64,000 nucleotides of DNA from NCBI GenBank assembly GCA_963760615.1, contig CAVXDX010000014.1:1-64000 (forward strand), given 5' to 3'. This DNA comes from an uncultured Candidatus Micrarchaeota archaeon. Its GTDB lineage: Archaea; Micrarchaeota; Micrarchaeia; Burarchaeales; Fermentimicrarchaeaceae. Under the pieces are notes generated by a model that had not been told where the DNA came from, did not search any database, and worked only from the letters and a program-made list of their open reading frames with translations. A program made the translations under genes and the position numbers. This document shows positions 1-64,000 of this stretch, piece by piece (positions within the stretch are counted from its first letter, which is position 1; each line of letters starts with the position of its first letter).

Positions 1-1254
1 ATAAAGCCTGATGAGATGAAAGTGAGAGAGAGGATGCTGGAGAGCATTAAACGAGTTTTCAGGCTCTATGGCTTTGCTCCTCTCGAGACTCCTGCAATTG
101 AGAGCTGGGAGGTATTGTCTGCAAAGGGTGCAGGCGGGAGCGAGATACTGAACGAGACTTACAACTTTGAGGATAAAGGGGGCAGGAGAGTTGGCATGAG
201 GTACGACCTGACGGTTCCTCTTGCAAGATTCATTGCCATGAACCCGAATACCCCTCTGCCTTTCAAAAGATACCAGGTTGGCACGGTGTGGAGGTACGGG
301 GATGTGGCAAAAGGCAGACTGAGGGAGTTCTGGCAGGCCGACATTGACATAGTCGGCTCTGAGAGCATGCTTGCGGATGCGGAGATAATCGCATGCACAG
401 TTGATGTTTTCCAGGAGCTGGGCTTCGAGAAGTTCGTTGTGAGGCTGAACAACAGGAAGATTCTTTCAGCAATGGTGAAGTCTGCAGGAATAGAAGCTGG
501 AAAGGTTGATGAGGCATTCAGGGTTATGGACAAGCTTGAGAAAATTGGGAAGGAGAAGGTTCTTGAGGAACTCTCCCAGCGGGGCATTGCGAGGGAAGCC
601 AGTGAGAGGCTCATGGAACTCATCTCCCTGAGCGGAGAAGCGGATGGGATGCTCAATGAGTGCGAGAAGCTTGCGGGCAACATAGGGGAGGGAAAGCAGG
701 GAGTTGGCGAGATGAGAGAGCTTCTTTCATACCTGGGGAAGATGAAAGTGGAAGAGAGCATCAGGCTGGACTTCAGCCTTGCGAGGGGGCTGGAATACTA
801 CACAGGCCCAATATTTGAGGTTTTCTTCTCACAAGGGATAGGAAGCCTGGCCGGAGGGGGGCGGTATGACAGGATGATTGGCCTGTTCCTGGGAAAGGAG
901 ATACCGGCAACTGGGATAAGCTTTGGAATTGACAGGATTGCGGAGGTTATGAGTGAGAGAAAGGATGTGAAGGGCAGGAGCGTGTTTATAGCAAGCGTTG
1001 ATGAAGGCTCCCGGGATGAAGCGCTCAGAATCGCAAGAACGTTCAGGGAAAGTGGAGTGGCTGCAATGGTTGATTTAAGGGGGCGGTCCCTCGCAAAGCA
1101 GCTCAACTATGCTAATTCACTTGGTATACCCTATGTTGTGATAGTAGGGAAGGAAGAGATGAGGCAGGGCAAGGTGAAGCTCAGGGATTTCGGGAGCGGA
1201 GAGGAAAAGCTGCTGCGAATTGAGGAGTGCATTGAAGCGATAGGAAATGGGTAA
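1..1254 (+). CDS. hisS: Histidyl-tRNA synthetase (5' end outside the window)
   Basis: Class II aaRS motifs RYDLTVPLAR, REFWQADIDIVG, LARGLEYYTG, GGGRYD, GISFGIDR and C-terminal anticodon-binding domain; frame open from base 1. Confidence 0.97.
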   Translation: MKPDEMKVRERMLESIKRVFRLYGFAPLETPAIESWEVLSAKGAGGSEILNETYNFEDKGGRRVGMRYDLTVPLARFIAMNPNTPLPFKRYQVGTVWRYGDVAKGRLREFWQADIDIVGSESMLADAEIIACTVDVFQELGFEKFVVRLNNRKILSAMVKSAGIEAGKVDEAFRVMDKLEKIGKEKVLEELSQRGIAREASERLMELISLSGEADGMLNECEKLAGNIGEGKQGVGEMRELLSYLGKMKVEESIRLDFSLARGLEYYTGPIFEVFFSQGIGSLAGGGRYDRMIGLFLGKEIPATGISFGIDRIAEVMSERKDVKGRSVFIASVDEGSRDEALRIARTFRESGVAAMVDLRGRSLAKQLNYANSLGIPYVVIVGKEEMRQGKVKLRDFGSGEEKLLRIEECIEAIGNG

Positions 1255-1302
1255 ATTTATATTACAGAACAGACAGAATTATAGCATAGGCGGGTGATGG
1301 AT

Positions 1303-1467
1303 ATGGCGATGGACTGGAGCAGCACGAAAGCATGCCTGGTTTGCTTCACAAAGGACGGCATATCGGTGAGGCTTGAGCTGCAGAATGATGTCTACGTATG
1401 CCCACGAAATCCGGAGCACAGGTTTGTAATGAAGGACGGAAAGCTGGAGAGGTTGTCCCATGAGTAA
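1303..1467 (+). CDS. Small putative zinc-binding protein (about 54 aa), not in the ORF track
   Basis: GGTGA SD before ATG; MAMDWSSTKACLVCFTKDGISVRLELQNDVYVCPRNPEHRFVMKDGKLERLSHE has CxxC and CxxxxxH; its stop overlaps the next start. Confidence 0.7.
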   Translation: MAMDWSSTKACLVCFTKDGISVRLELQNDVYVCPRNPEHRFVMKDGKLERLSHE

Positions 1468-1954
1468 GTCGGTAGAGGAAGTCAATGATGAAGTGATAGG
1501 CAAGGGCGGACTGCTGGTCGTCGTGTATTTTGATATACACGGGAATTCCCCGGAGATTATTCAAAACTCCATGGTTGAGATGATAGGCAGGATGAGCCAT
1601 GAGATGGGAGTTGTGTACGCAACCGGGGAGATTGAGAAGCCCATAGAGTATGAAGGTATGCATTCAACATGCGCAGAGGTTAGGCTTCTTGTAAAAGACC
1701 TCAACTCTCTTGTCAATGTATGCTTCAGGTATGGACCAATCGGAATAGATGTCATACGCCCTGAGGAGATGAAGCTTTCACTCCCGCAGCTGCATGAGAT
1801 TCTTCTTAATATTTCGCAGACATCGCAGGAATACAGCCAGTTCATGTATGAGAAGATTATGACTCCTGAGGATAAGGAGAAGTTCAACAAGCAACTCATA
1901 AACAGGGCAGAGCTTGCCAAGAAGATCATTGAGAAGGGGAAGGAGAAGAAGTGA
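1460..1954 (+). CDS. Hypothetical protein
   Basis: 164-aa ORF coupled to the upstream ORF, host-like codon usage, no recognised motif. Confidence 0.75.
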   Translation: MSKSVEEVNDEVIGKGGLLVVVYFDIHGNSPEIIQNSMVEMIGRMSHEMGVVYATGEIEKPIEYEGMHSTCAEVRLLVKDLNSLVNVCFRYGPIGIDVIRPEEMKLSLPQLHEILLNISQTSQEYSQFMYEKIMTPEDKEKFNKQLINRAELAKKIIEKGKEKK

Positions 1955-2003
1955 GAAATTATTTATAGATGCTGCTTCTAATGTAGTAATGGAAGGTGAG
2001 AGG

Positions 2004-2543
2004 ATGGTAGACAAGAAAAGAAAGAGAGATTTTGACGATCCTTTTGGTTTCTTTGGCGAGGATGCATTCGGGGATTTTGATGAGATTAGGAGGGTGATGG
2101 ACGAGTTCGTGAAGAGAGCCATGGGGTCAGGGCTTGGGGAGCTCAGGAGCGACGAGCCCATTGTTTTTGGTGTTAACATGAGGGTTGGCCCTGACGGCAA
2201 GCCCGTGATACAGAAGTTCGGGAATGTCAAGCCCACCATAAGAGGGCCAATGGTGAGTGACAAGAGAGAGCCACTCGTGGATGTGATTGAGAGGGAAGGC
2301 GACATAACCGTCATGGTGGAGCTTCCAGGAGTCAACAAGAACCAGATAAACCTCAAAACAACAGACAGGACGCTCACAATTTCTGCTCCGGGGGAGGAAA
2401 GCGACTTTTACAAGGAGGTGAAGCTGCCTGCCGCGGTTGATTCAAAGAGCGCCAAGGCAAACTACAAGAACGGCGTGCTGGAGGTATGCCTCCAGAAGAG
2501 GGAGAAGAGCAAGCCGAAGGCGGAGAACATACCAGTAGAGTAG
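2004..2543 (+). CDS. hsp20: Small heat-shock protein, archaeal Hsp20 (alpha-crystallin domain)
   Basis: REPLVDVIE, VELPGV, AKANYKNGVLEV motifs; GGTGA SD before ATG 2004. Confidence 0.93.
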   Translation: MVDKKRKRDFDDPFGFFGEDAFGDFDEIRRVMDEFVKRAMGSGLGELRSDEPIVFGVNMRVGPDGKPVIQKFGNVKPTIRGPMVSDKREPLVDVIEREGDITVMVELPGVNKNQINLKTTDRTLTISAPGEESDFYKEVKLPAAVDSKSAKANYKNGVLEVCLQKREKSKPKAENIPVE

Positions 2544-2780
2544 CTAGGGGAATTTCTTCCTGAAGTATAAACCTTCCAGCTTCTTCAAGTCGTCAAGCGG
2601 TTTCTCATTGGTTTTTGCAACCCAGACTTCTTTTGTTTCTTCGTTCTCCAGGATAAGCTGGTGCATACTGCTATCTTTTGAGAAATGGCAGTGCGGAGGC
2701 ATGTAGTGGTGGTGCCAGAGTATATTTTTTCTGGTCATCTCAACAGCTTTATTTACAATCTCGGTTGTTGACGTATCCAT
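2544..2780 (-). CDS. Hypothetical His-rich small protein (78 aa)
   Basis: ORF from ATG 2780 with WHHHYMPPHCHF segment; convergent with hsp20. Confidence 0.65.
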   Translation of the reverse strand: MDTSTTEIVNKAVEMTRKNILWHHHYMPPHCHFSKDSSMHQLILENEETKEVWVAKTNEKPLDDLKKLEGLYFRKKFP

Positions 2781-2811
2781 AAATTTATTACGTATAGCAT
2801 TATTATTAAGT

Positions 2812-2898
2812 TTCACTGGCAAGTTACCCCCCTTCCGCCTATTTAAATACCCCAAGAAGCCACCTCTTTAGCAGTAAAGAGGTGATTGAGATGAAAAT
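2812..2898. repeat. 87-bp dispersed repeat, copy 1 (TATA box + 10-bp inverted repeat + SD + first codons)
   Basis: Base-for-base identical to 26079-26165; contains TTTAAATA (2842-2849), CACCTCTTTA-gcag-TAAAGAGGTG (2861-2884) and ATG 2891. Confidence 0.97.
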
Positions 2899-3064
2899 GG
2901 ATATAAGCAAGCTCAAGGATGAGGAAATTGACCAGCTCATATCATTCCTCGACAGGAGGAACATAACTTCCTTTGTGAAGAGGAATGGGGAAACGCTGAT
3001 GCTAGTGTGCAAATCGACCCCCATAAGACCTGCAAGACTTGAGCTGGGAATTGAGAACATATAA
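2891..3064 (+). CDS. Microprotein (57 aa), paralog of 26158-26283
   Basis: GAGGTGA SD 5 nt before ATG; 14/41 residues identical to the second copy. Confidence 0.8.
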   Translation: MKMDISKLKDEEIDQLISFLDRRNITSFVKRNGETLMLVCKSTPIRPARLELGIENI

Positions 3065-3135
3065 TTTTTTTCTTTTTTCTTCTATTTTTTCAGAAAACTA
3101 TATTAAGCGGCAGAAAGTCAATCTATTCGATTTGA

Positions 3136-3867
3136 ATGGAATGCGCTTACCATCCAGATAAGGAAGCTGTTGCCGAGTGCTCAAAGTGCGGAAGACCGCT
3201 CTGCGAGGAATGCAGCAAGAATCCCAATACGGTTTGCATTGACTGCTCCATAATGCCGGCTAAAGTGGAGGATGAGAATGTTGCAGAGGTCCGCCTCATG
3301 AATTGGGATGGGTGGATAAACTCATTTGTAGCACCAAAAAAAGCATTCAAAACAAACAATGACTTGAGCTCCTCTGCGGGCATAGCAATGAACCTGTTTG
3401 TGGGTTTGATAAACGCTGGTATTCTTGCATTCATCATGGTTATTGCAGGAAAACCGCCTGCGGGAGAGAGCGCAGGCTCGCTCATGGGAGTTTTTGGATA
3501 TACAACCCAGTTCATAATATTCCTGTGCATCTGGCTCGTTACTGCCCTGGTTTCCTACTCCTTTGCCATGCTCACGGGCGGCATGGGCAACCTGAAGCAG
3601 CACTTATACCTGTTCTCATTGCTCATACCCCTCTCACCGCTTGTGATTCTAATTCTTGCAGGGGTGTTCGGGGTTCTCCTCTCCATCCACATATCCATCC
3701 TGTTTCTAGGCGTTGTATTTATTACAATATACTTCATCAACATAATAATAGCCGCCATAGAGGAAGCGCATAGATTCGGCTTCCTCCAGGCTGCCGTGAG
3801 CGGTATTATACCGGTCATCATCATCGGCGTTGCGATTGGGTTATTAATACTTGCCTTCAGAAAATAA
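3136..3867 (+). CDS. B-box-like zinc finger + Yip1-like multi-pass membrane protein
   Basis: N-terminal CxxH...CxxCxxxxCxxC...CxxC followed by about 5 hydrophobic helices. Confidence 0.7.
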   Translation: MECAYHPDKEAVAECSKCGRPLCEECSKNPNTVCIDCSIMPAKVEDENVAEVRLMNWDGWINSFVAPKKAFKTNNDLSSSAGIAMNLFVGLINAGILAFIMVIAGKPPAGESAGSLMGVFGYTTQFIIFLCIWLVTALVSYSFAMLTGGMGNLKQHLYLFSLLIPLSPLVILILAGVFGVLLSIHISILFLGVVFITIYFINIIIAAIEEAHRFGFLQAAVSGIIPVIIIGVAIGLLILAFRK

Positions 3868-3887
3868 CAGATGTCGAGGGGTTGAAA

Positions 3888-5006
3888 ATGCAGAAGAGAT
3901 TCACTGTTAATCCTTGGGAAGTGACCGGTGAGGTTGACTATGATAAGCTCATCAAGGAGTTTGGAGTGCAGCCGCTCTCAAAAGAGCTCATGAAAAAAAT
4001 TGAGAGAAAAGCAGGTTACATGCACCTCTACCTCAGGAGGGGGCTTTTCTTCTCCCACAGGGACTTTGACGTCATTATGAACGAGTATGAAAAAGGAAAG
4101 GAGTTTGTACTCTACACCGGAAGAGGCCCTTCAGGGAGAACGCACCTGGGGCATCTCATACCGTGGATTTTCACCGCATACCTGCAGAAAGCCTTTGGCT
4201 CCAAGCTGTATTTTCAGATGACTGACGATGAGAAGTTCCTCATGAGGAACGTGGGGATGGAGGAGGCTGTGGGCTACAGCTATGACAATGCTCTGGACGT
4301 CATTGCCGCTGGAATGGAGCCGGGCAAAACCGTGATATTCTCCGATGTGGAGTACATAAAAACAATCTACAGGATAGCGCTGCAGGTTGCGAAGAGAGTC
4401 ACCTTTTCCACTGCGAAGGCAGTTTTTGGCTTCACCAACAGCTCCAACATCGGGATAATCTTCTTCCCGGCAGTGCAGGCCTCACCTGCTTTCATGGCCC
4501 AGATGCTAGAGAAGAGGGATGTGAACTGCCTTATTCCATGTGCAATAGACCAAGACCCCTACTGGAGAATAGCGAGGGATGTGGCGCCTGCGCTTGGAAT
4601 GCCCAAGCCAGCGGGGTTATACAGCAAGTTCCTTCCGGGCCTGCGGGGAGTTGGGGGCAAGATGTCGGCTTCTGAGGAGGAGACGGCAGTATACACAACG
4701 GATTCTCTTGCCGTTGCCAGAAAGAAAGTGATGGCTGCCTTCACAGGGGGCAGGGCAAGCATTGCAGAGCAGAGAGAGAAGGGAGGGAACCCAGAGGTTT
4801 GCGTAGTGCACCAGTGGCTCTACTACATGTTTGAGGAGGACGACAGGAAACTCAAGGAATCATGGGAGGACTGCAAGGCAGGGAAGATACTCTGCGGGGA
4901 GTGCAAAAAATACCTCGCTGACAAGGTCTGCAGGTTCCTTGAGGAGCACCAGAGGAAGAGGGAAAGAGCTAAGAGAGAGATAGACAAGTTCATAGCAAAG
5001 GATTGA
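3888..5006 (+). CDS. trpS: Tryptophanyl-tRNA synthetase (archaeal type)
   Basis: VNPWEV, YTGRGPS, HLGH (HIGH), IDQDPYWR, KMSAS (KMSKS) motifs. Confidence 0.97.
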   Translation: MQKRFTVNPWEVTGEVDYDKLIKEFGVQPLSKELMKKIERKAGYMHLYLRRGLFFSHRDFDVIMNEYEKGKEFVLYTGRGPSGRTHLGHLIPWIFTAYLQKAFGSKLYFQMTDDEKFLMRNVGMEEAVGYSYDNALDVIAAGMEPGKTVIFSDVEYIKTIYRIALQVAKRVTFSTAKAVFGFTNSSNIGIIFFPAVQASPAFMAQMLEKRDVNCLIPCAIDQDPYWRIARDVAPALGMPKPAGLYSKFLPGLRGVGGKMSASEEETAVYTTDSLAVARKKVMAAFTGGRASIAEQREKGGNPEVCVVHQWLYYMFEEDDRKLKESWEDCKAGKILCGECKKYLADKVCRFLEEHQRKRERAKREIDKFIAKD

Positions 5007-5645
5007 TCACTCTTCAACTTTTGCCGATTCCAGGTCGATCTTTACCCCTTCAAGAGCAGTTGACAGCTGGTCCTTAGCCATCTCCAGAACGCCTACGGGG
5101 TTCGTGGGGAAGAATACGGAGATGCCCCTGTTCTTGTTCTCGCCAACAAAAACCCAGCGGCCCATCCTGAAGGTGTCAACAGGCAGGCTTGTGTTTATTA
5201 TGAACATGCTGGACTTTAGAAGCTCATCCACAACTGCTTCGTAGCTTGTGTCGTAGGTATCAATGAATATCGTCTCATCATCTTCCTCCTTCCTCACGAA
5301 GTAGAAGGGAGTTACGAACGGCTTCTTCGCGCTCTTGGCCTTGTCCTTCAAAACACCTTCGAATTTCTCAGCCAGCCTTGTGGCCTTCATGGCATCATCC
5401 TTGTATTTGGCCACCTGCTCGGAAGCGCCTGCAATTATATCATCGAAGTAGGCGCTTACGTCCTTCTTGAGCTTGTCGATTTCTTTTCCAACATCCTGCG
5501 TCTCGGAGTAGTCACCAGGATTCTCAAGCAAGTCGCGCAGTGTGAAGACATATTTTCCTGCTAGGGATCTGTCAATATCATCTATTATCAAGTCAAGCTG
5601 CTCCTGGAACGATAGAGCGCCGGGAGGTGCAGTTACATCTGCCAT
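5007..5645 (-). CDS. Hypothetical protein
   Basis: 212-aa ORF with AGGTGA SD; no recognised motif. Confidence 0.75.
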   Translation of the reverse strand: MADVTAPPGALSFQEQLDLIIDDIDRSLAGKYVFTLRDLLENPGDYSETQDVGKEIDKLKKDVSAYFDDIIAGASEQVAKYKDDAMKATRLAEKFEGVLKDKAKSAKKPFVTPFYFVRKEEDDETIFIDTYDTSYEAVVDELLKSSMFIINTSLPVDTFRMGRWVFVGENKNRGISVFFPTNPVGVLEMAKDQLSTALEGVKIDLESAKVEE

Positions 5646-5667
5646 GTTTAATCACCTTTTTTTAATT

Positions 5668-6684
5668 TCAATATTCTTGTATGTGCATTCGGGGGTATTT
5701 ATTACTTTCATTGATGGATTTATCAAACCGTCTCATGCGCGGTATCATTGCGGAAAGGAAAGCCTGCTCGGTCATCTGGCTCCTCTCAGCCAGCCCTCTC
5801 GAGAGGTAGCCCACCGCTCCTTCTCTCCTGCCTATCTCGCTGATTCCAGCGACTTCTGCGAAGAGTTTGCTCATGGTCTTTCCACTCCTCCTCATCTCCT
5901 CAGCCAGCTCGTTTGGAATCTCGAATGCCATGCTGTAGCCAACCGTGATTCTCTCACCGTCGTATACTACACAGACCTGGCAGTCAAAATACTTTCCTTC
6001 AGACCTGAAAAGCCCACTCTCCAGCCCTATGCCGTAGTCTGCTTTGAGCTTCAGTTTTGCAACTTTGGCTCTGTTCACTGCGCCTTTTACAATTTCATCA
6101 TCAAAGGGCTGGCCTGGAGTTTTTGATTTTACTTTGATTCCGCGTATTTTGAAGTTTTTGAATATTCTTCTTGCAACTTTTTCGACACCCTTGAGCTTGC
6201 TGGGGTTTGTCGAGCCGACAGCCAGCAAGAGGGGTTTTACCCTCCTTCCCCTCTCATCCACCTCGCCACTCCTTACCCTCTCGCAGGAGAGTTTCTTAAG
6301 GTCATCAGAATTGAGGAGAGGTATTGCGAGTATTGCCAGCGGCTTCAGCCCTTTGCTTTTCCTAAGGGTATTTATCTCCTCCGCCCTCTCCCTGGTTTCC
6401 TTGCTGACGACTATTGCATCAAAATCCCCCTCAATGGCGGGCCCGTAGACATCATGGAGCTTGAATATTTCCGCCCTCCGCATATCTTTTCCAAGGAACC
6501 TCTCAAGCCTTTTCTTTCTTGATGCAAACGAGGAACAGCGGTATTTTTTGTTCTTCCTTGCGAACTCATCGCTTGTCAGGCCTATGTAGACCCTTCTCCC
6601 GGAGGAAAGGGCAAGCCTGAGCAGTCTCCTGTGCCCCTCGTGGAGCGTCTCGAAGGTGCCTCCAAGGATAACCTTGCTGTACAT
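5668..6684 (-). CDS. coaD: Bifunctional phosphopantetheine adenylyltransferase / non-canonical purine NTP phosphatase (YjjX/DUF84)
   Basis: GGTFETLHEGH (HxGH) and IVVSKET of archaeal PPAT; C-terminal VGSTNPSK, GAVNRA, GLESG of YjjX. Confidence 0.9.
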   Translation of the reverse strand: MYSKVILGGTFETLHEGHRRLLRLALSSGRRVYIGLTSDEFARKNKKYRCSSFASRKKRLERFLGKDMRRAEIFKLHDVYGPAIEGDFDAIVVSKETRERAEEINTLRKSKGLKPLAILAIPLLNSDDLKKLSCERVRSGEVDERGRRVKPLLLAVGSTNPSKLKGVEKVARRIFKNFKIRGIKVKSKTPGQPFDDEIVKGAVNRAKVAKLKLKADYGIGLESGLFRSEGKYFDCQVCVVYDGERITVGYSMAFEIPNELAEEMRRSGKTMSKLFAEVAGISEIGRREGAVGYLSRGLAERSQMTEQAFLSAMIPRMRRFDKSINESNKYPRMHIQEY

Positions 6685-6751
6685 AAAATAAGTTTAGTCT
6701 GTATAATTTATTAATGCATTTCTATACGCTGTTCTCACATTCCAGCTAGGA

Positions 6752-7858
6752 CTACTTCTGGGCTGCTTCTCTCTCCAATTTCTCTGCTTTTTCGAAGTTT
6801 TTGCGGGCATTTGCGCTTTTCGGATTATATTCCAATGCTTTTGTGAAGTCTGCCAGTGCCTCCTTATACAATCCCTGCTTTGCAAATACAGTCCCGCGGT
6901 TGTTGTAAGCCTCTGCGCATTTCTCTTCCAGCTCCACTTCTCTGGTGCTGCTGGTCTGAATTGCTTTTTCATATAGTCCTATCGCTGTATCGTAGTCCGA
7001 GATTGCTTTTTTGTATGATTTTTGGTCGCCATAAGTTCCGGCGCGGTTGTAGTAGAAGGCTGCATCCTTGTCATTAAGCCTTATTGCTTCGTCATAATCC
7101 GCAATTGCCTCTTCGTAGAGTTTTTTCTTGCTATAGGCACTTCCGCGGTTATTGTATACGTCTGCATGTTTCGGATTCAGCTCTCTTGCCTTGGTGTAAT
7201 CCGCAATTGCTTCATCATAAAGACCTTTCTCGTAGTTGGCAACTCCGCGGTTCTGGTAGCTCATCGACTGGACGGCTTCAACATCCGAAGTAATCGCATA
7301 GATTACGGGATGTTTCATTTCCAGCTGACCAATTGGGTAAAGCTTCCCCCTGTCTTTTCTTCCGGTTTCCAAAAAGAAGCTGTCCGTGACTATGAAAGCA
7401 TGGTTTGGAGCGCTTGCTATTTTTGCATTGACTCCCAGCTGTTTCGCAATGTCAAACATGAGGAATGCAGCATTATCGCAGTCCAACTTGGCTGTTTCAA
7501 GGGATTCCTTAAGGAACCCGAATTTGTTCGTTCCGTATTTCATGTTGAGGTTGCCTGTCATTATGCCCCATGTTTCAGTCAGGAACCTCTCCTCCTCATG
7601 CGGCTTTATCTCCAAGTCGTTCTTCAGTATGTCCGCAATGCTATCAACAAGATTTGCATACCTGCGGCAGAATTCCTTCATCTCTGGCTTGCCCTCAAGC
7701 TCTATCATTATCCTGCGGACTCCGGCAAGCTCCAGCCTTTCAGTTTCAGCTGTGCCTGTCTTGAATTTTGAGAAGTCTTTCTCCGGTGTTCTGAACTGGA
7801 ACTGCTGGAACAGCGATGCATCCTTTGGATTTTCTTCCTTCTTTGCTTGTGCTTTCAT
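6752..7858 (-). CDS. TPR-repeat protein with N-terminal transglutaminase-like domain
   Basis: LDCD...PNHAF segment, then repeats such as YNNRG...YEEAIADYDEAIRLN. Confidence 0.8.
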   Translation of the reverse strand: MKAQAKKEENPKDASLFQQFQFRTPEKDFSKFKTGTAETERLELAGVRRIMIELEGKPEMKEFCRRYANLVDSIADILKNDLEIKPHEEERFLTETWGIMTGNLNMKYGTNKFGFLKESLETAKLDCDNAAFLMFDIAKQLGVNAKIASAPNHAFIVTDSFFLETGRKDRGKLYPIGQLEMKHPVIYAITSDVEAVQSMSYQNRGVANYEKGLYDEAIADYTKARELNPKHADVYNNRGSAYSKKKLYEEAIADYDEAIRLNDKDAAFYYNRAGTYGDQKSYKKAISDYDTAIGLYEKAIQTSSTREVELEEKCAEAYNNRGTVFAKQGLYKEALADFTKALEYNPKSANARKNFEKAEKLEREAAQK

Positions 7859-7950
7859 GTTGTTTTTATGAGTTTTAAGATATAAATAAGTGAGTCTGCA
7901 AAAAGGCAGGAAGCTAAATTTATAAGTAGAAGCACGCCAAAATATTAGTT

Positions 7951-8163
7951 ATGGATGAGAGGAAGAGGATAAAAGATGACATAGAACAGTTTTACAAAGG
8001 CGTTAAGGATGTGAAAGGGGCGCCAGAGATAGTTGAGCTTGCAACAAGGTACTGCAAGGATGCGCAGTTCTACCTTGACAAGAAAGACTACGTGACTGCT
8101 TTTGGGTGCATAAATTATGCACATGGGCTTATTGACGCAGTTAAAAAAATGGAGGAGAGGTAA
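7951..8163 (+). CDS. DUF357 family protein
   Basis: YCKDAQFYLDKKDYVTAFGCINYAHGLIDA matches the archaeal DUF357 pattern. Confidence 0.85.
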   Translation: MDERKRIKDDIEQFYKGVKDVKGAPEIVELATRYCKDAQFYLDKKDYVTAFGCINYAHGLIDAVKKMEER

Positions 8164-9248
8164 TGGATTGGGAGTTCCAACTGCCAACGAAAATAATCTT
8201 TGGCAGGGGTAGCCTGAGCAGGGTTTGGGAGAATGTCGACAGGAAGCATGTTCTGCTTGTGACCGGCAAGAGCAGATTCAGGGAACAGTTTGTAAGCAGG
8301 ATAAAAAAGCAGCTTGGCAATGCTCAGCTTTCAGTGTATGACAATGTAGAGTCTAACCCCACTCACCAGAACGTTGATGGGGGAGTGGAGGTTATTGAAA
8401 AGCAGGGATGCGAGCTCCTTATAGCATTCGGAGGCGGGAGCGTCATTGATGCTGCAAAGCTCATGGCGTGCATAGCGGTGAACAAAGGAAATGCTTATGA
8501 GTACGCCTTCCAGAAAAAGAGGATTGAGAAGAAAGGTCTGCCCCTCATAGCAATACCGACAACGGCAGGCACCGGGAGCGAGGTTACTCCTTTTGCGGTG
8601 ATATCCGACAAGGAGAAGAAGCTCAAAGCTCCCATCAGGAATAGGCTCCTGTTCCCGAAGGTTGCAGTGGTTGACCCTGAGCTTACCGCAAGCATGCCTG
8701 CCGAACTCACAGCAAATACTGGGGCGGATGCTCTTGCCCATGCACTTGAGGCTCTCTGGTCCAAGAGGGCGGAGCCCATAACAGATTATTTGGCCCTGAG
8801 AGCGGCAAAGATAGTTTTTGACAACCTGAAGAAAGCCTGCCAGGAACCGGAGAATATGGATGCGAGGGAGGAGATGTCCCTGGCAAGCCTGCTGGGCGGG
8901 ATGGCGATAAGCAATGCATGGACAGGCCCTGCGCATGCAATTTCATATCCATTCACCGTTCATTTTGGTGTCCCCCACGGGAATGCCTGTTCCATCACAC
9001 TGCCAGAGGTGATGGAGTTCAACGCCCTGCGCTCTGAGAAGATAAACCGCATCACGCAGCTCTACGGGCCTGAGAAGATGAGGGAACTCTTCAAGGAGGT
9101 GGGGCTGAGGACGAAGCTCAGCGAGTTTGGCGTAAAGAAGGAGGATATACCGCTGATACTGGACGGAGTGGTTCCGTCAACACTTGAAACGAATATTGTT
9201 GAAATGAGGAGGGGGGATATTGAGGAGTTGCTGAACAAGATTCTTTGA
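8163..9248 (+). CDS. Iron-containing alcohol dehydrogenase
   Basis: GGGSVIDAAK, PTTAGTGSE, DALAHALE, HAISY, HG motifs. Confidence 0.93.
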   Translation: MDWEFQLPTKIIFGRGSLSRVWENVDRKHVLLVTGKSRFREQFVSRIKKQLGNAQLSVYDNVESNPTHQNVDGGVEVIEKQGCELLIAFGGGSVIDAAKLMACIAVNKGNAYEYAFQKKRIEKKGLPLIAIPTTAGTGSEVTPFAVISDKEKKLKAPIRNRLLFPKVAVVDPELTASMPAELTANTGADALAHALEALWSKRAEPITDYLALRAAKIVFDNLKKACQEPENMDAREEMSLASLLGGMAISNAWTGPAHAISYPFTVHFGVPHGNACSITLPEVMEFNALRSEKINRITQLYGPEKMRELFKEVGLRTKLSEFGVKKEDIPLILDGVVPSTLETNIVEMRRGDIEELLNKIL

Positions 9249-10403
9249 TCAGCTAAGGACACTTGGCATGAAGATGAGTAGCACTCCCAGCAGAAACAGC
9301 ACAATTCCGCCCACCAGTTGTGAGAATTTGCCGTATTTTGAGGAGAAATCGGTTAAGCTTAGAGTAAGCACCGCCATGCTGAACACAATGATGTCATCAA
9401 GCATGTAAAAGAAAAGGTATATGAAGATGTAGAAGTAATACTCAATTACAGGCAGCTTGTTTAGGGCAAGTATTCTTGTGAACGTTGTCGGGAAGCCGGC
9501 TGAGCATGCAAACTCTATTGTGTTCACAGTAAATGCAAGTATGATTATGCCTAGGAGTGTTGCCGGCACTGCGCTGGGCTTGGCTATGTGTTCAGCTCTC
9601 TTCATAATGCTGCTATGGGAAGCGGCATCAGTAACCTTGCAGACTGCTGCCGGTAGGGTTATGTAATCCTTCAGGTTCATTGCCCCTGCAAATATTGCAA
9701 TGAGTCCGATTATTACGCGGGTCACATCGGTCAATCCTATAATGTCCCACAGCTTCAGCCATCCGGTAAGTATGAGGAAGTACCAGAATGCTGAGGCAAG
9801 TATGAAAGTTCCAGAAATAAGTATCATCCTCTTCCTGTCTTTTGTGGCTGCCAGTATTGTTAATAGGTAAATCAAGACCCACATAGCGCAGGGGTTGAAG
9901 CCATCAAGAAGGCCAAGCAGAAAGCTGAGGAAAGGGAGAGAAAGTGTTCTGACATCAACTCTTCCGACTATTGGATACTCAAATACGTACTCTTCAGTTG
10001 TGACTACTGTCTGGTTGCATCCAACCTGAAGGCAGTCCCGTATATCCTGCTCTATGAGCTTTCCAGTAGTCCCGTCATCGGCATAGCCAAGCACCACGGC
10101 ATCTCCTATATACGTCTGCGGGACTCCTGCGGTTGATGAGACGTTATGCGCTTCCATGAATTGCTTCATAAGATTTGCATTTGCGGGTGAGATGTCGACT
10201 GCAAGCCTCTTTATTTCCAGAGAGGGGTACTTGGGTTCAATCCTTGTCAGGAACACGGATTCGGCATGGCAGTGCGAGCAGGTTGTCGAGTAGAAGAAGT
10301 ACATCGTTACATTTGCTGCATTGACTGTGAGGCAGAGCAGTAGGATAATAAGCAAAAAGGTTGATTTTCTCAAGCTTAGCACCACTGATAGATTGGTATT
10401 CAT
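9249..10403 (-). CDS. Thioredoxin-like domain + CcdA/DsbD-like membrane domain protein
   Basis: Signal peptide, CSHC redox motif, LDGFNPCAMWVL and CSAGFP transmembrane cysteines. Confidence 0.8.
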   Translation of the reverse strand: MNTNLSVVLSLRKSTFLLIILLLCLTVNAANVTMYFFYSTTCSHCHAESVFLTRIEPKYPSLEIKRLAVDISPANANLMKQFMEAHNVSSTAGVPQTYIGDAVVLGYADDGTTGKLIEQDIRDCLQVGCNQTVVTTEEYVFEYPIVGRVDVRTLSLPFLSFLLGLLDGFNPCAMWVLIYLLTILAATKDRKRMILISGTFILASAFWYFLILTGWLKLWDIIGLTDVTRVIIGLIAIFAGAMNLKDYITLPAAVCKVTDAASHSSIMKRAEHIAKPSAVPATLLGIIILAFTVNTIEFACSAGFPTTFTRILALNKLPVIEYYFYIFIYLFFYMLDDIIVFSMAVLTLSLTDFSSKYGKFSQLVGGIVLFLLGVLLIFMPSVLS

Positions 10404-10473
10404 AATTTAAATTCTTTACCAGCAGGCATTCACCGGCATAATAAGATATATAAGCTAATTTCTTAAGGTAAGC

Positions 10474-11325
10474 ATGTTGCGACTGTTACCTTCGGGCATT
10501 ACCGAACTCAATGTTATGGAGCAGGTTAAGATACTGATGATAACTGCAATTGTCTTTGCTCTGACATTCATCGCAGTTCTTTATATTAAGGACGAGAATG
10601 ACGTGAAGAGTGCATCAATTTTTGTTGCAATAATCCCTTTTGCAGTTTTGGTCGTCTTGTATGGATTCACGCGGTGGTCTCAGTACAACACAATTGTCAA
10701 CACCCCAACTTCAAGGCCGAGCGGAGTTGCAGCAGGTTTTGTAGAGGTTTACGGAGAAGCTGAGCCGAAGGACAAGAGCCTAGTCAGCCCTTTTGGAAGC
10801 CAGGAGTGCGCGTTCTACAGATTCCGGGCAGGTGTGAGCTCTTGGTTATTGCAGAGCGACAGTGGAAGTTTTTTGGTTAGGGATAGGTCGGGTATGATTG
10901 AAGTGGACCCACGGGGAGCAGAGCTCAACAATGACAGCTGGAAGGTCTTTTCTTTAAAAAAGAATGAGAAGAGTCCTAATTTAGATAAGTTCATTGAGGA
11001 GATGAAGAGCAATTATGGACAGGTTGCAAGTTGGATTGATACGGATAGGGAGGATAGGATTTTCAGCGAGTATGTAATAAAGAAGGGGCAGAAAGTCTTC
11101 GTTACAGGAACCGCAGTTCCTTGGTATGACATACGCTCAGATTTGGTAGTTCCAAAGCTCGTGATAAAGAGGGGCAAGCAGAACACTTTCTTTTACATTT
11201 CAAAGAAGGAGGAGACAGGAGTGCTTGCTGATATGAGAAAGCAGGCAATACTGTTCATAGCTGGAGGAGGGGTTGTTGCTCTGTTTGGAATAGGGTATAT
11301 CCTACTCAAGCTGAATATGCTTTAA
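10474..11325 (+). CDS. GIDE-domain (MUL1 N-terminal-like) membrane protein
   Basis: TM helices flanking IVNTPTS...GFVEVYG...SPF...C...F..RDRSG.I.VDP.GAE...E.VI..G.KVFV.G pattern. Confidence 0.65.
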   Translation: MLRLLPSGITELNVMEQVKILMITAIVFALTFIAVLYIKDENDVKSASIFVAIIPFAVLVVLYGFTRWSQYNTIVNTPTSRPSGVAAGFVEVYGEAEPKDKSLVSPFGSQECAFYRFRAGVSSWLLQSDSGSFLVRDRSGMIEVDPRGAELNNDSWKVFSLKKNEKSPNLDKFIEEMKSNYGQVASWIDTDREDRIFSEYVIKKGQKVFVTGTAVPWYDIRSDLVVPKLVIKRGKQNTFFYISKKEETGVLADMRKQAILFIAGGGVVALFGIGYILLKLNML

Positions 11326-11383
11326 CTGGCCTACTTCAAGTATTAAATTAATTTCCTCTTAAATAGCTATAGAGAGGTGAACC

Positions 11384-11842
11384 ATGTCTAGGCCTTCTTG
11401 GGATGAATACTTCATGAAGATATGCGATGATGTTGCAGAGAGGTCAACCTGCAAGAGACATAATTTTGGAGCAGTGATAGTGAAGGACAAGAGGCTGCTT
11501 GCAACAGGCTACAATGGCGCTCCAAGAGGTTTGCCGCATTGCTTGGAGATTGGCTGTTTAAGGGATGAGCTGGGCATAGCGAGTGGAACCCACCATGAGA
11601 TATGCAGGGGGGTTCATGCCGAGCAGAATGCAATCATTCAGTGTGCGCTGCATGGAGTTTCCTCAAAGGATGCAACAATGTATGTGAATGGGATACCCTG
11701 CAAGATATGCGCCAAGATGATAATCAATGCAGGGATAAACCGAGTCGTTTACTCCGGGGATTATGCAGACAAGGAGGCTTTTGAGCTTTTCAAGCAGGCA
11801 GGAGTCAAGATGGACAGATTGAAATGGGAGAAAAAGAGGTGA
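11384..11842 (+). CDS. dCMP deaminase (cytidine/deoxycytidylate deaminase family)
   Basis: [26 protein letters not shown] zinc motifs. Confidence 0.95.
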
Positions 11843-11846
11843 TATT

Positions 11847-12257
11847 ATGCCTTTGAGCGTTATGCATTCTTTCGTACACCAGACAGAGGAGAAGACAACT
11901 TCACTTACAATATCACTTGGAGAGTGCAGGTCGGGCGACTGCGCACTTTTCATAACTCTCAGCGACAAAGTGAACAAGAACAGAGTGAAGCTTGACATTG
12001 ATGAAGTCGCAGGGCTTGCGGAAGCGGTTGAGAAGAACAAGAGCTGGAGCGCCTTTCACACTTTCACAACTTTGGAGAATGTGGAGAAGAAGAATAAGAT
12101 AGGCTACAACGACGGATTCTTCAGCGTTGAGGGGGAAAAGAAGATTGCAATGAAACTTGGCGAGAACGAGAGGGCTGCCTTCAAGAGGGTGCTGGAGTTT
12201 GCCTTCAACAAGATGGTAGAGGGGAAATGGGAGCAGGGGAAGAAGTTTGAGAAGTGA
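11847..12257 (+). CDS. Hypothetical protein, possible PC4/Whirly/Pur-like ssDNA-binding fold
   Basis: Coupled to the deaminase; two beta-beta-beta-alpha-like units ending VKLDIDEVAGL and MKLGENERAAF. Confidence 0.6.
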   Translation: MPLSVMHSFVHQTEEKTTSLTISLGECRSGDCALFITLSDKVNKNRVKLDIDEVAGLAEAVEKNKSWSAFHTFTTLENVEKKNKIGYNDGFFSVEGEKKIAMKLGENERAAFKRVLEFAFNKMVEGKWEQGKKFEK

Positions 12258-12258
12258 G

Positions 12259-12765
12259 TTATTCCAGAGGTTTCCTCCTGAAGTCGGCGCCAACTGTTTT
12301 GTCCAGTTCTTTTTTTGTATGAGCTCTGAGCCCTATCACTTTTCGCATAATTTCAGAATCCGAGTTCTCAATGAATTTGCTGAGCCCGTCAGTGCTCTGC
12401 TCATTTGCGTAGATTATTAGTTTGGCTAGGGTTCCCATATCTATGAGTATCTCCTTTTCCATATCCACAACGTTGTCTATATTCCTGTTGAGAATTTTCA
12501 CAGCAGCGGGATTCTTTCCTGCTGGAGTTTTGGCAGACTGTTTCACAGCATCATCAAGGAAGAGTGCAAACTTCATCTCAGTCTCACCAAAGGTTAGCAG
12601 CGAGCCCTCAGCTGCTTTTATTTTTTCCGAGACCTTTTTCAGCATCTCTCTTGGCCTCTCCTTCCAGTTAATATCGGCCTCGATGAGCTCCCTTACTCCA
12701 TCTGCAAGCTCGGCAAAACGAGCCTCCTTTTCAGCATGCTGCGCATACTTGAATCCAAGGTTCAT
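12259..12765 (-). CDS. Hypothetical helical protein
   Basis: 168-aa ORF convergent with the upstream operon. Confidence 0.7.
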   Translation of the reverse strand: MNLGFKYAQHAEKEARFAELADGVRELIEADINWKERPREMLKKVSEKIKAAEGSLLTFGETEMKFALFLDDAVKQSAKTPAGKNPAAVKILNRNIDNVVDMEKEILIDMGTLAKLIIYANEQSTDGLSKFIENSDSEIMRKVIGLRAHTKKELDKTVGADFRRKPLE

Positions 12766-12831
12766 AAAGAAGCTTTGATTTTCGGAGTATAAAAAGATAA
12801 TTATAAATTAGGTTTAATTGAATATATCTCT

Positions 12832-13929
12832 ATGAGAGTTAGTGAAGGGGAAGCCAGACTTATAATGAATGGGAAAGTCTTCTTCAACCCCCAGATGGAG
12901 TTCTGCAGGGATATATCCAGCCTAGCTGTGGAAGCATACTGCAAGGAGGTGGAGGGGAAGATTCATCTTGTCGATGGGTTTTGCGCAAGTGGGGTGCGAG
13001 GTATAAGGTATAAACTTGAAAATGACTGCGTCGGAAGGGTTGAGTTTGTTGACATGGATGAGAAGGCATGCAGGCTTGCCGAAAGGAATGCCAAGCTGAA
13101 CAAGCTCAAAAATTACAGGGTTCACTGCTGCCACATAAACGATTTCCTCTTTCACAACAGACACTTTGACTGGGTGGAGATAGACCCTTTCGGCACTCCT
13201 CTGCCGTACCTGCAGAGTACACTTGCATCATTCAGAAAAGAAGGGATGCTCTCGGTTACAGCAACTGACACTGCTGTGCTCTGCGGGGCGCATTACAAAG
13301 CCTGCCTTAAGAATTATGGAGCAATGCCAATTGACAATGAGTACTGCCATGAGATTGGAGTGAGAATACTGGCTGGAGCAATTGTGAGGTTCGCCTCAAG
13401 CCTGAATCTAAGCTCTGAATTTTATCTTTCTATGTCGGCACAGCATTTCTTCAAGCTTTTTGTTATGCTCAGAGCAGGAGCTGATGGAGCTGTCGTCAGC
13501 ATGAAAAAAATGGGGTACATCTCCCACTGCCCCAAATGCCTCAACAGGGAGTTGAGGTTCAATCCCCCTCGTCTAAGGGAAAAATGCCCCAGATGCAGTG
13601 GTCGATTTGAGCATGCAGGTCCTCTCTTCTTGGGGGGGCTTTGGAACGTTGAGTTTCTCAAGATAATGAGGGAAATAAACCAGAGGAGAGAGTATGGGAA
13701 TAAAGCCAGAATTGACGAGGTGCTGTCTCTTATGGAGGAAGAGGCGGGCATGCCCCCCACATATTTCGACCTGCATAAGGTTGCCAAGAAAGTGAAGAAA
13801 TCCCCGCCGAATTTTGAGAGCTTTATCAAGAGGTTGAAGGAGAGGGGGTTCGAGGTTTCAAGAACCCATTTCAAAAGAAATTCAGTTAGAAGCAATGCGG
13901 GATTGGATGACGTCTTATCTGCTTTTTAG
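12832..13929 (+). CDS. trm1: tRNA (guanine-26 N2,N2)-dimethyltransferase
   Basis: VFFNPQMEFCRD, ASGVRGIRY, IDPFGTP, VTATDTA, GPLFLG and Zn-ribbon. Confidence 0.95.
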   Translation: MRVSEGEARLIMNGKVFFNPQMEFCRDISSLAVEAYCKEVEGKIHLVDGFCASGVRGIRYKLENDCVGRVEFVDMDEKACRLAERNAKLNKLKNYRVHCCHINDFLFHNRHFDWVEIDPFGTPLPYLQSTLASFRKEGMLSVTATDTAVLCGAHYKACLKNYGAMPIDNEYCHEIGVRILAGAIVRFASSLNLSSEFYLSMSAQHFFKLFVMLRAGADGAVVSMKKMGYISHCPKCLNRELRFNPPRLREKCPRCSGRFEHAGPLFLGGLWNVEFLKIMREINQRREYGNKARIDEVLSLMEEEAGMPPTYFDLHKVAKKVKKSPPNFESFIKRLKERGFEVSRTHFKRNSVRSNAGLDDVLSAF

Positions 13930-15255
13930 TTTGCGTGTATCGGCAAATCCAATCATCACATCATTGACGTTGGTCCTTGTCGACCTGGTTATGACGGCCG
14001 CACCAATTCTCTTGAAAAAATTGTAAGAGTTGTTGTTCCTCTGGAATTCAAGCGCATCCATCTCAAGCTCCTTCCCCTTCTGAATTGTGGAGCCGTCCAC
14101 TACCGCTCCATCAGCAGGCGAGCTGCCGTCTATCCCATCTGTCCCAAATGATGCAAAGAGAACGTCGCTTAAACCCTGTATTTCAATGGCGCAGGCAAGC
14201 GCAACCTCCTGGTTCCTGCCGCCAATCCCCTTGCCAGTAACCTTCACCGTAGTCTCCCCTCCTGCTATGAATGTTTTGCCCTTCTTCAACAGAGCAGCAA
14301 ACATCCTGCCGGCCTCCCTCGCATCGCCCCGGATATTGCGTATGATTTCTGGTTTCATCCTATGTGATTCAAGGCACTTCTTTGCTGCAAGCAACGCAAC
14401 TTCATTGCTGCCTATGATGAAGCTATGCACGTTCTTGAAAACGAGGTCTCCAGGTTTGGGTGTTTCCTCAATCTTCCCATTCGCCCCTGCCTCAATAATT
14501 CTGCAGGCAGTTGAGTCATCCCAGAGCTTGTATTTCAGGAGAATCTTCTTTGCATCCGAGAAGGTTGTGCTATCTGGAACAGTAGGACCTGAGGAGATCA
14601 CATCGAGTGGGTCTCCGACAACATCGGATATTATGAGATTTACTACTGTTGCAGGGTACAGCCTCTTGGCAAGCCTTCCCCCCTTGACTTTGGAGAGGTG
14701 CTTCCTCACGGTGTTGAGTTCGTTTATATCCGCGCCAGCCTTCATGAGCTTGTTTATAATTCCCTGCTTCTCCTCAAGCTTCAAACTGTCAATTGGAAAG
14801 GAGAGCAGCGCGGAACCGCCGCCAGAGATGAGGCAGATTACCAAATCGTTTTTTCTTATCTGCTTGGCATACTCCAGCATCTTTCTAGTCCCTTCGAGGC
14901 TTCCTGCGCCTGGAATTGGGTGCTCAGCTTCCTGAATTTGAATATGCTTCACGCTGAAGTGAGTTCCCCGCAGCACATTGACAATTCCGCCTTTTATTGG
15001 GAGAATCTTTTCAATTCCTTCAGCCATCAGCCCGCTTGCCTTGCCCCAGCCAAGAAGATGGATGTTGTCAAATTTTTTAAGTTGGAAGCTCTCCTTCTTC
15101 CCGCCGGCTTTTATTGTGAGCCTGCCGCCCTTGAGGAGCACGCTCCTCTCAATCAAGCCATCTGGCTTTACAGCGCGTATAGTCTCCTCAATTGCACTAA
15201 GAAGAATCCACCTTCCCTCACCTTTGATCAGGGCATCCTTGTTCTCAATCACCAT
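13915..15255 (-). CDS. Glycerate 2-kinase (MOFRL/TtuD family)
   Basis: GKAS, LISGGGSAL, INELNTVRKHLS, SDVVGD, SGPT, GGETTV, GGRNQE, GTDGIDG, TNVND motifs. Confidence 0.93.
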   Translation of the reverse strand: MVIENKDALIKGEGRWILLSAIEETIRAVKPDGLIERSVLLKGGRLTIKAGGKKESFQLKKFDNIHLLGWGKASGLMAEGIEKILPIKGGIVNVLRGTHFSVKHIQIQEAEHPIPGAGSLEGTRKMLEYAKQIRKNDLVICLISGGGSALLSFPIDSLKLEEKQGIINKLMKAGADINELNTVRKHLSKVKGGRLAKRLYPATVVNLIISDVVGDPLDVISSGPTVPDSTTFSDAKKILLKYKLWDDSTACRIIEAGANGKIEETPKPGDLVFKNVHSFIIGSNEVALLAAKKCLESHRMKPEIIRNIRGDAREAGRMFAALLKKGKTFIAGGETTVKVTGKGIGGRNQEVALACAIEIQGLSDVLFASFGTDGIDGSSPADGAVVDGSTIQKGKELEMDALEFQRNNNSYNFFKRIGAAVITRSTRTNVNDVMIGFADTRKLKSR

Positions 15256-15323
15256 GCCGCCTCCAGTCAGATTTTTAGATATGTATTTATATATTAAAAA
15301 ATCAGTTGTATGGCGGTGGTAAA

Positions 15324-17345
15324 ATGGATTATAAAAAGCTCGCTCTTTTGCTGCTGTTTTCTGCAGTCATACTTGCAGGCTGCCTTGATTGGCTGAACCC
15401 GCCAGTCAAGGATGAGTACGAGATATTCTCAAACCTGCCAACGGACAATGCGAAAGCATTGGTTTACATGAAGTTTACACAGGATGGGACTAAGGAGTTC
15501 CAGGAGCTTTTCGGAAAGATTCTTACTGGAGATGTTGCAAAGAAGAGCCAGGGGAGTGAGGCGGCAATTGTTTTATACAACGACTCATTGGGGATGGTGA
15601 GCTATTCGAAAACAAATATGAGCGTGAATGATGCCATTAGTGAGATGAACTCCAGCATGACTGAGAGTCAGAGGAAGCAGATCACAATTGAAACAAAGAA
15701 CATTGGCGGAAAGGACGTCACCATATTGGATGTTAAGAGCAGTGGCTATGACGTGCCCATATGTATTTGGAAGGAGGGCGACACTATGAAAGTATTGATG
15801 ATGTTCAACTCCCCGCAAACTATTCCTGCTCCGGCGCCAGCTTTTGCAAATGAGCCCGCAAGCCCTCTTATTGGCTATGCCCTGCAAGTTGCATCCGAAG
15901 GGCAGGGCAGTCCCGGCAGTAGCTGCGATGCGATTCTTGGGAAAAAGTATGACACAGGCAACGCCAAGGCGCTTTTCAAGGATGCTGACTACATAAAAAG
16001 CAGCATACCGGTTTCTGGGAAATTGTTTGGAGAGTTCAAAGCTTACGCAGGTGATAACCCGCTTCTCAATGGCAGCATATACGGAGTGATGTTCGGGGAT
16101 GACAATGCGGATAACCTCGTGGTTGCTGGAAGGATGAACTTCACCAATGCAACGATGGCGAATATAAGCAACAACTATTGCGCCAGCAGCGCGACAAGCA
16201 GTTCTAAGAGCAGCATAATTCAGTCCAATGGTAAGGAAGCATGCATGCAGGAAGGCAAAGCCACACTGCTTACCATTGATGCGCAGTTCATAACCCTGCA
16301 GAGAAAGGTCGGGGAGTACTACATATTTGTCGCGACATACGTAAAAGACAATAAGAATGCGGTGGAAGAGAGCGCAAAGAATACTGTTTTCTCAGTCAAC
16401 CTGCCTGGCAGTGACGCCAGCTGGACTGACAAGGCAAAGTTGGAAGTGGATGTCTACTCCGGGGGATATGGCAGCAGACAGCCCTTGGGTGGGGTCAGGG
16501 TTGATTTGTTCAAGAGCATTCCATCTGACTATCGCACCTATGACACTTCTGCGCCTAGCGAACTTCTTGAAACAAAATACACAGACGATTCAGGAAAGGC
16601 AGTATTCGAGAATTTGCCGTTGAATGAAAGTTTGCACCTGGTGGCAAGCAAGGAGGGGTATGAGAACCAGACACAAAATATCTACTCGTTTACCACCCCC
16701 ACAACCGTATACATGACGAAAGTGGACAAAAGTCTCAGGGTTAGCGTCTATGAGTACAGCACGGGGTATGGCGGAGGAGTTAAGGTGAAAGAAGCCAGAG
16801 TCAGCGTATACTCGGACAATGAACTGCTTGGAATGAACTACACAGGCACGAATGGAGAGGCAGCAATACAAAATATTGAGAATGGGAAAATCCGCATTGA
16901 TGTGAGTAAAGAAGGGTATGAATATGAAGTTAAATCATTGGAAGTGGGGCGGTATAGCAGGGACACATCCATCTATCTGACACGCATATCGAATAGGACA
17001 GCATTGGCAAATGGGACAATGAGCGGAGCTCAGCATCTATGCGCCCAAGTCGAAGTATCCTCCTCTCCTTATAAGTTAAGGGCAAAATTCACAAGCCTTA
17101 ATGACACATATTCGCGCTATTTGATGTATGGAATAGACTGTCCGAACGCCGATGAAATTGGTTATGGGTGCTCAACAAGAGGCTGTAGTTCTGGCGGCAG
17201 CTACTGTTATATTGCCACTGCGAGCTCATCTTATGCCAACTCTGGAATATGGATAAACGCCAGTACAGGAACGCATACAATATGCATCTGGCCCTCTTCT
17301 CCAAGCGGCTATAACTGGTTCGGGCAGATGTACAAAGAGGGGTAG
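15324..17345 (+). CDS. Lipoprotein / surface protein with carboxypeptidase-regulatory-like (PEGA-type) domains
   Basis: LAGC lipobox; repeated T...G.A...N....Y...SKEGY units; many NxS/T sites. Confidence 0.75.
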   Translation: MDYKKLALLLLFSAVILAGCLDWLNPPVKDEYEIFSNLPTDNAKALVYMKFTQDGTKEFQELFGKILTGDVAKKSQGSEAAIVLYNDSLGMVSYSKTNMSVNDAISEMNSSMTESQRKQITIETKNIGGKDVTILDVKSSGYDVPICIWKEGDTMKVLMMFNSPQTIPAPAPAFANEPASPLIGYALQVASEGQGSPGSSCDAILGKKYDTGNAKALFKDADYIKSSIPVSGKLFGEFKAYAGDNPLLNGSIYGVMFGDDNADNLVVAGRMNFTNATMANISNNYCASSATSSSKSSIIQSNGKEACMQEGKATLLTIDAQFITLQRKVGEYYIFVATYVKDNKNAVEESAKNTVFSVNLPGSDASWTDKAKLEVDVYSGGYGSRQPLGGVRVDLFKSIPSDYRTYDTSAPSELLETKYTDDSGKAVFENLPLNESLHLVASKEGYENQTQNIYSFTTPTTVYMTKVDKSLRVSVYEYSTGYGGGVKVKEARVSVYSDNELLGMNYTGTNGEAAIQNIENGKIRIDVSKEGYEYEVKSLEVGRYSRDTSIYLTRISNRTALANGTMSGAQHLCAQVEVSSSPYKLRAKFTSLNDTYSRYLMYGIDCPNADEIGYGCSTRGCSSGGSYCYIATASSSYANSGIWINASTGTHTICIWPSSPSGYNWFGQMYKEG

Positions 17346-17408
17346 AGGGGGTTGCGCAGGACTCATCAGAACTCTGCAGGGATTGATTAGGACAGACAGA
17401 TATTCGAT

Positions 17409-18164
17409 TTAGTGAAAAGAGTGGGCATCATCCGGAAACTTGCCGCTTCTGACTTCCTCCTTGAAGTCTGCAACTGCCTTCTTTATAATTTCTGATAGGT
17501 TGGCGTACACTTTTACATGCCTTGGCTTGAACCTCTCGTCCATCCCAAGCAAATCATTGATGACAAGCACCTGCCCGTCGCAGTACTTGCCTGCGCCTAT
17601 GCCTATGGTTATGCTTTTAACATTCTCCGTTATTCTCTTGGCAAGCTGCTCAGGCACCAGCTCGAGCACCATTGAGAAAACTCCGAGCCTGTCAATTGTC
17701 TGGGCATCGGCGAATATCCGCTCGGCCTCGTCGCCCAGCTTCCCCACGAGCTTGTGCTTCTCTGCAGTCTGTGGAAGCAGCCCCAGGTGCCCCATTACGG
17801 GAATTTGGTTGCTCAGCAACTCCTTTATCACCTCAGTCACGCATCCTTCAACCTTCACCCCAATCGCGCCTGCCTCAATAAACTTTCTGGCGTTCTCAAC
17901 CGCCAGCTGAGGAGTTGCGTAGGAGCCGATGGGCATATCCCCGATTATGGGGGTATTTTTAGCACCTCTTGCAACTGCTCTTGTGTGGTGCAACATCTCA
18001 TTCATTGTGACCTGCTTAGTGCTCTCATACCCGAGCATCACCATCCCGAGGCTGTCTCCCACGAGTATTAAATCTATTCCTGCCTCCTCCAGAAGCCTTG
18101 CAACTTGGTAGTCGTAGGCAGTGAGCATGACAACTTTTTTATTTCTCTTCAACCCTTCTAGCAT
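17409..18164 (-). CDS. panB: 3-methyl-2-oxobutanoate hydroxymethyltransferase
   Basis: MLTAYD, LVGDSLGM, GDMP, VKVEG, MGHLGLLPQ, IGIGAG, DGQVLV motifs. Confidence 0.96.
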   Translation of the reverse strand: MLEGLKRNKKVVMLTAYDYQVARLLEEAGIDLILVGDSLGMVMLGYESTKQVTMNEMLHHTRAVARGAKNTPIIGDMPIGSYATPQLAVENARKFIEAGAIGVKVEGCVTEVIKELLSNQIPVMGHLGLLPQTAEKHKLVGKLGDEAERIFADAQTIDRLGVFSMVLELVPEQLAKRITENVKSITIGIGAGKYCDGQVLVINDLLGMDERFKPRHVKVYANLSEIIKKAVADFKEEVRSGKFPDDAHSFH

Positions 18165-19047
18165 GTGACCCCTCCAGATATTTTATCATGCAGACAAGCG
18201 CTCCATTCATAGGGGTGAGCACACCGTACTTCCTCCCTATCTCAACAATCTTGCCATTCAGGAAGTCAATCTCGGTCTTCTTCCCCTTCATCAAATCCTG
18301 GTGCATCGAGGAGTAGTTCTTGAGCCCTGCTATCTCTCTGTCAATCGATTTTGCGAAATCCTTCTCGAACTCCACCCCCTCCTTTTTTGCAACCTCAAGG
18401 CACTCATATACTATGCCGTGCCTCAGAATGTCAAGGGAAGGGGCGACAATCTGGTAATCCCTTACTTCAAGTATGGCGGTGAGCGGGTTTATCAAGCAGT
18501 TCGTTATGAGCTTTCTCCAGATGTCCCTCCTGAGGTCATCAACCACTTTCGTTGTCAATCCGCTGTCGTTGAACAGCTTCGCGATTTCTCTGCTCTTTTC
18601 GGTATCGCCGAGCACCACCCACCCCTTCATTATTGTAACTTCACCAGGCTTGAGGAACTCCGCCCCGAAGTGCAGCACGCCCCTCTCAACATGGGGCTTG
18701 GCGCCGACAACAGCTCTGACAAGCTCCTCGTTGCCTATTCCATTCTGCAGTATAAGTATGGTTGTATCGTCCCTCAGAAGCTTAATCACTCCCTCAAGAG
18801 CTTTCTGGGAGTCATGCACCTTAGTAGTCAGTATTATCAGCGAATTGGGCGGAATCTCTCTTATCCGTGTGTCAGCTTTTATGCGAAGCACTCCTTCAAT
18901 TCCGCCTTTAAGGACAAGTCCGTTTTTGTTTATTGCATCGACATGCCTCTGCTCGCCAATAAGGGTGACATCGTTTTTCTTTGAGAGCATTGCCCCGCAT
19001 GAGCTTCCTATGGCCCCTGCGCCGAGAATGAAGATTTTGCTGAAGAT
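18139..19047 (-). CDS. panE: 2-dehydropantoate 2-reductase; start appears to be ATC at 19047
   Basis: In-frame KIFILGAGAIGS Rossmann motif lies upstream of the tracked ATG (18990); LQNG, WRKLITN, NPLTA, SSMHQD, TEID.LNG motifs. Confidence 0.9.
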   Translation of the reverse strand: MFSKIFILGAGAIGSSCGAMLSKKNDVTLIGEQRHVDAINKNGLVLKGGIEGVLRIKADTRIREIPPNSLIILTTKVHDSQKALEGVIKLLRDDTTILILQNGIGNEELVRAVVGAKPHVERGVLHFGAEFLKPGEVTIMKGWVVLGDTEKSREIAKLFNDSGLTTKVVDDLRRDIWRKLITNCLINPLTAILEVRDYQIVAPSLDILRHGIVYECLEVAKKEGVEFEKDFAKSIDREIAGLKNYSSMHQDLMKGKKTEIDFLNGKIVEIGRKYGVLTPMNGALVCMIKYLEGSHARRVEEK

Positions 19048-19056
19048 GGAATCACC

Positions 19057-19359
19057 TCACTGGAGCTGTTTGAACCAATTGGAAAGGTAGTCCGCAACCT
19101 TGCCGGCTTCTTTTCCCTTGTGTGTAAGTGAGTACATGACCCGAATCGGCCTCTGCTCCACCACTTTTCTTTTTATCAAGCCATTTCTCTCGAGAAGCCT
19201 GAGCTTGTCCGAAAGAGTCTTGGGGTTCGCCTTCAGCATTCTCAAAAGTTCGTTGAAGCCCAGCTCTTCGTTTTTTATAAGGCTGCTTACAATTATGCTG
19301 CCCCACTTGTTACCTACAGTCTTGCAGAACCTATACATCGGGCATTCTTCCTCGGCCAT
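19057..19359 (-). CDS. HxlR-family winged-helix transcriptional regulator
   Basis: VGNKW...I...L...GFNEL...NPKTLSDKLR.LE.NGLI.R...P.RV.YSLT.KG pattern. Confidence 0.92.
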   Translation of the reverse strand: MAEEECPMYRFCKTVGNKWGSIIVSSLIKNEELGFNELLRMLKANPKTLSDKLRLLERNGLIKRKVVEQRPIRVMYSLTHKGKEAGKVADYLSNWFKQLQ

Positions 19360-19421
19360 AACCTCACCGATATGCTATTGGATGCGGGCGTATATTAATC
19401 TAACTTACGCCAAAGAAGCCG

Positions 19422-20180
19422 CTAGCATGCTTCATCAACAACTTTATAGCTGGTCTCTAGACTGTATTTTGTCACATTCCTGCTTTTTGTCACAATCTTG
19501 ACAGCGCCCTCTGCCAATGTCGGGTATTTCACAACCTCGTGGCACTGCTGTTTAAACTTTTGTACGTCACTGCAGACCTTTTTTGTGGGCAGAGAGGCTA
19601 CATTGCAGTAGCATATGACTGGCGTATCCGGTGCTTCAGTCTGAATGTGATACTCAAAAGTCTTTGATGAGCCTGGATAGATGTATGCTGTGCTGCTCTG
19701 AGCAGTCTGGGAAAAGCTGGCCCATGACCCACTTGCAACCCCTTGATTGAAATCAGTTCCAAAGCCCGTGTATACTGTGAAGTAACCGCCAACAGAATCC
19801 AGGTTGTGGACAGTGCATTCAACATTGGACCAGTTCTGCAGCCAGCCCGTCCTGTAGCATCTTTTTTCAGTTACTGAGTAGGCAATACCCTCCTGGCTGC
19901 ACTCGTTCTCTGTGTACGGGACTGAGATGCATTCCTTTTCGGTATAAGGAACCTGAGCCACATCTGGTCCTTCTCCAGAAGCATATGCGTCATAGGGCGC
20001 TTTTTCGGTGTAGTACACGACGGTCTGATGGGGGACGTTTTCCGTGTATGACTTGTTGACCTCGCACATAGCAAGGCCTAGGCCTTTTACAGGAAAGTAC
20101 CTAGTGCCTAGGGAGCCGAAACAGGCTAGAGTAAGGAAGAGCAGAAGAATAAAAATTACCGCCAGCAATTTGTTTTCCGT
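19422..20180 (-). CDS. Cys-rich secreted/membrane-anchored hypothetical protein; probable ACG start at 20180
   Basis: N-terminal hydrophobic helix, VPYTE repeats, many Cys; GGTGA SD 4 nt before in-frame ACG (TTG at 20168 is the track start). Confidence 0.65.
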   Translation of the reverse strand, partial: TENKLLAVIFILLLFLTLACFGSLGTRYFPVKGLGLAMCEVNKSYTENVPHQTVVYYTEKAPYDAYASGEGPDVAQVPYTEKECISVPYTENECSQEGIAYSVTEKRCYRTGWLQNWSNVECTVHNLDSVGGYFTVYTGFGTDFNQGVASGSWASFSQTAQSSTAYIYPGSSKTFEYHIQTEAPDTPVICYCNVASLPTKKVCSDVQKFKQQCHEVVKYPTLAEGAVKIVTKSRNVTKYSLETSYKVVDEAC

Positions 20181-20295
20181 AAGTTCACCGCTATAATTAT
20201 GCCGTTTTCTATATTTAAAAATAGCGGTTTGGGAAGATTAATCAAACATTAAAGGATAAGATTATTAAATTTGAGAACGTTGTTTTAGTGATCGA

Positions 20296-21099
20296 ATGAG
20301 AATTGCATTAGTAGGCTGCGGATCCATCGGCAGGGTCATTGCTAGAAACATAGCTGAAAGAAGGGTAAATGCCGAACTCAGCTTCGTTTATGACATAGAG
20401 AGGAAAAACGCTCTGGAATTTGCCGAAAGGTTCCATGCAGAATACAAGGAGTTTGATGAAATCCTGAAACAGAATGTAGACTTGGTGCTGGAAGCAGCCT
20501 CGCAGGAGGCAGTCAGGAAGTTGATACCGAGAGCTTTGAAGGCAGGGAAGAATGTGATGATAATGAGCACCGGTGCATTGGTGGATGAAAATCTATTGCA
20601 GGAGATTAAGGAGCTTGCAGAAAAAAACAACCTGAAAGTTTATCTCCCGTCTGGAGCCATAGCTGGCCTGGATGGCATAAAATCCGCAAGGGATGAGATA
20701 GAGAGGGTGGTGATAAAGACGACAAAGCCCCCTGCATCATTGGAAGGCGCTCCTTTCTTCGAAAAACACCCGATGAACCTTAAAGAAATCAAAAAACCAA
20801 CACTCATATACGAGGGCCCTGCAGAGGAAGCTGTCAAGCTGTTCCCTTCCAATATCAACGTTGCAGCATCTTTAAGCTTGGCGGGTATAGGCCCCAAGAG
20901 AACAAAAGTACAGATAGTTGCTGACCCAAATATAAGGTCAAATATTCATGAGATAACGGCAGAGGGCAGATTCGGTGTTCTGAAAACAAGAACTGAGAAC
21001 GTTCCGAGCCCGGACAACCCAAAGACGAGTTATTTGGCTGCCATGTCTGCGGTTGCCACGTTGAAAAAGATTAGCGAGCCGCTTCAGGTGGGAACATGA
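20296..21099 (+). CDS. nadX: L-aspartate dehydrogenase
   Basis: GCGSIG, EAASQEAV, SGAIAGLD, TKPP, FPSNINVAA, NPKTS motifs; adjacent to nadA. Confidence 0.95.
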   Translation: MRIALVGCGSIGRVIARNIAERRVNAELSFVYDIERKNALEFAERFHAEYKEFDEILKQNVDLVLEAASQEAVRKLIPRALKAGKNVMIMSTGALVDENLLQEIKELAEKNNLKVYLPSGAIAGLDGIKSARDEIERVVIKTTKPPASLEGAPFFEKHPMNLKEIKKPTLIYEGPAEEAVKLFPSNINVAASLSLAGIGPKRTKVQIVADPNIRSNIHEITAEGRFGVLKTRTENVPSPDNPKTSYLAAMSAVATLKKISEPLQVGT

Positions 21100-22010
21100 G
21101 CGAGATGACATTAATCAACAAAATCAACAGGCTGAAGAAAGAGAAGAATGCGGTTATGCTAGTCCACAACTACCAGAGACCTGAGATATACAAGGTTGCG
21201 GACTACATCGGAGACTCGCTGGAACTGAGCAGGGAGGCTGCCAAGACTGATGCCGACATCATTGTGTTCTGCGGGGTGGATTTCATGGCTGAGTCGGCAA
21301 AGATACTCAACCCTGAGAAGAAGGTGTTGATTCCTGTAAGAGATGCGCAATGCCCCATGGCAGGGATGGTTACAAAGGAGGAGCTGCTGGATTTGAAGAG
21401 AGAGCATCCTCATGCTGCTGTCGTCTCCTATGTCAATACGTCTGCTGAGACAAAGGCTGAGTCTGACATCTGCTGCACATCTTCCAACTGCGTTGAGATT
21501 GTTAACTCACTGACGGAAAATGAGGTAATTTTCATCCCCGATGAGAACCTTGCGAAGTATGTGCAGACTAAGAGCGAAAAGAGGATAATTCCTTGGAAGG
21601 GGTTCTGCTATGTGCATTCAAAAATAACTGCAAGCCAGGTGAGGGAGGCGAAGGGCCTGCATGCTGAAGCAAAGGTGCTGGTCCACCCTGAATGCCCTCT
21701 TGATGTGATTGCACTGGCAGATAGGGTGTGCAGCACGAGCCAGATGCTCTACTATGCAAAGGAGAGTGATGCAGAGGAGTTCATCATCATCACAGAGCAC
21801 GGGATGGTTGAGAGATTGAAATTGGAGATGCCTGAAAAGAAGTTCTATGCAATCGTCGCAACGTGCATACAGCAGAAGAAGAATAATCTGCCTGCGGTTT
21901 TGAGGTCTATCCAGGAGGAGATTTACCCAGTCAGCATAGATGAAGAAGTAATTAGAAAGGCTAGGAGAGCTTTGGACAGGATGCTGGAAGTCTCTAGGAA
22001 GTCTGGTTAA
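21096..22010 (+). CDS. nadA: Quinolinate synthase
   Basis: HNYQ, GDSL, FCGVDFMAE, CPMA, YVNTSA, CTSSN, PDENL, C.VH, HPEC, STS motifs. Confidence 0.96.
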   Translation: MSEMTLINKINRLKKEKNAVMLVHNYQRPEIYKVADYIGDSLELSREAAKTDADIIVFCGVDFMAESAKILNPEKKVLIPVRDAQCPMAGMVTKEELLDLKREHPHAAVVSYVNTSAETKAESDICCTSSNCVEIVNSLTENEVIFIPDENLAKYVQTKSEKRIIPWKGFCYVHSKITASQVREAKGLHAEAKVLVHPECPLDVIALADRVCSTSQMLYYAKESDAEEFIIITEHGMVERLKLEMPEKKFYAIVATCIQQKKNNLPAVLRSIQEEIYPVSIDEEVIRKARRALDRMLEVSRKSG

Positions 22011-22244
22011 TTTTCATGCGATTTATACCGCATTGAGAACCCCTAGTATTTCCTCAACTATAGCTCAAAGCAAGCTTGGCACATATTGGTTTATATACTC
22101 CTGATTCCATATTATGATTAGTTCTCCTATTTCTATGAGAAAGTAATAGGCACGATGGAGCGTGGCAGTAATGTCATTCTGTTTGGCATATTACCATTAA
22201 ACAAGAATAGGAACTATGCAAAATAATTGTTAGTGGTGATTTAA

Positions 22245-22343
22245 GTGACTTCGATAAGAAGAGAATGCGTGTACAGGGAGTACCATGCGTATATGGAAAG
22301 GTACAGCAGGAAGAAACAACTCAGGATTTATGACGATGAGTAG
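22245..22343 (+). CDS. Possible micro-ORF (32 aa)
   Basis: GGTGA SD 5 nt before GTG; (M)TSIRRECVYREYHAYMERYSRKKQLRIYDDE. Confidence 0.3.
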   Translation: MTSIRRECVYREYHAYMERYSRKKQLRIYDDE

Positions 22344-22366
22344 TCTAGAATTTGGCAGGTGATGTA

Positions 22367-22477
22367 TTGTTGAAAACAAGGATACGCAGGAGAAGAACAA
22401 CGTGCAGGACACAGGCAAGAAGGAGAAAGGCTCAGGAGAGGCACGGAGGCAAAGTACATTACAGGCAGCATGGGTAA
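22367..22477 (+). CDS. Possible Arg-rich micro-ORF (36 aa)
   Basis: AGGTGA SD 4 nt before TTG; 11 Arg + 3 Lys in 36 aa; an overlapping alternative frame cannot be excluded. Confidence 0.3.
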   Translation: MLKTRIRRRRTTCRTQARRRKAQERHGGKVHYRQHG

Positions 22478-22996
22478 TCAGATCCTCAAGCCAAACCAAG
22501 TTAAGATATCTTTGCAGAATTAAAAAAAGAAAAGAAGGGATTAAAAGAGCGCAAATGTTGAAAGTTCTCTTCCTGCGTTACAAAACATCCTTCCCTTGTT
22601 CACTATGCACTTCAGATAATACCCTTTACTTTCCAAATTTTCAACCAAACTGTCGATGTGTTCCATTTCGGTGATTCCCATGTTCACTAGTAGTTTCACT
22701 GTTTCCACCCGCCTTGATCTTTACTCTGACTGATCCTGCTCTTCCTCAGCAACCTCGTCTCGATTCGAATTTTTGTCCATATTCAATATCTGTTTCATCT
22801 GACGAGGAGAATAGAATAGTCCCATTGCTCCCACCTACCATAACTAGATTTCAAGAAAGAGAAAAGAAGTTACGTAGTTATATTGCGGTTCGCAGTATAT
22901 AAGGGTATGCACTGCGACGTCGAAAAAAAGGCAAGTCATTCTCAAGCCAAAGCAAGCTTAATATACTAAAGCAACCACCTACTATTAGGTGGATTT

Positions 22997-23110
22997 ATGG
23001 GCAAACATCACAAAAAAGCAAACCCCAAGAAAGCACAGAAAAGATGGTCGAGATTGGGATTGAGTTCTTCTTTTCGTTTTGGTGATGAGAAAAAGCAAAA
23101 GCAATCTTAA
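22997..23110 (+). CDS. Lys-rich micro-ORF (37 aa)
   Basis: TTAATATA (22958-22965), CCACCTA-ctat-TAGGTGG hairpin containing the SD, ATG; MGKHHKKANPKKAQKRWSRLGLSSSFRFGDEKKQKQS. Confidence 0.5.
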   Translation: MGKHHKKANPKKAQKRWSRLGLSSSFRFGDEKKQKQS

Positions 23111-23114
23111 TAGA

Positions 23115-23202
23115 TGGACCGGGCGGGATTCGAACCCGCAGCCTTTGCCTTTTCCGCAAGGGATGACGCGAAGGCAACGATCTACCATTGATCTACCGGC
23201 CC
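23115..23202 (-). tRNA. tRNA-Ala(CGC) with 16-nt intron at canonical position 37/38
   Basis: GGGCCGG/CCGGTCC acceptor with G3:U70, GATC D-stem, TTGCC/GGCAA anticodon stem, GGTTCGAATCCC T-arm. Confidence 0.95.
23151..23166 (-). other. tRNA intron forming a bulge-helix-bulge motif
   Basis: Intron TCATCCCTTGCGGAAA; CGGA pairs with U32-G35, with 3-nt bulges on both sides. Confidence 0.88.
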
Positions 23203-23332
23203 AAGAGGAACTCGCGGTTCCCTCTACCCTCCCTGCGAGAGCGTATAATTATAGCAGTCCATTAATTAATTACTGCGGATTCGTATCGAATATTTATAAA
23301 TAGCCCCATCCCATAATACTTCGGGTGAGAAG

Positions 23333-24172
23333 ATGGGGTGGAGAGAGATAATTTTTGAGATAATGCGCGAGGATATAGGGTTCAGGGATATCACTACAGC
23401 CGCATTGCTCCCAAAAAACATGGAGCTGAGGGCTGAGATAGTCGCAGGCCAGGAGGGGATATGCGCAGGGGTGGAGGAGGCTGCACATGTGCTCAAGAGC
23501 AATACTCTCACTGTGAAGGAGATGATGAAGGAGGGCACTGCCATGAAAGAGGGTAATGTGCTGCTCGAGGTGAGCGGGAGCAGCAGGAGGCTGTTCGAGT
23601 CTGAGAGAACTGCTTTGAACATCATACAGAGGATGAGCGGCATAGCCACAATGACAAACAATGCAGCCAGAATTGCGACAAAAATAAACCCGAAGGTGAA
23701 GATAACATGCACCAGAAAGACTGTGCTGGGGTATCTTGACAAGAAGTCAGTGGAAATTGGCGGAGGAGACCCTGAGAGGTGGAGGCTTGATGATGAGATT
23801 CTCATAAAGAGGAACCACCTCAGGGTTGTAGGCAGCGTTGAGGAGTGCCTTTCAAGAGCAAAGGAGCATGCGAGTTTCACTAAGAAGATATGTATAGAGG
23901 TGAATAATGCCGCTGATGCGCTGGAGGCTGCAAAGGATGGCGCTGACATTGTGATGTTCGACAATATGCCTCATGACGAGATTGTGAAGGCTTTCAAGAT
24001 GCTGAAGGATAAGGGGCTGAGGGAGAAAATTCTTGTGGAAGTTTCCGGGGGGATAACACTGGATAACCTACAGGAGTATGCAAAATACGATGTGAATTAT
24101 ATCTCCATGGGATGCCTCACGCATTCTGTAAAGGCAATAGATGTGAGCCTGAGGCTGCTTCTGAGCGAGTGA
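23333..24172 (+). CDS. nadC: Nicotinate-nucleotide pyrophosphorylase (carboxylating)
   Basis: EDIGFRDIT, ERTALN, SGIAT, TRKT, GG...R..L.D..LIK.NH, EV, DIVMFDN, SGGI, ISMG.LTH motifs. Confidence 0.95.
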   Translation: MGWREIIFEIMREDIGFRDITTAALLPKNMELRAEIVAGQEGICAGVEEAAHVLKSNTLTVKEMMKEGTAMKEGNVLLEVSGSSRRLFESERTALNIIQRMSGIATMTNNAARIATKINPKVKITCTRKTVLGYLDKKSVEIGGGDPERWRLDDEILIKRNHLRVVGSVEECLSRAKEHASFTKKICIEVNNAADALEAAKDGADIVMFDNMPHDEIVKAFKMLKDKGLREKILVEVSGGITLDNLQEYAKYDVNYISMGCLTHSVKAIDVSLRLLLSE

Positions 24173-24188
24173 TTTTAGGGTGCATCGA

Positions 24189-24693
24189 ATGAGGAGAGCA
24201 CAAGCAGCTGTTGAATATCTCACAACCTACGGCTGGGCTCTGTTGATTATGGCAATGTTCTTGGAGTCTGTTTTATCTTGTGCTTACGCAGCCCCCTCCT
24301 GCACTATGCACCTTCCAAAGCCAGGAGTTCTCATGCTATGCATACAAGCTGACTTCGAATACCAAGGGTGAGGGAGGCGTAATACTTCTTCTGCAATCTG
24401 CAAAACACGATGTAAAGGTGATTGGTTTTAACTGCACGACTAGCGAAGAGCTTGTATTGACTGACTTCCAGAAGCCGGACTCCAATGTCACCATAGCGGC
24501 AGGCGAGTACAAACCACTTAATGGGAATTTGACAGACCCGCTTCCACTCCCGTGCTGGAATGCGGATGGGACAAAAATTTCTGCCCAGGACGCCGGCCAG
24601 TACTACCGTGGAAGGATGTACATGCGTTATATAGATTTGGAAACGAACACTGAACACAATATCGTCGGTTATGTATCAAGTAGGATTGATTAG
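24189..24693 (+). pseudogene. Frameshifted archaeal pilin-like gene (class III signal peptide)
   Basis: MRRAQAAVEYLTTYGWALLIMA in one frame continues as FYLVLTQPPPALCTF... in another; frame break at about 24255-24270. Confidence 0.75.
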
Positions 24694-24902
24694 CTCTTCC
24701 TGCAAAGAAAGTAGCAGAGCTTCAGGAAGAACTCAGGAAAATGAGTCTGGCCTGAGTGCTTTTTCTGTTTCACTTGGAATTGAAGAGAGTAAACTGGGTT
24801 AATTTATATATACTACCTACTTTATAGTAGCAGTATTGTGAATGGATACAGCAAAAGAGTCTCGTAAACTCTCAAGCGTTGAAGAGTGGAGAGGTAGTGG
24901 GT

Positions 24903-26063
24903 ATGGATGCAATATCTGAAAGAGAGCGTCTGGGGGGCAGCGGTTTTTATTTTGACAGGAGTTGCGCGGCAATTGTGATTGTTGTCCTGCTTGTATTATT
25001 CACATCTAGCTACAACCTGCTGTTCAGTCCACCTGCGCAACAAAATGCGGAAAACACTGGCCTGCTTGGCGCAATTAATGCATCAAATGTGCTCATCTAT
25101 GTCGTAGTTTTCATTGCCGGTGCGGTTTTGTTCGTGAGGATGAACCGAATCAGCTTGACGGAAAGGATAAAGATGAACAACTCCACGCTGCTTTCCATCC
25201 TCGCGTCATTCTTCATATTCGCTGCTATATACTACTTCGTTGCAGGCTTCCATGACACGATTATATCACCGCAGTATTCGGCGGCAAAAGATTTCAGGCA
25301 GACGTACGGATGGATCCTTCAGTTCGTTGTCTATTTGTTTATTGCAGCCGTTCTCATCCGATTCAGCAGAGCTTTAAAGGAGAGGCCTGATGTCAATCAT
25401 TTTGCAAGGACATATCCGCACGGAGTGCTTCTCGCCATATTCATTATTATCATCCTCTTCATTGCAGCTGCAATTGTCAGTATGGGCGAAAAAAGAGATA
25501 TCACCTGGGAGATTAGAAACTTGGAAAACATTTTTGGAGTGCTCATTTTTGGCGGGCTGGCATATTTCTTTGTGTGGACTGTGGAGACAATTGTCAGGAA
25601 ACAGGGGCTGACAAGCGAAGCCGCAGCCCCCGCGGTGATAGCCCTTGGAGTCTGCTGCATCTTAATCTCGGTCATATCCTACACTGCCACTGCCGTGGAG
25701 TATTTTAGGGGTGCGTTTGGGTTTAATGATTTGGTGATTGGCATACTCGGGCCTGCTTTCTTCGGGATTGTTGGAATATTGCTTCTGATAATCGCCACCG
25801 TCGTGTTCAAGTCAGGAGTGATGGGGGAGGATGCCATCTACACGAGCATCTTCGTGCTCGGGACTGTTTATATAATGCTTGCTGTCATCCAGCTTTTCAT
25901 CGGCTTTGATGACTTTGTGACAAGCGCGCAGCCGAATGCCAGGTGGGTTCTGGCAGTTTTGCTCTTTCTGATACCTGGAATCATAGCAAATGCCCTAGCG
26001 CCTGTTTTGAGAGAGAGGGGCACGGAGTACTTTGAAAGGTTCACAAGGATGAAGAGCGCATAG
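24903..26063 (+). CDS. Multi-pass membrane protein
   Basis: About 11 hydrophobic segments; SD-like GAGGTAGTGG before ATG 24903. Confidence 0.75.
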   Translation: MDAISERERLGGSGFYFDRSCAAIVIVVLLVLFTSSYNLLFSPPAQQNAENTGLLGAINASNVLIYVVVFIAGAVLFVRMNRISLTERIKMNNSTLLSILASFFIFAAIYYFVAGFHDTIISPQYSAAKDFRQTYGWILQFVVYLFIAAVLIRFSRALKERPDVNHFARTYPHGVLLAIFIIIILFIAAAIVSMGEKRDITWEIRNLENIFGVLIFGGLAYFFVWTVETIVRKQGLTSEAAAPAVIALGVCCILISVISYTATAVEYFRGAFGFNDLVIGILGPAFFGIVGILLLIIATVVFKSGVMGEDAIYTSIFVLGTVYIMLAVIQLFIGFDDFVTSAQPNARWVLAVLLFLIPGIIANALAPVLRERGTEYFERFTRMKSA

Positions 26064-26078
26064 GAAGCCACTCATTGG

Positions 26079-26165
26079 TTCACTGGCAAGTTACCCCCCT
26101 TCCGCCTATTTAAATACCCCAAGAAGCCACCTCTTTAGCAGTAAAGAGGTGATTGAGATGAAAAT
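26079..26165. repeat. 87-bp dispersed repeat, copy 2
   Basis: Identical to 2812-2898, same orientation. Confidence 0.97.
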
Positions 26166-26283
26166 TGACATCGCGAAACTGACATTGAATGAAGTAGAGG
26201 CTCTCGCCGAGAGGCTCAAGATAGGTAATGTTTCCACCGTGATACAGAGGAGAGGGGATAGACTGGTGCTTGATGTTAGCTAG
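26158..26283 (+). CDS. Microprotein (41 aa), paralog of 2891-3064; not in the ORF track
   Basis: MKIDIAKLTLNEVEALAERLKIGNVSTVIQRRGDRLVLDVS; same promoter/SD module as copy 1. Confidence 0.8.
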   Translation: MKIDIAKLTLNEVEALAERLKIGNVSTVIQRRGDRLVLDVS

Positions 26284-26386
26284 GCATGGTGGAAAGGAGG
26301 AATGGCTGGACCTTGGGCTGATTGCCCTTATGGGAGCTGCCGGCTAAGGAAACTCGCTGGCATCTCCCAACCCTTTTTCAAAAAAT

Positions 26387-26677
26387 CTAACCGAATAGAG
26401 CCGAGAGTCCTGCCGCAGCTTCCTCCGCTGTTGGTTTCTTCTCCTCTTTCTTCTCTTCTGCCTTTGCTGCTGGTGCTGCCTGAGCCGGAGCTGCAACTGG
26501 CATTGCTGCCTGTTTTATTGCCTCGTCTATGTTCACTCCCTGCAGGGATGAAACAAGCGCCTTCACCTTTGCCTGGTCAACCTGCATGCCAGATGCGCCA
26601 ATTATCTTGGCAACATTCTCTTCATTCACTGGCTGCTTTGCCGCATGCAGCAACAGGGCCGCATACACATATTCCAT
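26387..26677 (-). CDS. rpl12: 50S ribosomal protein L12 (P1/P2)
   Basis: [12 protein letters not shown]-terminus, Ala-rich hinge, [13 protein letters not shown]-terminus. Confidence 0.98.
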
Positions 26678-26692
26678 AATATTACCTCCTGG

Positions 26693-27532
26693 TTAAGAAC
26701 CAACTTTTGATTTCAATGCATTTGCATGAGCATTTGCCTTTGCGAGTATTGCGTCGATTACGTCTTTCTCATAGATGTTCGCGTTGAGCGCAAGGCTCCT
26801 GGAATTGAGGTAAGCCTTCTGCAGCATGAGCTGTATGTTCTGCTTCGTCGGGTAGGAAGCTGTGAGAGAGAGGTTGAGAGCCTCGGATGCTCCCCTTCTC
26901 ATGTCAGCCAGGAGCTTCTCCTCATCAACGTCAAGTACGTCCTTCCTGTATACAAGCTTGTCCTCAACTGCTGCATGAATGTTGAGCATAACGTCAAATG
27001 GCTCAATCCCCAGTTTCTGCAGGGCTTTTGAGGCGGCATCAGATATCTTCTGCCCCGCCTTGGCAACTACGGAGTCGGTTGCAATGACAACCTTCCCTCC
27101 CTTAATCTGGGCATTCACCCCTCCTTGCTTGAGCTCTGAGAGGACAGGTCCAGGCGGAAGCGAGGTCTCGCCTGCCGGTATGACTATGTCGTATGGCGCA
27201 ACCTGGCCCGGCTTTGCAGCAGCCTTCCCCTTGCCCTGCTTCACAAGTCTGTAGAGCTCGAATGGATTCATGTCCGTGAGTATGAGGGCTGTTGGACCGG
27301 TCATTGCGCCGGTCAATTCGGCGCCCTTGCCAGCCTTCTCCAATGCTCTGGAGATGAGGGCGTTCTTAGCAACAATCATCTCGGCTTTTCCCCTCAGCTT
27401 CTTCCTTATTGCCTGCAGGTGCTTGTCCGGGTAGTTGCGTATGTCTGCAACTGCAATAACCTTGAACCTCTTTATTCTCTCCGCTAGCTTTGAGACGAAC
27501 TCCTGCTTCTGCTTCAGGCTCTCCTCACTCAT
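26693..27532 (-). CDS. rpl10: 50S ribosomal protein L10 (P0)
   Basis: KNALI, TDMNPF.L, AKPG.VAP.DI.IPAG.T.LPPGP, LGIEP motifs. Confidence 0.97.
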   Translation of the reverse strand: MSEESLKQKQEFVSKLAERIKRFKVIAVADIRNYPDKHLQAIRKKLRGKAEMIVAKNALISRALEKAGKGAELTGAMTGPTALILTDMNPFELYRLVKQGKGKAAAKPGQVAPYDIVIPAGETSLPPGPVLSELKQGGVNAQIKGGKVVIATDSVVAKAGQKISDAASKALQKLGIEPFDVMLNIHAAVEDKLVYRKDVLDVDEEKLLADMRRGASEALNLSLTASYPTKQNIQLMLQKAYLNSRSLALNANIYEKDVIDAILAKANAHANALKSKVGS

Positions 27533-27534
27533 CT

Positions 27535-28167
27535 CTATTCACCAATCTTCTGGGATTTTCCCATTGTAAGCTTCACAAAAGTGGATTTTATCCTCTGCTC
27601 TCCCGTCTTTGCCTTGATTGCATCAAGCACCGCCTCAATATTATCTGCAATGTCTTCAGGAGTCATGTTCTCCGTCCCGACAAGGCAGTGCGCAACCGGC
27701 AGGTATTTGCCCTTGCTCTTTATCCTCACGACCTTTTTCGCCCTCTCCACCGCCTCCTCAAGCTTCACGCCCATGAGTGGCTTGGGCAGCTTCCCCTTTG
27801 TTCCAAGCACCTGACCGAGGTTTTTTGCCACTACTGCCATGAGGTTTGGCTGCGCAAGGAACTCGTGGTTGAGAATGCCCTTGAGCTTTGCCTTGTCTGC
27901 TGCAAGCTTAGGCAGCTCCTCTGGAGTGATGACGGCAACTCCGAGCTTCTTGGCTTCAAGGGCGAGCTGTCCATCAGCAAAAACACCAATTTTCTGCTCC
28001 CTCCCCTTGCCCTTTGGCAACGCCACTTCAAGGTTCAGCCTGTTCTCCTGCTTGTTGAAGTCAATATCCCTGAAGTTGACTGCAAGCTCTACGCTCTGCG
28101 TGAACTTCTTCTTGCCCTTGTCTTCTAGAGCCTTTTTCAATGCGTCCAGTATCTTTTGCCTGTCCAT
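27535..28167 (-). CDS. rpl1: 50S ribosomal protein L1
   Basis: KKKFTQSVELAVNF, LP.G.G, LGQVLG..GKLPKP, VG.E.M, VKLTMGK motifs. Confidence 0.97.
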   Translation of the reverse strand: MDRQKILDALKKALEDKGKKKFTQSVELAVNFRDIDFNKQENRLNLEVALPKGKGREQKIGVFADGQLALEAKKLGVAVITPEELPKLAADKAKLKGILNHEFLAQPNLMAVVAKNLGQVLGTKGKLPKPLMGVKLEEAVERAKKVVRIKSKGKYLPVAHCLVGTENMTPEDIADNIEAVLDAIKAKTGEQRIKSTFVKLTMGKSQKIGE

Positions 28168-28275
28168 TTCACCCCTCCTGCTCAAAGCAGTAAAGCGGGA
28201 AAATGAGTGGGATAATTATGCCAGGTAAGGAATATAAATATATCTGTGGCTGGTTCTGTCAAGTAGATGACAATC

Positions 28276-29265
28276 CTATTGCTTTTTCCTTATGTAAAGC
28301 TTCCCTTCTTTTGGCTCTAGGATAGCCTCATATTGTGTTTTGAGCCATTTACCTATCCCCTGTGGTATCGATACCTGGAATTCATCTTTGCTTTTAATCA
28401 TGCCAATTGCCATAATATGCGGATTCTCCTTGCTCAGCTCAAGCCAGAGTCTAGGCCTCCCTTCCTCATCCTCGTCAAACGTCCAGATTCCATACCCTCC
28501 TTTTCTTAGCCCAAGTCTCTCAACAAACTCCTCGGGAATCGTCACTGCTGCGCATACGTCGGTTCGAATGACTTTTCTTGCATTCTTGTCGCTCCCTTCA
28601 GCTTTCCTAAGAAACAACCCTCCCTCCTCCAGATGCCAAGTTATATAGTCGTCAATTTTCAGCCCGGCAATAAACAGCATATCCTCTGGGATTCCCAGGA
28701 TACAAGAGCTAGTTCCTTTTTGGACTCTTCTCTGTATCGCAGTTGTTTTCAGTGGGGTCATCATTAGGTAGTCTCCCCCAGAATCTCTCCCCTCCTCAAA
28801 TTTGCATGACGTCTTGTATTCCAGTTGCATTTCAGAAACTATCTTTTTAGGGAGGTATATAGACCTATCTTCCAAACGAACACCCTGAACTTTCACAATA
28901 GTTGGGGCTTCTTTGGTCCTGTCCATTGCATGGTTGAAGAACCCGCCCTTCCTGAATCCCTCAGGATCTGGCTCTAATTCTTCCAAACCGCCATCATTCA
29001 CAAAATCTCTCAATATTTTACGGAACCTATCATCCAATGTCTTAGGATAATTTTTTACGATATAAGCAGGCGCATGTTTTATGAAAATCTCCTTCATCTC
29101 CTTTTTATTTATTTTCCCTTCTTTTTCTATTATTTTTCTGATCTCTTTGAATGCCTCCTGCTCATTTTCATGAAGCCTTGTCAGCGTATATTTAAACTGC
29201 TCTGCATCTGGGATGCGGTAACCCCCTGCTGCAGTCTCTTCTGTTTTGGCGTGTCTCCATGCCAT
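28276..29265 (-). CDS. Protein with four tandem AbrB/SpoVT-like domains and an N-terminal helical (possibly wHTH) region
   Basis: Repeats IYLPKKIVSEMQL, LGIPEDMLFIAGLKIDD, VTIPEEFVERLGLRKGG, VSIPQGIGKWL. Confidence 0.7.
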   Translation of the reverse strand: MAWRHAKTEETAAGGYRIPDAEQFKYTLTRLHENEQEAFKEIRKIIEKEGKINKKEMKEIFIKHAPAYIVKNYPKTLDDRFRKILRDFVNDGGLEELEPDPEGFRKGGFFNHAMDRTKEAPTIVKVQGVRLEDRSIYLPKKIVSEMQLEYKTSCKFEEGRDSGGDYLMMTPLKTTAIQRRVQKGTSSCILGIPEDMLFIAGLKIDDYITWHLEEGGLFLRKAEGSDKNARKVIRTDVCAAVTIPEEFVERLGLRKGGYGIWTFDEDEEGRPRLWLELSKENPHIMAIGMIKSKDEFQVSIPQGIGKWLKTQYEAILEPKEGKLYIRKKQ

Positions 29266-29302
29266 GCTTAATTTATGCCTTCTTTACTATTTAAACCTAA
29301 AT

Positions 29303-30973
29303 CTATTGCTTCTTCCTCTTGAGCAGCTTCTTCACGCCCCAGTACACAAGCAGGGCGAGGGCAGCTAGGGTTACAACAGATGCAATAATGTATGGAAGAA
29401 TATCCACAACTTTCATAACTTTTATGCTGAGAGTTTGAGCCCGGTAGCCCTCCTTGCTGACTGTGAAGTTGAAATTACCATCCACATCGGATTTTATGAA
29501 GTTGCCGCTCTCATCTCTAGAGACAACTCCATTCTCATCGCCCCTGTAGGTTCTGCCGAATATTGTCACTTCAGGGTAGGGCACAGGATTTCCTTCAGTA
29601 TCATTGACTTCAAAAATTACGGGTATTCCAACCACCACTGATTTTTGGTATGAGACGACCAGCTCCTTCTCCTCAGCCTTGCTTCTGAATCTGACGATGA
29701 CGCTGGGATAGGGTGGAGCTTCAATGTTGTCAAGAGCATCAACGCTTCTTGCTTCAAACATATACTCTCCATCCTCCAGTGAGGAGGTGTCCCAGGCATA
29801 GCTCCAGTTTGTTGTTCCGCTGGCGTTCTCCCAAGCACCCAGCTTCAACCTTACCTGAACGTATTTTACTCCTGCATCTGCGTATGCCGTGCCATTTATG
29901 GAGACCGGCGAGCCCACAACGTTCATCTCCTGGGAGGGGAAGCTGGTGCGCACTGTGGATACGGCGTAGAGGTTTCCGTCATAAGAGCCGACGTAGAGCA
30001 TTCCATTGCGCACAAGAGGAGTTGAGATGACCCAGTTTCCGGTTTCAAATCTCCATGCCACGCTGCCGGTCAGGTTCGCAGCATAGACGTTATTATCGCT
30101 GGTGCCGAAATAGATGAACTTGGAGTCGTCGTCATAGCGGACTGATGACTGCGCCTCGGTTCCAGTCGTTATGTTCCAGAACCTGCTGCCATCGGCTGCG
30201 TATACAGCGTATACATTGCCATCCCTGCAGGTGAAGTACAGCATATTATTGGGTGAGACTGCAAAACTTGATTGGATTTTGCCGGGAAACCTCTGCTTCC
30301 AGACCAGTGTTCCATTGAAGGTATTGAAGGCGTATAGGGTACCGTCGTCAGAGCCCACGTAGAGAATAAAGTTTGAAGCGATTGGCGAGGAGGCGAAGGG
30401 CGCCTCTCCGGAATAGTTCCACACCATCTTTCCAGTCTTTGGGCTGAATGTGTATACACTGCCATCAGTTGAGTCGAAGTACAGGAGGCCATAGGCAAGG
30501 AGTGGTGCAGAGAGTATCTTGTCACCCGTCTGGAATTTCCATGCCAGGCTTCCGTTCAGCATGAGGGCATAGAGGTATCCATCATTTGAGCCAAAGAAGA
30601 CCATGTCATCGGAAACTGCAGGGGAGGAGAGGATGATGCCTCCTGTCTGGAATTTCCATGCCAGGCTTCCGTTCAGCATGAGGGCATAGAGGTATCCATC
30701 ATTTGAGCCAAAGAAGACCATGTCATCGGAAACTGCAGGGGAGGATTCCAGCCTGCCTACTGTCCCGTAGTTCCAGAGGGAAATTCCAGTGGTTGAGTTG
30801 ACAGCATAGAAATTGCCGTTTGCAGAGCCAAAGAAGAGGACATCGCCGCGAATTGCCAGTGATGTAACTATGTAGTCGTTTGCATTGAACATCCACTTTA
30901 TGCCCTCCAGCCCAACAGCCTGTTGCGCGGAGAGGAGCGGGATGAAAAGCAGTATGAGCAGGAACTTCTTCAT
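29303..30973 (-). CDS. PQQ-binding-like (BamB-type) beta-propeller surface protein with Ig-like domain and C-terminal anchor
   Basis: Signal peptide; repeats SSPAV...FFGS.DG.LYA...G...W.F.TG; C-terminal TM + basic tail. Confidence 0.88.
   Translation of the reverse strand: MKKFLLILLFIPLLSAQQAVGLEGIKWMFNANDYIVTSLAIRGDVLFFGSANGNFYAVNSTTGISLWNYGTVGRLESSPAVSDDMVFFGSNDGYLYALMLNGSLAWKFQTGGIILSSPAVSDDMVFFGSNDGYLYALMLNGSLAWKFQTGDKILSAPLLAYGLLYFDSTDGSVYTFSPKTGKMVWNYSGEAPFASSPIASNFILYVGSDDGTLYAFNTFNGTLVWKQRFPGKIQSSFAVSPNNMLYFTCRDGNVYAVYAADGSRFWNITTGTEAQSSVRYDDDSKFIYFGTSDNNVYAANLTGSVAWRFETGNWVISTPLVRNGMLYVGSYDGNLYAVSTVRTSFPSQEMNVVGSPVSINGTAYADAGVKYVQVRLKLGAWENASGTTNWSYAWDTSSLEDGEYMFEARSVDALDNIEAPPYPSVIVRFRSKAEEKELVVSYQKSVVVGIPVIFEVNDTEGNPVPYPEVTIFGRTYRGDENGVVSRDESGNFIKSDVDGNFNFTVSKEGYRAQTLSIKVMKVVDILPYIIASVVTLAALALLVYWGVKKLLKRKKQ
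30528..30745. repeat. Intragenic tandem duplication: two identical 101-bp blocks, period 117 bp
   Basis: 30528-30628 equals 30645-30745; encodes SSPAVSDDMVFFGSNDGYLYALMLNGSLAWKFQT twice. Confidence 0.93.
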
Positions 30974-31130
30974 GAATCCACCAATGTTTATTAATTCGCT
31001 GCCTATTTAAATCTGTTTTGATAATTGAGTTTTGGGGAGAAAGAGGATACCGGCTGGTTTACTGCACAGAGCGCCAGGTGCCTGACAACAAGCGCATGGT
31101 GGGGTTTGTCTTTAAGAGAAAAAAGAAAGG

Positions 31131-31607
31131 CTAGGAAAGCAGCTTGTCATGTTTTCCTTCATTCACTTCCTTTATAACTTCCTTGGGGCTCTTCCCATCG
31201 CAGGTCACTCCCATGCTCACGCAGGTTCCCAGAATCTCATTCACGTTTGCCTTCAGCCCCTTTGCTAGGCTCACCTCTCCCTTCATCTTTGCCACTTTCA
31301 CAACCTGCTCCATAGTGAGGTTCCCCACAACCTCTCCTTTTGCCTTTGCGCCGAGCTCTATGCCAAGCTCCTTCTTTATGAGCGCGCTTGCCGGCGGGGT
31401 TCCAACTTCAATTTCAAAGCCCTTGCTGTCCTTGTCGACTATCACCTTGACCGGGATTTTCATACCCGCAAAGTTCTTTGTTCTCTCATTGATGGTTGCA
31501 ACAATCTGTCCTATGTTGACGCCAAGCGGTCCAAGCGCAGGACCAAGTGGCGCTCCAGGTGTGGCTTTTCCTCCATCAACAAGTGCTTGTACGGTTATCT
31601 TGTTCAA
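31131..31607 (-). CDS. rpl11: 50S ribosomal protein L11
   Basis: GGKATPGAPLGPALGPLGVN, PPASALIKKELG, GTCVSMGV motifs. Confidence 0.98.
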   Translation of the reverse strand: MNKITVQALVDGGKATPGAPLGPALGPLGVNIGQIVATINERTKNFAGMKIPVKVIVDKDSKGFEIEVGTPPASALIKKELGIELGAKAKGEVVGNLTMEQVVKVAKMKGEVSLAKGLKANVNEILGTCVSMGVTCDGKSPKEVIKEVNEGKHDKLLS

Positions 31608-31617
31608 GTTGAACACC

Positions 31618-32058
31618 TCACTCTGCTTTCTGGTATATTTTAACAGTGTTAATCTTTATCGTGACAGGGATGGGAACTGCAACCTCAAGCAGCTCTACAG
31701 TTACCTCATCCTTAGATTCATCAATCTTGATTATCTTTGCTTTCTCCCCCTTGAACGGCCCGCTTACGAGCTCAACAATATCGCCCTTTGCTATCTGCAG
31801 CTTTGTCGTCCTCGTCTCTATGAGCGGGGCTATCTCTTCTATGCCCATGCTCTTTGCCAGAACTCCTTTTATGTGCGGTATCCTCATGGCGGCCTGTCTT
31901 GCAATGACCTCATCCTCAGCCTCAAGTATGAGGTAACCCCTCATGTCCTCAAGCAGCGCAACCGCATATATGGGCAGGTTCTCCTTCTTTATTTTATTCC
32001 TGAGCACATCCACTACCACCTTCTCCTGCCCTGCCGTTACACGGTAGACGAATATCAA
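31618..32058 (-). CDS. spt5: Transcription elongation factor Spt5/NusG
   Basis: RVTAGQE, GYLILEA, KOW motif GDIVELVSGPFKGEKAKI. Confidence 0.96.
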   Translation of the reverse strand: MIFVYRVTAGQEKVVVDVLRNKIKKENLPIYAVALLEDMRGYLILEAEDEVIARQAAMRIPHIKGVLAKSMGIEEIAPLIETRTTKLQIAKGDIVELVSGPFKGEKAKIIKIDESKDEVTVELLEVAVPIPVTIKINTVKIYQKAE

Positions 32059-32246
32059 GATTTCCCTCCCTTTTCAAGAAAGCCAAATATGATGGTTATA
32101 ACATACCCTATAACTCCTATGGCTATCATGCCCAGCCCCGTGATCTTGAGCGTGGTGTAGAACTCATCAGATGTTGGCCTGTAGGAGACCCTGAGGACTC
32201 TCATAGCCTTCTGTATGAATTCACTTATCTTGTCTGTGATAGCCAT
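32055..32246 (-). CDS. secE: Protein translocase SecE/Sec61-gamma
   Basis: RVLRVSYRPT.DEF and TM GLGMIAIGVIGYVI; conserved position between ftsZ and spt5. Confidence 0.93.
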   Translation of the reverse strand: MAITDKISEFIQKAMRVLRVSYRPTSDEFYTTLKITGLGMIAIGVIGYVITIIFGFLEKGGKS

Positions 32247-32254
32247 GGAAACAC

Positions 32255-33316
32255 CTATATTATGGAGTCAAGGTCTATCTCGGGCGACTCCAGCTTGGCC
32301 TCAACCTTCTCGTAGTTGGGGAGCTTTGCCCCTGCGATTACGACAAGAACCTTCAGGTTTGACTTGTTCATTTCCGGCTCTATGCGGGCCCCCCATATTA
32401 TGTGCGAATTGGGGTGTATCCTCTTTGAAATCTCCTCTATGATGAGCTCGGCTTCCCTGAGGGTCATATCCGCCCCTCCGGTTACGTTGACAAGGGCCTT
32501 GTTCGCCTCTGAAATGTCGGTATCAAGCAGTGGGCTGTTCAATGCGTTTTCAACTGCCGTGGCTGCCCTCTCATCCGGCTTCGCATTGGCAGAGGACTCT
32601 CCGAACCCTATCACGGCGCAGCCCGCATCCTTCATCACGGTCTTCAAATCTGCAAAATCCAGGTTCACCAGCCCCACTTTTGTGACAAGCTCTGTTATGC
32701 CCTTCACGGAGCTTGCGAGCACCTCATCGGCAACCTTGAAAGCCGTGTTGAGAGGCAAATCAGGCACTATGGCAAGCAGCTTGTCATTGGGTATTACTAT
32801 AACTGTGTCAACCTGCCTCTTGAGCTTGTTCAACCCTTCAAGGGCATTGGCTCTCCTCACCTTTCCCTCAGAGAGGAATGGCAGAGTGACAACGGCAATG
32901 GTGAGAGCCCCAACGTCCTTTGCCTGCTCTGCGATTATATGGGCGCTTCCAGTGCCGGTTCCTCCTCCTAGCCCGCATGTCACAAAAACCATCTGCGCGT
33001 TTGAGATAACTTTGGCAATCTCATCCTTGCTCTCCTTGGCAGCCTCCTCACCGACTGTGGGGTTGCTGCCTGCCCCAAGCCCCTTTGTCGTGTTCTTCCC
33101 GAGGAGAAGCTTCTTGTCCGCCCTCGTCTTGACAAGGTGGTGCGCATCAGTGTTCATGGCTATGACTGAGGCTCCTTCTATGCCCACCTCGAATATCCTG
33201 TTGAGGGTGTTGCAGCCTCCTCCGCCTGTGCCAATCACATATATCTTGGGAGCTGAGCTCTCTATGAACTTCAGCAGCTCCTCATCATCCTTAGAAACAA
33301 ATCCTTGCTCAATCAA
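32255..33316 (-). CDS. ftsZ: Cell division protein FtsZ
   Basis: GTGGGG.N, GAG.NP..G, GLGGGTGTG tubulin signature, IPNDKL, NLDFADL. Confidence 0.98.
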   Translation of the reverse strand: MIEQGFVSKDDEELLKFIESSAPKIYVIGTGGGGCNTLNRIFEVGIEGASVIAMNTDAHHLVKTRADKKLLLGKNTTKGLGAGSNPTVGEEAAKESKDEIAKVISNAQMVFVTCGLGGGTGTGSAHIIAEQAKDVGALTIAVVTLPFLSEGKVRRANALEGLNKLKRQVDTVIVIPNDKLLAIVPDLPLNTAFKVADEVLASSVKGITELVTKVGLVNLDFADLKTVMKDAGCAVIGFGESSANAKPDERAATAVENALNSPLLDTDISEANKALVNVTGGADMTLREAELIIEEISKRIHPNSHIIWGARIEPEMNKSNLKVLVVIAGAKLPNYEKVEAKLESPEIDLDSII

Positions 33317-33377
33317 AGTATCCCCTCTTTATAATACACAGATTTTAATCTATAAAGCTTTAATATGCTTTCGTTTT

Positions 33378-34166
33378 TTATTTAAGGTTGCCTGTTCTCA
33401 GCTCCATCTCCCTGCTCCAGTCTTCTACAGGCTTCTGGGAGCGGAAGTTCAACAGCTTAGCCCTCTCGGACTCCAGATGCACTGATGCGTCAAGTGCACC
33501 TTCTGTAACGCCATCGCCCACCGATATATCAGCTGAGAATGATTCAAGGAGTTTGCTCTCCTTTTCATATAACCTTTCTAGGTGTATAGTTATTCTAGTG
33601 GTTGGACCTATAGCTCCCTCTGTTGTCTCGGTATAGGAGATTAGGTTACCCCTGTCTGATAAAGTGGCATATATTGAATCCTGCGTTTGGTAACCAAAAA
33701 TAGTCCCTTTCACCTTAATTCCTTCCACCTTAGTCTCTTCCACATCAAAAAGTTTAGTTCTGCCTTCTATTTTTTGAGGACCGAAGTCGGTATTCACAGT
33801 GTCTGGGGAGGACCTGTCGATGCGTTCATCCTCTTTCTGCACTTCAATATGTACAGGGTATCTCCAGCTGCCGAAAACGAATTCAATATCGGCCCACTGG
33901 AGTTTGTTCAGGGAATCAAAACGCATCTTCTTCACAACGGTTCCTGTCTCTCTCCACTTCTCTGATGAACCTTTTTCTTTTGTGGTTATAGTTTCAATGA
34001 GGTCGGCCCCCCCGCCTTTTACATATTTTATGTTAAGGGTTCTTATCTCGCTTTTTTTACCCATTGTCTCCTCGCTTCTGCCAACCCACTCATCGCCGTT
34101 CCTCTCCATCACAAAATCGGCATGCTTTGCCACCTGTTTAACTGCTTCATCTAATTTCACAACCAT
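33378..34166 (-). CDS. Hypothetical protein
   Basis: 262-aa ORF with no recognised motif. Confidence 0.7.
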   Translation of the reverse strand: MVVKLDEAVKQVAKHADFVMERNGDEWVGRSEETMGKKSEIRTLNIKYVKGGGADLIETITTKEKGSSEKWRETGTVVKKMRFDSLNKLQWADIEFVFGSWRYPVHIEVQKEDERIDRSSPDTVNTDFGPQKIEGRTKLFDVEETKVEGIKVKGTIFGYQTQDSIYATLSDRGNLISYTETTEGAIGPTTRITIHLERLYEKESKLLESFSADISVGDGVTEGALDASVHLESERAKLLNFRSQKPVEDWSREMELRTGNLK

Positions 34167-34234
34167 ATCGCAATTTTTCGATTTTTAAGTTTAAGAATAC
34201 AGCAGTTTATATAGTGAAACGGAGGATGTATTTC

Positions 34235-34447
34235 ATGAGTGACAGGAGAAGCAGGATAAAAGCATGCTCCATATGCGGCAGCCTGGAGATAGGTGCGCCT
34301 TCTCTCGGAGAGGGAGGTATTCCAGGCTCATCAGAAGTTGCTGGAATATACCACTGCAAGAGATGCGGGAATAATATGGTGCCAATAGTTTTTGATGATG
34401 AAAAGGCATATAGGAGATTTCTGAAAGAGCTGCACAAAGCCCTCTAA
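34235..34447 (+). CDS. Small zinc-ribbon protein
   Basis: CSICGS ... CKRCG; GGAGG SD. Confidence 0.75.
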   Translation: MSDRRSRIKACSICGSLEIGAPSLGEGGIPGSSEVAGIYHCKRCGNNMVPIVFDDEKAYRRFLKELHKAL

Positions 34448-34491
34448 TTTTTAAATAGTGCCAGCATAATTTATTGCTAGATGGTGATATT

Positions 34492-35415
34492 TTGCAGAGA
34501 GAAGTTGAGAGGATAAGAAAGGATATAAAGAAGCTCAGGATACAGGGAGCCAGGAACGTGGCAAGAGCAGCAATGGCGGCAATGGGCATAATAGCCAGAA
34601 AATCAAAAGCAAAAAGCAGGGAGGAGCTTGTGAATGAGCTACTTGTTGCAGCAGATGAGCTGGCCGCCACAAGACCCACGGAACCCATGCTCAGAAATGC
34701 GCTGAGGTCACTCTTTGCGGATGTGAGGAGGAGCAAGGGGAATGTTGATGCTCTGAGGAAGCTCGTTGAGAGGGGGGAGCTGGAGTATTTCAAAAAAATG
34801 AAGGAGAACGAGGAGAGGATAGCCGAGTACGGGGGGAGGGAGCTTTCAGGCAGCTCGGTCATTCTAACGCACTGCCACAGCAGCTCAGTTGTATCAATTC
34901 TTGAAAGAGCAAACGAGCTCAGCAAGGGGATAGAGGTGATATGCACAGAGACAAGGCCGAAATTTCAGGGGCTCATCACGGCAAAGCAGCTCAGCGAGGC
35001 TGGCCTGAAGGTCACTCTGATAGTTGACTCGGCGGTGAGCCATTTCATGAAGGATGTTGATGTAGTTGTTGTAGGCGCAGATGCCATAACTGCCAAAGGG
35101 GATTTAATCAACAAGATTGGCACATGTGGAATTGCGTTTATAGCTCACGAGCATGGAGTGAGCATGTACTCTGCCGCAGAGACTTTCAAGTTCGACCCCG
35201 CCACCCTTTGGGGCGGAATTGAGAAGATAGAGGAAAGGAACCCTGAGGAGGTAGTAAACCCAAAGAGGCTGAAGGGGGTTGAAGTGAGGAATCCCGCATT
35301 TGATGTCACTCCTGCAAGGTATATCACGGCTTACATAACAGAGGTGGGAGTCATTCCGCCTCAAAGCCTGCTTGATGTTGCTATTAGGGAAGGAATTGAG
35401 GAGTTGTACAGGTGA
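34492..35415 (+). CDS. Ribose-1,5-bisphosphate isomerase (eIF-2B family)
   Basis: IQGARNVA, TRPTEPML.N, LTHCHSS, TETRP.FQG, VGADAI, NKIGT, NPAFDVTP motifs; adjacent to AMP phosphorylase. Confidence 0.93.
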   Translation: MQREVERIRKDIKKLRIQGARNVARAAMAAMGIIARKSKAKSREELVNELLVAADELAATRPTEPMLRNALRSLFADVRRSKGNVDALRKLVERGELEYFKKMKENEERIAEYGGRELSGSSVILTHCHSSSVVSILERANELSKGIEVICTETRPKFQGLITAKQLSEAGLKVTLIVDSAVSHFMKDVDVVVVGADAITAKGDLINKIGTCGIAFIAHEHGVSMYSAAETFKFDPATLWGGIEKIEERNPEEVVNPKRLKGVEVRNPAFDVTPARYITAYITEVGVIPPQSLLDVAIREGIEELYR

Positions 35416-35419
35416 TAGA

Positions 35420-36943
35420 ATGGTTGAAAAGGGAGCTTATGCGTTGAAAGCCAAGACGTTTGACATTGAGACCGGGAAGAACATAGTTGTGCTCAACGAG
35501 GATGAGGCACATGACATGGATATGATTATAGGGGACAGGGTCTCCCTGAAGAATGGAGATAAGAGATGCACAGCAATTGTTGATGTGAGCGACACGCTTG
35601 TGAAGAGGGGGGAAATTGTGCTCTTCTCCGACACATCCTGCGGAGTCGGGGCAAAGAAGGGGGATATGATTGAGGTGAGCATAACAAGCAACCCTGCCTC
35701 CATTGAGATTATAAAGAAGAAAATGGACGGGGGCAGCTTAGGGAATGACGAGATAAAGAAGGTGATAGACGAGATTATGGAGAACAAGCTCAGCGAGACT
35801 GAGCTCGCCTCATTCGTGACTGCGCTGTACATAAGGGGTTTGAGCAATGATGAGACAGTTTATTTGACAAATGCGATTGTTGGTTCAGGAAGCATACTAG
35901 ACCTCGGTGTTCATCCAATTGTGGACAAGCATTGCTCCGGTGGAGTTGCGGGGAACAGGACTACCATGATTCTCGTCCCAATAATAGCTGCAGCCGGCCT
36001 GTACATACCGAAAACCTCTGCTAGATCCATCACTTCTCCTGCCGGCACGGCTGATACGATGGAGGTGCTGGCTCCTGTCACATTCAAGCTTGATGAGATG
36101 AAGAATGTGGTGCTAAAAACCCATGGGTGCATCGTCTGGGGTGGGGCCATGGACCTTGCGGCAGCGGACGACAAGCTGATAAGGATAAGGAACTCCATGA
36201 GGCTTGACCCGAAAGGCGTTTTGCTGGCAAGCATACTCGCCAAGAAGAAGTCTGTTGGGGCGGAGTATGTTGTGATAGACATACCTGTAGGGAGGGGAGC
36301 GAAGATTGAGGATACAAGAATTGCGAATGGGATGGCCAGGGATTTCCTGGAGATTGGCGAGAAGCTCAACATGAAGGTTGAATGTTACATAACAGTAGGG
36401 AACGGGCCCATAGGCAACGGCATAGGGCCGGCTCTGGAGGCAAGGGATGTGCTGAGGGTGCTGCAAGGAGAAGGTCCAGCAGACCTCACTGAGAAATCCC
36501 TGGTGCTTGCAGGAGCGCTGCTGGAACTGTGCGGGAAGGTGGAGAAAGGCAGGGGTTATGCAGTTGCCAGCGATATACTGAAGTCAGGGAAAGCTCTGGA
36601 GAAGATGAGGGAGATGATAGAGGCGCAGGGAGGAAATTCGAAGGTGAAGGTTGATGATATACAGATTGGCAGCTATAAAGCTGAGATAAAGTCTGATAAG
36701 GAGGGCAGGATACACCATGTTGACAACAGGATTATATCAAGGATTGCCAGGGCTGCAGGCGCGCCCAAGAGCAAGGGTGCTGGGGTGTATATGCACGTAA
36801 AGCAGGGTGACAAGGTGAAGGTGGGGGATGTGGTGTTTGATATAATCGCGGAGAGTGAGAGCAAACTCAGCATGGCGCTTGACCTTGCAAATACGCTGGA
36901 GGCAGTGGAGATGCAGAAAGTTATACTTCAAAAGTATGTGTGA
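35420..36943 (+). CDS. AMP phosphorylase (archaeal thymidine phosphorylase family)
   Basis: N-terminal double-psi barrel; DKHCSGGVAGN, KTSARSITSPAGTAD, ASILAKK, IG.GIGP.LEA motifs. Confidence 0.95.
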   Translation: MVEKGAYALKAKTFDIETGKNIVVLNEDEAHDMDMIIGDRVSLKNGDKRCTAIVDVSDTLVKRGEIVLFSDTSCGVGAKKGDMIEVSITSNPASIEIIKKKMDGGSLGNDEIKKVIDEIMENKLSETELASFVTALYIRGLSNDETVYLTNAIVGSGSILDLGVHPIVDKHCSGGVAGNRTTMILVPIIAAAGLYIPKTSARSITSPAGTADTMEVLAPVTFKLDEMKNVVLKTHGCIVWGGAMDLAAADDKLIRIRNSMRLDPKGVLLASILAKKKSVGAEYVVIDIPVGRGAKIEDTRIANGMARDFLEIGEKLNMKVECYITVGNGPIGNGIGPALEARDVLRVLQGEGPADLTEKSLVLAGALLELCGKVEKGRGYAVASDILKSGKALEKMREMIEAQGGNSKVKVDDIQIGSYKAEIKSDKEGRIHHVDNRIISRIARAAGAPKSKGAGVYMHVKQGDKVKVGDVVFDIIAESESKLSMALDLANTLEAVEMQKVILQKYV

Positions 36944-36947
36944 TTTC

Positions 36948-37874
36948 ATGAAGCTGCTTAAAAAGAGAGTCAGGGATATGAAGCTCAGCGAGGATATGGG
37001 AGTGTCTGAGCTTGTGGAGGAGATGCGCAGCGCAGGAGGGTTCACTGCACGCCATCTTGCCACTGGTGTGAGCATACTGGAGGAGATGCTCGGAGACAAG
37101 GAGTGCATCAACTTCCTTTCCTTCCCGGCATGCATTGTGGCAACCGGGTTGAGGGGGGCTCTGGCTCAGTTTGTGAAGGAGTTTGATGTCATTATAACAA
37201 CCGGAGGAACATTCGATCATGATTTGGCAAGGGCATGGGGCGGCAACTACTTTGAGGGCAGTTTTGAGCTTGATGACGAGATGCTGCACAAGCTTGGGGT
37301 GAACAGACTGGGGAATGTGCTCATCCCAAACTCAAGCTACGGTGTGCTACTTGAAAAAAAGATGCTTCCGATTCTTAAGGAAATTACAAAGAGTAAAGAG
37401 GAGTGGAGCAGCCGGGAGCTGGCATATGAGTTTGGAAAGAGGGTTGATGACGAGAATTCCATCCTGCGCCAGGCTGCGAAACATAATATTCCAGTTTACT
37501 GCCCGGGTATACTGGATGCTGCTTTCGGAACGAATCTTGTGATATTCTCGCAGGACCACAGATTCAAACTCAACTTGATTAAGGATGAGAAGGAGCTCAG
37601 CGATATCGTGTTTGACAGCAAGAGGAGAGGAGCCCTCATGATTGGAGGGGGAATTTCAAAGCATCACACAATCTGGTGGAATCAGTTCAAGGGGGGACTG
37701 GATTATGCGGTGTATATAACCACTGCCACTGCCTATGATGGAAGCTTGAGCGGAGCGAGGCTGAGAGAGGCTATTTCATGGGGCAAGGTGAAGGAGAAGG
37801 CGAAGCAGGTTACAATAGACGGCGATGCAACTGTTATTCTTCCATTAATGCTTGCTGCTTTGAGAAAACGGTGA
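36948..37874 (+). CDS. dhs: Deoxyhypusine synthase
   Basis: TTGG.FDHD, NRLGNV.IPN, GGGISKH, DGSLSGA...EAISWGK, GDATV.LP motifs. Confidence 0.96.
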   Translation: MKLLKKRVRDMKLSEDMGVSELVEEMRSAGGFTARHLATGVSILEEMLGDKECINFLSFPACIVATGLRGALAQFVKEFDVIITTGGTFDHDLARAWGGNYFEGSFELDDEMLHKLGVNRLGNVLIPNSSYGVLLEKKMLPILKEITKSKEEWSSRELAYEFGKRVDDENSILRQAAKHNIPVYCPGILDAAFGTNLVIFSQDHRFKLNLIKDEKELSDIVFDSKRRGALMIGGGISKHHTIWWNQFKGGLDYAVYITTATAYDGSLSGARLREAISWGKVKEKAKQVTIDGDATVILPLMLAALRKR

Positions 37875-37911
37875 CGTATAAAAATTTGAATTTATCCTTA
37901 CGAAAATTTGC

Positions 37912-38523
37912 CTAGCTGCCCTTGTAGATTTTAATGAAGGATGCCCAGGCAGCCCTCTCAAGATTGTCCTCCTCATCACCAAAGCAGAGCAGTAGCATAT
38001 CCCCATCTTGGAAACTGAACTTTGAGCATATTTCAGCAAGAGCAGGGAGATAATCGCTCTGCACTTCATCACATGAATCAACAAAGTGGAATCTTCTCTT
38101 TTTGAAAGAGAGTAGAGTTATTCCACTTGCGCCCATCCTCACAGCCTCATCCCTCACATCAAGAACCCGAGCAGACTTGCTACATCTCAAAAGAATCCCA
38201 ACACTTCTCTTATCTGATGTGAGAGGACTTGGAGGGAAGGTGTTCATACCTACAGCATACTTTCTAAGTTCTTTCAGAAGCCCGAAACCTTTCCTGGTTA
38301 GTTTGTACCCCATAGGAGTTGTATCGACAACTTCCTCTTTCTTAAGGAATTTCAGTAGGCTCCTTGTGCTCCATTCGCCTATGCCTAGCTCACTGCTGAG
38401 CCTACCCCTCCCTTTCCTATGTTCAAGCTTCGATATGGCCCTCAACGCATCAAGAGGCGAGAATGAAGGGTACGGACCGAATTTCTTCTTTTTCATCCCT
38501 TCAATCAGTCTTAGAGTTTTCAT
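37912..38523 (-). CDS. Winged-helix + DUF4443-like transcriptional regulator
   Basis: GRGRLSSELGIGEWSTRSLL...G..LT.KG HTH; RDEAVRMGASG in the C-terminal domain. Confidence 0.7.
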   Translation of the reverse strand: MKTLRLIEGMKKKKFGPYPSFSPLDALRAISKLEHRKGRGRLSSELGIGEWSTRSLLKFLKKEEVVDTTPMGYKLTRKGFGLLKELRKYAVGMNTFPPSPLTSDKRSVGILLRCSKSARVLDVRDEAVRMGASGITLLSFKKRRFHFVDSCDEVQSDYLPALAEICSKFSFQDGDMLLLCFGDEEDNLERAAWASFIKIYKGS

Positions 38524-38614
38524 TGCCCTGCCTCGTTTTATTTAAAAGGTTGGATGAATTCACCAAGTTATAAAGAGCTGGATGAATTAAAGCTTTCGCT
38601 TTGGAGGTGAGATT

Positions 38615-39904
38615 GTGAGAAAATGGGTTCTGATGCTGCTCTTGCTCTCAAGTGTAGTCATCGCAGATAAGGCTGGTTTGGTAGTTCAGTTCGATAACTC
38701 GACTGTTATAAAGAAATGCATTGAATTTCAAAGTGGTGCTAGCGCATTTGATGTTCTTGAGAATTCTGGATTGCAGATAGCTACAAGGGATTTTGGACCA
38801 GGGCTTGGAATGGCACTATGCAAAATAGGGGATGTTGGATGCAGCGCAGATAACTGCTTCTGCCAGTCGGAATACTGGGGATTTTACTATTTGAGTGGAG
38901 GTAGTTGGGAGTACGCCCCAGTTGGGATAAGTGGGTATACTATTAGCAACGGCGACGTTCTTGGTTTCAGATGGGGGGCATACGGGGACAAGCCTGAGCT
39001 TCATTCATTTGGCGAGATATGCTCCTCTCCAACCCAGGGCGGAGGGGGGAGACCAGTCAGGCATTTCGTTATAACTATGAATGGAAACTGCAGCAAGGAG
39101 CCGTTTGTCATTAATGTGAAGGAGAAAGAGGAAGGAGGAGTCATCTGGGAGCCCACAGCCTTTTCTCTAGCCGGTGATCAGAATATAAAAGTTGAAAGCG
39201 GAGTGGGAATCAAGGTTCTTTTGCACGAGATTTATTTTGGCAGGGACGCAGGTTTTGAGAAAGTGGCATTTCTCTTTACAAATAAGGAAGGAAACACGAG
39301 TTTCATCCCTGAGAAAGCTGGGAAGTACAGACTGGAGTTTGAAAAGGGGGGGGACTTCCTAAGGGAGGAGAGGGAGATTGAAATCGATGTATGCAAAAGG
39401 GAGATGACGGTAACAAACAAATCAGTTGAGGAACCGAAGTCAGAGAAAAAAGAGGTTGAGTCGAATATCACGAGAGTTGACATAATCTCTCCGGAGACTG
39501 CGGTAGTTAACAGCACAGTTATTCTGAGAATGCTATCAGAAACAGGGGAGCCGCTTGCCAATGAGAGCATAATTGCTGAGTTTTCAGGGAGCATGAAGGG
39601 GCTTATAACAAATGAGAGCGGAGAGGTGGCATTCACCGCTGAGAAGGAAGGGGTCTACAGCTACAGCTCACCTAACCATACTCTGCTTGTATACAGAGTT
39701 ACGAATGTTATCGAAGCAACCAAAGTTGTGTTGAAAAGCAAAACACCACTAGTTATGCAAAGAGACGAGACGCCTCCATCTGTAGGGATGGCAGTTGCGA
39801 ACCCGCTCCAAAATGCTCTATCTGCTCTGGTTGGAGGGATAATTGTTCTAGCCTTGCTTTATATGCTCCAAAAGGCGAGAAAAATGCATTCTGGTAAATC
39901 ATAA
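38615..39904 (+). CDS. Secreted/membrane-anchored protein with DUF4430-like N-terminal domain
   Basis: Signal peptide; SAFDVL, YWGFY, GISGY...GDVLGFRW; C-terminal TM. Confidence 0.65.
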   Translation: MRKWVLMLLLLSSVVIADKAGLVVQFDNSTVIKKCIEFQSGASAFDVLENSGLQIATRDFGPGLGMALCKIGDVGCSADNCFCQSEYWGFYYLSGGSWEYAPVGISGYTISNGDVLGFRWGAYGDKPELHSFGEICSSPTQGGGGRPVRHFVITMNGNCSKEPFVINVKEKEEGGVIWEPTAFSLAGDQNIKVESGVGIKVLLHEIYFGRDAGFEKVAFLFTNKEGNTSFIPEKAGKYRLEFEKGGDFLREEREIEIDVCKREMTVTNKSVEEPKSEKKEVESNITRVDIISPETAVVNSTVILRMLSETGEPLANESIIAEFSGSMKGLITNESGEVAFTAEKEGVYSYSSPNHTLLVYRVTNVIEATKVVLKSKTPLVMQRDETPPSVGMAVANPLQNALSALVGGIIVLALLYMLQKARKMHSGKS

Positions 39905-39935
39905 AATCAACAAATAGAAAGCGGTGATATATAAA

Positions 39936-39963
39936 ATTTAGTTAACAGTTTGTTAACAAAATT
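39936..39963. promoter_or_regulatory. 28-bp imperfect palindrome, copy A
   Basis: ATTTAGTTAACAGTTTGTTAACAAAATT; 24/28 identical to the reverse complement of 41663-41690. Confidence 0.7.
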
Positions 39964-40072
39964 ATTTGGAGTAAATTATAATTCGTGCAAAGTTGTAATT
40001 ATCTGATATATTCTATTTTTCATCCCTGCAACTCCCATTTAATTTATTAATGACCTAAAGCAGAATATACGT

Positions 40073-41632
40073 ATGCTCAAAGAAGTTGAGAAAAGGGAGA
40101 AGGAAGACCTTTGGCCTAGGTTGAAAAAGGGGGACGAAGTACAGTGGTCTGAGGTTAGAAATGCCTTCCCCGAACCGTCAGAATGCTTCCCAAAATCTAA
40201 AATTCGCGTCTACTTCAATGATGCAAGCATCGGCATACCGTCAAAATTATCCAGCTTGGCTGCAAGAATGGAGTACACCAAGCTCTTCGTTAAACGAGTA
40301 GACCTAGATAAAAACTTTCAGGAGCAGCTTGAGCTTGTTGAAGAGACAAGAAAAAGGGTTGCAAAGCTTTTGGGAACAAAAGCGGAGAATATAATATTTG
40401 ACAACAACACCACTGAGGTAATGAAGCTTGCTGCTGCAATGGTTTTGAAAAAAGGCGACCACCTTATAACTACAAGCGGCGAGTATGCCCCAAGCATGCG
40501 TGTCTTCTTTGATTCACTCTACAGACTCCCAAAAGTGAGTGAGATGCATGCAGAGCGAGATATCCAATTCGGGCAGTTGCATATCAGGGAGTTCACAGCC
40601 GTCCCGGAGAGGTTTGAGGATGTAGGTATAACCATGCAAAACTTTGCACTTTCGTCAGGTGCAGTACAGCACGGTCATCCCCAATTCATTCAGGTGATTG
40701 GTGGCGATAGGAGATATCACGATGTTAAAATGAAAGTTGTTAAGCTTGGCGAGAGCGATGAGGAGATAGTCTCCATTATAGAAAAAGCAATCACGCCTAA
40801 AACAAAGCTTATTGTTGTTAGTCATGTGCTGAGGCAGGATGGCAGCATAATGCCAGTTAGAGAGATAGCGGATATGGTGAGAGAGCATTCAAAGGAGGAT
40901 AGGCCGCTTTATTTCCTTGTAGATGGCGCTCAGGCGCTCGGCAACCTGCATCCGAGGCAGCTTAGAGTTGAGAAAATTGGGTGCGACTTCTACACCGGTT
41001 GTTCGCATAAAACTGGTCTCTCCGAACCTGCAACAGGATTCCTATTTGTTAACGAGAGAAACAGGAAATTAATCCAGAACCTACTTGAACCGAACCTCTA
41101 TTTCCCTCACTTCCCGCTTTTTGAACTTAAAGCATTCCAATTCCATCCGGATAATCAGCCGGTTGACATGTTCAAAGGTTATGATGGGAAGGTAGAACCT
41201 AGGACTGTCAATGACTGGGCGGGCTTAGATGACAGAACTATGACAGAGTTCAAGAGGATATCAACCCCTGAAATAGCATCTTTCGACATATCGCTGCAAA
41301 TTTTTGAGTTTATTGGATGGGATAATGCGCAGAAGAGGATAACAGATTTAAGAGAATACGCAGTTGATAAGTTAAGAGCCATACCGGGAGTAGTCCTGGA
41401 GGTTAGTGAGAAAGTGAAATACTCTCCGGCAATACTCTCATTCTCACTTGAGGGAAAGGATTCCGCAAAGGTTATTAAGGAGCTGAGCAAGAGAGGCATA
41501 GAGACAACTTATATACCGCAATGCGGTAGCATAAGGCTATCATTTTCAATCAGAAACAATGAATGGGATGTGGATAAGCTTGTTGAAGAGCTTAGGGAGA
41601 TCAGCTCGGGAAAGCCAAAAACTCTGGAATGA
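40073..41632 (+). CDS. PLP-dependent aminotransferase class V (SufS/IscS-like fold) with large insertions
   Basis: YFNDAS, NTTE, VSHV, VDGAQ, CSHK (PLP lysine), IRLSF motifs. Confidence 0.88.
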   Translation: MLKEVEKREKEDLWPRLKKGDEVQWSEVRNAFPEPSECFPKSKIRVYFNDASIGIPSKLSSLAARMEYTKLFVKRVDLDKNFQEQLELVEETRKRVAKLLGTKAENIIFDNNTTEVMKLAAAMVLKKGDHLITTSGEYAPSMRVFFDSLYRLPKVSEMHAERDIQFGQLHIREFTAVPERFEDVGITMQNFALSSGAVQHGHPQFIQVIGGDRRYHDVKMKVVKLGESDEEIVSIIEKAITPKTKLIVVSHVLRQDGSIMPVREIADMVREHSKEDRPLYFLVDGAQALGNLHPRQLRVEKIGCDFYTGCSHKTGLSEPATGFLFVNERNRKLIQNLLEPNLYFPHFPLFELKAFQFHPDNQPVDMFKGYDGKVEPRTVNDWAGLDDRTMTEFKRISTPEIASFDISLQIFEFIGWDNAQKRITDLREYAVDKLRAIPGVVLEVSEKVKYSPAILSFSLEGKDSAKVIKELSKRGIETTYIPQCGSIRLSFSIRNNEWDVDKLVEELREISSGKPKTLE

Positions 41633-41662
41633 GCTCGCAGAGCGTTCCAAAAGCCAAGTGTA

Positions 41663-41690
41663 AATTTTGTTAACAACCTGTCCACAAAAT
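41663..41690. promoter_or_regulatory. 28-bp imperfect palindrome, copy B (inverted relative to A)
   Basis: AATTTTGTTAACAACCTGTCCACAAAAT, abutting the TATA-like AATATAAAA upstream of the SSB gene. Confidence 0.7.
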
Positions 41691-41732
41691 ATAAAAATTA
41701 GTAAGTCCAATAAACAAGGAAGAGGTGAATGA

Positions 41733-42026
41733 ATGAAAATTTCAGAGCTCAAACCAGGAACGGGTAACGCTACTATCGAGGTTGCAGAAGTCACTGCGAT
41801 AGAGGAAGCGAGGGATGTTCTCACACGGTTCGGAAAGAAGACAAAGGTGGCCAATGCCACCATAAAGGATGATAGCGGCGAGATAACTCTCTCTCTTTGG
41901 GGGGATGACATAAGCAGAATAGCAATAGGGGACAAAATAAAGATAGAAAACGGCTGGGTTTCCGAGTTCAGGGGCAACCCACAGCTCTCTGCGGGCAAGT
42001 ACGGCAAAATAACCAAAGTGGAGTAA
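41733..42026 (+). CDS. ssb: Single OB-fold ssDNA-binding protein (SSB/RPA)
   Basis: MKISELKPG, VANATIKDDSG.I.LSLWG, NGWVSEFRG..QLS.GKYG.I. Confidence 0.92.
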   Translation: MKISELKPGTGNATIEVAEVTAIEEARDVLTRFGKKTKVANATIKDDSGEITLSLWGDDISRIAIGDKIKIENGWVSEFRGNPQLSAGKYGKITKVE

Positions 42027-42086
42027 GGAAGTATTAAATATCAAGCCGAATTAAGTAGTATCACAAAATACCTAGGTGAAAGTAGA

Positions 42087-43868
42087 ATGTCAAAGAAGCC
42101 GATTTCAGCCGAAGTGATACATGCCTATGGATGGGTGCTGTGGCTAGTTATCATGGTGCTAGCCATCATGTACTATTTTGGTTTCTTCACACAATTCATA
42201 GAAAAATACCAGCCCTGCTCCCCCGAGACTGACGGATGGAGCATAACATACTACACCATATGCGCGAATACAACAATAGTGATGGATGGAGGCATTGCGG
42301 TGGGTAGAGGAGGCTCGCTTACTCTCAGGAATGTTACGCTTGTAATGAATGGGAAGAGCGATAACGATAGGTTGATAGAGGTGTTCCCGGGAGGGGAGCT
42401 GAGGGTGCTTGACAACGATGGCAACCCCGACACCACGGGGGACATGAGCATCATAGAGAACGGCACTAGTTCACCCAACTTCATTCTGTTTGCGCACATG
42501 GACGCGAAATTTGAGATGAGAAACTCCAAGATTTTGAATGCTGGCTCCAAGCTCTACGAAAGCACAAAGGGCCCGTATATAGAAGCCCAGGGTTCGACCA
42601 TTGAGGGCAACATAATCAGCGGGAACATTTACGGATTGGTCATAGACGCAGAAGGGGTTATTGTCAGGAATAATTCCATATCCGGCAGCGTGTATGGGAT
42701 TTATGTGGGCAATCTGACGCGCAGTCTGCTCATTGAGAAGAATCTAATTTCTAACAACAACGTTGGGATATATCTCTCCGCAGCCTCCACGGGCACTCAG
42801 ATAACTGGGAATAATATCCACAACAACCACGAGGCTGGCATTCTTATGTCTGGCTCTTCAGGCAACTCAGTCAAAGATAACATAAACTCAGACAACAACC
42901 GCGGGATATACCTCAACTACTCGAATTCCAATTCAGTGAAGGGGGAAACTTTAACCGACAGCAATGACGGAATTTTTGTGCAATTCTCCTCGAACAATAC
43001 CATAGAGTCGAGCAACCTCAGCTCGGATTCAGTTTCCTGCATATCGCTTGTGTCATCGGAGAGCAACAAGGTAAGCGAGAATACAATATCCAACTGCACG
43101 GATGGGGTCAGGCTGGATTCATCAAATAGCAATGACATCCTTGACAACCACCTTGCCGGTAATAAGAATGCAGTCGTCATGCTCTACGCAAGTTTGAATG
43201 AAATGGACGGAAACAGTGTGGAACAGAACCTCCAGAGCGTTCTGCTTCAGGATTCGCAGAACAACAATCTTTCGAGCAACACGCTGGCTGGGAACAGCAT
43301 GGGCATAAGGCTGGTAAATTCCACCTCGAACAATCTGCTTTCGAATACCATAATGAACGGCAGCTACGGCATATGGCTTTACTCGTCGCACCTGAACTTG
43401 CTGATGCAGAACAATGTAGATGGGAGTTCGCAGGCGATATTCTTCCACTTCTCATACCGGAACAACGCCACGGATAACAGTTTGAACAATAATACAATCG
43501 GCATAACTGTGAGCTCATCATCCGCCAATGTGATATCGGGCAATGCCATTCGGAATAACGACCAGTACGGAGTGGATATGTACAACTCAACTTCAAATAA
43601 AATTTGGAGCAATGACGTATCCTCCAATGGGGCCGAGGGGGTGCACGTGAGCTCTTCTGGTTCCAATGAATTCAAGCAGAATACCATCAGCGGCAACGGC
43701 AGGGATGGAATGTACTTCGAAACCTCCAATGATGTGGTTACTGGAAACACTGTGAGCGGCCATGTTCAGTACGGCGTTTACTGCTACAACTCTTATCCCA
43801 CCTTTTCGTTAAACACCATATCGAATAACGGAAACGACTGCGACGGTTGCGAGGGATGCAGCAGTTAG
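42087..43868 (+). CDS. NosD/CASH right-handed parallel beta-helix surface protein
   Basis: Many N.I..N..GI.L..S..N repeats; N-terminal pilin-like YGW helix. Confidence 0.88.
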   Translation: MSKKPISAEVIHAYGWVLWLVIMVLAIMYYFGFFTQFIEKYQPCSPETDGWSITYYTICANTTIVMDGGIAVGRGGSLTLRNVTLVMNGKSDNDRLIEVFPGGELRVLDNDGNPDTTGDMSIIENGTSSPNFILFAHMDAKFEMRNSKILNAGSKLYESTKGPYIEAQGSTIEGNIISGNIYGLVIDAEGVIVRNNSISGSVYGIYVGNLTRSLLIEKNLISNNNVGIYLSAASTGTQITGNNIHNNHEAGILMSGSSGNSVKDNINSDNNRGIYLNYSNSNSVKGETLTDSNDGIFVQFSSNNTIESSNLSSDSVSCISLVSSESNKVSENTISNCTDGVRLDSSNSNDILDNHLAGNKNAVVMLYASLNEMDGNSVEQNLQSVLLQDSQNNNLSSNTLAGNSMGIRLVNSTSNNLLSNTIMNGSYGIWLYSSHLNLLMQNNVDGSSQAIFFHFSYRNNATDNSLNNNTIGITVSSSSANVISGNAIRNNDQYGVDMYNSTSNKIWSNDVSSNGAEGVHVSSSGSNEFKQNTISGNGRDGMYFETSNDVVTGNTVSGHVQYGVYCYNSYPTFSLNTISNNGNDCDGCEGCSS

Positions 43869-43869
43869 T

Positions 43870-44397
43870 TCACCACGGCACTTTCTTGAGGCCAAGCCTG
43901 TTTGCGAGAATGTTGGTTGCTACGTGTAGAAGGTAGGTAAGCACGACCAGGAAAACCACCGAATCAAGGGAGAGGAAACCTGCTGGCACGTATGGAAGCG
44001 AGAGGAGCAGGGCGAAAAGCAGGAATGAGAGCTGGTCGAGAATAAGCGAAGGCTGGCCCCTCTTTATCCCTATCCTCCTTTTCAGGAAGCTTCCAGCCAG
44101 GTCGCCGAACATTGTGCCAAGTGAGAGCACAAAACCCAATAGCAGGAAATTCAGATCTATGCAGAGCGATGCAGGCAGCAGGGCAGAGGAGCACAGCAGC
44201 GATTCAGCCAGCCCGGTGAGGCTTCCGAAGCACAGCCCTGCAAACAAGCCCTTCCAAGTTTTTCCATCACCGAGTACCCTTTGCCCGTCTATGAATTTTC
44301 TTCTGAAATCCATGGGCATTCCGCCCCCGAAAAGGACAGGAGTCGCATTGGCGATGTAGGCGGGAAGTATGAAAAGCAACAAGCTGAGCAGGTTCAT
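43870..44397 (-). CDS. carS: CDP-archaeol synthase
   Basis: PAYIANATPV, PMDF, LGDGKTW.G, GDL.GSF.KRR, LDQL, NILA.RLGLK.VPW. Confidence 0.94.
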   Translation of the reverse strand: MNLLSLLLFILPAYIANATPVLFGGGMPMDFRRKFIDGQRVLGDGKTWKGLFAGLCFGSLTGLAESLLCSSALLPASLCIDLNFLLLGFVLSLGTMFGDLAGSFLKRRIGIKRGQPSLILDQLSFLLFALLLSLPYVPAGFLSLDSVVFLVVLTYLLHVATNILANRLGLKKVPW

Positions 44398-44442
44398 CCT
44401 ATACCACAATATTTATAAGGTTAGAAAAGTATTTATTGGAGT

Positions 44443-45369
44443 ATGAAAGCGGATAAACTAATCATAACAACGCTGCTTGTTGCAATTGGAGCCTTGATGG
44501 TTGTCGGAACCATAGTTGCGGTATACTCAATCTACTACCTTGCCACCCCGAAGGAATGCGTTGGAGTCATTGAAGTGAACGGGGAGATAAGCACGCAGAG
44601 CTCCAGCGGGGGGCTGTTCGGCTCTCCCACCATTGGCTCGGATGATATTGTGAATCAGATACAGAACGCGGAGAACAGGGATGATGTGAAGGCGGTAGTT
44701 TTTGAGGTAAACTCCCCCGGAGGCTCTGTAGTTGCGAGCAGGGAGATATACGAAGCAGTGAAAGATATGAAGAAGCCCAAGGTTGCCTATTTCAGGGAGG
44801 TTGCAGCATCTGGGGCTTACTATATATCAGCACCTTCGGATTACATTGTTTCGGAGCCTGACGCCCTTACTGGTAGCATAGGAGTGGTTGCAACCTTTGA
44901 GGACATGAGCGGGCTGTTCAACAAGCTCGGCCTGAACTACACGATATTCAAATCCGGCGAGCTTAAGGATATGGGCACAGACACAAGGCCCCCCACGGAG
45001 AAGGAGAAGCAGATTATGCAGAATATGATAAACGAGATTTTCAGCGAGTTCAGAAGCGTTGTTGAGGAGGGAAGGAGGGGCAAGCTGAACGAACAGAAGT
45101 TTAATGAAATTCTTGATGCCAGGGTGCTTACTGGGAGGCAGGCAAAGGATGTTGGGCTTGTGGATGAGGTTGGCAACAGGAAAAGGGCGCTCGAAGTTGC
45201 CGCAAACCTTGCCAACATGTCATTCAAGAATGCGCCGAATACGTGCGAGATGAGCAACCCCAACCCATTTGCTGGTGTCCTTTCCGGCATAGGGCAGGGA
45301 ATCACCTACACTGCGAGAGAGCTTCTGAGCTTTAGCACCCCTAGTGGAGTCAGAGTAAGCTATACCTGA
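44443..45369 (+). CDS. sppA: Signal peptide peptidase SppA (S49)
   Basis: VNSPGGS, AASG.YY, TGSIGV, KSGELKD, TG.QA...GLVD motifs. Confidence 0.94.
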   Translation: MKADKLIITTLLVAIGALMVVGTIVAVYSIYYLATPKECVGVIEVNGEISTQSSSGGLFGSPTIGSDDIVNQIQNAENRDDVKAVVFEVNSPGGSVVASREIYEAVKDMKKPKVAYFREVAASGAYYISAPSDYIVSEPDALTGSIGVVATFEDMSGLFNKLGLNYTIFKSGELKDMGTDTRPPTEKEKQIMQNMINEIFSEFRSVVEEGRRGKLNEQKFNEILDARVLTGRQAKDVGLVDEVGNRKRALEVAANLANMSFKNAPNTCEMSNPNPFAGVLSGIGQGITYTARELLSFSTPSGVRVSYT

Positions 45370-45373
45370 TTAT

Positions 45374-46579
45374 CTACTCATATCTTAGAGCGTCCACTGG
45401 CAATAGCCTTGCTGCCCTCCTTGCCGGGAAGAAGCCTGCAATGATTCCGACAACCATGGAGAAAAACAGCCCAAAGGTTGCAAGCTCTGGTGATATGTCT
45501 GTTGGCACACCAAAGTAGTTGAGCACAAGTGTTGCAAGCGCTGCAAGCACAAGCCCAAAAGCGCCTCCCACCATACCTATGATGCCTGCCTCCAAGAGAA
45601 ACATCTCCAGCACAATATTATCTGTGGCCCCTACCGCCTTTAGGATGCCTATCTCCCTTGTCCTCTCCATTATGGACATGAACATTGTGTTGGCAATTCC
45701 TATCCCCCCAACCAGAAGCGCTATACCTGATATACCTGCCAGGAATAGGCTCAGTGTTCCGGTTATGGTGTTTACTGTCTGCGCGACAGATGCCGGAGTT
45801 TGCACTGTAAAATCTTCACTGCCTTCCTTCACGTGATGCAGCTGCCTGAGCTTCGCACTTATCTGGCTACCGATTATTTCTGGGTCATATCCATTTGCAA
45901 CTTCCACAAGAATCTCATCCGCCTGGTTTGGAAGCTTCTGACCCGCATACACTTCCTTGGCATCTTCAAGAGGCATAACCATAACGCTGCCGGTAGCTGA
46001 TGCCAATCCGCCCCCTTTCTTGAATATCCCTATGACCTTAAAACTCATGCCCCGTATCTGCACTACCTGGTTGACGGTGATGTTGTTCTTGAACACGCCG
46101 TTGGCTATTGTATCACCTATTACTATAACACGCCTCTCACCACTTTTGTATAACCTTCCCTTGCCAACCTCGTAGTATGAGACATTTTTCATAGCTTCCG
46201 CATCAATTCCAACCACTAGAACTCTAGCCGTCTCATTCTTGAACTGAATTACAGCCCTATCCTGAAGCGACGGGAACACTTTCTCAACTCCAGGAATCGC
46301 TCTTAAAGCATTTGCATCATTCGTAGTTAGCGTTGCCGAGACAGCTGAGAGGGTCGGACCCAGGGTCATCTGCTTAGGACTGCCGGGAGCTATCTGCACC
46401 CAGTTCCCGCCAAGTGCGCCAAGCTGGTTCATTATGAAGTCGTTGACCCCCTGCGCTACAGATATGAGTATTACTATGGCGGCTATGCCTATCACTATGC
46501 CCAGTATTGTCAGGTAGCTCCTCAGCTTCCTGTTGAAGAGGTTTTCTACCGCGTAATTCAGGAGGTCAAGGTGATTCAT
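45374..46579 (-). CDS. ABC transporter permease, MacB/FtsX family
   Basis: RKLRSYLTILGIVIG, VGGIGIANTM, ERTREIG.LKA.GA, PARRAA.L.PVDALRYE. Confidence 0.94.
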   Translation of the reverse strand: MNHLDLLNYAVENLFNRKLRSYLTILGIVIGIAAIVILISVAQGVNDFIMNQLGALGGNWVQIAPGSPKQMTLGPTLSAVSATLTTNDANALRAIPGVEKVFPSLQDRAVIQFKNETARVLVVGIDAEAMKNVSYYEVGKGRLYKSGERRVIVIGDTIANGVFKNNITVNQVVQIRGMSFKVIGIFKKGGGLASATGSVMVMPLEDAKEVYAGQKLPNQADEILVEVANGYDPEIIGSQISAKLRQLHHVKEGSEDFTVQTPASVAQTVNTITGTLSLFLAGISGIALLVGGIGIANTMFMSIMERTREIGILKAVGATDNIVLEMFLLEAGIIGMVGGAFGLVLAALATLVLNYFGVPTDISPELATFGLFFSMVVGIIAGFFPARRAARLLPVDALRYE

Positions 46580-48097
46580 CTACCTACCCCTCTTCTTGAA
46601 GTATCTCGTGTATACGACATACACAACTGCGCAAATTACGATTAGTACCAGGATTATTGAGGTTAGGCTCATTTCGGCAGGCTTTTGGGTGAGATTCACT
46701 ATACCCTGCGATACAACCTCTATAGGCACATCCTGAGTTACAGTGTGCTCTGTGTTGTATGCATCTCTGAATGTCATTGTCACGTGAATGGGGTAGACTC
46801 CTGGCTTCAAGTTGTTATTAGAGTATATTGTATAGTCAACCGAGCTGTAATCGTCAAGATTCAGGCTGCCTATGTAGTTTTGGGAGGAGCTCAGAATCTC
46901 AAAGCTTTCGCTTGAGGCATTCACGCTTAGTGCTCTTATATTTATATTACCTGTATTTGAGAACTGCAGGGAGATCGTATACGCCCCTCCGGCTGCAACT
47001 GGCGATGGAGTGGTGCTTGGCGTTATGGATATCTGCGGCACGTCTCCCACTTCAATGCCAACCTGTTTCTGAATCGGGGTCTGAGTCTCACCGTTATTGT
47101 CAAGGTAGTTTATTGTTATGGTTACCGGATAGTAGCCCGCAGCTGTGGTTCCGCCCACCCCAATCTCGAACTCCATCTGCTCTTTGGAGTTAGGCGCGAT
47201 GGAGTCAAAGTATCTTTCAGAAGAGCCAAGGGAGGTGAAAGAGGATGAAGCTGATGAGACGCTTATTTTTGCAGACTGGGCATTGCTGTTTCCGATGTTG
47301 GTGATGTTAACTAGGAATCTGGTCTTGTCCCCAGGTGACACGGGCCTTTTCTCTGCCTGCGCATCGACTATAAAGTCGACAGAGCTTTTAACCACGTTAA
47401 CCGGGGTTATTGTTATGGTCATCTGCTGCAGCGAACCAAGCGGATCCTGGTATGTCACTGTAAGAGGGATGGATTGCACCCCTGATTGAAGTGAAGCACT
47501 TGCAACGATAGGGATTTCGAAAGAGGTAGTCTGCCCGCTTGCCAAATCCCCAACATTGAGTTGGGATAGACCGTCGAAGAAGAATGACGTGGAGTTTATA
47601 GTCAGGGATATCTTTGATATGCTACCTCCCTCATTTTTTAGCTGCACATCCACAGTGAATTTGTCGCCCGGCGTTATGGGTTTGATGGGGATGAAAGAGA
47701 AGTTGAATGTGGGTGGGTTGGTGACGCTTATGGGTATTGAAAATGTCTTTGTATACGTATCGCTGCCCTCTGTCCAGAAAGCGTCCAGCCTCAGGTTGTA
47801 TATGCCTGGCGACACGTCGTATTTTATTGTAAACGGAACTGAGATCACAGTTGAGCCGAGGGAACCAATGTCGCCCAGTTGTATCCTGTTTGAAGTGAAA
47901 GTGAACTGCTCCCCACCTTGGTATATCACAGCACCGCTGACTGTTGAGGTGCCTGGGTTGGACACAGTTATGGATACAGAGCCCGTGACACCGGGCTTGA
48001 GCGTGCTCGGCAGAACGGAGTATGAGGTTATCTGAACACTTGCCGATGCAACCGCAACCAGTGCAAGCAGCACTGCAAACAAAGCTTCTTTTCTCAT
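46580..48097 (-). CDS. COG1361 S-layer/CARDB-like protein
   Basis: Signal peptide, repeated Ig-like PG....V...N.G units, C-terminal TM; located inside the ABC operon. Confidence 0.8.
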   Translation of the reverse strand: MRKEALFAVLLALVAVASASVQITSYSVLPSTLKPGVTGSVSITVSNPGTSTVSGAVIYQGGEQFTFTSNRIQLGDIGSLGSTVISVPFTIKYDVSPGIYNLRLDAFWTEGSDTYTKTFSIPISVTNPPTFNFSFIPIKPITPGDKFTVDVQLKNEGGSISKISLTINSTSFFFDGLSQLNVGDLASGQTTSFEIPIVASASLQSGVQSIPLTVTYQDPLGSLQQMTITITPVNVVKSSVDFIVDAQAEKRPVSPGDKTRFLVNITNIGNSNAQSAKISVSSASSSFTSLGSSERYFDSIAPNSKEQMEFEIGVGGTTAAGYYPVTITINYLDNNGETQTPIQKQVGIEVGDVPQISITPSTTPSPVAAGGAYTISLQFSNTGNINIRALSVNASSESFEILSSSQNYIGSLNLDDYSSVDYTIYSNNNLKPGVYPIHVTMTFRDAYNTEHTVTQDVPIEVVSQGIVNLTQKPAEMSLTSIILVLIVICAVVYVVYTRYFKKRGR

Positions 48098-48780
48098 TTC
48101 ACCACCTCAGTTTTTTCTATAAGTCCATCCTTTATGTGAACTATTCTTTTTGCATGTCTCGCTATGTTAATATCGTGCGTGACTATTATTATCGTATAAC
48201 CTTTTTTATTAAGCTTCATGAGAAGGTTGATTATCTCTTCTCCGGATTTTGAATCCAGATTGCCTGTAGGCTCGTCCGCAAAGATTATGCGAGGGTCGTT
48301 TGCCAATGCGCGTGCTATTGCAGCCCTCTGCCTCTCACCACCACTGAGCTCTGAAGGTTTGTGCTCAGCCCTCTCACCCAGTCCAACCAGATCAAGAAGC
48401 TCGCATGCCCTCTCTCTTCTCTCTTCAGCAGAGAAGCCGTTGAAAATCATCGGGAGCTCCACGTTCTGCACTGCTGAGAGGGTTGGGATGAGGAAGAAGA
48501 ACTGGAACACGAAGCCTATCTTCTTACCTCTTATCTCAGCAAGCTCAGTATCATTCATTGTTGAAGTGTCAATGCCGTCTATGTACAGCTTGCCGCTGGT
48601 TGGCTTGTCAAGACATCCCATTATCTGGATCAGTGTGCTCTTCCCACTTCCAGAGGGGCCCATTATAGACAGGGAGTCGCCTCTTTTGACTGTGAGGTCT
48701 ATGCCTTTTAGAACATCCAGCTCGTAATTTCCCATAAGGTACTTTTTCTGGAGGTTTTCAACCTTTATCACATCATCCAT
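48094..48780 (-). CDS. ABC transporter ATP-binding protein (LolD/MacB type)
   Basis: GPSGSGKST, LSGGERQR, FADEPTGNLD, VTHD. Confidence 0.96.
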   Translation of the reverse strand: MDDVIKVENLQKKYLMGNYELDVLKGIDLTVKRGDSLSIMGPSGSGKSTLIQIMGCLDKPTSGKLYIDGIDTSTMNDTELAEIRGKKIGFVFQFFFLIPTLSAVQNVELPMIFNGFSAEERRERACELLDLVGLGERAEHKPSELSGGERQRAAIARALANDPRIIFADEPTGNLDSKSGEEIINLLMKLNKKGYTIIIVTHDINIARHAKRIVHIKDGLIEKTEVVK

Positions 48781-48781
48781 G

Positions 48782-49534
48782 TTACTCCCTCTGCGAGAAG
48801 AGGAAAGCACCAGTGAATATGCACGCTGTGCAGAAGCATATAAGTACTCCCAAGTCCGCCCAAAGCGGCATTCCTGGGGTATTTGTGAGACTTTCCCTCA
48901 GCCCGTCAACTCCATATGTTAATGGATCCAGATAAATTATAAACTGCCATGTTCCGAGGTTATTGAGCGGAACCAAAGCACCTGAGAGGAGCAGAATCGG
49001 CATCATGAGGAAGTTATTTATGAGCTGGAAGCCGTGCATATCCTCCATTTTTGATGCTATTGCTATGCCCAATGAAACAAACGAAGCGGAAATGAGGAAC
49101 ATGAAAAGCAATGCAAGTGGAAGACCATAGAAGTTCAGTTGCACCCCCATGAGTAACGATATGCCGAGCAAGAGGATTGCTTGTACAGTTGCGGTGGTCA
49201 CTCCTCCCAGTGTTATACCCAGCATTATTGAAACTCTCGAGATTGGCGCAATCATTATTTCCTTAAGGAAGCCGAATTCCCGGTCCATGAGCACTCTTAT
49301 GCCGGCGAATATTGAAGAGAACAGCAACACCATGCCTATCATGCCCGGTGCGAGCACATTCATGTAATTGCCTCCTCGATTCATTGTCTGGTAGGCAGCA
49401 CTGAAACCGCTCCCCAGTATGGCAAGGAAGAAAAATGGCATAGCAAGAGTGCCTATTACTCTGCTCTTGGCTCTGAAGAACCTTATCACTTCCCTCTTCC
49501 AGAGGATGTAAATTCCGCTCAGTTGTTTGTTCAT
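48782..49534 (-). CDS. ABC-2 type exporter permease
   Basis: LAPG, DREFGFLKEI..AP, LSGAL.P, DPLTY.VD.LR. Confidence 0.93.
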   Translation of the reverse strand: MNKQLSGIYILWKREVIRFFRAKSRVIGTLAMPFFFLAILGSGFSAAYQTMNRGGNYMNVLAPGMIGMVLLFSSIFAGIRVLMDREFGFLKEIMIAPISRVSIMLGITLGGVTTATVQAILLLGISLLMGVQLNFYGLPLALLFMFLISASFVSLGIAIASKMEDMHGFQLINNFLMMPILLLSGALVPLNNLGTWQFIIYLDPLTYGVDGLRESLTNTPGMPLWADLGVLICFCTACIFTGAFLFSQRE

Positions 49535-49539
49535 ATGAT

Positions 49540-50523
49540 CTACCTATTCCTGCTCCTTACTGCAGCTCTAAATCTGTCAAATGCACCGGCTTTGTCTTCC
49601 CTTATGCTTTTTCCAGTGAGTTGTATGAACACATCCTCGAGAGTCGGGTGATGCAAAGAAATTGAGTGAATTGTTATGCTGTGTTTCTGCGCGATGTCAA
49701 ATATTGTCGGGATGATGTGCTCGGCATCATCCGCAGTTATGCTAATGCCCCCATCTGCACTCTTTATTTTCTTTATGCCCTTCATTTTCTTGAGATGCGG
49801 CAACAAGCCGGAGTCCGCCTCAAGCAAAATGATATCACCGCCAAGGGAGTGCTTGAGCTTTTCCGGAGTGTCCATGGCTATTATTTTGCTGTGATCCATA
49901 ATTGCGATCCTGTCGCAGAGGTAATCAGCCTCCTCCAGGTAATGCGTCGTAAGCACCATCGTAACCTTCTCCTCCTTATTCATCTTCTGGACATGATCCC
50001 ATATGTTCCTCCTGGTCTGCGGGTCCAGGCCAATTGTGGGCTCATCCAGGAATAGTATTTTGGGGTGGTGTATCAAGCCCCTTGCAATCTCAAGCCTTCT
50101 CTTCATGCCTCCCGAGAATTTCTTAACTTGTTCCTTGCTTTTTTCAGTCAGTTCGACAAGTTCCAGCACTTCACGTATTCTCTCTTTTCTCTGGTCAGCG
50201 GGCATGCCATATAGCATTGCATGAAAATCTAGGTTTTCGTATCCAGTGAGTTCCTCATCAAGGCTAGGATCCTGGAAAACCATACCTATGGAATTTCTCA
50301 CTTCGTCCTGCTGGGTATCCACGTCATAGCCATTGATTTTTGCAGTTCCCGAAGTGGGTTTGAGTATCGTCGCGAGCATGGAGAGAGTTGTTGTTTTACC
50401 AGCACCGTTAGGGCCAAGAAGTCCAAATAGCTCTCCCTCTTTAATCTGCAGGTCTACGGAATCAACTGCCGTAAAGCCGTTAAACTTTCTAGTTAGTTTG
50501 TTTGTTTCAATCACATTTCCCAT
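49540..50523 (-). CDS. ABC exporter ATP-binding protein (DrrA-like)
   Basis: GPNGAGKTT, FSGGMKRR, LDEPT.GLD, TTHY, PTLEDVF. Confidence 0.96.
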   Translation of the reverse strand: MGNVIETNKLTRKFNGFTAVDSVDLQIKEGELFGLLGPNGAGKTTTLSMLATILKPTSGTAKINGYDVDTQQDEVRNSIGMVFQDPSLDEELTGYENLDFHAMLYGMPADQRKERIREVLELVELTEKSKEQVKKFSGGMKRRLEIARGLIHHPKILFLDEPTIGLDPQTRRNIWDHVQKMNKEEKVTMVLTTHYLEEADYLCDRIAIMDHSKIIAMDTPEKLKHSLGGDIILLEADSGLLPHLKKMKGIKKIKSADGGISITADDAEHIIPTIFDIAQKHSITIHSISLHHPTLEDVFIQLTGKSIREDKAGAFDRFRAAVRSRNR

Positions 50524-50530
50524 TCTATCA

Positions 50531-51004
50531 CTATTGCAAGAGTTTTTCAAAGATGCTGCATATCTTGAGAAAAGTCTCTTTCCTTCTCTTCTCAGGAAGC
50601 TTGAGGAATTTCTCCCTAAGATTGTTGAACCTTTCAAATTGTTCACTCAGCTCCTTTATTTCAGTATCATCAAAATTGTGTATTATCTTGGTCACGAGCG
50701 GCAGGAATATTGCGCCCATGTCGCCCCTCTTCATCACCCTCTCCCTGCCCTCTATGAGATGTTTCCTTCCTTGGTTAGTAATCATGTAAGTTATCTCTCT
50801 TCTCCCCTCACTTTCTGAGAGTTCCGCCTTAATCAGCCCCTCCCTCTCCATTTTCCTCAGCAGGGGGTATATCGCCCCCGGGCTGGGCTTCCAGTTGCTA
50901 CTGGTGAGATCGGCTATTCTCTCGGTTATCATTTTGCCGGAAACGGGTTTTTCCGCCTCGCACAGTATGAAAAGCTTCAGCAGGCCTTTCGCAAATATTT
51001 TCAT
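50531..51004 (-). CDS. PadR-family transcriptional regulator
   Basis: WKPSPGAIYPLL..ME.EGLI...R..Y.IT..G; heads the ABC operon. Confidence 0.92.
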   Translation of the reverse strand: MKIFAKGLLKLFILCEAEKPVSGKMITERIADLTSSNWKPSPGAIYPLLRKMEREGLIKAELSESEGRREITYMITNQGRKHLIEGRERVMKRGDMGAIFLPLVTKIIHNFDDTEIKELSEQFERFNNLREKFLKLPEKRRKETFLKICSIFEKLLQ

Positions 51005-51018
51005 ATCGGATGTGATAT
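51003..51018. promoter_or_regulatory. Possible PadR autoregulatory operator
   Basis: ATATCG-gatg-TGATAT imperfect palindrome between the TATA-like repeats (GATATATAA x2) and the start codon. Confidence 0.35.
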
Positions 51019-51143
51019 ATAACTGAAAAGATATATAAGGCTTTCGTTGATGGCCTCTAGTCAGTGAGATGGCTGAAAGAGAGTCAAGAAAAGTTGCCAA
51101 GATAGGATAATTTAATATAGATGAATTCTTAAAAATAGGTAGT

Positions 51144-51716
51144 ATGGCAAAGAAGACTTGCAAAGAGGCATCCCTGAAAGACAGGATAGGACTGTTTTTT
51201 AGCAATTATAAGAAACTTCACCAAGCTGCAGTGACTCATTGCGATGAAGGAGTTGGGCGTACCGCAGTAGATATTATCGCTGGCAGCAAGATGCTCTCTG
51301 AATGGGACAAGAGCCATTATTTTGGTGATACGGCTATATTCACTCCCAACCTCTCGGTTGCAGAGAACGCCTGGGAGAGGATAGAAAGGGGTGCAGTACC
51401 TGAGAGCGAGAAGCTTGACAAGGCAAAGCTCGTTGCCAGCTTCTCAGCCCATGAGCCGGTTGCCATAGACGCTCTGGATTACATAGAGAGAAGCGAGATT
51501 GATGAGAGGGACAAGATCAAGAGTGCCGACTACATAGGGATGCACACAAAACACCTCTCTGTTGCCAAGAGGACGCTGAATTTCATAGTAAGAAGCCAGC
51601 TGAAAAATGAGGAGAAGATATCTCACATACGGGAAATCGCCGGCCGCTCAAAGCACAGCTCTATAAAGAAGAAGGCAAAGGAATGGCTGGAGAGCTACAG
51701 GATAATAAAAGTCTAG
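51144..51716 (+). CDS. Hypothetical helical protein
   Basis: 190-aa ORF convergent with alaS. Confidence 0.7.
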   Translation: MAKKTCKEASLKDRIGLFFSNYKKLHQAAVTHCDEGVGRTAVDIIAGSKMLSEWDKSHYFGDTAIFTPNLSVAENAWERIERGAVPESEKLDKAKLVASFSAHEPVAIDALDYIERSEIDERDKIKSADYIGMHTKHLSVAKRTLNFIVRSQLKNEEKISHIREIAGRSKHSSIKKKAKEWLESYRIIKV

Positions 51717-54358
51717 TCGGAGAAGGAGACTTTCTCTTTAGTTCTTCCCCTTGCAAACCTCTTGCTTCCTCCTCCTGCTCCTCCAAACTTGGAGTATAAC
51801 TGCGAGAGAAGCTTGCTTGAATCCATCTCAGAACCTTCAAAGGTTGCCGCAACAACGTCATTGTTCTGGTTTGCCAGTACTGCGGTTACATCTTTCTCAG
51901 AGATGCACAGGGCAATCTTTTCCAGCAGTTTGGCATCAACGTTGAGAATCTTCCTCAGAACCTTGCCTTTCGCCTCCTGCAGAAGCTTCTCAGCCTCCAA
52001 TTCAGCTACCCGCTCCTCCAGCTCCCCAAGCTTCTTGCCCCTCTCCTTCCACTCTGCGAAGAAGCGCTCTTCAGTTACGGCAAGCTGCTCTGGAGAGACC
52101 TTGAGCTTTTCAGAAGCCTCTCTCAGCACCTCATCCTCCTTCTGGATGTAGCCCAAGGCTGCCTCCCCCGCAACAAACTCTATCCTGCTCACCCCGTCCT
52201 GAATCCTTTCCTCCCTTATTATCTTTATCATGCCCACCCTTCCGGTGCTTGGCAGATGAAGTCCTCCGCACGCCTCAGCATCAACCCCTCCCTCTATCTC
52301 GACTACCCTCACCAGCCTGCCCGGAGAGGAGCCTCCCTGGTATATTGTGAACCCGTATTTCTTCTCAGCCTCACCTCTATCCATATTTGTTATTCTTATC
52401 TTCCTGTCTTCCAGAACAATTTTGTTTGCAACGAGCTCTATCTGCCTTATCTGCTCAGGGGAGAGCTTCTCGTAGTGTGTTATGTCAAGATGCGCCCTAT
52501 CCTTTTCCTTCCTCGCCCCGGCCTGCCAGACATGGTTGCCGAGAACCTTCCTGCAGGCATAGTTCAGTATGTGGGTTGCGCTGTGGTGCCTCATTAGGGC
52601 TTTCCTGCGCTCCCCATCCACATGAATGTAGACTCTCTGTCCCTCGGTGAAATCGAGCTTCTCAACTCTATGGAATGCCACTCCCGCAACCTTCTGCACA
52701 TCAAGGACTTTGATTCCGTTGATTGTCCCGAGGTCCGCAACCTGTCCCCCTCCCTCAGGGTAGAATATTGTTGCATCCAGGACAACTGCTCCATTCCTCA
52801 CTGCAATGACCGTGGAGTCAAGCTCCAACTTTTCCGCATCCTCATAGTAAACCGCTCTTGTCTCAGGAAGTCCGGTTGCATCGAAAGGAGACTTCTCCTC
52901 CTTCACTGTGATGTGGTTCTTGGTGAGCGCATCATAGAAGTCTGCCGGAATCTGTATGCCCACCTTCTCCTCCTTGGCAACCTTCTGTATGAGCTCCGGG
53001 GTTATCCCCTGGGACTCGTAGAGCTTTGCAAGCTCCTCTGATGAGAATTTTTTGCCCTCGCCGAGGATGTTCGCAACAATCCTCCTGGATATCTTTATGG
53101 TTGAGTCATACCTCTTCTCCTCAAAATCTATTATCCTCTGCATCTGGGGGAGGTTCTCAAGCAGCTCGGGAAAGAGCGGTTTAAGCTCCCGGCAATTCAG
53201 CTCTATTATGTCGTTTATATGGAAGGGGAATCCGAACTGCTCTATGAAGCTCAGGGCTCTTCTCAGCACAACCCTGAGGTTGTAGCCCCCTCCCGTATTG
53301 CTTGGCAGGGCTCCGTCATTTATTGCATATGCCAGTGTCCTGGCGTGGTCGCATATTGCGTATACTGCCTCAACAGGCGCAATTTTTGACTCCAGCTCCT
53401 CAACGGTGATGCCGAGTGTTTTTGCAATCCCTTTTCTTACATTCCTTATATCCCCTGAAACATCCATGTCGAGAGAACCGCTTATCTTGGCATACCTGTT
53501 GAACAGCCCGGCATCAAACTCGAGAGAAGCTTCCTTCCTCATTTTCTCAAGTACGGGGCCGAAGACTGCATCATAGCTTGTTGGCGTGCCCTGGGTTAGC
53601 CAGGTGAATCTCTCCAACCCAGCTCCCATGTCGATGACTTTCTCATCCATCTCCCTGTAGTTGTCCATTTCTCCAAGAAACTGGGTGAAAACTGCGTTGC
53701 CAAGCTCTAAACCCTTAACATAGTATTCAAGTGAGGAGCCGAACGCCCCGTAGCCAATCCAAGCATCCTCAACGAAGACTATCTCCTCCTTTTGAATTCC
53801 AAAAACCCTGTTCACCAACTCAAAATCCAAATCAATGCATCTATCCTTCCAGTAGCCCTTCTCATTCGCAAGCGCATGCTGACCCACCATGACGAAGGAG
53901 CTGTAGTGCCTCCCAGTAACTCCTATGTTAGGTATGTCTGAGAATCGCATGCACACCTGGGGTATTATCAGCGGGTTTGCAGGCAACTCGAAAGCCACCT
54001 GGCCCTTCTCAATCCTCTGGAAGTCGATTATGGATGCAACGGTGAAGAAAAGATCAGGTCTCCAGCGCGAGACAACAGGGTATCTCCTCACAGATGTGTG
54101 GCCTTTTGAAACGAAGAAGTTGTCAATCTCCTTCCATGCTTCTGCATAGCTGAATCGCTTGCTTGTAGGTGGGCTGCCTATAAAACCATAGCTTGTGCAT
54201 GTCGCATCCGGGCACGTGTCGCCAGCACCGATAGACCAGAAGAACTTCCCGCATTTTTTGCACTGCTTCCTTGTGTAGCCCTCCCTCTCAAAAAGCTCGA
54301 CCGTCCAGTACTTGTCATGGTCTTTCTGGAATTTCTGTATGAGCTCCTTCTTTCCCAT
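51713..54358 (-). CDS. alaS: Alanyl-tRNA synthetase (archaeal type)
   Basis: FTVASI.DFQ, Q.C.RF.D, ELGN.VF, IDMG.GLER, DH.R, HSATH, CGG.H editing site, GGGS C-terminus. Confidence 0.98.
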   Translation of the reverse strand: MGKKELIQKFQKDHDKYWTVELFEREGYTRKQCKKCGKFFWSIGAGDTCPDATCTSYGFIGSPPTSKRFSYAEAWKEIDNFFVSKGHTSVRRYPVVSRWRPDLFFTVASIIDFQRIEKGQVAFELPANPLIIPQVCMRFSDIPNIGVTGRHYSSFVMVGQHALANEKGYWKDRCIDLDFELVNRVFGIQKEEIVFVEDAWIGYGAFGSSLEYYVKGLELGNAVFTQFLGEMDNYREMDEKVIDMGAGLERFTWLTQGTPTSYDAVFGPVLEKMRKEASLEFDAGLFNRYAKISGSLDMDVSGDIRNVRKGIAKTLGITVEELESKIAPVEAVYAICDHARTLAYAINDGALPSNTGGGYNLRVVLRRALSFIEQFGFPFHINDIIELNCRELKPLFPELLENLPQMQRIIDFEEKRYDSTIKISRRIVANILGEGKKFSSEELAKLYESQGITPELIQKVAKEEKVGIQIPADFYDALTKNHITVKEEKSPFDATGLPETRAVYYEDAEKLELDSTVIAVRNGAVVLDATIFYPEGGGQVADLGTINGIKVLDVQKVAGVAFHRVEKLDFTEGQRVYIHVDGERRKALMRHHSATHILNYACRKVLGNHVWQAGARKEKDRAHLDITHYEKLSPEQIRQIELVANKIVLEDRKIRITNMDRGEAEKKYGFTIYQGGSSPGRLVRVVEIEGGVDAEACGGLHLPSTGRVGMIKIIREERIQDGVSRIEFVAGEAALGYIQKEDEVLREASEKLKVSPEQLAVTEERFFAEWKERGKKLGELEERVAELEAEKLLQEAKGKVLRKILNVDAKLLEKIALCISEKDVTAVLANQNNDVVAATFEGSEMDSSKLLSQLYSKFGGAGGGSKRFARGRTKEKVSFSD

Positions 54359-54405
54359 GTTGACCAGATGAATTTTATAAACAGTATATTAAAGCCTTTT
54401 TGGTA

Positions 54406-55038
54406 TCAGCATTCCCTCTGGTATTGAATGTAGGAGTAGACGACAGAATAAACTGCTATCAGAATGGCAGGAACAGCTATGATGAGCACTGCATAGGATG
54501 GGAAGAATATTCCAAGAAGCGCGACAACTCCGCTGGCTTTAAGCAGCTTCCCGCAGATTTTGTTAGTCTTATTCCACACTCTTTCGCTGCTCATGGTCCA
54601 GGGTGTCTGTATACCAATGAACCAGTTTCTCTTTGCATTCTCGGTAAGGACTCCGGAGTAGTATAGCAGCACGGCAAAGGCTGGTGCAAGAAGCTGCATT
54701 AGGTTGAATTTCACACCCGTATTCCATAGTATTGTGAGGAGGTAGAGGTAGAAAAAGAACAAAGCTACGATTATTGAGAATGCGCCATAGTATTTCCTGA
54801 ACTTCTCAATGTTTGCCTTGAGAGGGTCTACTCGAGGTATGAGCACAATAAAGATGAGCAGTATTACGAGGATAATCGGCATTACAAACAGGCCCCAGAG
54901 CTTGGGGATGTAACTGTCAACCTCGCCTGCCACATTCCAGTGCGAGGCCATGCTCTCAGGCATCTGCGGGTAGAGGTAGACAGCTACTGCGAAAGATAGT
55001 ATGATTACGGCAAGGATTAATGCCTCGCTTGTCCTCAT
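54406..55038 (-). CDS. SdpI/DUF1648 family membrane protein
   Basis: MP..MASHWN..GEVD, KRNWFIGI.TPWT..S..VW.KT. Confidence 0.9.
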   Translation of the reverse strand: MRTSEALILAVIILSFAVAVYLYPQMPESMASHWNVAGEVDSYIPKLWGLFVMPIILVILLIFIVLIPRVDPLKANIEKFRKYYGAFSIIVALFFFYLYLLTILWNTGVKFNLMQLLAPAFAVLLYYSGVLTENAKRNWFIGIQTPWTMSSERVWNKTNKICGKLLKASGVVALLGIFFPSYAVLIIAVPAILIAVYSVVYSYIQYQREC

Positions 55039-55123
55039 AAGTTACTATTCTCTTAGGATGTTTAAAAATATATGCCAACCGGGTATAGGATTTATTAAAC
55101 TGTTTCGCTCCTAAAAGTAAGGA

Positions 55124-55195
55124 GGGCCCGTAGTCGAGTGGTAAGACGTCAGTCTCACACACTGAAGATCCCCGGTTCGATCCCGGGCGGGCCCA
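55124..55195 (+). tRNA. tRNA-Val(CAC)
   Basis: GGGCCCG/CGGGCCC acceptor, TCAGT-CTCACAC-ACTGA anticodon arm, GGTTCGATCCC T-arm. Confidence 0.96.
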
Positions 55196-55247
55196 CTCTT
55201 CTTTGAGCAAACATTTTAAATGTTCAATTGAATAATAAACAAGCCGA

Positions 55248-55322
55248 GCTCCGATCGTCTAGTCCGGTTAAGGATTCAGGCCTCTCGAGCCTGCGACCCG
55301 GGTTCAAATCCCGGTCGGAGCA
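55248..55322 (+). tRNA. tRNA-Glu(CTC)
   Basis: GCTCCGA/TCGGAGC acceptor, CAGGC-CTCTCGA-GCCTG anticodon arm, GGTTCAAATCC T-arm. Confidence 0.96.
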
Positions 55323-55457
55323 CTGAGCCATAGGCTCAACTCCCCACCTTCCCAAGCAACTTTTCTTGTTCCCGTCTCTGGTTCTGAGTGGCAACGTTTA
55401 AATAGACTGCGTCGGTGAACGTAGACGGACCTAGGTTAGAACAAGCAAGTTCACTTC

Positions 55458-55847
55458 TTAAACCCATCCTCTTCTGCATCGCGTACATTTTGTTGGGTGA
55501 CCAACTCTCTTATGCTGTACGTGACCACATCGACATCTACTTGTACTCAAATATCTTGGCAGGTAAGTTACTTTATCAATAACGCGCCCAGCCTTCCCGA
55601 CACCGTACTCTAGGGTTTTTTTCCCTAATTCGCCACCAATCTTTTCGCCCCCCTTTTTACCAATGAACCCGCCGATCTTTTGAGCACGAGGAAGAAGATA
55701 GGGTTGATGTGACGCTATAACCATAGTTTCAGCAGTCCTTTTCCCTGTTTCTTCACCTACCTTGCCACCAATTAATTCTCCGCCTTGCTGTCCTACAACT
55801 CTACCTATCTTGCGACCAGATTTCTCAAAATTACCCATTTCGCCCAT
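55458..55847 (-). CDS. Gly-repeat (GxxxG) protein with C-terminal Zn-ribbon
   Basis: G at every 4th position in GRKIGRVVGQQGGELIGGKVG and IGGFIGKKGGEKIGGELG; CRCGH...CTRC. Confidence 0.7.
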   Translation of the reverse strand: MGEMGNFEKSGRKIGRVVGQQGGELIGGKVGEETGKRTAETMVIASHQPYLLPRAQKIGGFIGKKGGEKIGGELGKKTLEYGVGKAGRVIDKVTYLPRYLSTSRCRCGHVQHKRVGHPTKCTRCRRGWV

Positions 55848-55888
55848 AATATCATCTCTAACACTACAATATTTCGTAATAAATGGAT

Positions 55889-56272
55889 TTACCTATGCCA
55901 TCCAAATATTGTTCTGATAATATCTTGCCCCAGCTTCTCCCGGCCAGTTTCTGCTTTCCTAGTTTCAAGTTGGTATCTGGCCTGCGTTTTTTGTATTTCT
56001 GCTTCGTGCTTCTTAGCAACTCTTTTTGTCTTCTCTTCTTCTATTTTCATTCGCGCCTTAGCTCCTTGTTTACTAATTCTCTCTAATGAATCGAAACCAT
56101 ATTTACCAAGATCGTAAGAGCGTATGAACATGAATAGACCAAAGAGGAGGTAGATTATCTGAAGAAAAATATTGTTGGTATTAGACAATAACCAAAGGCA
56201 ACCTAGTCCTGCCAATGCTAATCCTGCGGATGGACTTAGATATAACACATTTTTTATTAGTGAATCCATCAT
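55889..56272 (-). CDS. Two-TM protein with C-terminal coiled coil
   Basis: Hydrophobic GLALAGLGCLWLL and IFLQIIYLLFGLFMFI, followed by a charged heptad region. Confidence 0.75.
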   Translation of the reverse strand: MMDSLIKNVLYLSPSAGLALAGLGCLWLLSNTNNIFLQIIYLLFGLFMFIRSYDLGKYGFDSLERISKQGAKARMKIEEEKTKRVAKKHEAEIQKTQARYQLETRKAETGREKLGQDIIRTIFGWHR

Positions 56273-56285
56273 ATCATCTTGGGAA

Positions 56286-56684
56286 TCACAATTGACTGGC
56301 CGGTTTGAATTCAGTATCATGTTCATCTATTGGTTTGTCTATAAAAATCCGTTTATAGCATTTGTTCTCTTCAATTCTTTTATTTCCCGTCTTTTGTTCT
56401 TCTTCAGAGAGTATATCTTTCAAATGCTCTTTAGCTTTCATAGAGTGATACTTTACTAGATTTTGAAATTTTTCTGTAGTTTCCCTAAGAAGGTAATAAG
56501 CTTTTTTGTGTTTATCCGGATCTTTATTAGATAGGCTGAGGATATTATCGAGTTTTGGTTTGATTGACTCTAGCTTTTTATCAGCGTATTCTAAGGCTTC
56601 AACGTGGTAGTGAACCCATTCAATTCCTTTCCTTTTTATCTTTCCATTTTTACTATTCCTACTTTCAGAATCGCTCCCAGTCAT
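56286..56684 (-). CDS. Hypothetical helical protein
   Basis: 132-aa ORF with AGGTGG SD, 8 nt after the upstream stop. Confidence 0.7.
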   Translation of the reverse strand: MTGSDSESRNSKNGKIKRKGIEWVHYHVEALEYADKKLESIKPKLDNILSLSNKDPDKHKKAYYLLRETTEKFQNLVKYHSMKAKEHLKDILSEEEQKTGNKRIEENKCYKRIFIDKPIDEHDTEFKPASQL

Positions 56685-56692
56685 GACACCAC

Positions 56693-57316
56693 CTATTCTT
56701 CAATATCCTCAGTTCCGAGGCTAAATAAGTATGCTTCAAAATTTTCAACAATTTGTGGGTTATCGGAATTTGCCAATTCCCACATGGCCTTTCCGTATTT
56801 GTCAAATTCTTTCACAAAAAACTCATCTCTGTCAGTATACTTAAACAAGGTCAAAGATTTTCCTAGAGATTTGCTCATAAAACGAGTAGCTTCGTCAGTT
56901 TTAAAAAATAGAGCTTTTGTGCCATCTTTATATTTGTAACCAAATCTGTCTATGAATTTATGCTCTAGTAAAACCTTACCGATCTTTTTTACAAATGAGA
57001 TATTTGTATAATCTGGGCAATAGATACAAAAAACATGTTCATTTCCTTCGATATCTGAACCACGAGCCTTGAATGAATCGGTAAGCTTCATTTCTTTAGC
57101 CATCCTGGCAACCTCTCTGAAAGTTTCTATGAATACCTCATCCGAGACAAAAATCAACCACTTCCCATTTTTTTCGTCGGACGTATTTTTGCATTCTGGG
57201 TGATTAGAGAGGGAAACATAGTTCCATTCAGGATGCGGTGGAATAAAAGAATCTATGTTGGTATCCTCCTGGATAACTGAATCGGACTCCCATATTGGCT
57301 TAATTTTTCGCATCAT
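56693..57316 (-). CDS. Bles03/DUF1917-like protein (eIF4E-like / phosphothreonine-lyase-like fold)
   Basis: NGKWLIF, SFKA, HVFCIYCPDY, FKTDEAT match the GKWL.F...K...VIC.Y..D...YK.D..T family pattern. Confidence 0.7.
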   Translation of the reverse strand: MMRKIKPIWESDSVIQEDTNIDSFIPPHPEWNYVSLSNHPECKNTSDEKNGKWLIFVSDEVFIETFREVARMAKEMKLTDSFKARGSDIEGNEHVFCIYCPDYTNISFVKKIGKVLLEHKFIDRFGYKYKDGTKALFFKTDEATRFMSKSLGKSLTLFKYTDRDEFFVKEFDKYGKAMWELANSDNPQIVENFEAYLFSLGTEDIEE

Positions 57317-57323
57317 AATAACC

Positions 57324-58733
57324 TCATAGGATCATACATTCTCCATATTTTGGAATCTCACACTTTGTCCCAAACTCTTCAAACTTAGAAGGATTTTCAG
57401 TATGTATCGGTACGAATCTCTTTGCATTGATAGTAGTAGCTATCTTGAGCAAGTCCTGTTGCGGAGCATGTCCAGAAGCATGGATTTGATGTCTAGACAG
57501 GCCAAATAGGTCAAGCCAGTTCGTACAGCGTTTCTCATCGAATTTTGTTTCTTCATTGAAAGCCTCGCTCATAGAATGGATATAGACGCTTCCTGCATTA
57601 GGACGCATATCCGCCATATCAAGCATATCAAAGTAGCCCAAACAAGCTATAATCTCCTCCTGATGATTATGCATGTACTCTGCACGAACTGTATTAGAGC
57701 AATTCAATAGCGGCTTTTTCCACCGCTCGGTATAGTCCGATTCATCATATGTGCCAGAAGCGCATTTTTCTTGATATAGAAGTATGTTATCATCGGACTT
57801 AATTTCAGGCAAAGCCGGAATCACGGACTTAAGAGACTGAATGTAATGCGCGGTGCGGAAGGGAATCAGAAGCTTTCTGTTGGTTGACTTGGCGATTTCA
57901 TAAAAAGTAAGAAAACGCGTAGTATCTTTCCAAGAGAAGTCTGCAAAAACCATATTTTCAGATTCATCAATTATCTTTGTTGAGTTTGCCTTAACGTAAG
58001 GTTCTCCATGAGTTTCGGTAGACATTATTCGCGTTCCCTCGCATAAAAAGAGTTCGGGCTTCACTATGGCTGCGTGTTCCGCGAACTCTTGTGTCAGATG
58101 CCCTTGGACTCCGTGCATTCTCAGATCACCCGAATAAGCAATGGTACCTTCAGAATAATAAATGAGGAAAGCACATGCACCTGGTACAGAATGGTCAACT
58201 GGAAAAGGCTCTATCTCAATTGGGCCGATTTTGAATTTTTTGTCGACTCCCTCAATTTTTCTATTAATCGGGGGATTTTTGTAATCCTTTCGCATGAGTG
58301 GTCTGAGCTTAAAATTAGTTATCTCATTTTCAAGCTCACGCTGTCCGACTTCTTGCACTACCTCCATAACCTTTTTTGTAGTTGGCGTGCAGTAAATAGT
58401 TATGTCATTGTCAAGGAATGCAATGTACGCTGCATGGTCGAAATGAGCATGAGAAAGCAAGACTGCATCAACGGCTACCTCTTTGTGCACCTTTGCACCT
58501 GCAAACTCTAGCAAGTCGGGTCTGTAAACGCCCGCGATGTCAGGGAGCAAGCCGGTCTTCCAGAAAGTTTCAATTCCCCGCGAAGATGTCGGTTTGAGGT
58601 ATTCCTCGAAGTATTTCCCCCATGTCCCAAAGCTCTTTCCGAAGTCAAGGAAGATTTTTGTATCCTGGTCTTCTAGCAGAATCTTGTTGCCACCGATCTC
58701 ATTTACACCACCATAAAAAGTTAGAGAAGACAT
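57324..58733 (-). CDS. MBL-fold beta-CASP (RNase J-like) nuclease
   Basis: YGGVNEIGGN, LDFG, SHAHFDH, DHSVPG, YSGDLR, HASGHA, PIHTE: metal ligands appear intact. Confidence 0.9.
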   Translation of the reverse strand: MSSLTFYGGVNEIGGNKILLEDQDTKIFLDFGKSFGTWGKYFEEYLKPTSSRGIETFWKTGLLPDIAGVYRPDLLEFAGAKVHKEVAVDAVLLSHAHFDHAAYIAFLDNDITIYCTPTTKKVMEVVQEVGQRELENEITNFKLRPLMRKDYKNPPINRKIEGVDKKFKIGPIEIEPFPVDHSVPGACAFLIYYSEGTIAYSGDLRMHGVQGHLTQEFAEHAAIVKPELFLCEGTRIMSTETHGEPYVKANSTKIIDESENMVFADFSWKDTTRFLTFYEIAKSTNRKLLIPFRTAHYIQSLKSVIPALPEIKSDDNILLYQEKCASGTYDESDYTERWKKPLLNCSNTVRAEYMHNHQEEIIACLGYFDMLDMADMRPNAGSVYIHSMSEAFNEETKFDEKRCTNWLDLFGLSRHQIHASGHAPQQDLLKIATTINAKRFVPIHTENPSKFEEFGTKCEIPKYGECMIL

Positions 58734-58737
58734 ATGC

Positions 58738-59715
58738 TCACTTTAGGTATACATAACGTTCTAAATCCCTGATATATACTGTTTTATCATCTGTTGTATT
58801 TTTTGCAGTCTCAAATTTTTCTATAAATTCTTGAGTCTTAGCATCCAATTCGTCTGCATAAGCTATTGCTGCAGCTTCTGGGAATCTCGGCGTAATTGGT
58901 GCGCCATTTTCGAGTTTATTATGGTGACTTAATACCAAATGTACTAGCTTCAACGCCTTTTCCTTAGGCGTTTTCAGCTCATCAGTCGCTTTAGCGACAA
59001 TTTGTGCTCCAAGCACGACGTGCCCGATTAAAGAGCCTTCTGTAGTAAAATCAAAGGCTACATCACCAGTTATCTCTTCTGTTTTTCCTATGTCTTGAAG
59101 GAGGGCTCCGCAAACTAGACAGTCACTATTCAACTCAGAATGCATTTTTTGCAAAACCAGCAATATCTCGGCCATGCTGATTGAATGTTCAAGTAGACCT
59201 CCGACAAAAGCGTGGTGACGCCCTACAGCCCCTGGGCACCTACAGAATCTCTGAACTGTCTTTTCCGAAAATACATGTTTCAAAACCTTTTTTATATCTG
59301 GATCTTCGATACCATCGATTAATTCTTGGAGCCTACTTTCCATTTTCTTTATATCCTTCTTCGTATACGGGACGAAGTGCTCTAGGTCGCATGTTCCAGG
59401 CTCTAAGACTTTAACTGTCTGCTGGGGTGGATTAACCGTAAATTCTATCATGCCATTAAATTCGTTTGCAGTGGCTTCAACATAAACGATACTACCAACT
59501 GGAATCAATCGGTGTAAAGCCTCAACATCAGACTTGTTGCTAGAGCCAAAAAATTTTAGCATTATTGTACCAGTCCTATCCTGCAATTTCATTGTGAACA
59601 TATGACCCTTTTGATAAGCCTTAACCGGCTCCTTGTCTACAACCGCGAATAGATCTTTTACAATTTCTGCCCGTTTTATATCTCTTATGAACTTATTTTT
59701 TTGAAGTTTTTCCAT
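58738..59715 (-). CDS. YhaM/Cbf1-like OB-fold + HD-domain protein (HD motif reads QD)
   Basis: OB fold LQDRTG.I; HHAFVGGLLEHS; GALLQDIGK; GHVVLG; SHH; ADELDAK. Confidence 0.88.
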   Translation of the reverse strand: MEKLQKNKFIRDIKRAEIVKDLFAVVDKEPVKAYQKGHMFTMKLQDRTGTIMLKFFGSSNKSDVEALHRLIPVGSIVYVEATANEFNGMIEFTVNPPQQTVKVLEPGTCDLEHFVPYTKKDIKKMESRLQELIDGIEDPDIKKVLKHVFSEKTVQRFCRCPGAVGRHHAFVGGLLEHSISMAEILLVLQKMHSELNSDCLVCGALLQDIGKTEEITGDVAFDFTTEGSLIGHVVLGAQIVAKATDELKTPKEKALKLVHLVLSHHNKLENGAPITPRFPEAAAIAYADELDAKTQEFIEKFETAKNTTDDKTVYIRDLERYVYLK

Positions 59716-59800
59716 GCTCTCCCTCCCCCCCAAGAATTGGGTTTTTAGTCTTTATATAGATGGCCCATCGATTGTCCATGTTAAACAGGACTGCCCCACC

Positions 59801-60160
59801 TTACAATATAGGTATACCTGCGGGCGTTGTTGAGTCTACAATAATATGACTTGCATAAGCAACTGAAATGGCAGCCAATAGTGCCTTCTGTTGCGGAGTA
59901 TATTCTGGGTTCTGCATCACCTTCTCGTTCGCACAAACTAGCGTTCCCAGCCCGGTACAGCTATGGAAAAAACGCCTATGCTGAGGGCTGTCTGCAGGTT
60001 CAAGTGCGTCCGGCATCATGCCAGCGGCACCACTCAGAAACGCAACACCAATTGCTTCTCTTGCATTGATTTGCTCTCCTATCATCCTCTGCTTCAGTAT
60101 AGCATAAGTCGTCAAGCCTAGTAGCGCACTCATCCAAAAATGCTCTTTTGAATTTGGCAT
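59801..60160 (-). CDS. YdjM-like membrane-associated metal-dependent hydrolase
   Basis: EH...PD...HRRFFHS...SHIIVDSTT..G motif set. Confidence 0.8.
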   Translation of the reverse strand: MPNSKEHFWMSALLGLTTYAILKQRMIGEQINAREAIGVAFLSGAAGMMPDALEPADSPQHRRFFHSCTGLGTLVCANEKVMQNPEYTPQQKALLAAISVAYASHIIVDSTTPAGIPIL

Positions 60161-60214
60161 TCAATCACCTATTTGCTTTCAATTATCTCCAGTTATTGCT
60201 CTAGCTTTAGGGCA

Positions 60215-60409
60215 TTAACCGAGTACTCTCTTCGCAACAGCGAAAGCCCCAAGTAAACCAAGGATCAAGCCAATTCCTACTCCCCCCGTTATTGCAAAGG
60301 TTCCTAGACTGGTTTCGATGTTCAATCCATGCAGGATTATACCCGAAACAATCAAAACACCCACTATACCAGTTCCTGTTAGTCCAAGGCCCATTATTTT
60401 TTGTACCAT
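60215..60409 (-). CDS. Small Gly-rich two-TM protein (64 aa)
   Basis: GAGGTGA SD before ATG 60409; two hydrophobic GxxxG-rich helices. Confidence 0.7.
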   Translation of the reverse strand: MVQKIMGLGLTGTGIVGVLIVSGIILHGLNIETSLGTFAITGGVGIGLILGLLGAFAVAKRVLG

Positions 60410-60490
60410 TGTTTTCACCTCGTGCTGCCGGCGGCAGCACACAGAAGCGCAGCAATTCATCTTCTGTACATTTACGGCTTTGGGTATACT

Positions 60491-60529
60491 TATATATTGC
60501 TGAATCATCAAATTCATCATAATCAGCAA
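60491..60529. promoter_or_regulatory. Divergent promoter with inverted repeat
   Basis: TTATATAT TATA-like box readable on both strands; TTGCTGA (60497-60503) / TCAGCAA (60523-60529) inverted repeat. Confidence 0.5.
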
Positions 60530-60542
60530 ATAGGTGAGAAAA

Positions 60543-61340
60543 ATGATGCCAAAAAATGTATGTGTAGCGTTTCTTGGATTCGACAGTGATAGGATATATC
60601 TGCCTGTTAAAAAACTGAAATGCGATAAACTTCATCTTATAATTAAAGAGGGCAAGGAACATGACAATGCGTTATTTAATAGGAAATTAATCTTAGATAA
60701 TCTTAAGGGTTTTGATATAATAGAGCACGAAATGCCTCAAGATCCCCTACTTCGAATCAATTGTATCCGAAAGATTGCAGAAGCTGAAAAGGGGAACCGA
60801 ATTTTCATCAATGTTTCAACGGGCAGTAAACTTGATGCGATCTCGGGTATGCTTGGTGCTATGCTTTTTGCAAAAGACGCAGTGCTGTTCTATGCTGTAC
60901 CAGAGGCAGGCAGTAGACCCGGAAAAAAGAAAGTGGGGTATAGCGAAACACACGGTCTGAGGGATATGGAACAAGTGCCAGTATTACCAATGCAGCAACC
61001 AGATCCGATAATGCTTGAGGCACTTAGCGAGATTAAAAAAGCAGGCGGAAAAATGAAGAAAAAAGAGATAATAGTAAACTTGATTCAAAAAGGTTTCTTA
61101 GAAGAATTTGAACTTGATAAAGATAAAAAAATTGTCAGAAAAACTGACAAGTACGAATATGAAAAGGAAAGACACCGCTCAGTCCAATCAGGTGCATTTC
61201 ATGTCTGTGAGAATAAGGTTTTCAAGCAATTAAAAAATAAATGGAAACTAATAGAAGAAGATGATAGAACGAAGAACAAGAATGTTCTACTTACAGAAGA
61301 CGGGAAAAAGATGGTCAAAATATTCTTTGGTGAAATTTGA
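60543..61340 (+). CDS. DUF6293/HFX_2341-like regulator (CARF-like Rossmann domain + C-terminal winged helix)
   Basis: VAFLGFDSDRI...DKLHLI, IFINVSTGSK, FYAVPE, then L..I...GGKMKKKEII and LI.E...KNKNV.LTEDG. Confidence 0.75.
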   Translation: MMPKNVCVAFLGFDSDRIYLPVKKLKCDKLHLIIKEGKEHDNALFNRKLILDNLKGFDIIEHEMPQDPLLRINCIRKIAEAEKGNRIFINVSTGSKLDAISGMLGAMLFAKDAVLFYAVPEAGSRPGKKKVGYSETHGLRDMEQVPVLPMQQPDPIMLEALSEIKKAGGKMKKKEIIVNLIQKGFLEEFELDKDKKIVRKTDKYEYEKERHRSVQSGAFHVCENKVFKQLKNKWKLIEEDDRTKNKNVLLTEDGKKMVKIFFGEI

Positions 61341-61440
61341 TAGTTAGACACTGTATTTCCGCAGCAATCTCTTTCCTATAGACACTTTCGTGCCTAATTC
61401 CGCATCAAAAAATATTACCACTGCCTAGCCCAAGCCTCGC

Positions 61441-62289
61441 ATGGAATCCAAAAACCTGATAATCATTGGCGATGCAAGGCGGATGCCCGAGCTTGAGGAC
61501 GAGTCGGTACATCTCATCGTCACCTCGCCTCCCTATTTCAATGTAAAGGACTACGGGTCAAGCAGGGGGAACATCGGCGCGTTCGGCGATTACTACGAGT
61601 ACCTGAAAGCCCTTCATAATGTCTTTTCCGAGTGCTACCGCGTTCTGGATGAGGGAAGATGCATCTGCGTCAACGTGAGCGATGTAATCTCGGCAGACCA
61701 GAAATACCCAATTCCTTTCCATATTCTACCTATCCTTGAGAGGGCAGGCTTCAGGTACCGGGACGACATAATCTGGAAGAAGCCTAGCGGTGTCGGGCAG
61801 AACGCGGGCGGCGGGGCTGCCAAGCGGTTTGGAGTATTCCTCCAGAATCCCTACCCGATGTATTACTACCCGAACAACATTTACGAGCACGTACTGATTT
61901 TCAGGAAAGGGCAATTCGACTACAAGACAATCCCGAAGGAGAAGAAAACACAGGCAAAATTTGATCTGGAGCAGGCAAGGCAGTACCTGAACTGCGACGT
62001 GTGGGATATAGCACCAGCAACAAACAACCAGTTCACAAAAGATGCCCACCCCGCTATGTTCCCGGAGGTGCTTCCGGCAACGCTCATTTCTTTGTTTACT
62101 TATCTCGGGGAAACGGTTCTCGACCCTTTCCTTGGCAGCGGCACAACTCTCAGGGCGGCAAGGAGGTTAGGCCGGCTCGGGGTAGGCTACGAGGTGAACA
62201 AGGCCTACTTGCCGCTGATCAAGAGGAAAGTCGGTTTCTCCGAAGAGGAATTTGAAATAATAACACGTGGAGGTGAGAGGAATGAATAA
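61441..62289 (+). CDS. Site-specific DNA methyltransferase (N4-C/N6-A, beta class), no cognate restriction enzyme seen
   Basis: VTSPPY motif IV before HPAMFP and VLDPFLGSGTT motif I. Confidence 0.94.
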   Translation: MESKNLIIIGDARRMPELEDESVHLIVTSPPYFNVKDYGSSRGNIGAFGDYYEYLKALHNVFSECYRVLDEGRCICVNVSDVISADQKYPIPFHILPILERAGFRYRDDIIWKKPSGVGQNAGGGAAKRFGVFLQNPYPMYYYPNNIYEHVLIFRKGQFDYKTIPKEKKTQAKFDLEQARQYLNCDVWDIAPATNNQFTKDAHPAMFPEVLPATLISLFTYLGETVLDPFLGSGTTLRAARRLGRLGVGYEVNKAYLPLIKRKVGFSEEEFEIITRGGERNE

Positions 62290-62599
62290 ATTTGGATTGG
62301 CGCATGCGCTGTTGGTGGTTGGCCTGTTCGCCGGCATCCTGCTGGCCCAGGCTCCGCTCCAGATACCGCAGGACCAGCCAATATGCAGGCTCTATGGAAT
62401 GATCCAGGTGCTCGGAACGGTTGCCGGAGTGCTGGTTGCGGCATACGCGGGCTTCATCCTGGCAAGCTCGAACGAGATAGAGGAGAGGAACAAGGCAAAG
62501 CACCTGATAGCAGGGGTGATAACCGGGCTGATCATCATCTGGATAGCTCCCCTTGTGGTGAAGAGCCTTGTGGGAGCAACCGACGTGTGCGGGTGGTGA
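62282..62599 (+). CDS. VirB2/TrbC-like pilin
   Basis: Signal peptide, two hydrophobic helices joined by YAG...SS.EIEERNKAK, then GVITGLIIIW.AP.VV. Confidence 0.75.
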   Translation: MNKFGLAHALLVVGLFAGILLAQAPLQIPQDQPICRLYGMIQVLGTVAGVLVAAYAGFILASSNEIEERNKAKHLIAGVITGLIIIWIAPLVVKSLVGATDVCGW

Positions 62600-62600
62600 G

Positions 62601-62831
62601 ATGGCTGCAATAGATTTCAGCAGCATTGCCCTGTCGCTCAAGGCACTGGCAGTTTTCTTCAGCGTGATCGTATGCGCATACGCCGGTTTCGTGCTGATGA
62701 CGAGCGAGAGCCCGGAAACAAGGAACGAGTGGAAGGAGATCATTGCAGGCGTGATCATAGGGCTGTGCATCCTGTTCCTGGCACCCATCATGGCGGGCCT
62801 GCTTACGGGAGGCTCTTACTGCGGGAGTTGA
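62601..62831 (+). CDS. Second VirB2/TrbC-like pilin
   Basis: YAGFVLMTSESPETRNEWK...GVIIGL.ILFLAP; paralog of the previous gene. Confidence 0.75.
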   Translation: MAAIDFSSIALSLKALAVFFSVIVCAYAGFVLMTSESPETRNEWKEIIAGVIIGLCILFLAPIMAGLLTGGSYCGS

Positions 62832-62835
62832 TTGC

Positions 62836-64000
62836 ATGAAGTGGTTGATCATTGCGGCATTGGTCATCGGGCTTGTTTCCGCCATGCCTGCCTGCGGGAA
62901 TTACCAATACCACGACTTTGTCTGGGAGGAGAATTATTTGGCTCCGGCAAGACCTCCTGACACTCTTCTGGACAATTGCAGGAATATCGGGGTTGACAAG
63001 TCGATATGCGATGCGATAGCAAACCAGAGCCTGACGGACTTGCAGAAGAGGAGGCTGGTGCTTGATGGGTTGTTAAGGAATAGCTCATTCCCTGATTTTG
63101 AAACCGCGAAGGCATGGAACAATGGGATCCAGTTCACCAATTACGCTCCTGACGGGATTGCAACAAGGAGCTCTACGAACATACGCGATGCATGGCTCAA
63201 GATTGTAGCGATAGACCCTTCAGTTTACGGCAGGAACGGCAACGGGCTTCTCGTCAACGGGCTTCTCGTCAACGGGAGCAGCGCAATAAACTCAAGGTAT
63301 GGGTTCAGTTTTGTGGTTGCAAGGGAGCAGTTTCCGGGCGACTGCGCTACTTCATATGAAGTTTGCGGCTACAATTCTGCCCTTCAGAATTGGTTCAGCA
63401 ATGGACAAGCAAATTCAAAGCTGGTTATAACCTCGCAGTATCTCATCCACCATTACGTTGAGGTCACGCACTGCTATTCCGTGGGTGATGAAACAATCTG
63501 CTATACCACCTGCGACTACGCCTACAGCGAGGACAGAAGGGATGCGCTGACGCTTACCGATAGGGTGGGCGTAAAAAACGAAACGGCGGGGAGTTTTGCC
63601 TTTTCGTTTATCGAATCGCAGGAGAAGGGGCTGGTTGACGGATGGCTTGTTTTCACCTCAACCTCTGATTTCAACTATGCGGAATTCGCAATACAGAATT
63701 CGTACATAAAATTCCTAGAGAGCGCATACAGGCTTGACTCGAATCTTACCCCTTATAACACGATAACGCCGGAAGCACTTGATTCGCCGAATGATTTCGA
63801 GTTCTATGGCACTGCAATAACTTCAAGGGAGGAATTCGAGGGCACAGGGAAAGCGCTCATTGATTACCTCAGCGAGAATGATTCCTCTGTTCTTGTGAGG
63901 ATGTCAGGAAGCAACGTGACAATAAACGACACTGGGAATTACCGGTATGAGAAGATCCATTTCCTGATCCCTGCGGAGGAGTTGAATTGCAGCTTTGATT
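62836..64000 (+). CDS. Large secreted Cys-containing protein, truncated by the window end; not in the ORF track
   Basis: MKWLIIAALVIGLVSA signal peptide; reading frame stays open to base 64000. Confidence 0.8.
   Translation, partial: MKWLIIAALVIGLVSAMPACGNYQYHDFVWEENYLAPARPPDTLLDNCRNIGVDKSICDAIANQSLTDLQKRRLVLDGLLRNSSFPDFETAKAWNNGIQFTNYAPDGIATRSSTNIRDAWLKIVAIDPSVYGRNGNGLLVNGLLVNGSSAINSRYGFSFVVAREQFPGDCATSYEVCGYNSALQNWFSNGQANSKLVITSQYLIHHYVEVTHCYSVGDETICYTTCDYAYSEDRRDALTLTDRVGVKNETAGSFAFSFIESQEKGLVDGWLVFTSTSDFNYAEFAIQNSYIKFLESAYRLDSNLTPYNTITPEALDSPNDFEFYGTAITSREEFEGTGKALIDYLSENDSSVLVRMSGSNVTINDTGNYRYEKIHFLIPAEELNCSFD
63241..63276. repeat. 15-bp in-frame tandem repeat
   Basis: AACGGGCTTCTCGTC x2 + AACGGG (NGLLV NGLLV NG). 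Confidence 0.9.

Follow-up and report, generated by a model that had tools for sequence, protein, structure and literature searches.

How do two stretches of DNA some 23 kb apart come to be identical in every letter when the genes that they precede have long since diverged? The question is posed by a 64,000-nt sequence (positions 1–64,000 of contig CAVXDX010000014.1, assembly GCA_963760615.1), referred to here as the window, from a member of the Micrarchaeota (DPANN archaea) in the Ca. Fermentimicrarchaeum group whose genome (G000) comprises 1.14 Mb in 16 contigs and is 91% complete. Sequence comparison within the window gave 87 of 87 identical nucleotides between positions 2812–2898 and 26079–26165, a match that stretches to 93 nt at 98% identity in a repeat search; an exact repeat of 87 nt is not expected by chance within 64 kb. 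An earlier note, made from the letters alone, had pointed out this repeat and its end 8 nt into two ORFs, and both observations hold. To our knowledge, almost nothing is known about the control of transcription in uncultivated Micrarchaeota.

The explanation that we favor, to which as a whole we assign a probability of about 0.6, is that the 87 nt constitute a complete and self-contained archaeal expression cassette, consisting of an upstream box, a TATA box, a transcription start predicted to lie in the loop of a hairpin, an SD sequence, and the ATG. The identity of the two copies, the nature of the box, and the function of the hairpin are separate matters, and they are argued with different degrees of confidence below.

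Layout of the Cassette

The identity between the copies ends on the right after ATGAAAAT, 8 nt inside ORFs A and B, and begins on the left precisely where a motif found at other places in the genome has its first base. The features of both loci are as follows.

2812..2898 (+): cassette copy 1 (upstream box, TATA box, inverted repeat, SD, and first 8 nt of ORF A); identical over 87 nt to 26079–26165, with an orthologous cassette kept before gene A in relatives
2812..2835 (+): upstream box, a UAS-like 24-mer with its core CTGGCAAGTTACCCC at 2816–2830, recognized by the genome-wide recurrence of the core
2840..2849 (+): TATA box; the 8-mer TTTAAATA (2842–2849), invariant in 28 cassettes, lies inside the palindrome TATTTAAATA
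2861..2870 (+): left arm of the inverted repeat, CACCTCTTTA (anti-SD), complementary to 2875–2884 at 10 of 10 positions; predicted at about −12 to −3
2871..2874 (+): loop GCAG, with the transcription start predicted at about 2872/2873 from the TATA-to-start calibration and a conserved C-purine
2875..2884 (+): right arm of the inverted repeat, TAAAGAGGTG, containing the SD GAGGTGAT (2879–2886), with 4 nt between it and the ATG at 2891; all 28 cassettes have AGAGGTG unchanged
2891..3064 (+): gene A, a 57-aa microprotein with a beta-alpha-beta-beta core and a disordered tail bearing a conserved C-terminal motif (from homologues, synteny, dN/dS, and AlphaFold)
3062..3093 (+): T-rich stretch 3′ of gene A with runs of 6–7 T, read from the sequence as a likely archaeal terminator
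26079..26165 (+): cassette copy 2, identical to copy 1 at an offset of +23267 (box 26079–26102, TATA 26109–26116, left arm 26128–26137, loop 26138–26141, right arm/SD 26142–26151)
26158..26283 (+): gene B, a 41-aa microprotein with the same beta-alpha-beta-beta core and no tail (from orthologues, dN/dS, and predicted topology)

Oligo-T is a signal for the termination of transcription in archaea. Copy 2 starts 15 nt past the stop codon of a co-directional ORF for a 394-aa membrane protein, and the gap contains no T-run. The perfect 10-bp inverted repeat with the SD as its right arm, and the TATA box that can be read on both strands, had likewise been described before; the arms do pair throughout, and the 10 nt at 2840–2849 are indeed a palindrome. 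The window contains repeated sequence of a different kind in a 556-aa ORF at 29303–30973 (−), where three copies of a 117-nt (39-codon) unit, 62–79% identical and two of them in tandem, lie at 29976–30695.

Two Old Paralogous Microproteins

Proteins A and B are identical at 14 of 38 aligned residues (BLASTP, E 7e-8) and are thus true but old paralogues, as supposed when the repeat was first described as a promoter/leader module before two diverged microprotein genes. No third paralogue was found in the genome by tblastn. Homologues of gene A that are 68–96% identical occur in Micrarchaeota, including Ca. Fermentimicrarchaeum limneticum Sv326, and gene A keeps its place among relatives in the order HisRS – MJ0538-like – Hsp20 – A – Yip1 – TrpRS. 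All seven genomes of two genera (g1, that of the window, and g2) have an orthologue of gene B, and even a distant orthologue still adjoins the convergent ribosomal stalk genes rpP1/L10/L1. Ratios of dN/dS amount to 0.04–0.23 for gene A and 0.10–0.28 for gene B, which suggests that both are translated genes under purifying selection. This selection on the ORFs, and an Rfam search that gave no match at E up to 1 over both cassette loci and the loci of partial matches, speak against the earlier alternative of a structured noncoding RNA.

The family is small and narrowly distributed. It was found in 24 of 41 related genomes searched, with two copies in genera g1 and g2 only and a single copy elsewhere, and a profile search of 1.84 billion representative proteins recovered just 20 clusters. 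All of these are 39–88 aa in length except for one spurious long protein, and nearly all begin with MKMD or a close variant. The long protein (P0030), a match of 1,415 aa with sigma-70 domains, was judged to be a spurious match to a repeat or coiled coil.

Structure prediction, proposed previously for both peptides, gave a common beta-alpha-beta-beta core. In the AlphaFold model of protein A, a strand-helix-strand-strand arrangement (pLDDT about 90 or more over residues 1–40) is followed by a disordered tail, and the topology predicted for protein B is the same. Searches with A and B found no significant match in Pfam, a best E of 0.17 in a sequence-profile search of the PDB, and a best E of 0.05 with Foldseek against the PDB; a wide VIA-align search reached a best Z of 5.2, which is within the range of common arrangements, and a feature search of the ESM Atlas gave scores below 0.8. 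The nearest shape in the ESM Atlas was the ferredoxin-like domain of DAHP synthase (TM about 0.63 over 44 residues), a fold that is too small for function to be deduced from it. The predicted complex of A and B scored 0.01, a value that counts neither for nor against binding. The A-type tail (residues 42–57; gene at window 2891–3061), which the B-type lacks, ends in a conserved E-L/F-G-I-x-N-I sequence resembling a short docking motif. In many of the more distant members of the family (P0027–P0039), the end is instead an acidic stretch with a terminal Trp or Tyr.

The Upstream Box

The cassette opens with a box of 15–24 nt whose consensus is CTGG[A/C]AAGYTACCCC, and a consensus TATA box comes at a fixed distance, 24 or 26 nt, from the start of the core. 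At up to 2 mismatches, its core matches 27 places in the genome, versus 1 for the reversed control, and the TATA 8-mer follows 18 of these 27 at a distance of 23, 24, or 26 nt from the start of the core, always in the same orientation. In the cassette the distance is 26 nt, as in other promoters of that box subtype. Counts of the core per genome are 16–30 in g1, 8 in g2, and 0–2 in the 34 other relatives searched.

Among the genes behind the box are several TnpB genes (OrfB_IS605/Cas12f-like), which belong to more than one family, and also Nre, an MCM gene containing an intein, SMC, a gene for a PIN protein, and unknowns; the TnpB, Nre, MCM, SMC, and PIN assignments are confirmed by Pfam. A replication and chromosome-maintenance regulon shared with TnpB elements is possible. 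Box and TATA stand, among other places in this genome, before MCM with an intein/LAGLIDADG insert, SMC, and Nre (C8:127838–130318, L073; C8:15871–18414, L074; C3:144978–146297, L070). Among the TnpB copies homology begins at the box, which is thus both the left end of the TnpB element and its promoter.

In other genera, most single-copy homologues of the microprotein gene have a related box (CAC[T/C]GGAAA, a few bases, and a C-run) about 10 nt before the TATA box, and in one genome with a single-copy gene the variant box is unique to the microprotein promoter. The most economical reading of these sequences is that the box is older than its spread: it would have served at first as the transcription-factor site of the microprotein family and would have been taken up later by TnpB elements and then, directly or through them, by other promoters. 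We consider it probable that the box is the ancestral control element of the gene family and the binding site of a transcription activator. In this genus, box and TATA are also found before TnpB transposons, several host genes, and a structured RNA present in four copies.

The structured RNA, of about 200 nt, lies behind the same box and TATA at C16:2256(+), C8:7652(+), C8:167295(+), and C3:83604(−) of this genome (L079–L082). RNAalifold gave 55 pairs, 19 of which have compensatory double changes among only four sequences. The copies all end in ...GGGCATGTCAC and then diverge completely, and an Rfam search of the four loci returned nothing but a chance miRNA match. In having a scaffold and a variable 3′ tail the family is like the omega/reRNA of TnpB, but it stands alone.

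One variant of the box core, with A changed to C (CTGGCAAG...), is confined to this genome, where it stands at C14:2816, C14:26083, C14:116849(−), and C16:2260. These positions belong to the two cassettes, a TnpB promoter, and a promoter of the structured RNA, each of the subtype with 26-nt spacing, and their common variant suggests that sequence has been exchanged among box-bearing promoters beyond the A/B pair.

Several further observations concern the surroundings of the box. At five loci (C3:56192(+), C8:174281(+), and before C3:83604, C3:134697, and C7:56539) it comes immediately after a conserved sequence of about 22 nt (GGCTTTGCRCATAAATTCAC...), and two of these loci run on into a short element ending in GGGAGCATGTCAC; the conserved sequences probably represent the termini of some other repeat or IS unit next to the box. 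A contig labelled as a deltaproteobacterial MAG (JAISFP010000417.1, L047) contains an exact 22-nt match to the box followed by no TATA, SD, or microprotein gene, and this match is due to chance or to a mis-binned fragment. The box also resembles mini-ORB sequences; the intergenic region before the orc1/cdc6 gene has no copy of the box, and the idea of an origin recognition box was therefore dropped.

A palindromic TATA box might be used in both directions. Against this, the neighbor upstream runs the same way as the cassette at 13 of 14 loci, and the only divergent gene has a TATA-like element of its own. A 78-aa ORF of no known family (window 2547–2780, −) is divergent from copy 1, and a 79-aa gene is annotated at this place in relatives; since an A/T-rich TATA-like element lies about 29 nt before its ATG, the ORF need not use the palindrome of the cassette.

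Concerted Evolution of the Two Cassettes

The earlier note had suggested that the cassette be looked for in relatives. A DNA search of 40 of them found two full cassettes per genome, 26–42 kb apart, in all five genomes of g1 and in one of g2, and an exact-pattern scan of public genomes again gave two cassettes per Micrarchaeota genome. In every case, over seven genomes and two genera, there is one cassette before an A gene and one before a B gene. The suspicion that one copy might be an assembly artefact can be dismissed: both copies are on one contig, and both loci, with cassette and conserved neighbors, are present in six relatives, including the closed chromosome of Sv326 (CP058998). This conservation of the two-locus arrangement excludes recent duplication, recent insertion, and assembly error.

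Within a genome the two cassettes are 100, 99, 98, 95, and 99% identical in five cases; those of Sv326 (G002) and G006 are only 80 and 84% alike, which counts against conversion being universal. Orthologous cassettes of different genomes are 79–96% identical. The similarity is confined to the cassette, as the A and B coding DNAs are about 55–62% alike and the 60 nt upstream of the two cassettes are unrelated (39–55%). Both copies carry derived states peculiar to their genome, for example the A-to-C change and an extra T in the genome studied here and, in G003, a left arm with C changed to G. The maximum-likelihood tree of the cassettes groups them by genome and needs 7 changes of the A/B label, and monophyly of the A cassettes is rejected by the AU test (delta lnL 77.9, p 1.4e-9). 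In the tree of the coding sequences, A and B each form one clade with 100/100 support. The right end of the shared tract varies among genomes from 8 to 14 nt into the ORF, and it is this variable end (8 or 14 nt) that makes B start with MKI or MKM, the third codon toggling between Ile and Met.

These patterns very probably reflect concerted evolution by gene conversion limited to the promoter and leader, in addition to purifying selection, and the suggestion in the earlier note that gene conversion keeps the copies identical is upheld by the trees, the within-genome identities, and the shared derived states. Conversion between the two loci would repeatedly homogenize about 90 nt of promoter and leader while the coding parts stay distinct; the two cassettes would be identical because recombination between the loci keeps re-copying the sequence. 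The same confinement explains why noncoding DNA looked more conserved than coding DNA. That paradox dissolves when genomes are compared, as orthologous cassettes do differ, by 4–29%, and the homogenized copies are those within one genome.

Two other accounts of the identity deserve consideration. Purifying selection alone, with no recombination, would also keep functional sites alike, and its traces are evident: box, TATA, and SD are invariant in 28 cassettes, and divergence of the cassettes between genomes is well below synonymous divergence (e.g., 10% between G000 and G001, at a pS of 0.43). Selection does not, however, account for the same genome-specific states in both copies at variable positions of the spacer, loop, and arm, nor for the rejection of the orthology tree by the AU test; moreover, the first 120 coding nucleotides of gene A are 98% identical between G004 and G005, whereas their cassettes are 85% identical between these genomes and 95–99% within each. 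We hold selection alone to be scarcely credible. Nearly as improbable is the recent insertion of a mobile cassette, in which a solo left end of a TnpB (IS200/IS605-type) element would have landed before both genes. What the earlier note called a mobile promoter cassette is correct in so far as the first 24 nt and the TATA also bound several TnpB copies of this genome on the left and supply their promoter, and the A-to-C variant is common to both cassettes, one TnpB promoter, and one RNA promoter. The claim of mobility is contradicted by the A and B loci themselves, where synteny and cassette alike are preserved throughout the seven genomes of the two genera, and by the single-copy homologue of other genera, which already has the box. 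The hairpin and leader are absent from the TnpB promoters, a search for Y1 transposase (PF01797) found none in the 91%-complete genome, and no tnpB gene lies beside the cassette loci in the window.

Start Site and Inverted Repeat

The distance from the first T of the TATA 8-mer to the ATG of long ORFs has a sharp genome-wide peak at 28–31 nt, with its maximum at 30 (44 cases versus about 13 expected). A peak of this kind is characteristic of leaderless mRNAs, and it sets the start site at TATA + 30. So calibrated, transcription of the cassette is predicted to begin at about 2872/2873 (26139/26140 in copy 2), inside the loop of the hairpin, where the 28-cassette alignment has a nearly invariant C (column 61) followed by a purine. 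With the start in the loop, the left arm (about −12 to −3) would not be transcribed from the cassette's own promoter, and folding gives the predicted transcript an unstructured 18-nt leader with a free SD.

The inverted repeat itself (2861–2870 and 2875–2884, loop GCAG) has a folding energy of −14.3 kcal/mol and a z-score of −3.8, and none of 200 shuffled sequences folds as well. Across 27 distinct cassettes, 87.6% of hairpin cells are paired, versus 40–62% with a slid 3′ partner, and the left arm is more conserved than the adjacent spacer. Changes in the left arm are mostly C-to-U and preserve a G.U pair; the change in both copies of G003, C-to-G, breaks a pair. No pair has changed on both sides in a compensatory way, because the function of the right arm as SD keeps it constant. 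The distance between the arm cores ranges from 14 to 18 nt among relatives, which fits pairing in a single strand and argues against a dimeric DNA operator.

Occlusion of the SD by an upstream arm is neither a general design in this genome nor an old trait of the family. Among the 1,196 candidate starts of SD type in the genome, these two alone are preceded within 33 nt by a perfect anti-SD 8-mer. The SD of 16 distant homologues paired no better than in shuffled controls, with fewer than 5 of 200 shuffles reaching the observed pairing in one of them only; the hairpin is hence a feature of two genera and not of the family.

As to what lies upstream, at 13 of 14 loci an open frame in the same direction, at least 80 codons long, terminates no more than 124 nt before the cassette. 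At 8 loci the gap is no more than 15 nt, and mostly there is no run of 5 T, so that read-through into the cassette is plausible; in annotated records Hsp20 or Nre precedes A. The inverted repeat may therefore be of consequence in RNA, as an insulator of the kind that the earlier note had envisaged: transcripts from the cassette's own promoter would start in the loop and have a free SD, read-through transcripts from the co-directional upstream gene would contain both arms and have the SD hidden, and the microproteins would be made only when the box-dependent promoter fires. We give slightly less than even odds to this reading, which we nevertheless favor over the others.

Other functions of the inverted repeat can be weighed against the same data. 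If transcription started upstream of the left arm, the hairpin would be part of the genes' own mRNA and would lower translation constitutively or conditionally, in the manner of the IS200 tnpA leader or an RNA thermometer. Leader stem-loops that sequester the SD are well documented (e.g., IS200 tnpA; PMC4513863), the stem here is stable at the energy given above, and gene A adjoins an Hsp20 gene. There are, however, only 11 nt between the TATA box and the left arm, the calibration for this genome puts starts about 30 nt downstream from the first TATA nucleotide, no other TATA-like element stands at the right distance upstream, and Rfam has no match, so we rate such a leader as rather unlikely. 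Somewhat less likely still is the operator that had been offered as an alternative, where a dimeric repressor would bind the dyad centered on the start site and block recruitment of RNA polymerase. Its appeal is that the center of the dyad (2872/2873) coincides with the predicted +1, that many archaeal repressors bind between TATA and +1, and that compensatory changes of the kind expected in RNA are missing. A dimer with fixed half-sites would not tolerate an arm-core spacing that varies (18, 17, 16, 15, and 14 nt) among close relatives that keep the arms, nor does it fit the asymmetry of the changes, C-to-T on the left with no mirror change on the right; the right arm, moreover, is already accounted for by its role as SD. 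The remaining alternative is that the hairpin has no function, or does something else.

Implications and Comparison with Known Systems

If the insulator reading is right and the start does lie in the loop, the locus would offer an archaeal parallel to IS10, with protection against read-through translation on a host gene. The case is of wider interest in that homogenization affects some 90 nt of promoter and leader before two old paralogues and leaves their coding sequences distinct, and in that it defines a cis-element found across an order of Micrarchaeota, with a small candidate regulon of microproteins, MCM, SMC, Nre, TnpB elements, and a new structured RNA. A promoter common to transposons and host genes also provides a handle on TnpB expression in DPANN archaea. 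A bolder scheme, which we think improbable, is that the A and B proteins themselves recognize the CACYGGAAA...CCCC box in their own promoters. This would be an autoregulatory loop older than the order, which TnpB transposons and the guide-RNA-like structured RNA would have joined by capturing the box in two genera; duplication would have given A, with its C-terminal docking tail, and a tail-less modulator B, and gene conversion would keep their expression matched.

No description of this specific box, of the microprotein family, or of gene conversion restricted to promoter and leader was found in the literature searched. The cassette is not a new kind of system; upstream activating sequences, SD-sequestering stem-loops, fold-back protection, and concerted evolution all have precedents. 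Among archaeal upstream activating elements are the Ptr2 and GvpE sites. In the Phhp promoter of Pyrococcus yayanosii, an upstream activating sequence is bound by HhpR (PMC11705074). The box is like such promoters in being an element just upstream of BRE/TATA, with fixed orientation and spacing and several copies per genome. It is unlike Phhp/HhpR in that its sequence is unrelated, it is also found on TnpB transposons, and throughout an order it goes with a single microprotein family.

Translation of the IS10 and IS50 transposases is reportedly inhibited by a fold-back in read-through transcripts, work that is ascribed to Davis, Simons and Kleckner in 1985 and to Schulz and Reznikoff in 1991. 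As in those elements, the inverted repeat would straddle the start of the element's own transcript (predicted here), and transcripts from outside would alone contain both arms and hide the ribosome-binding site. Here, in contrast, the start is predicted, the TnpB genes that share the box have no hairpin, and what the hairpin would guard is no transposase but two conserved host microprotein genes in an archaeon. The leader of IS200 tnpA has a stable stem-loop in its own 5′UTR that pairs an anti-SD stretch with a near-consensus SD (PMC4513863). The present hairpin is likewise a stable stem-loop in which an anti-SD is paired with a near-consensus SD, but its left arm is predicted to lie upstream of +1, whereas the stem-loop of IS200 tnpA is inside the 5′UTR.

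Concerted evolution is familiar from bacterial tufA/tufB, from rRNA operons, and from gene conversion in polyploid archaea. The two cassettes share with these classical cases copies that are closer within a genome than between orthologues, variable tract ends, and discordant trees. They differ in that the converted tract spans some 90 nt, promoter and leader only, and ends within the first few codons of the gene, and the coding sequences behind it are old, distinct, and separately conserved.
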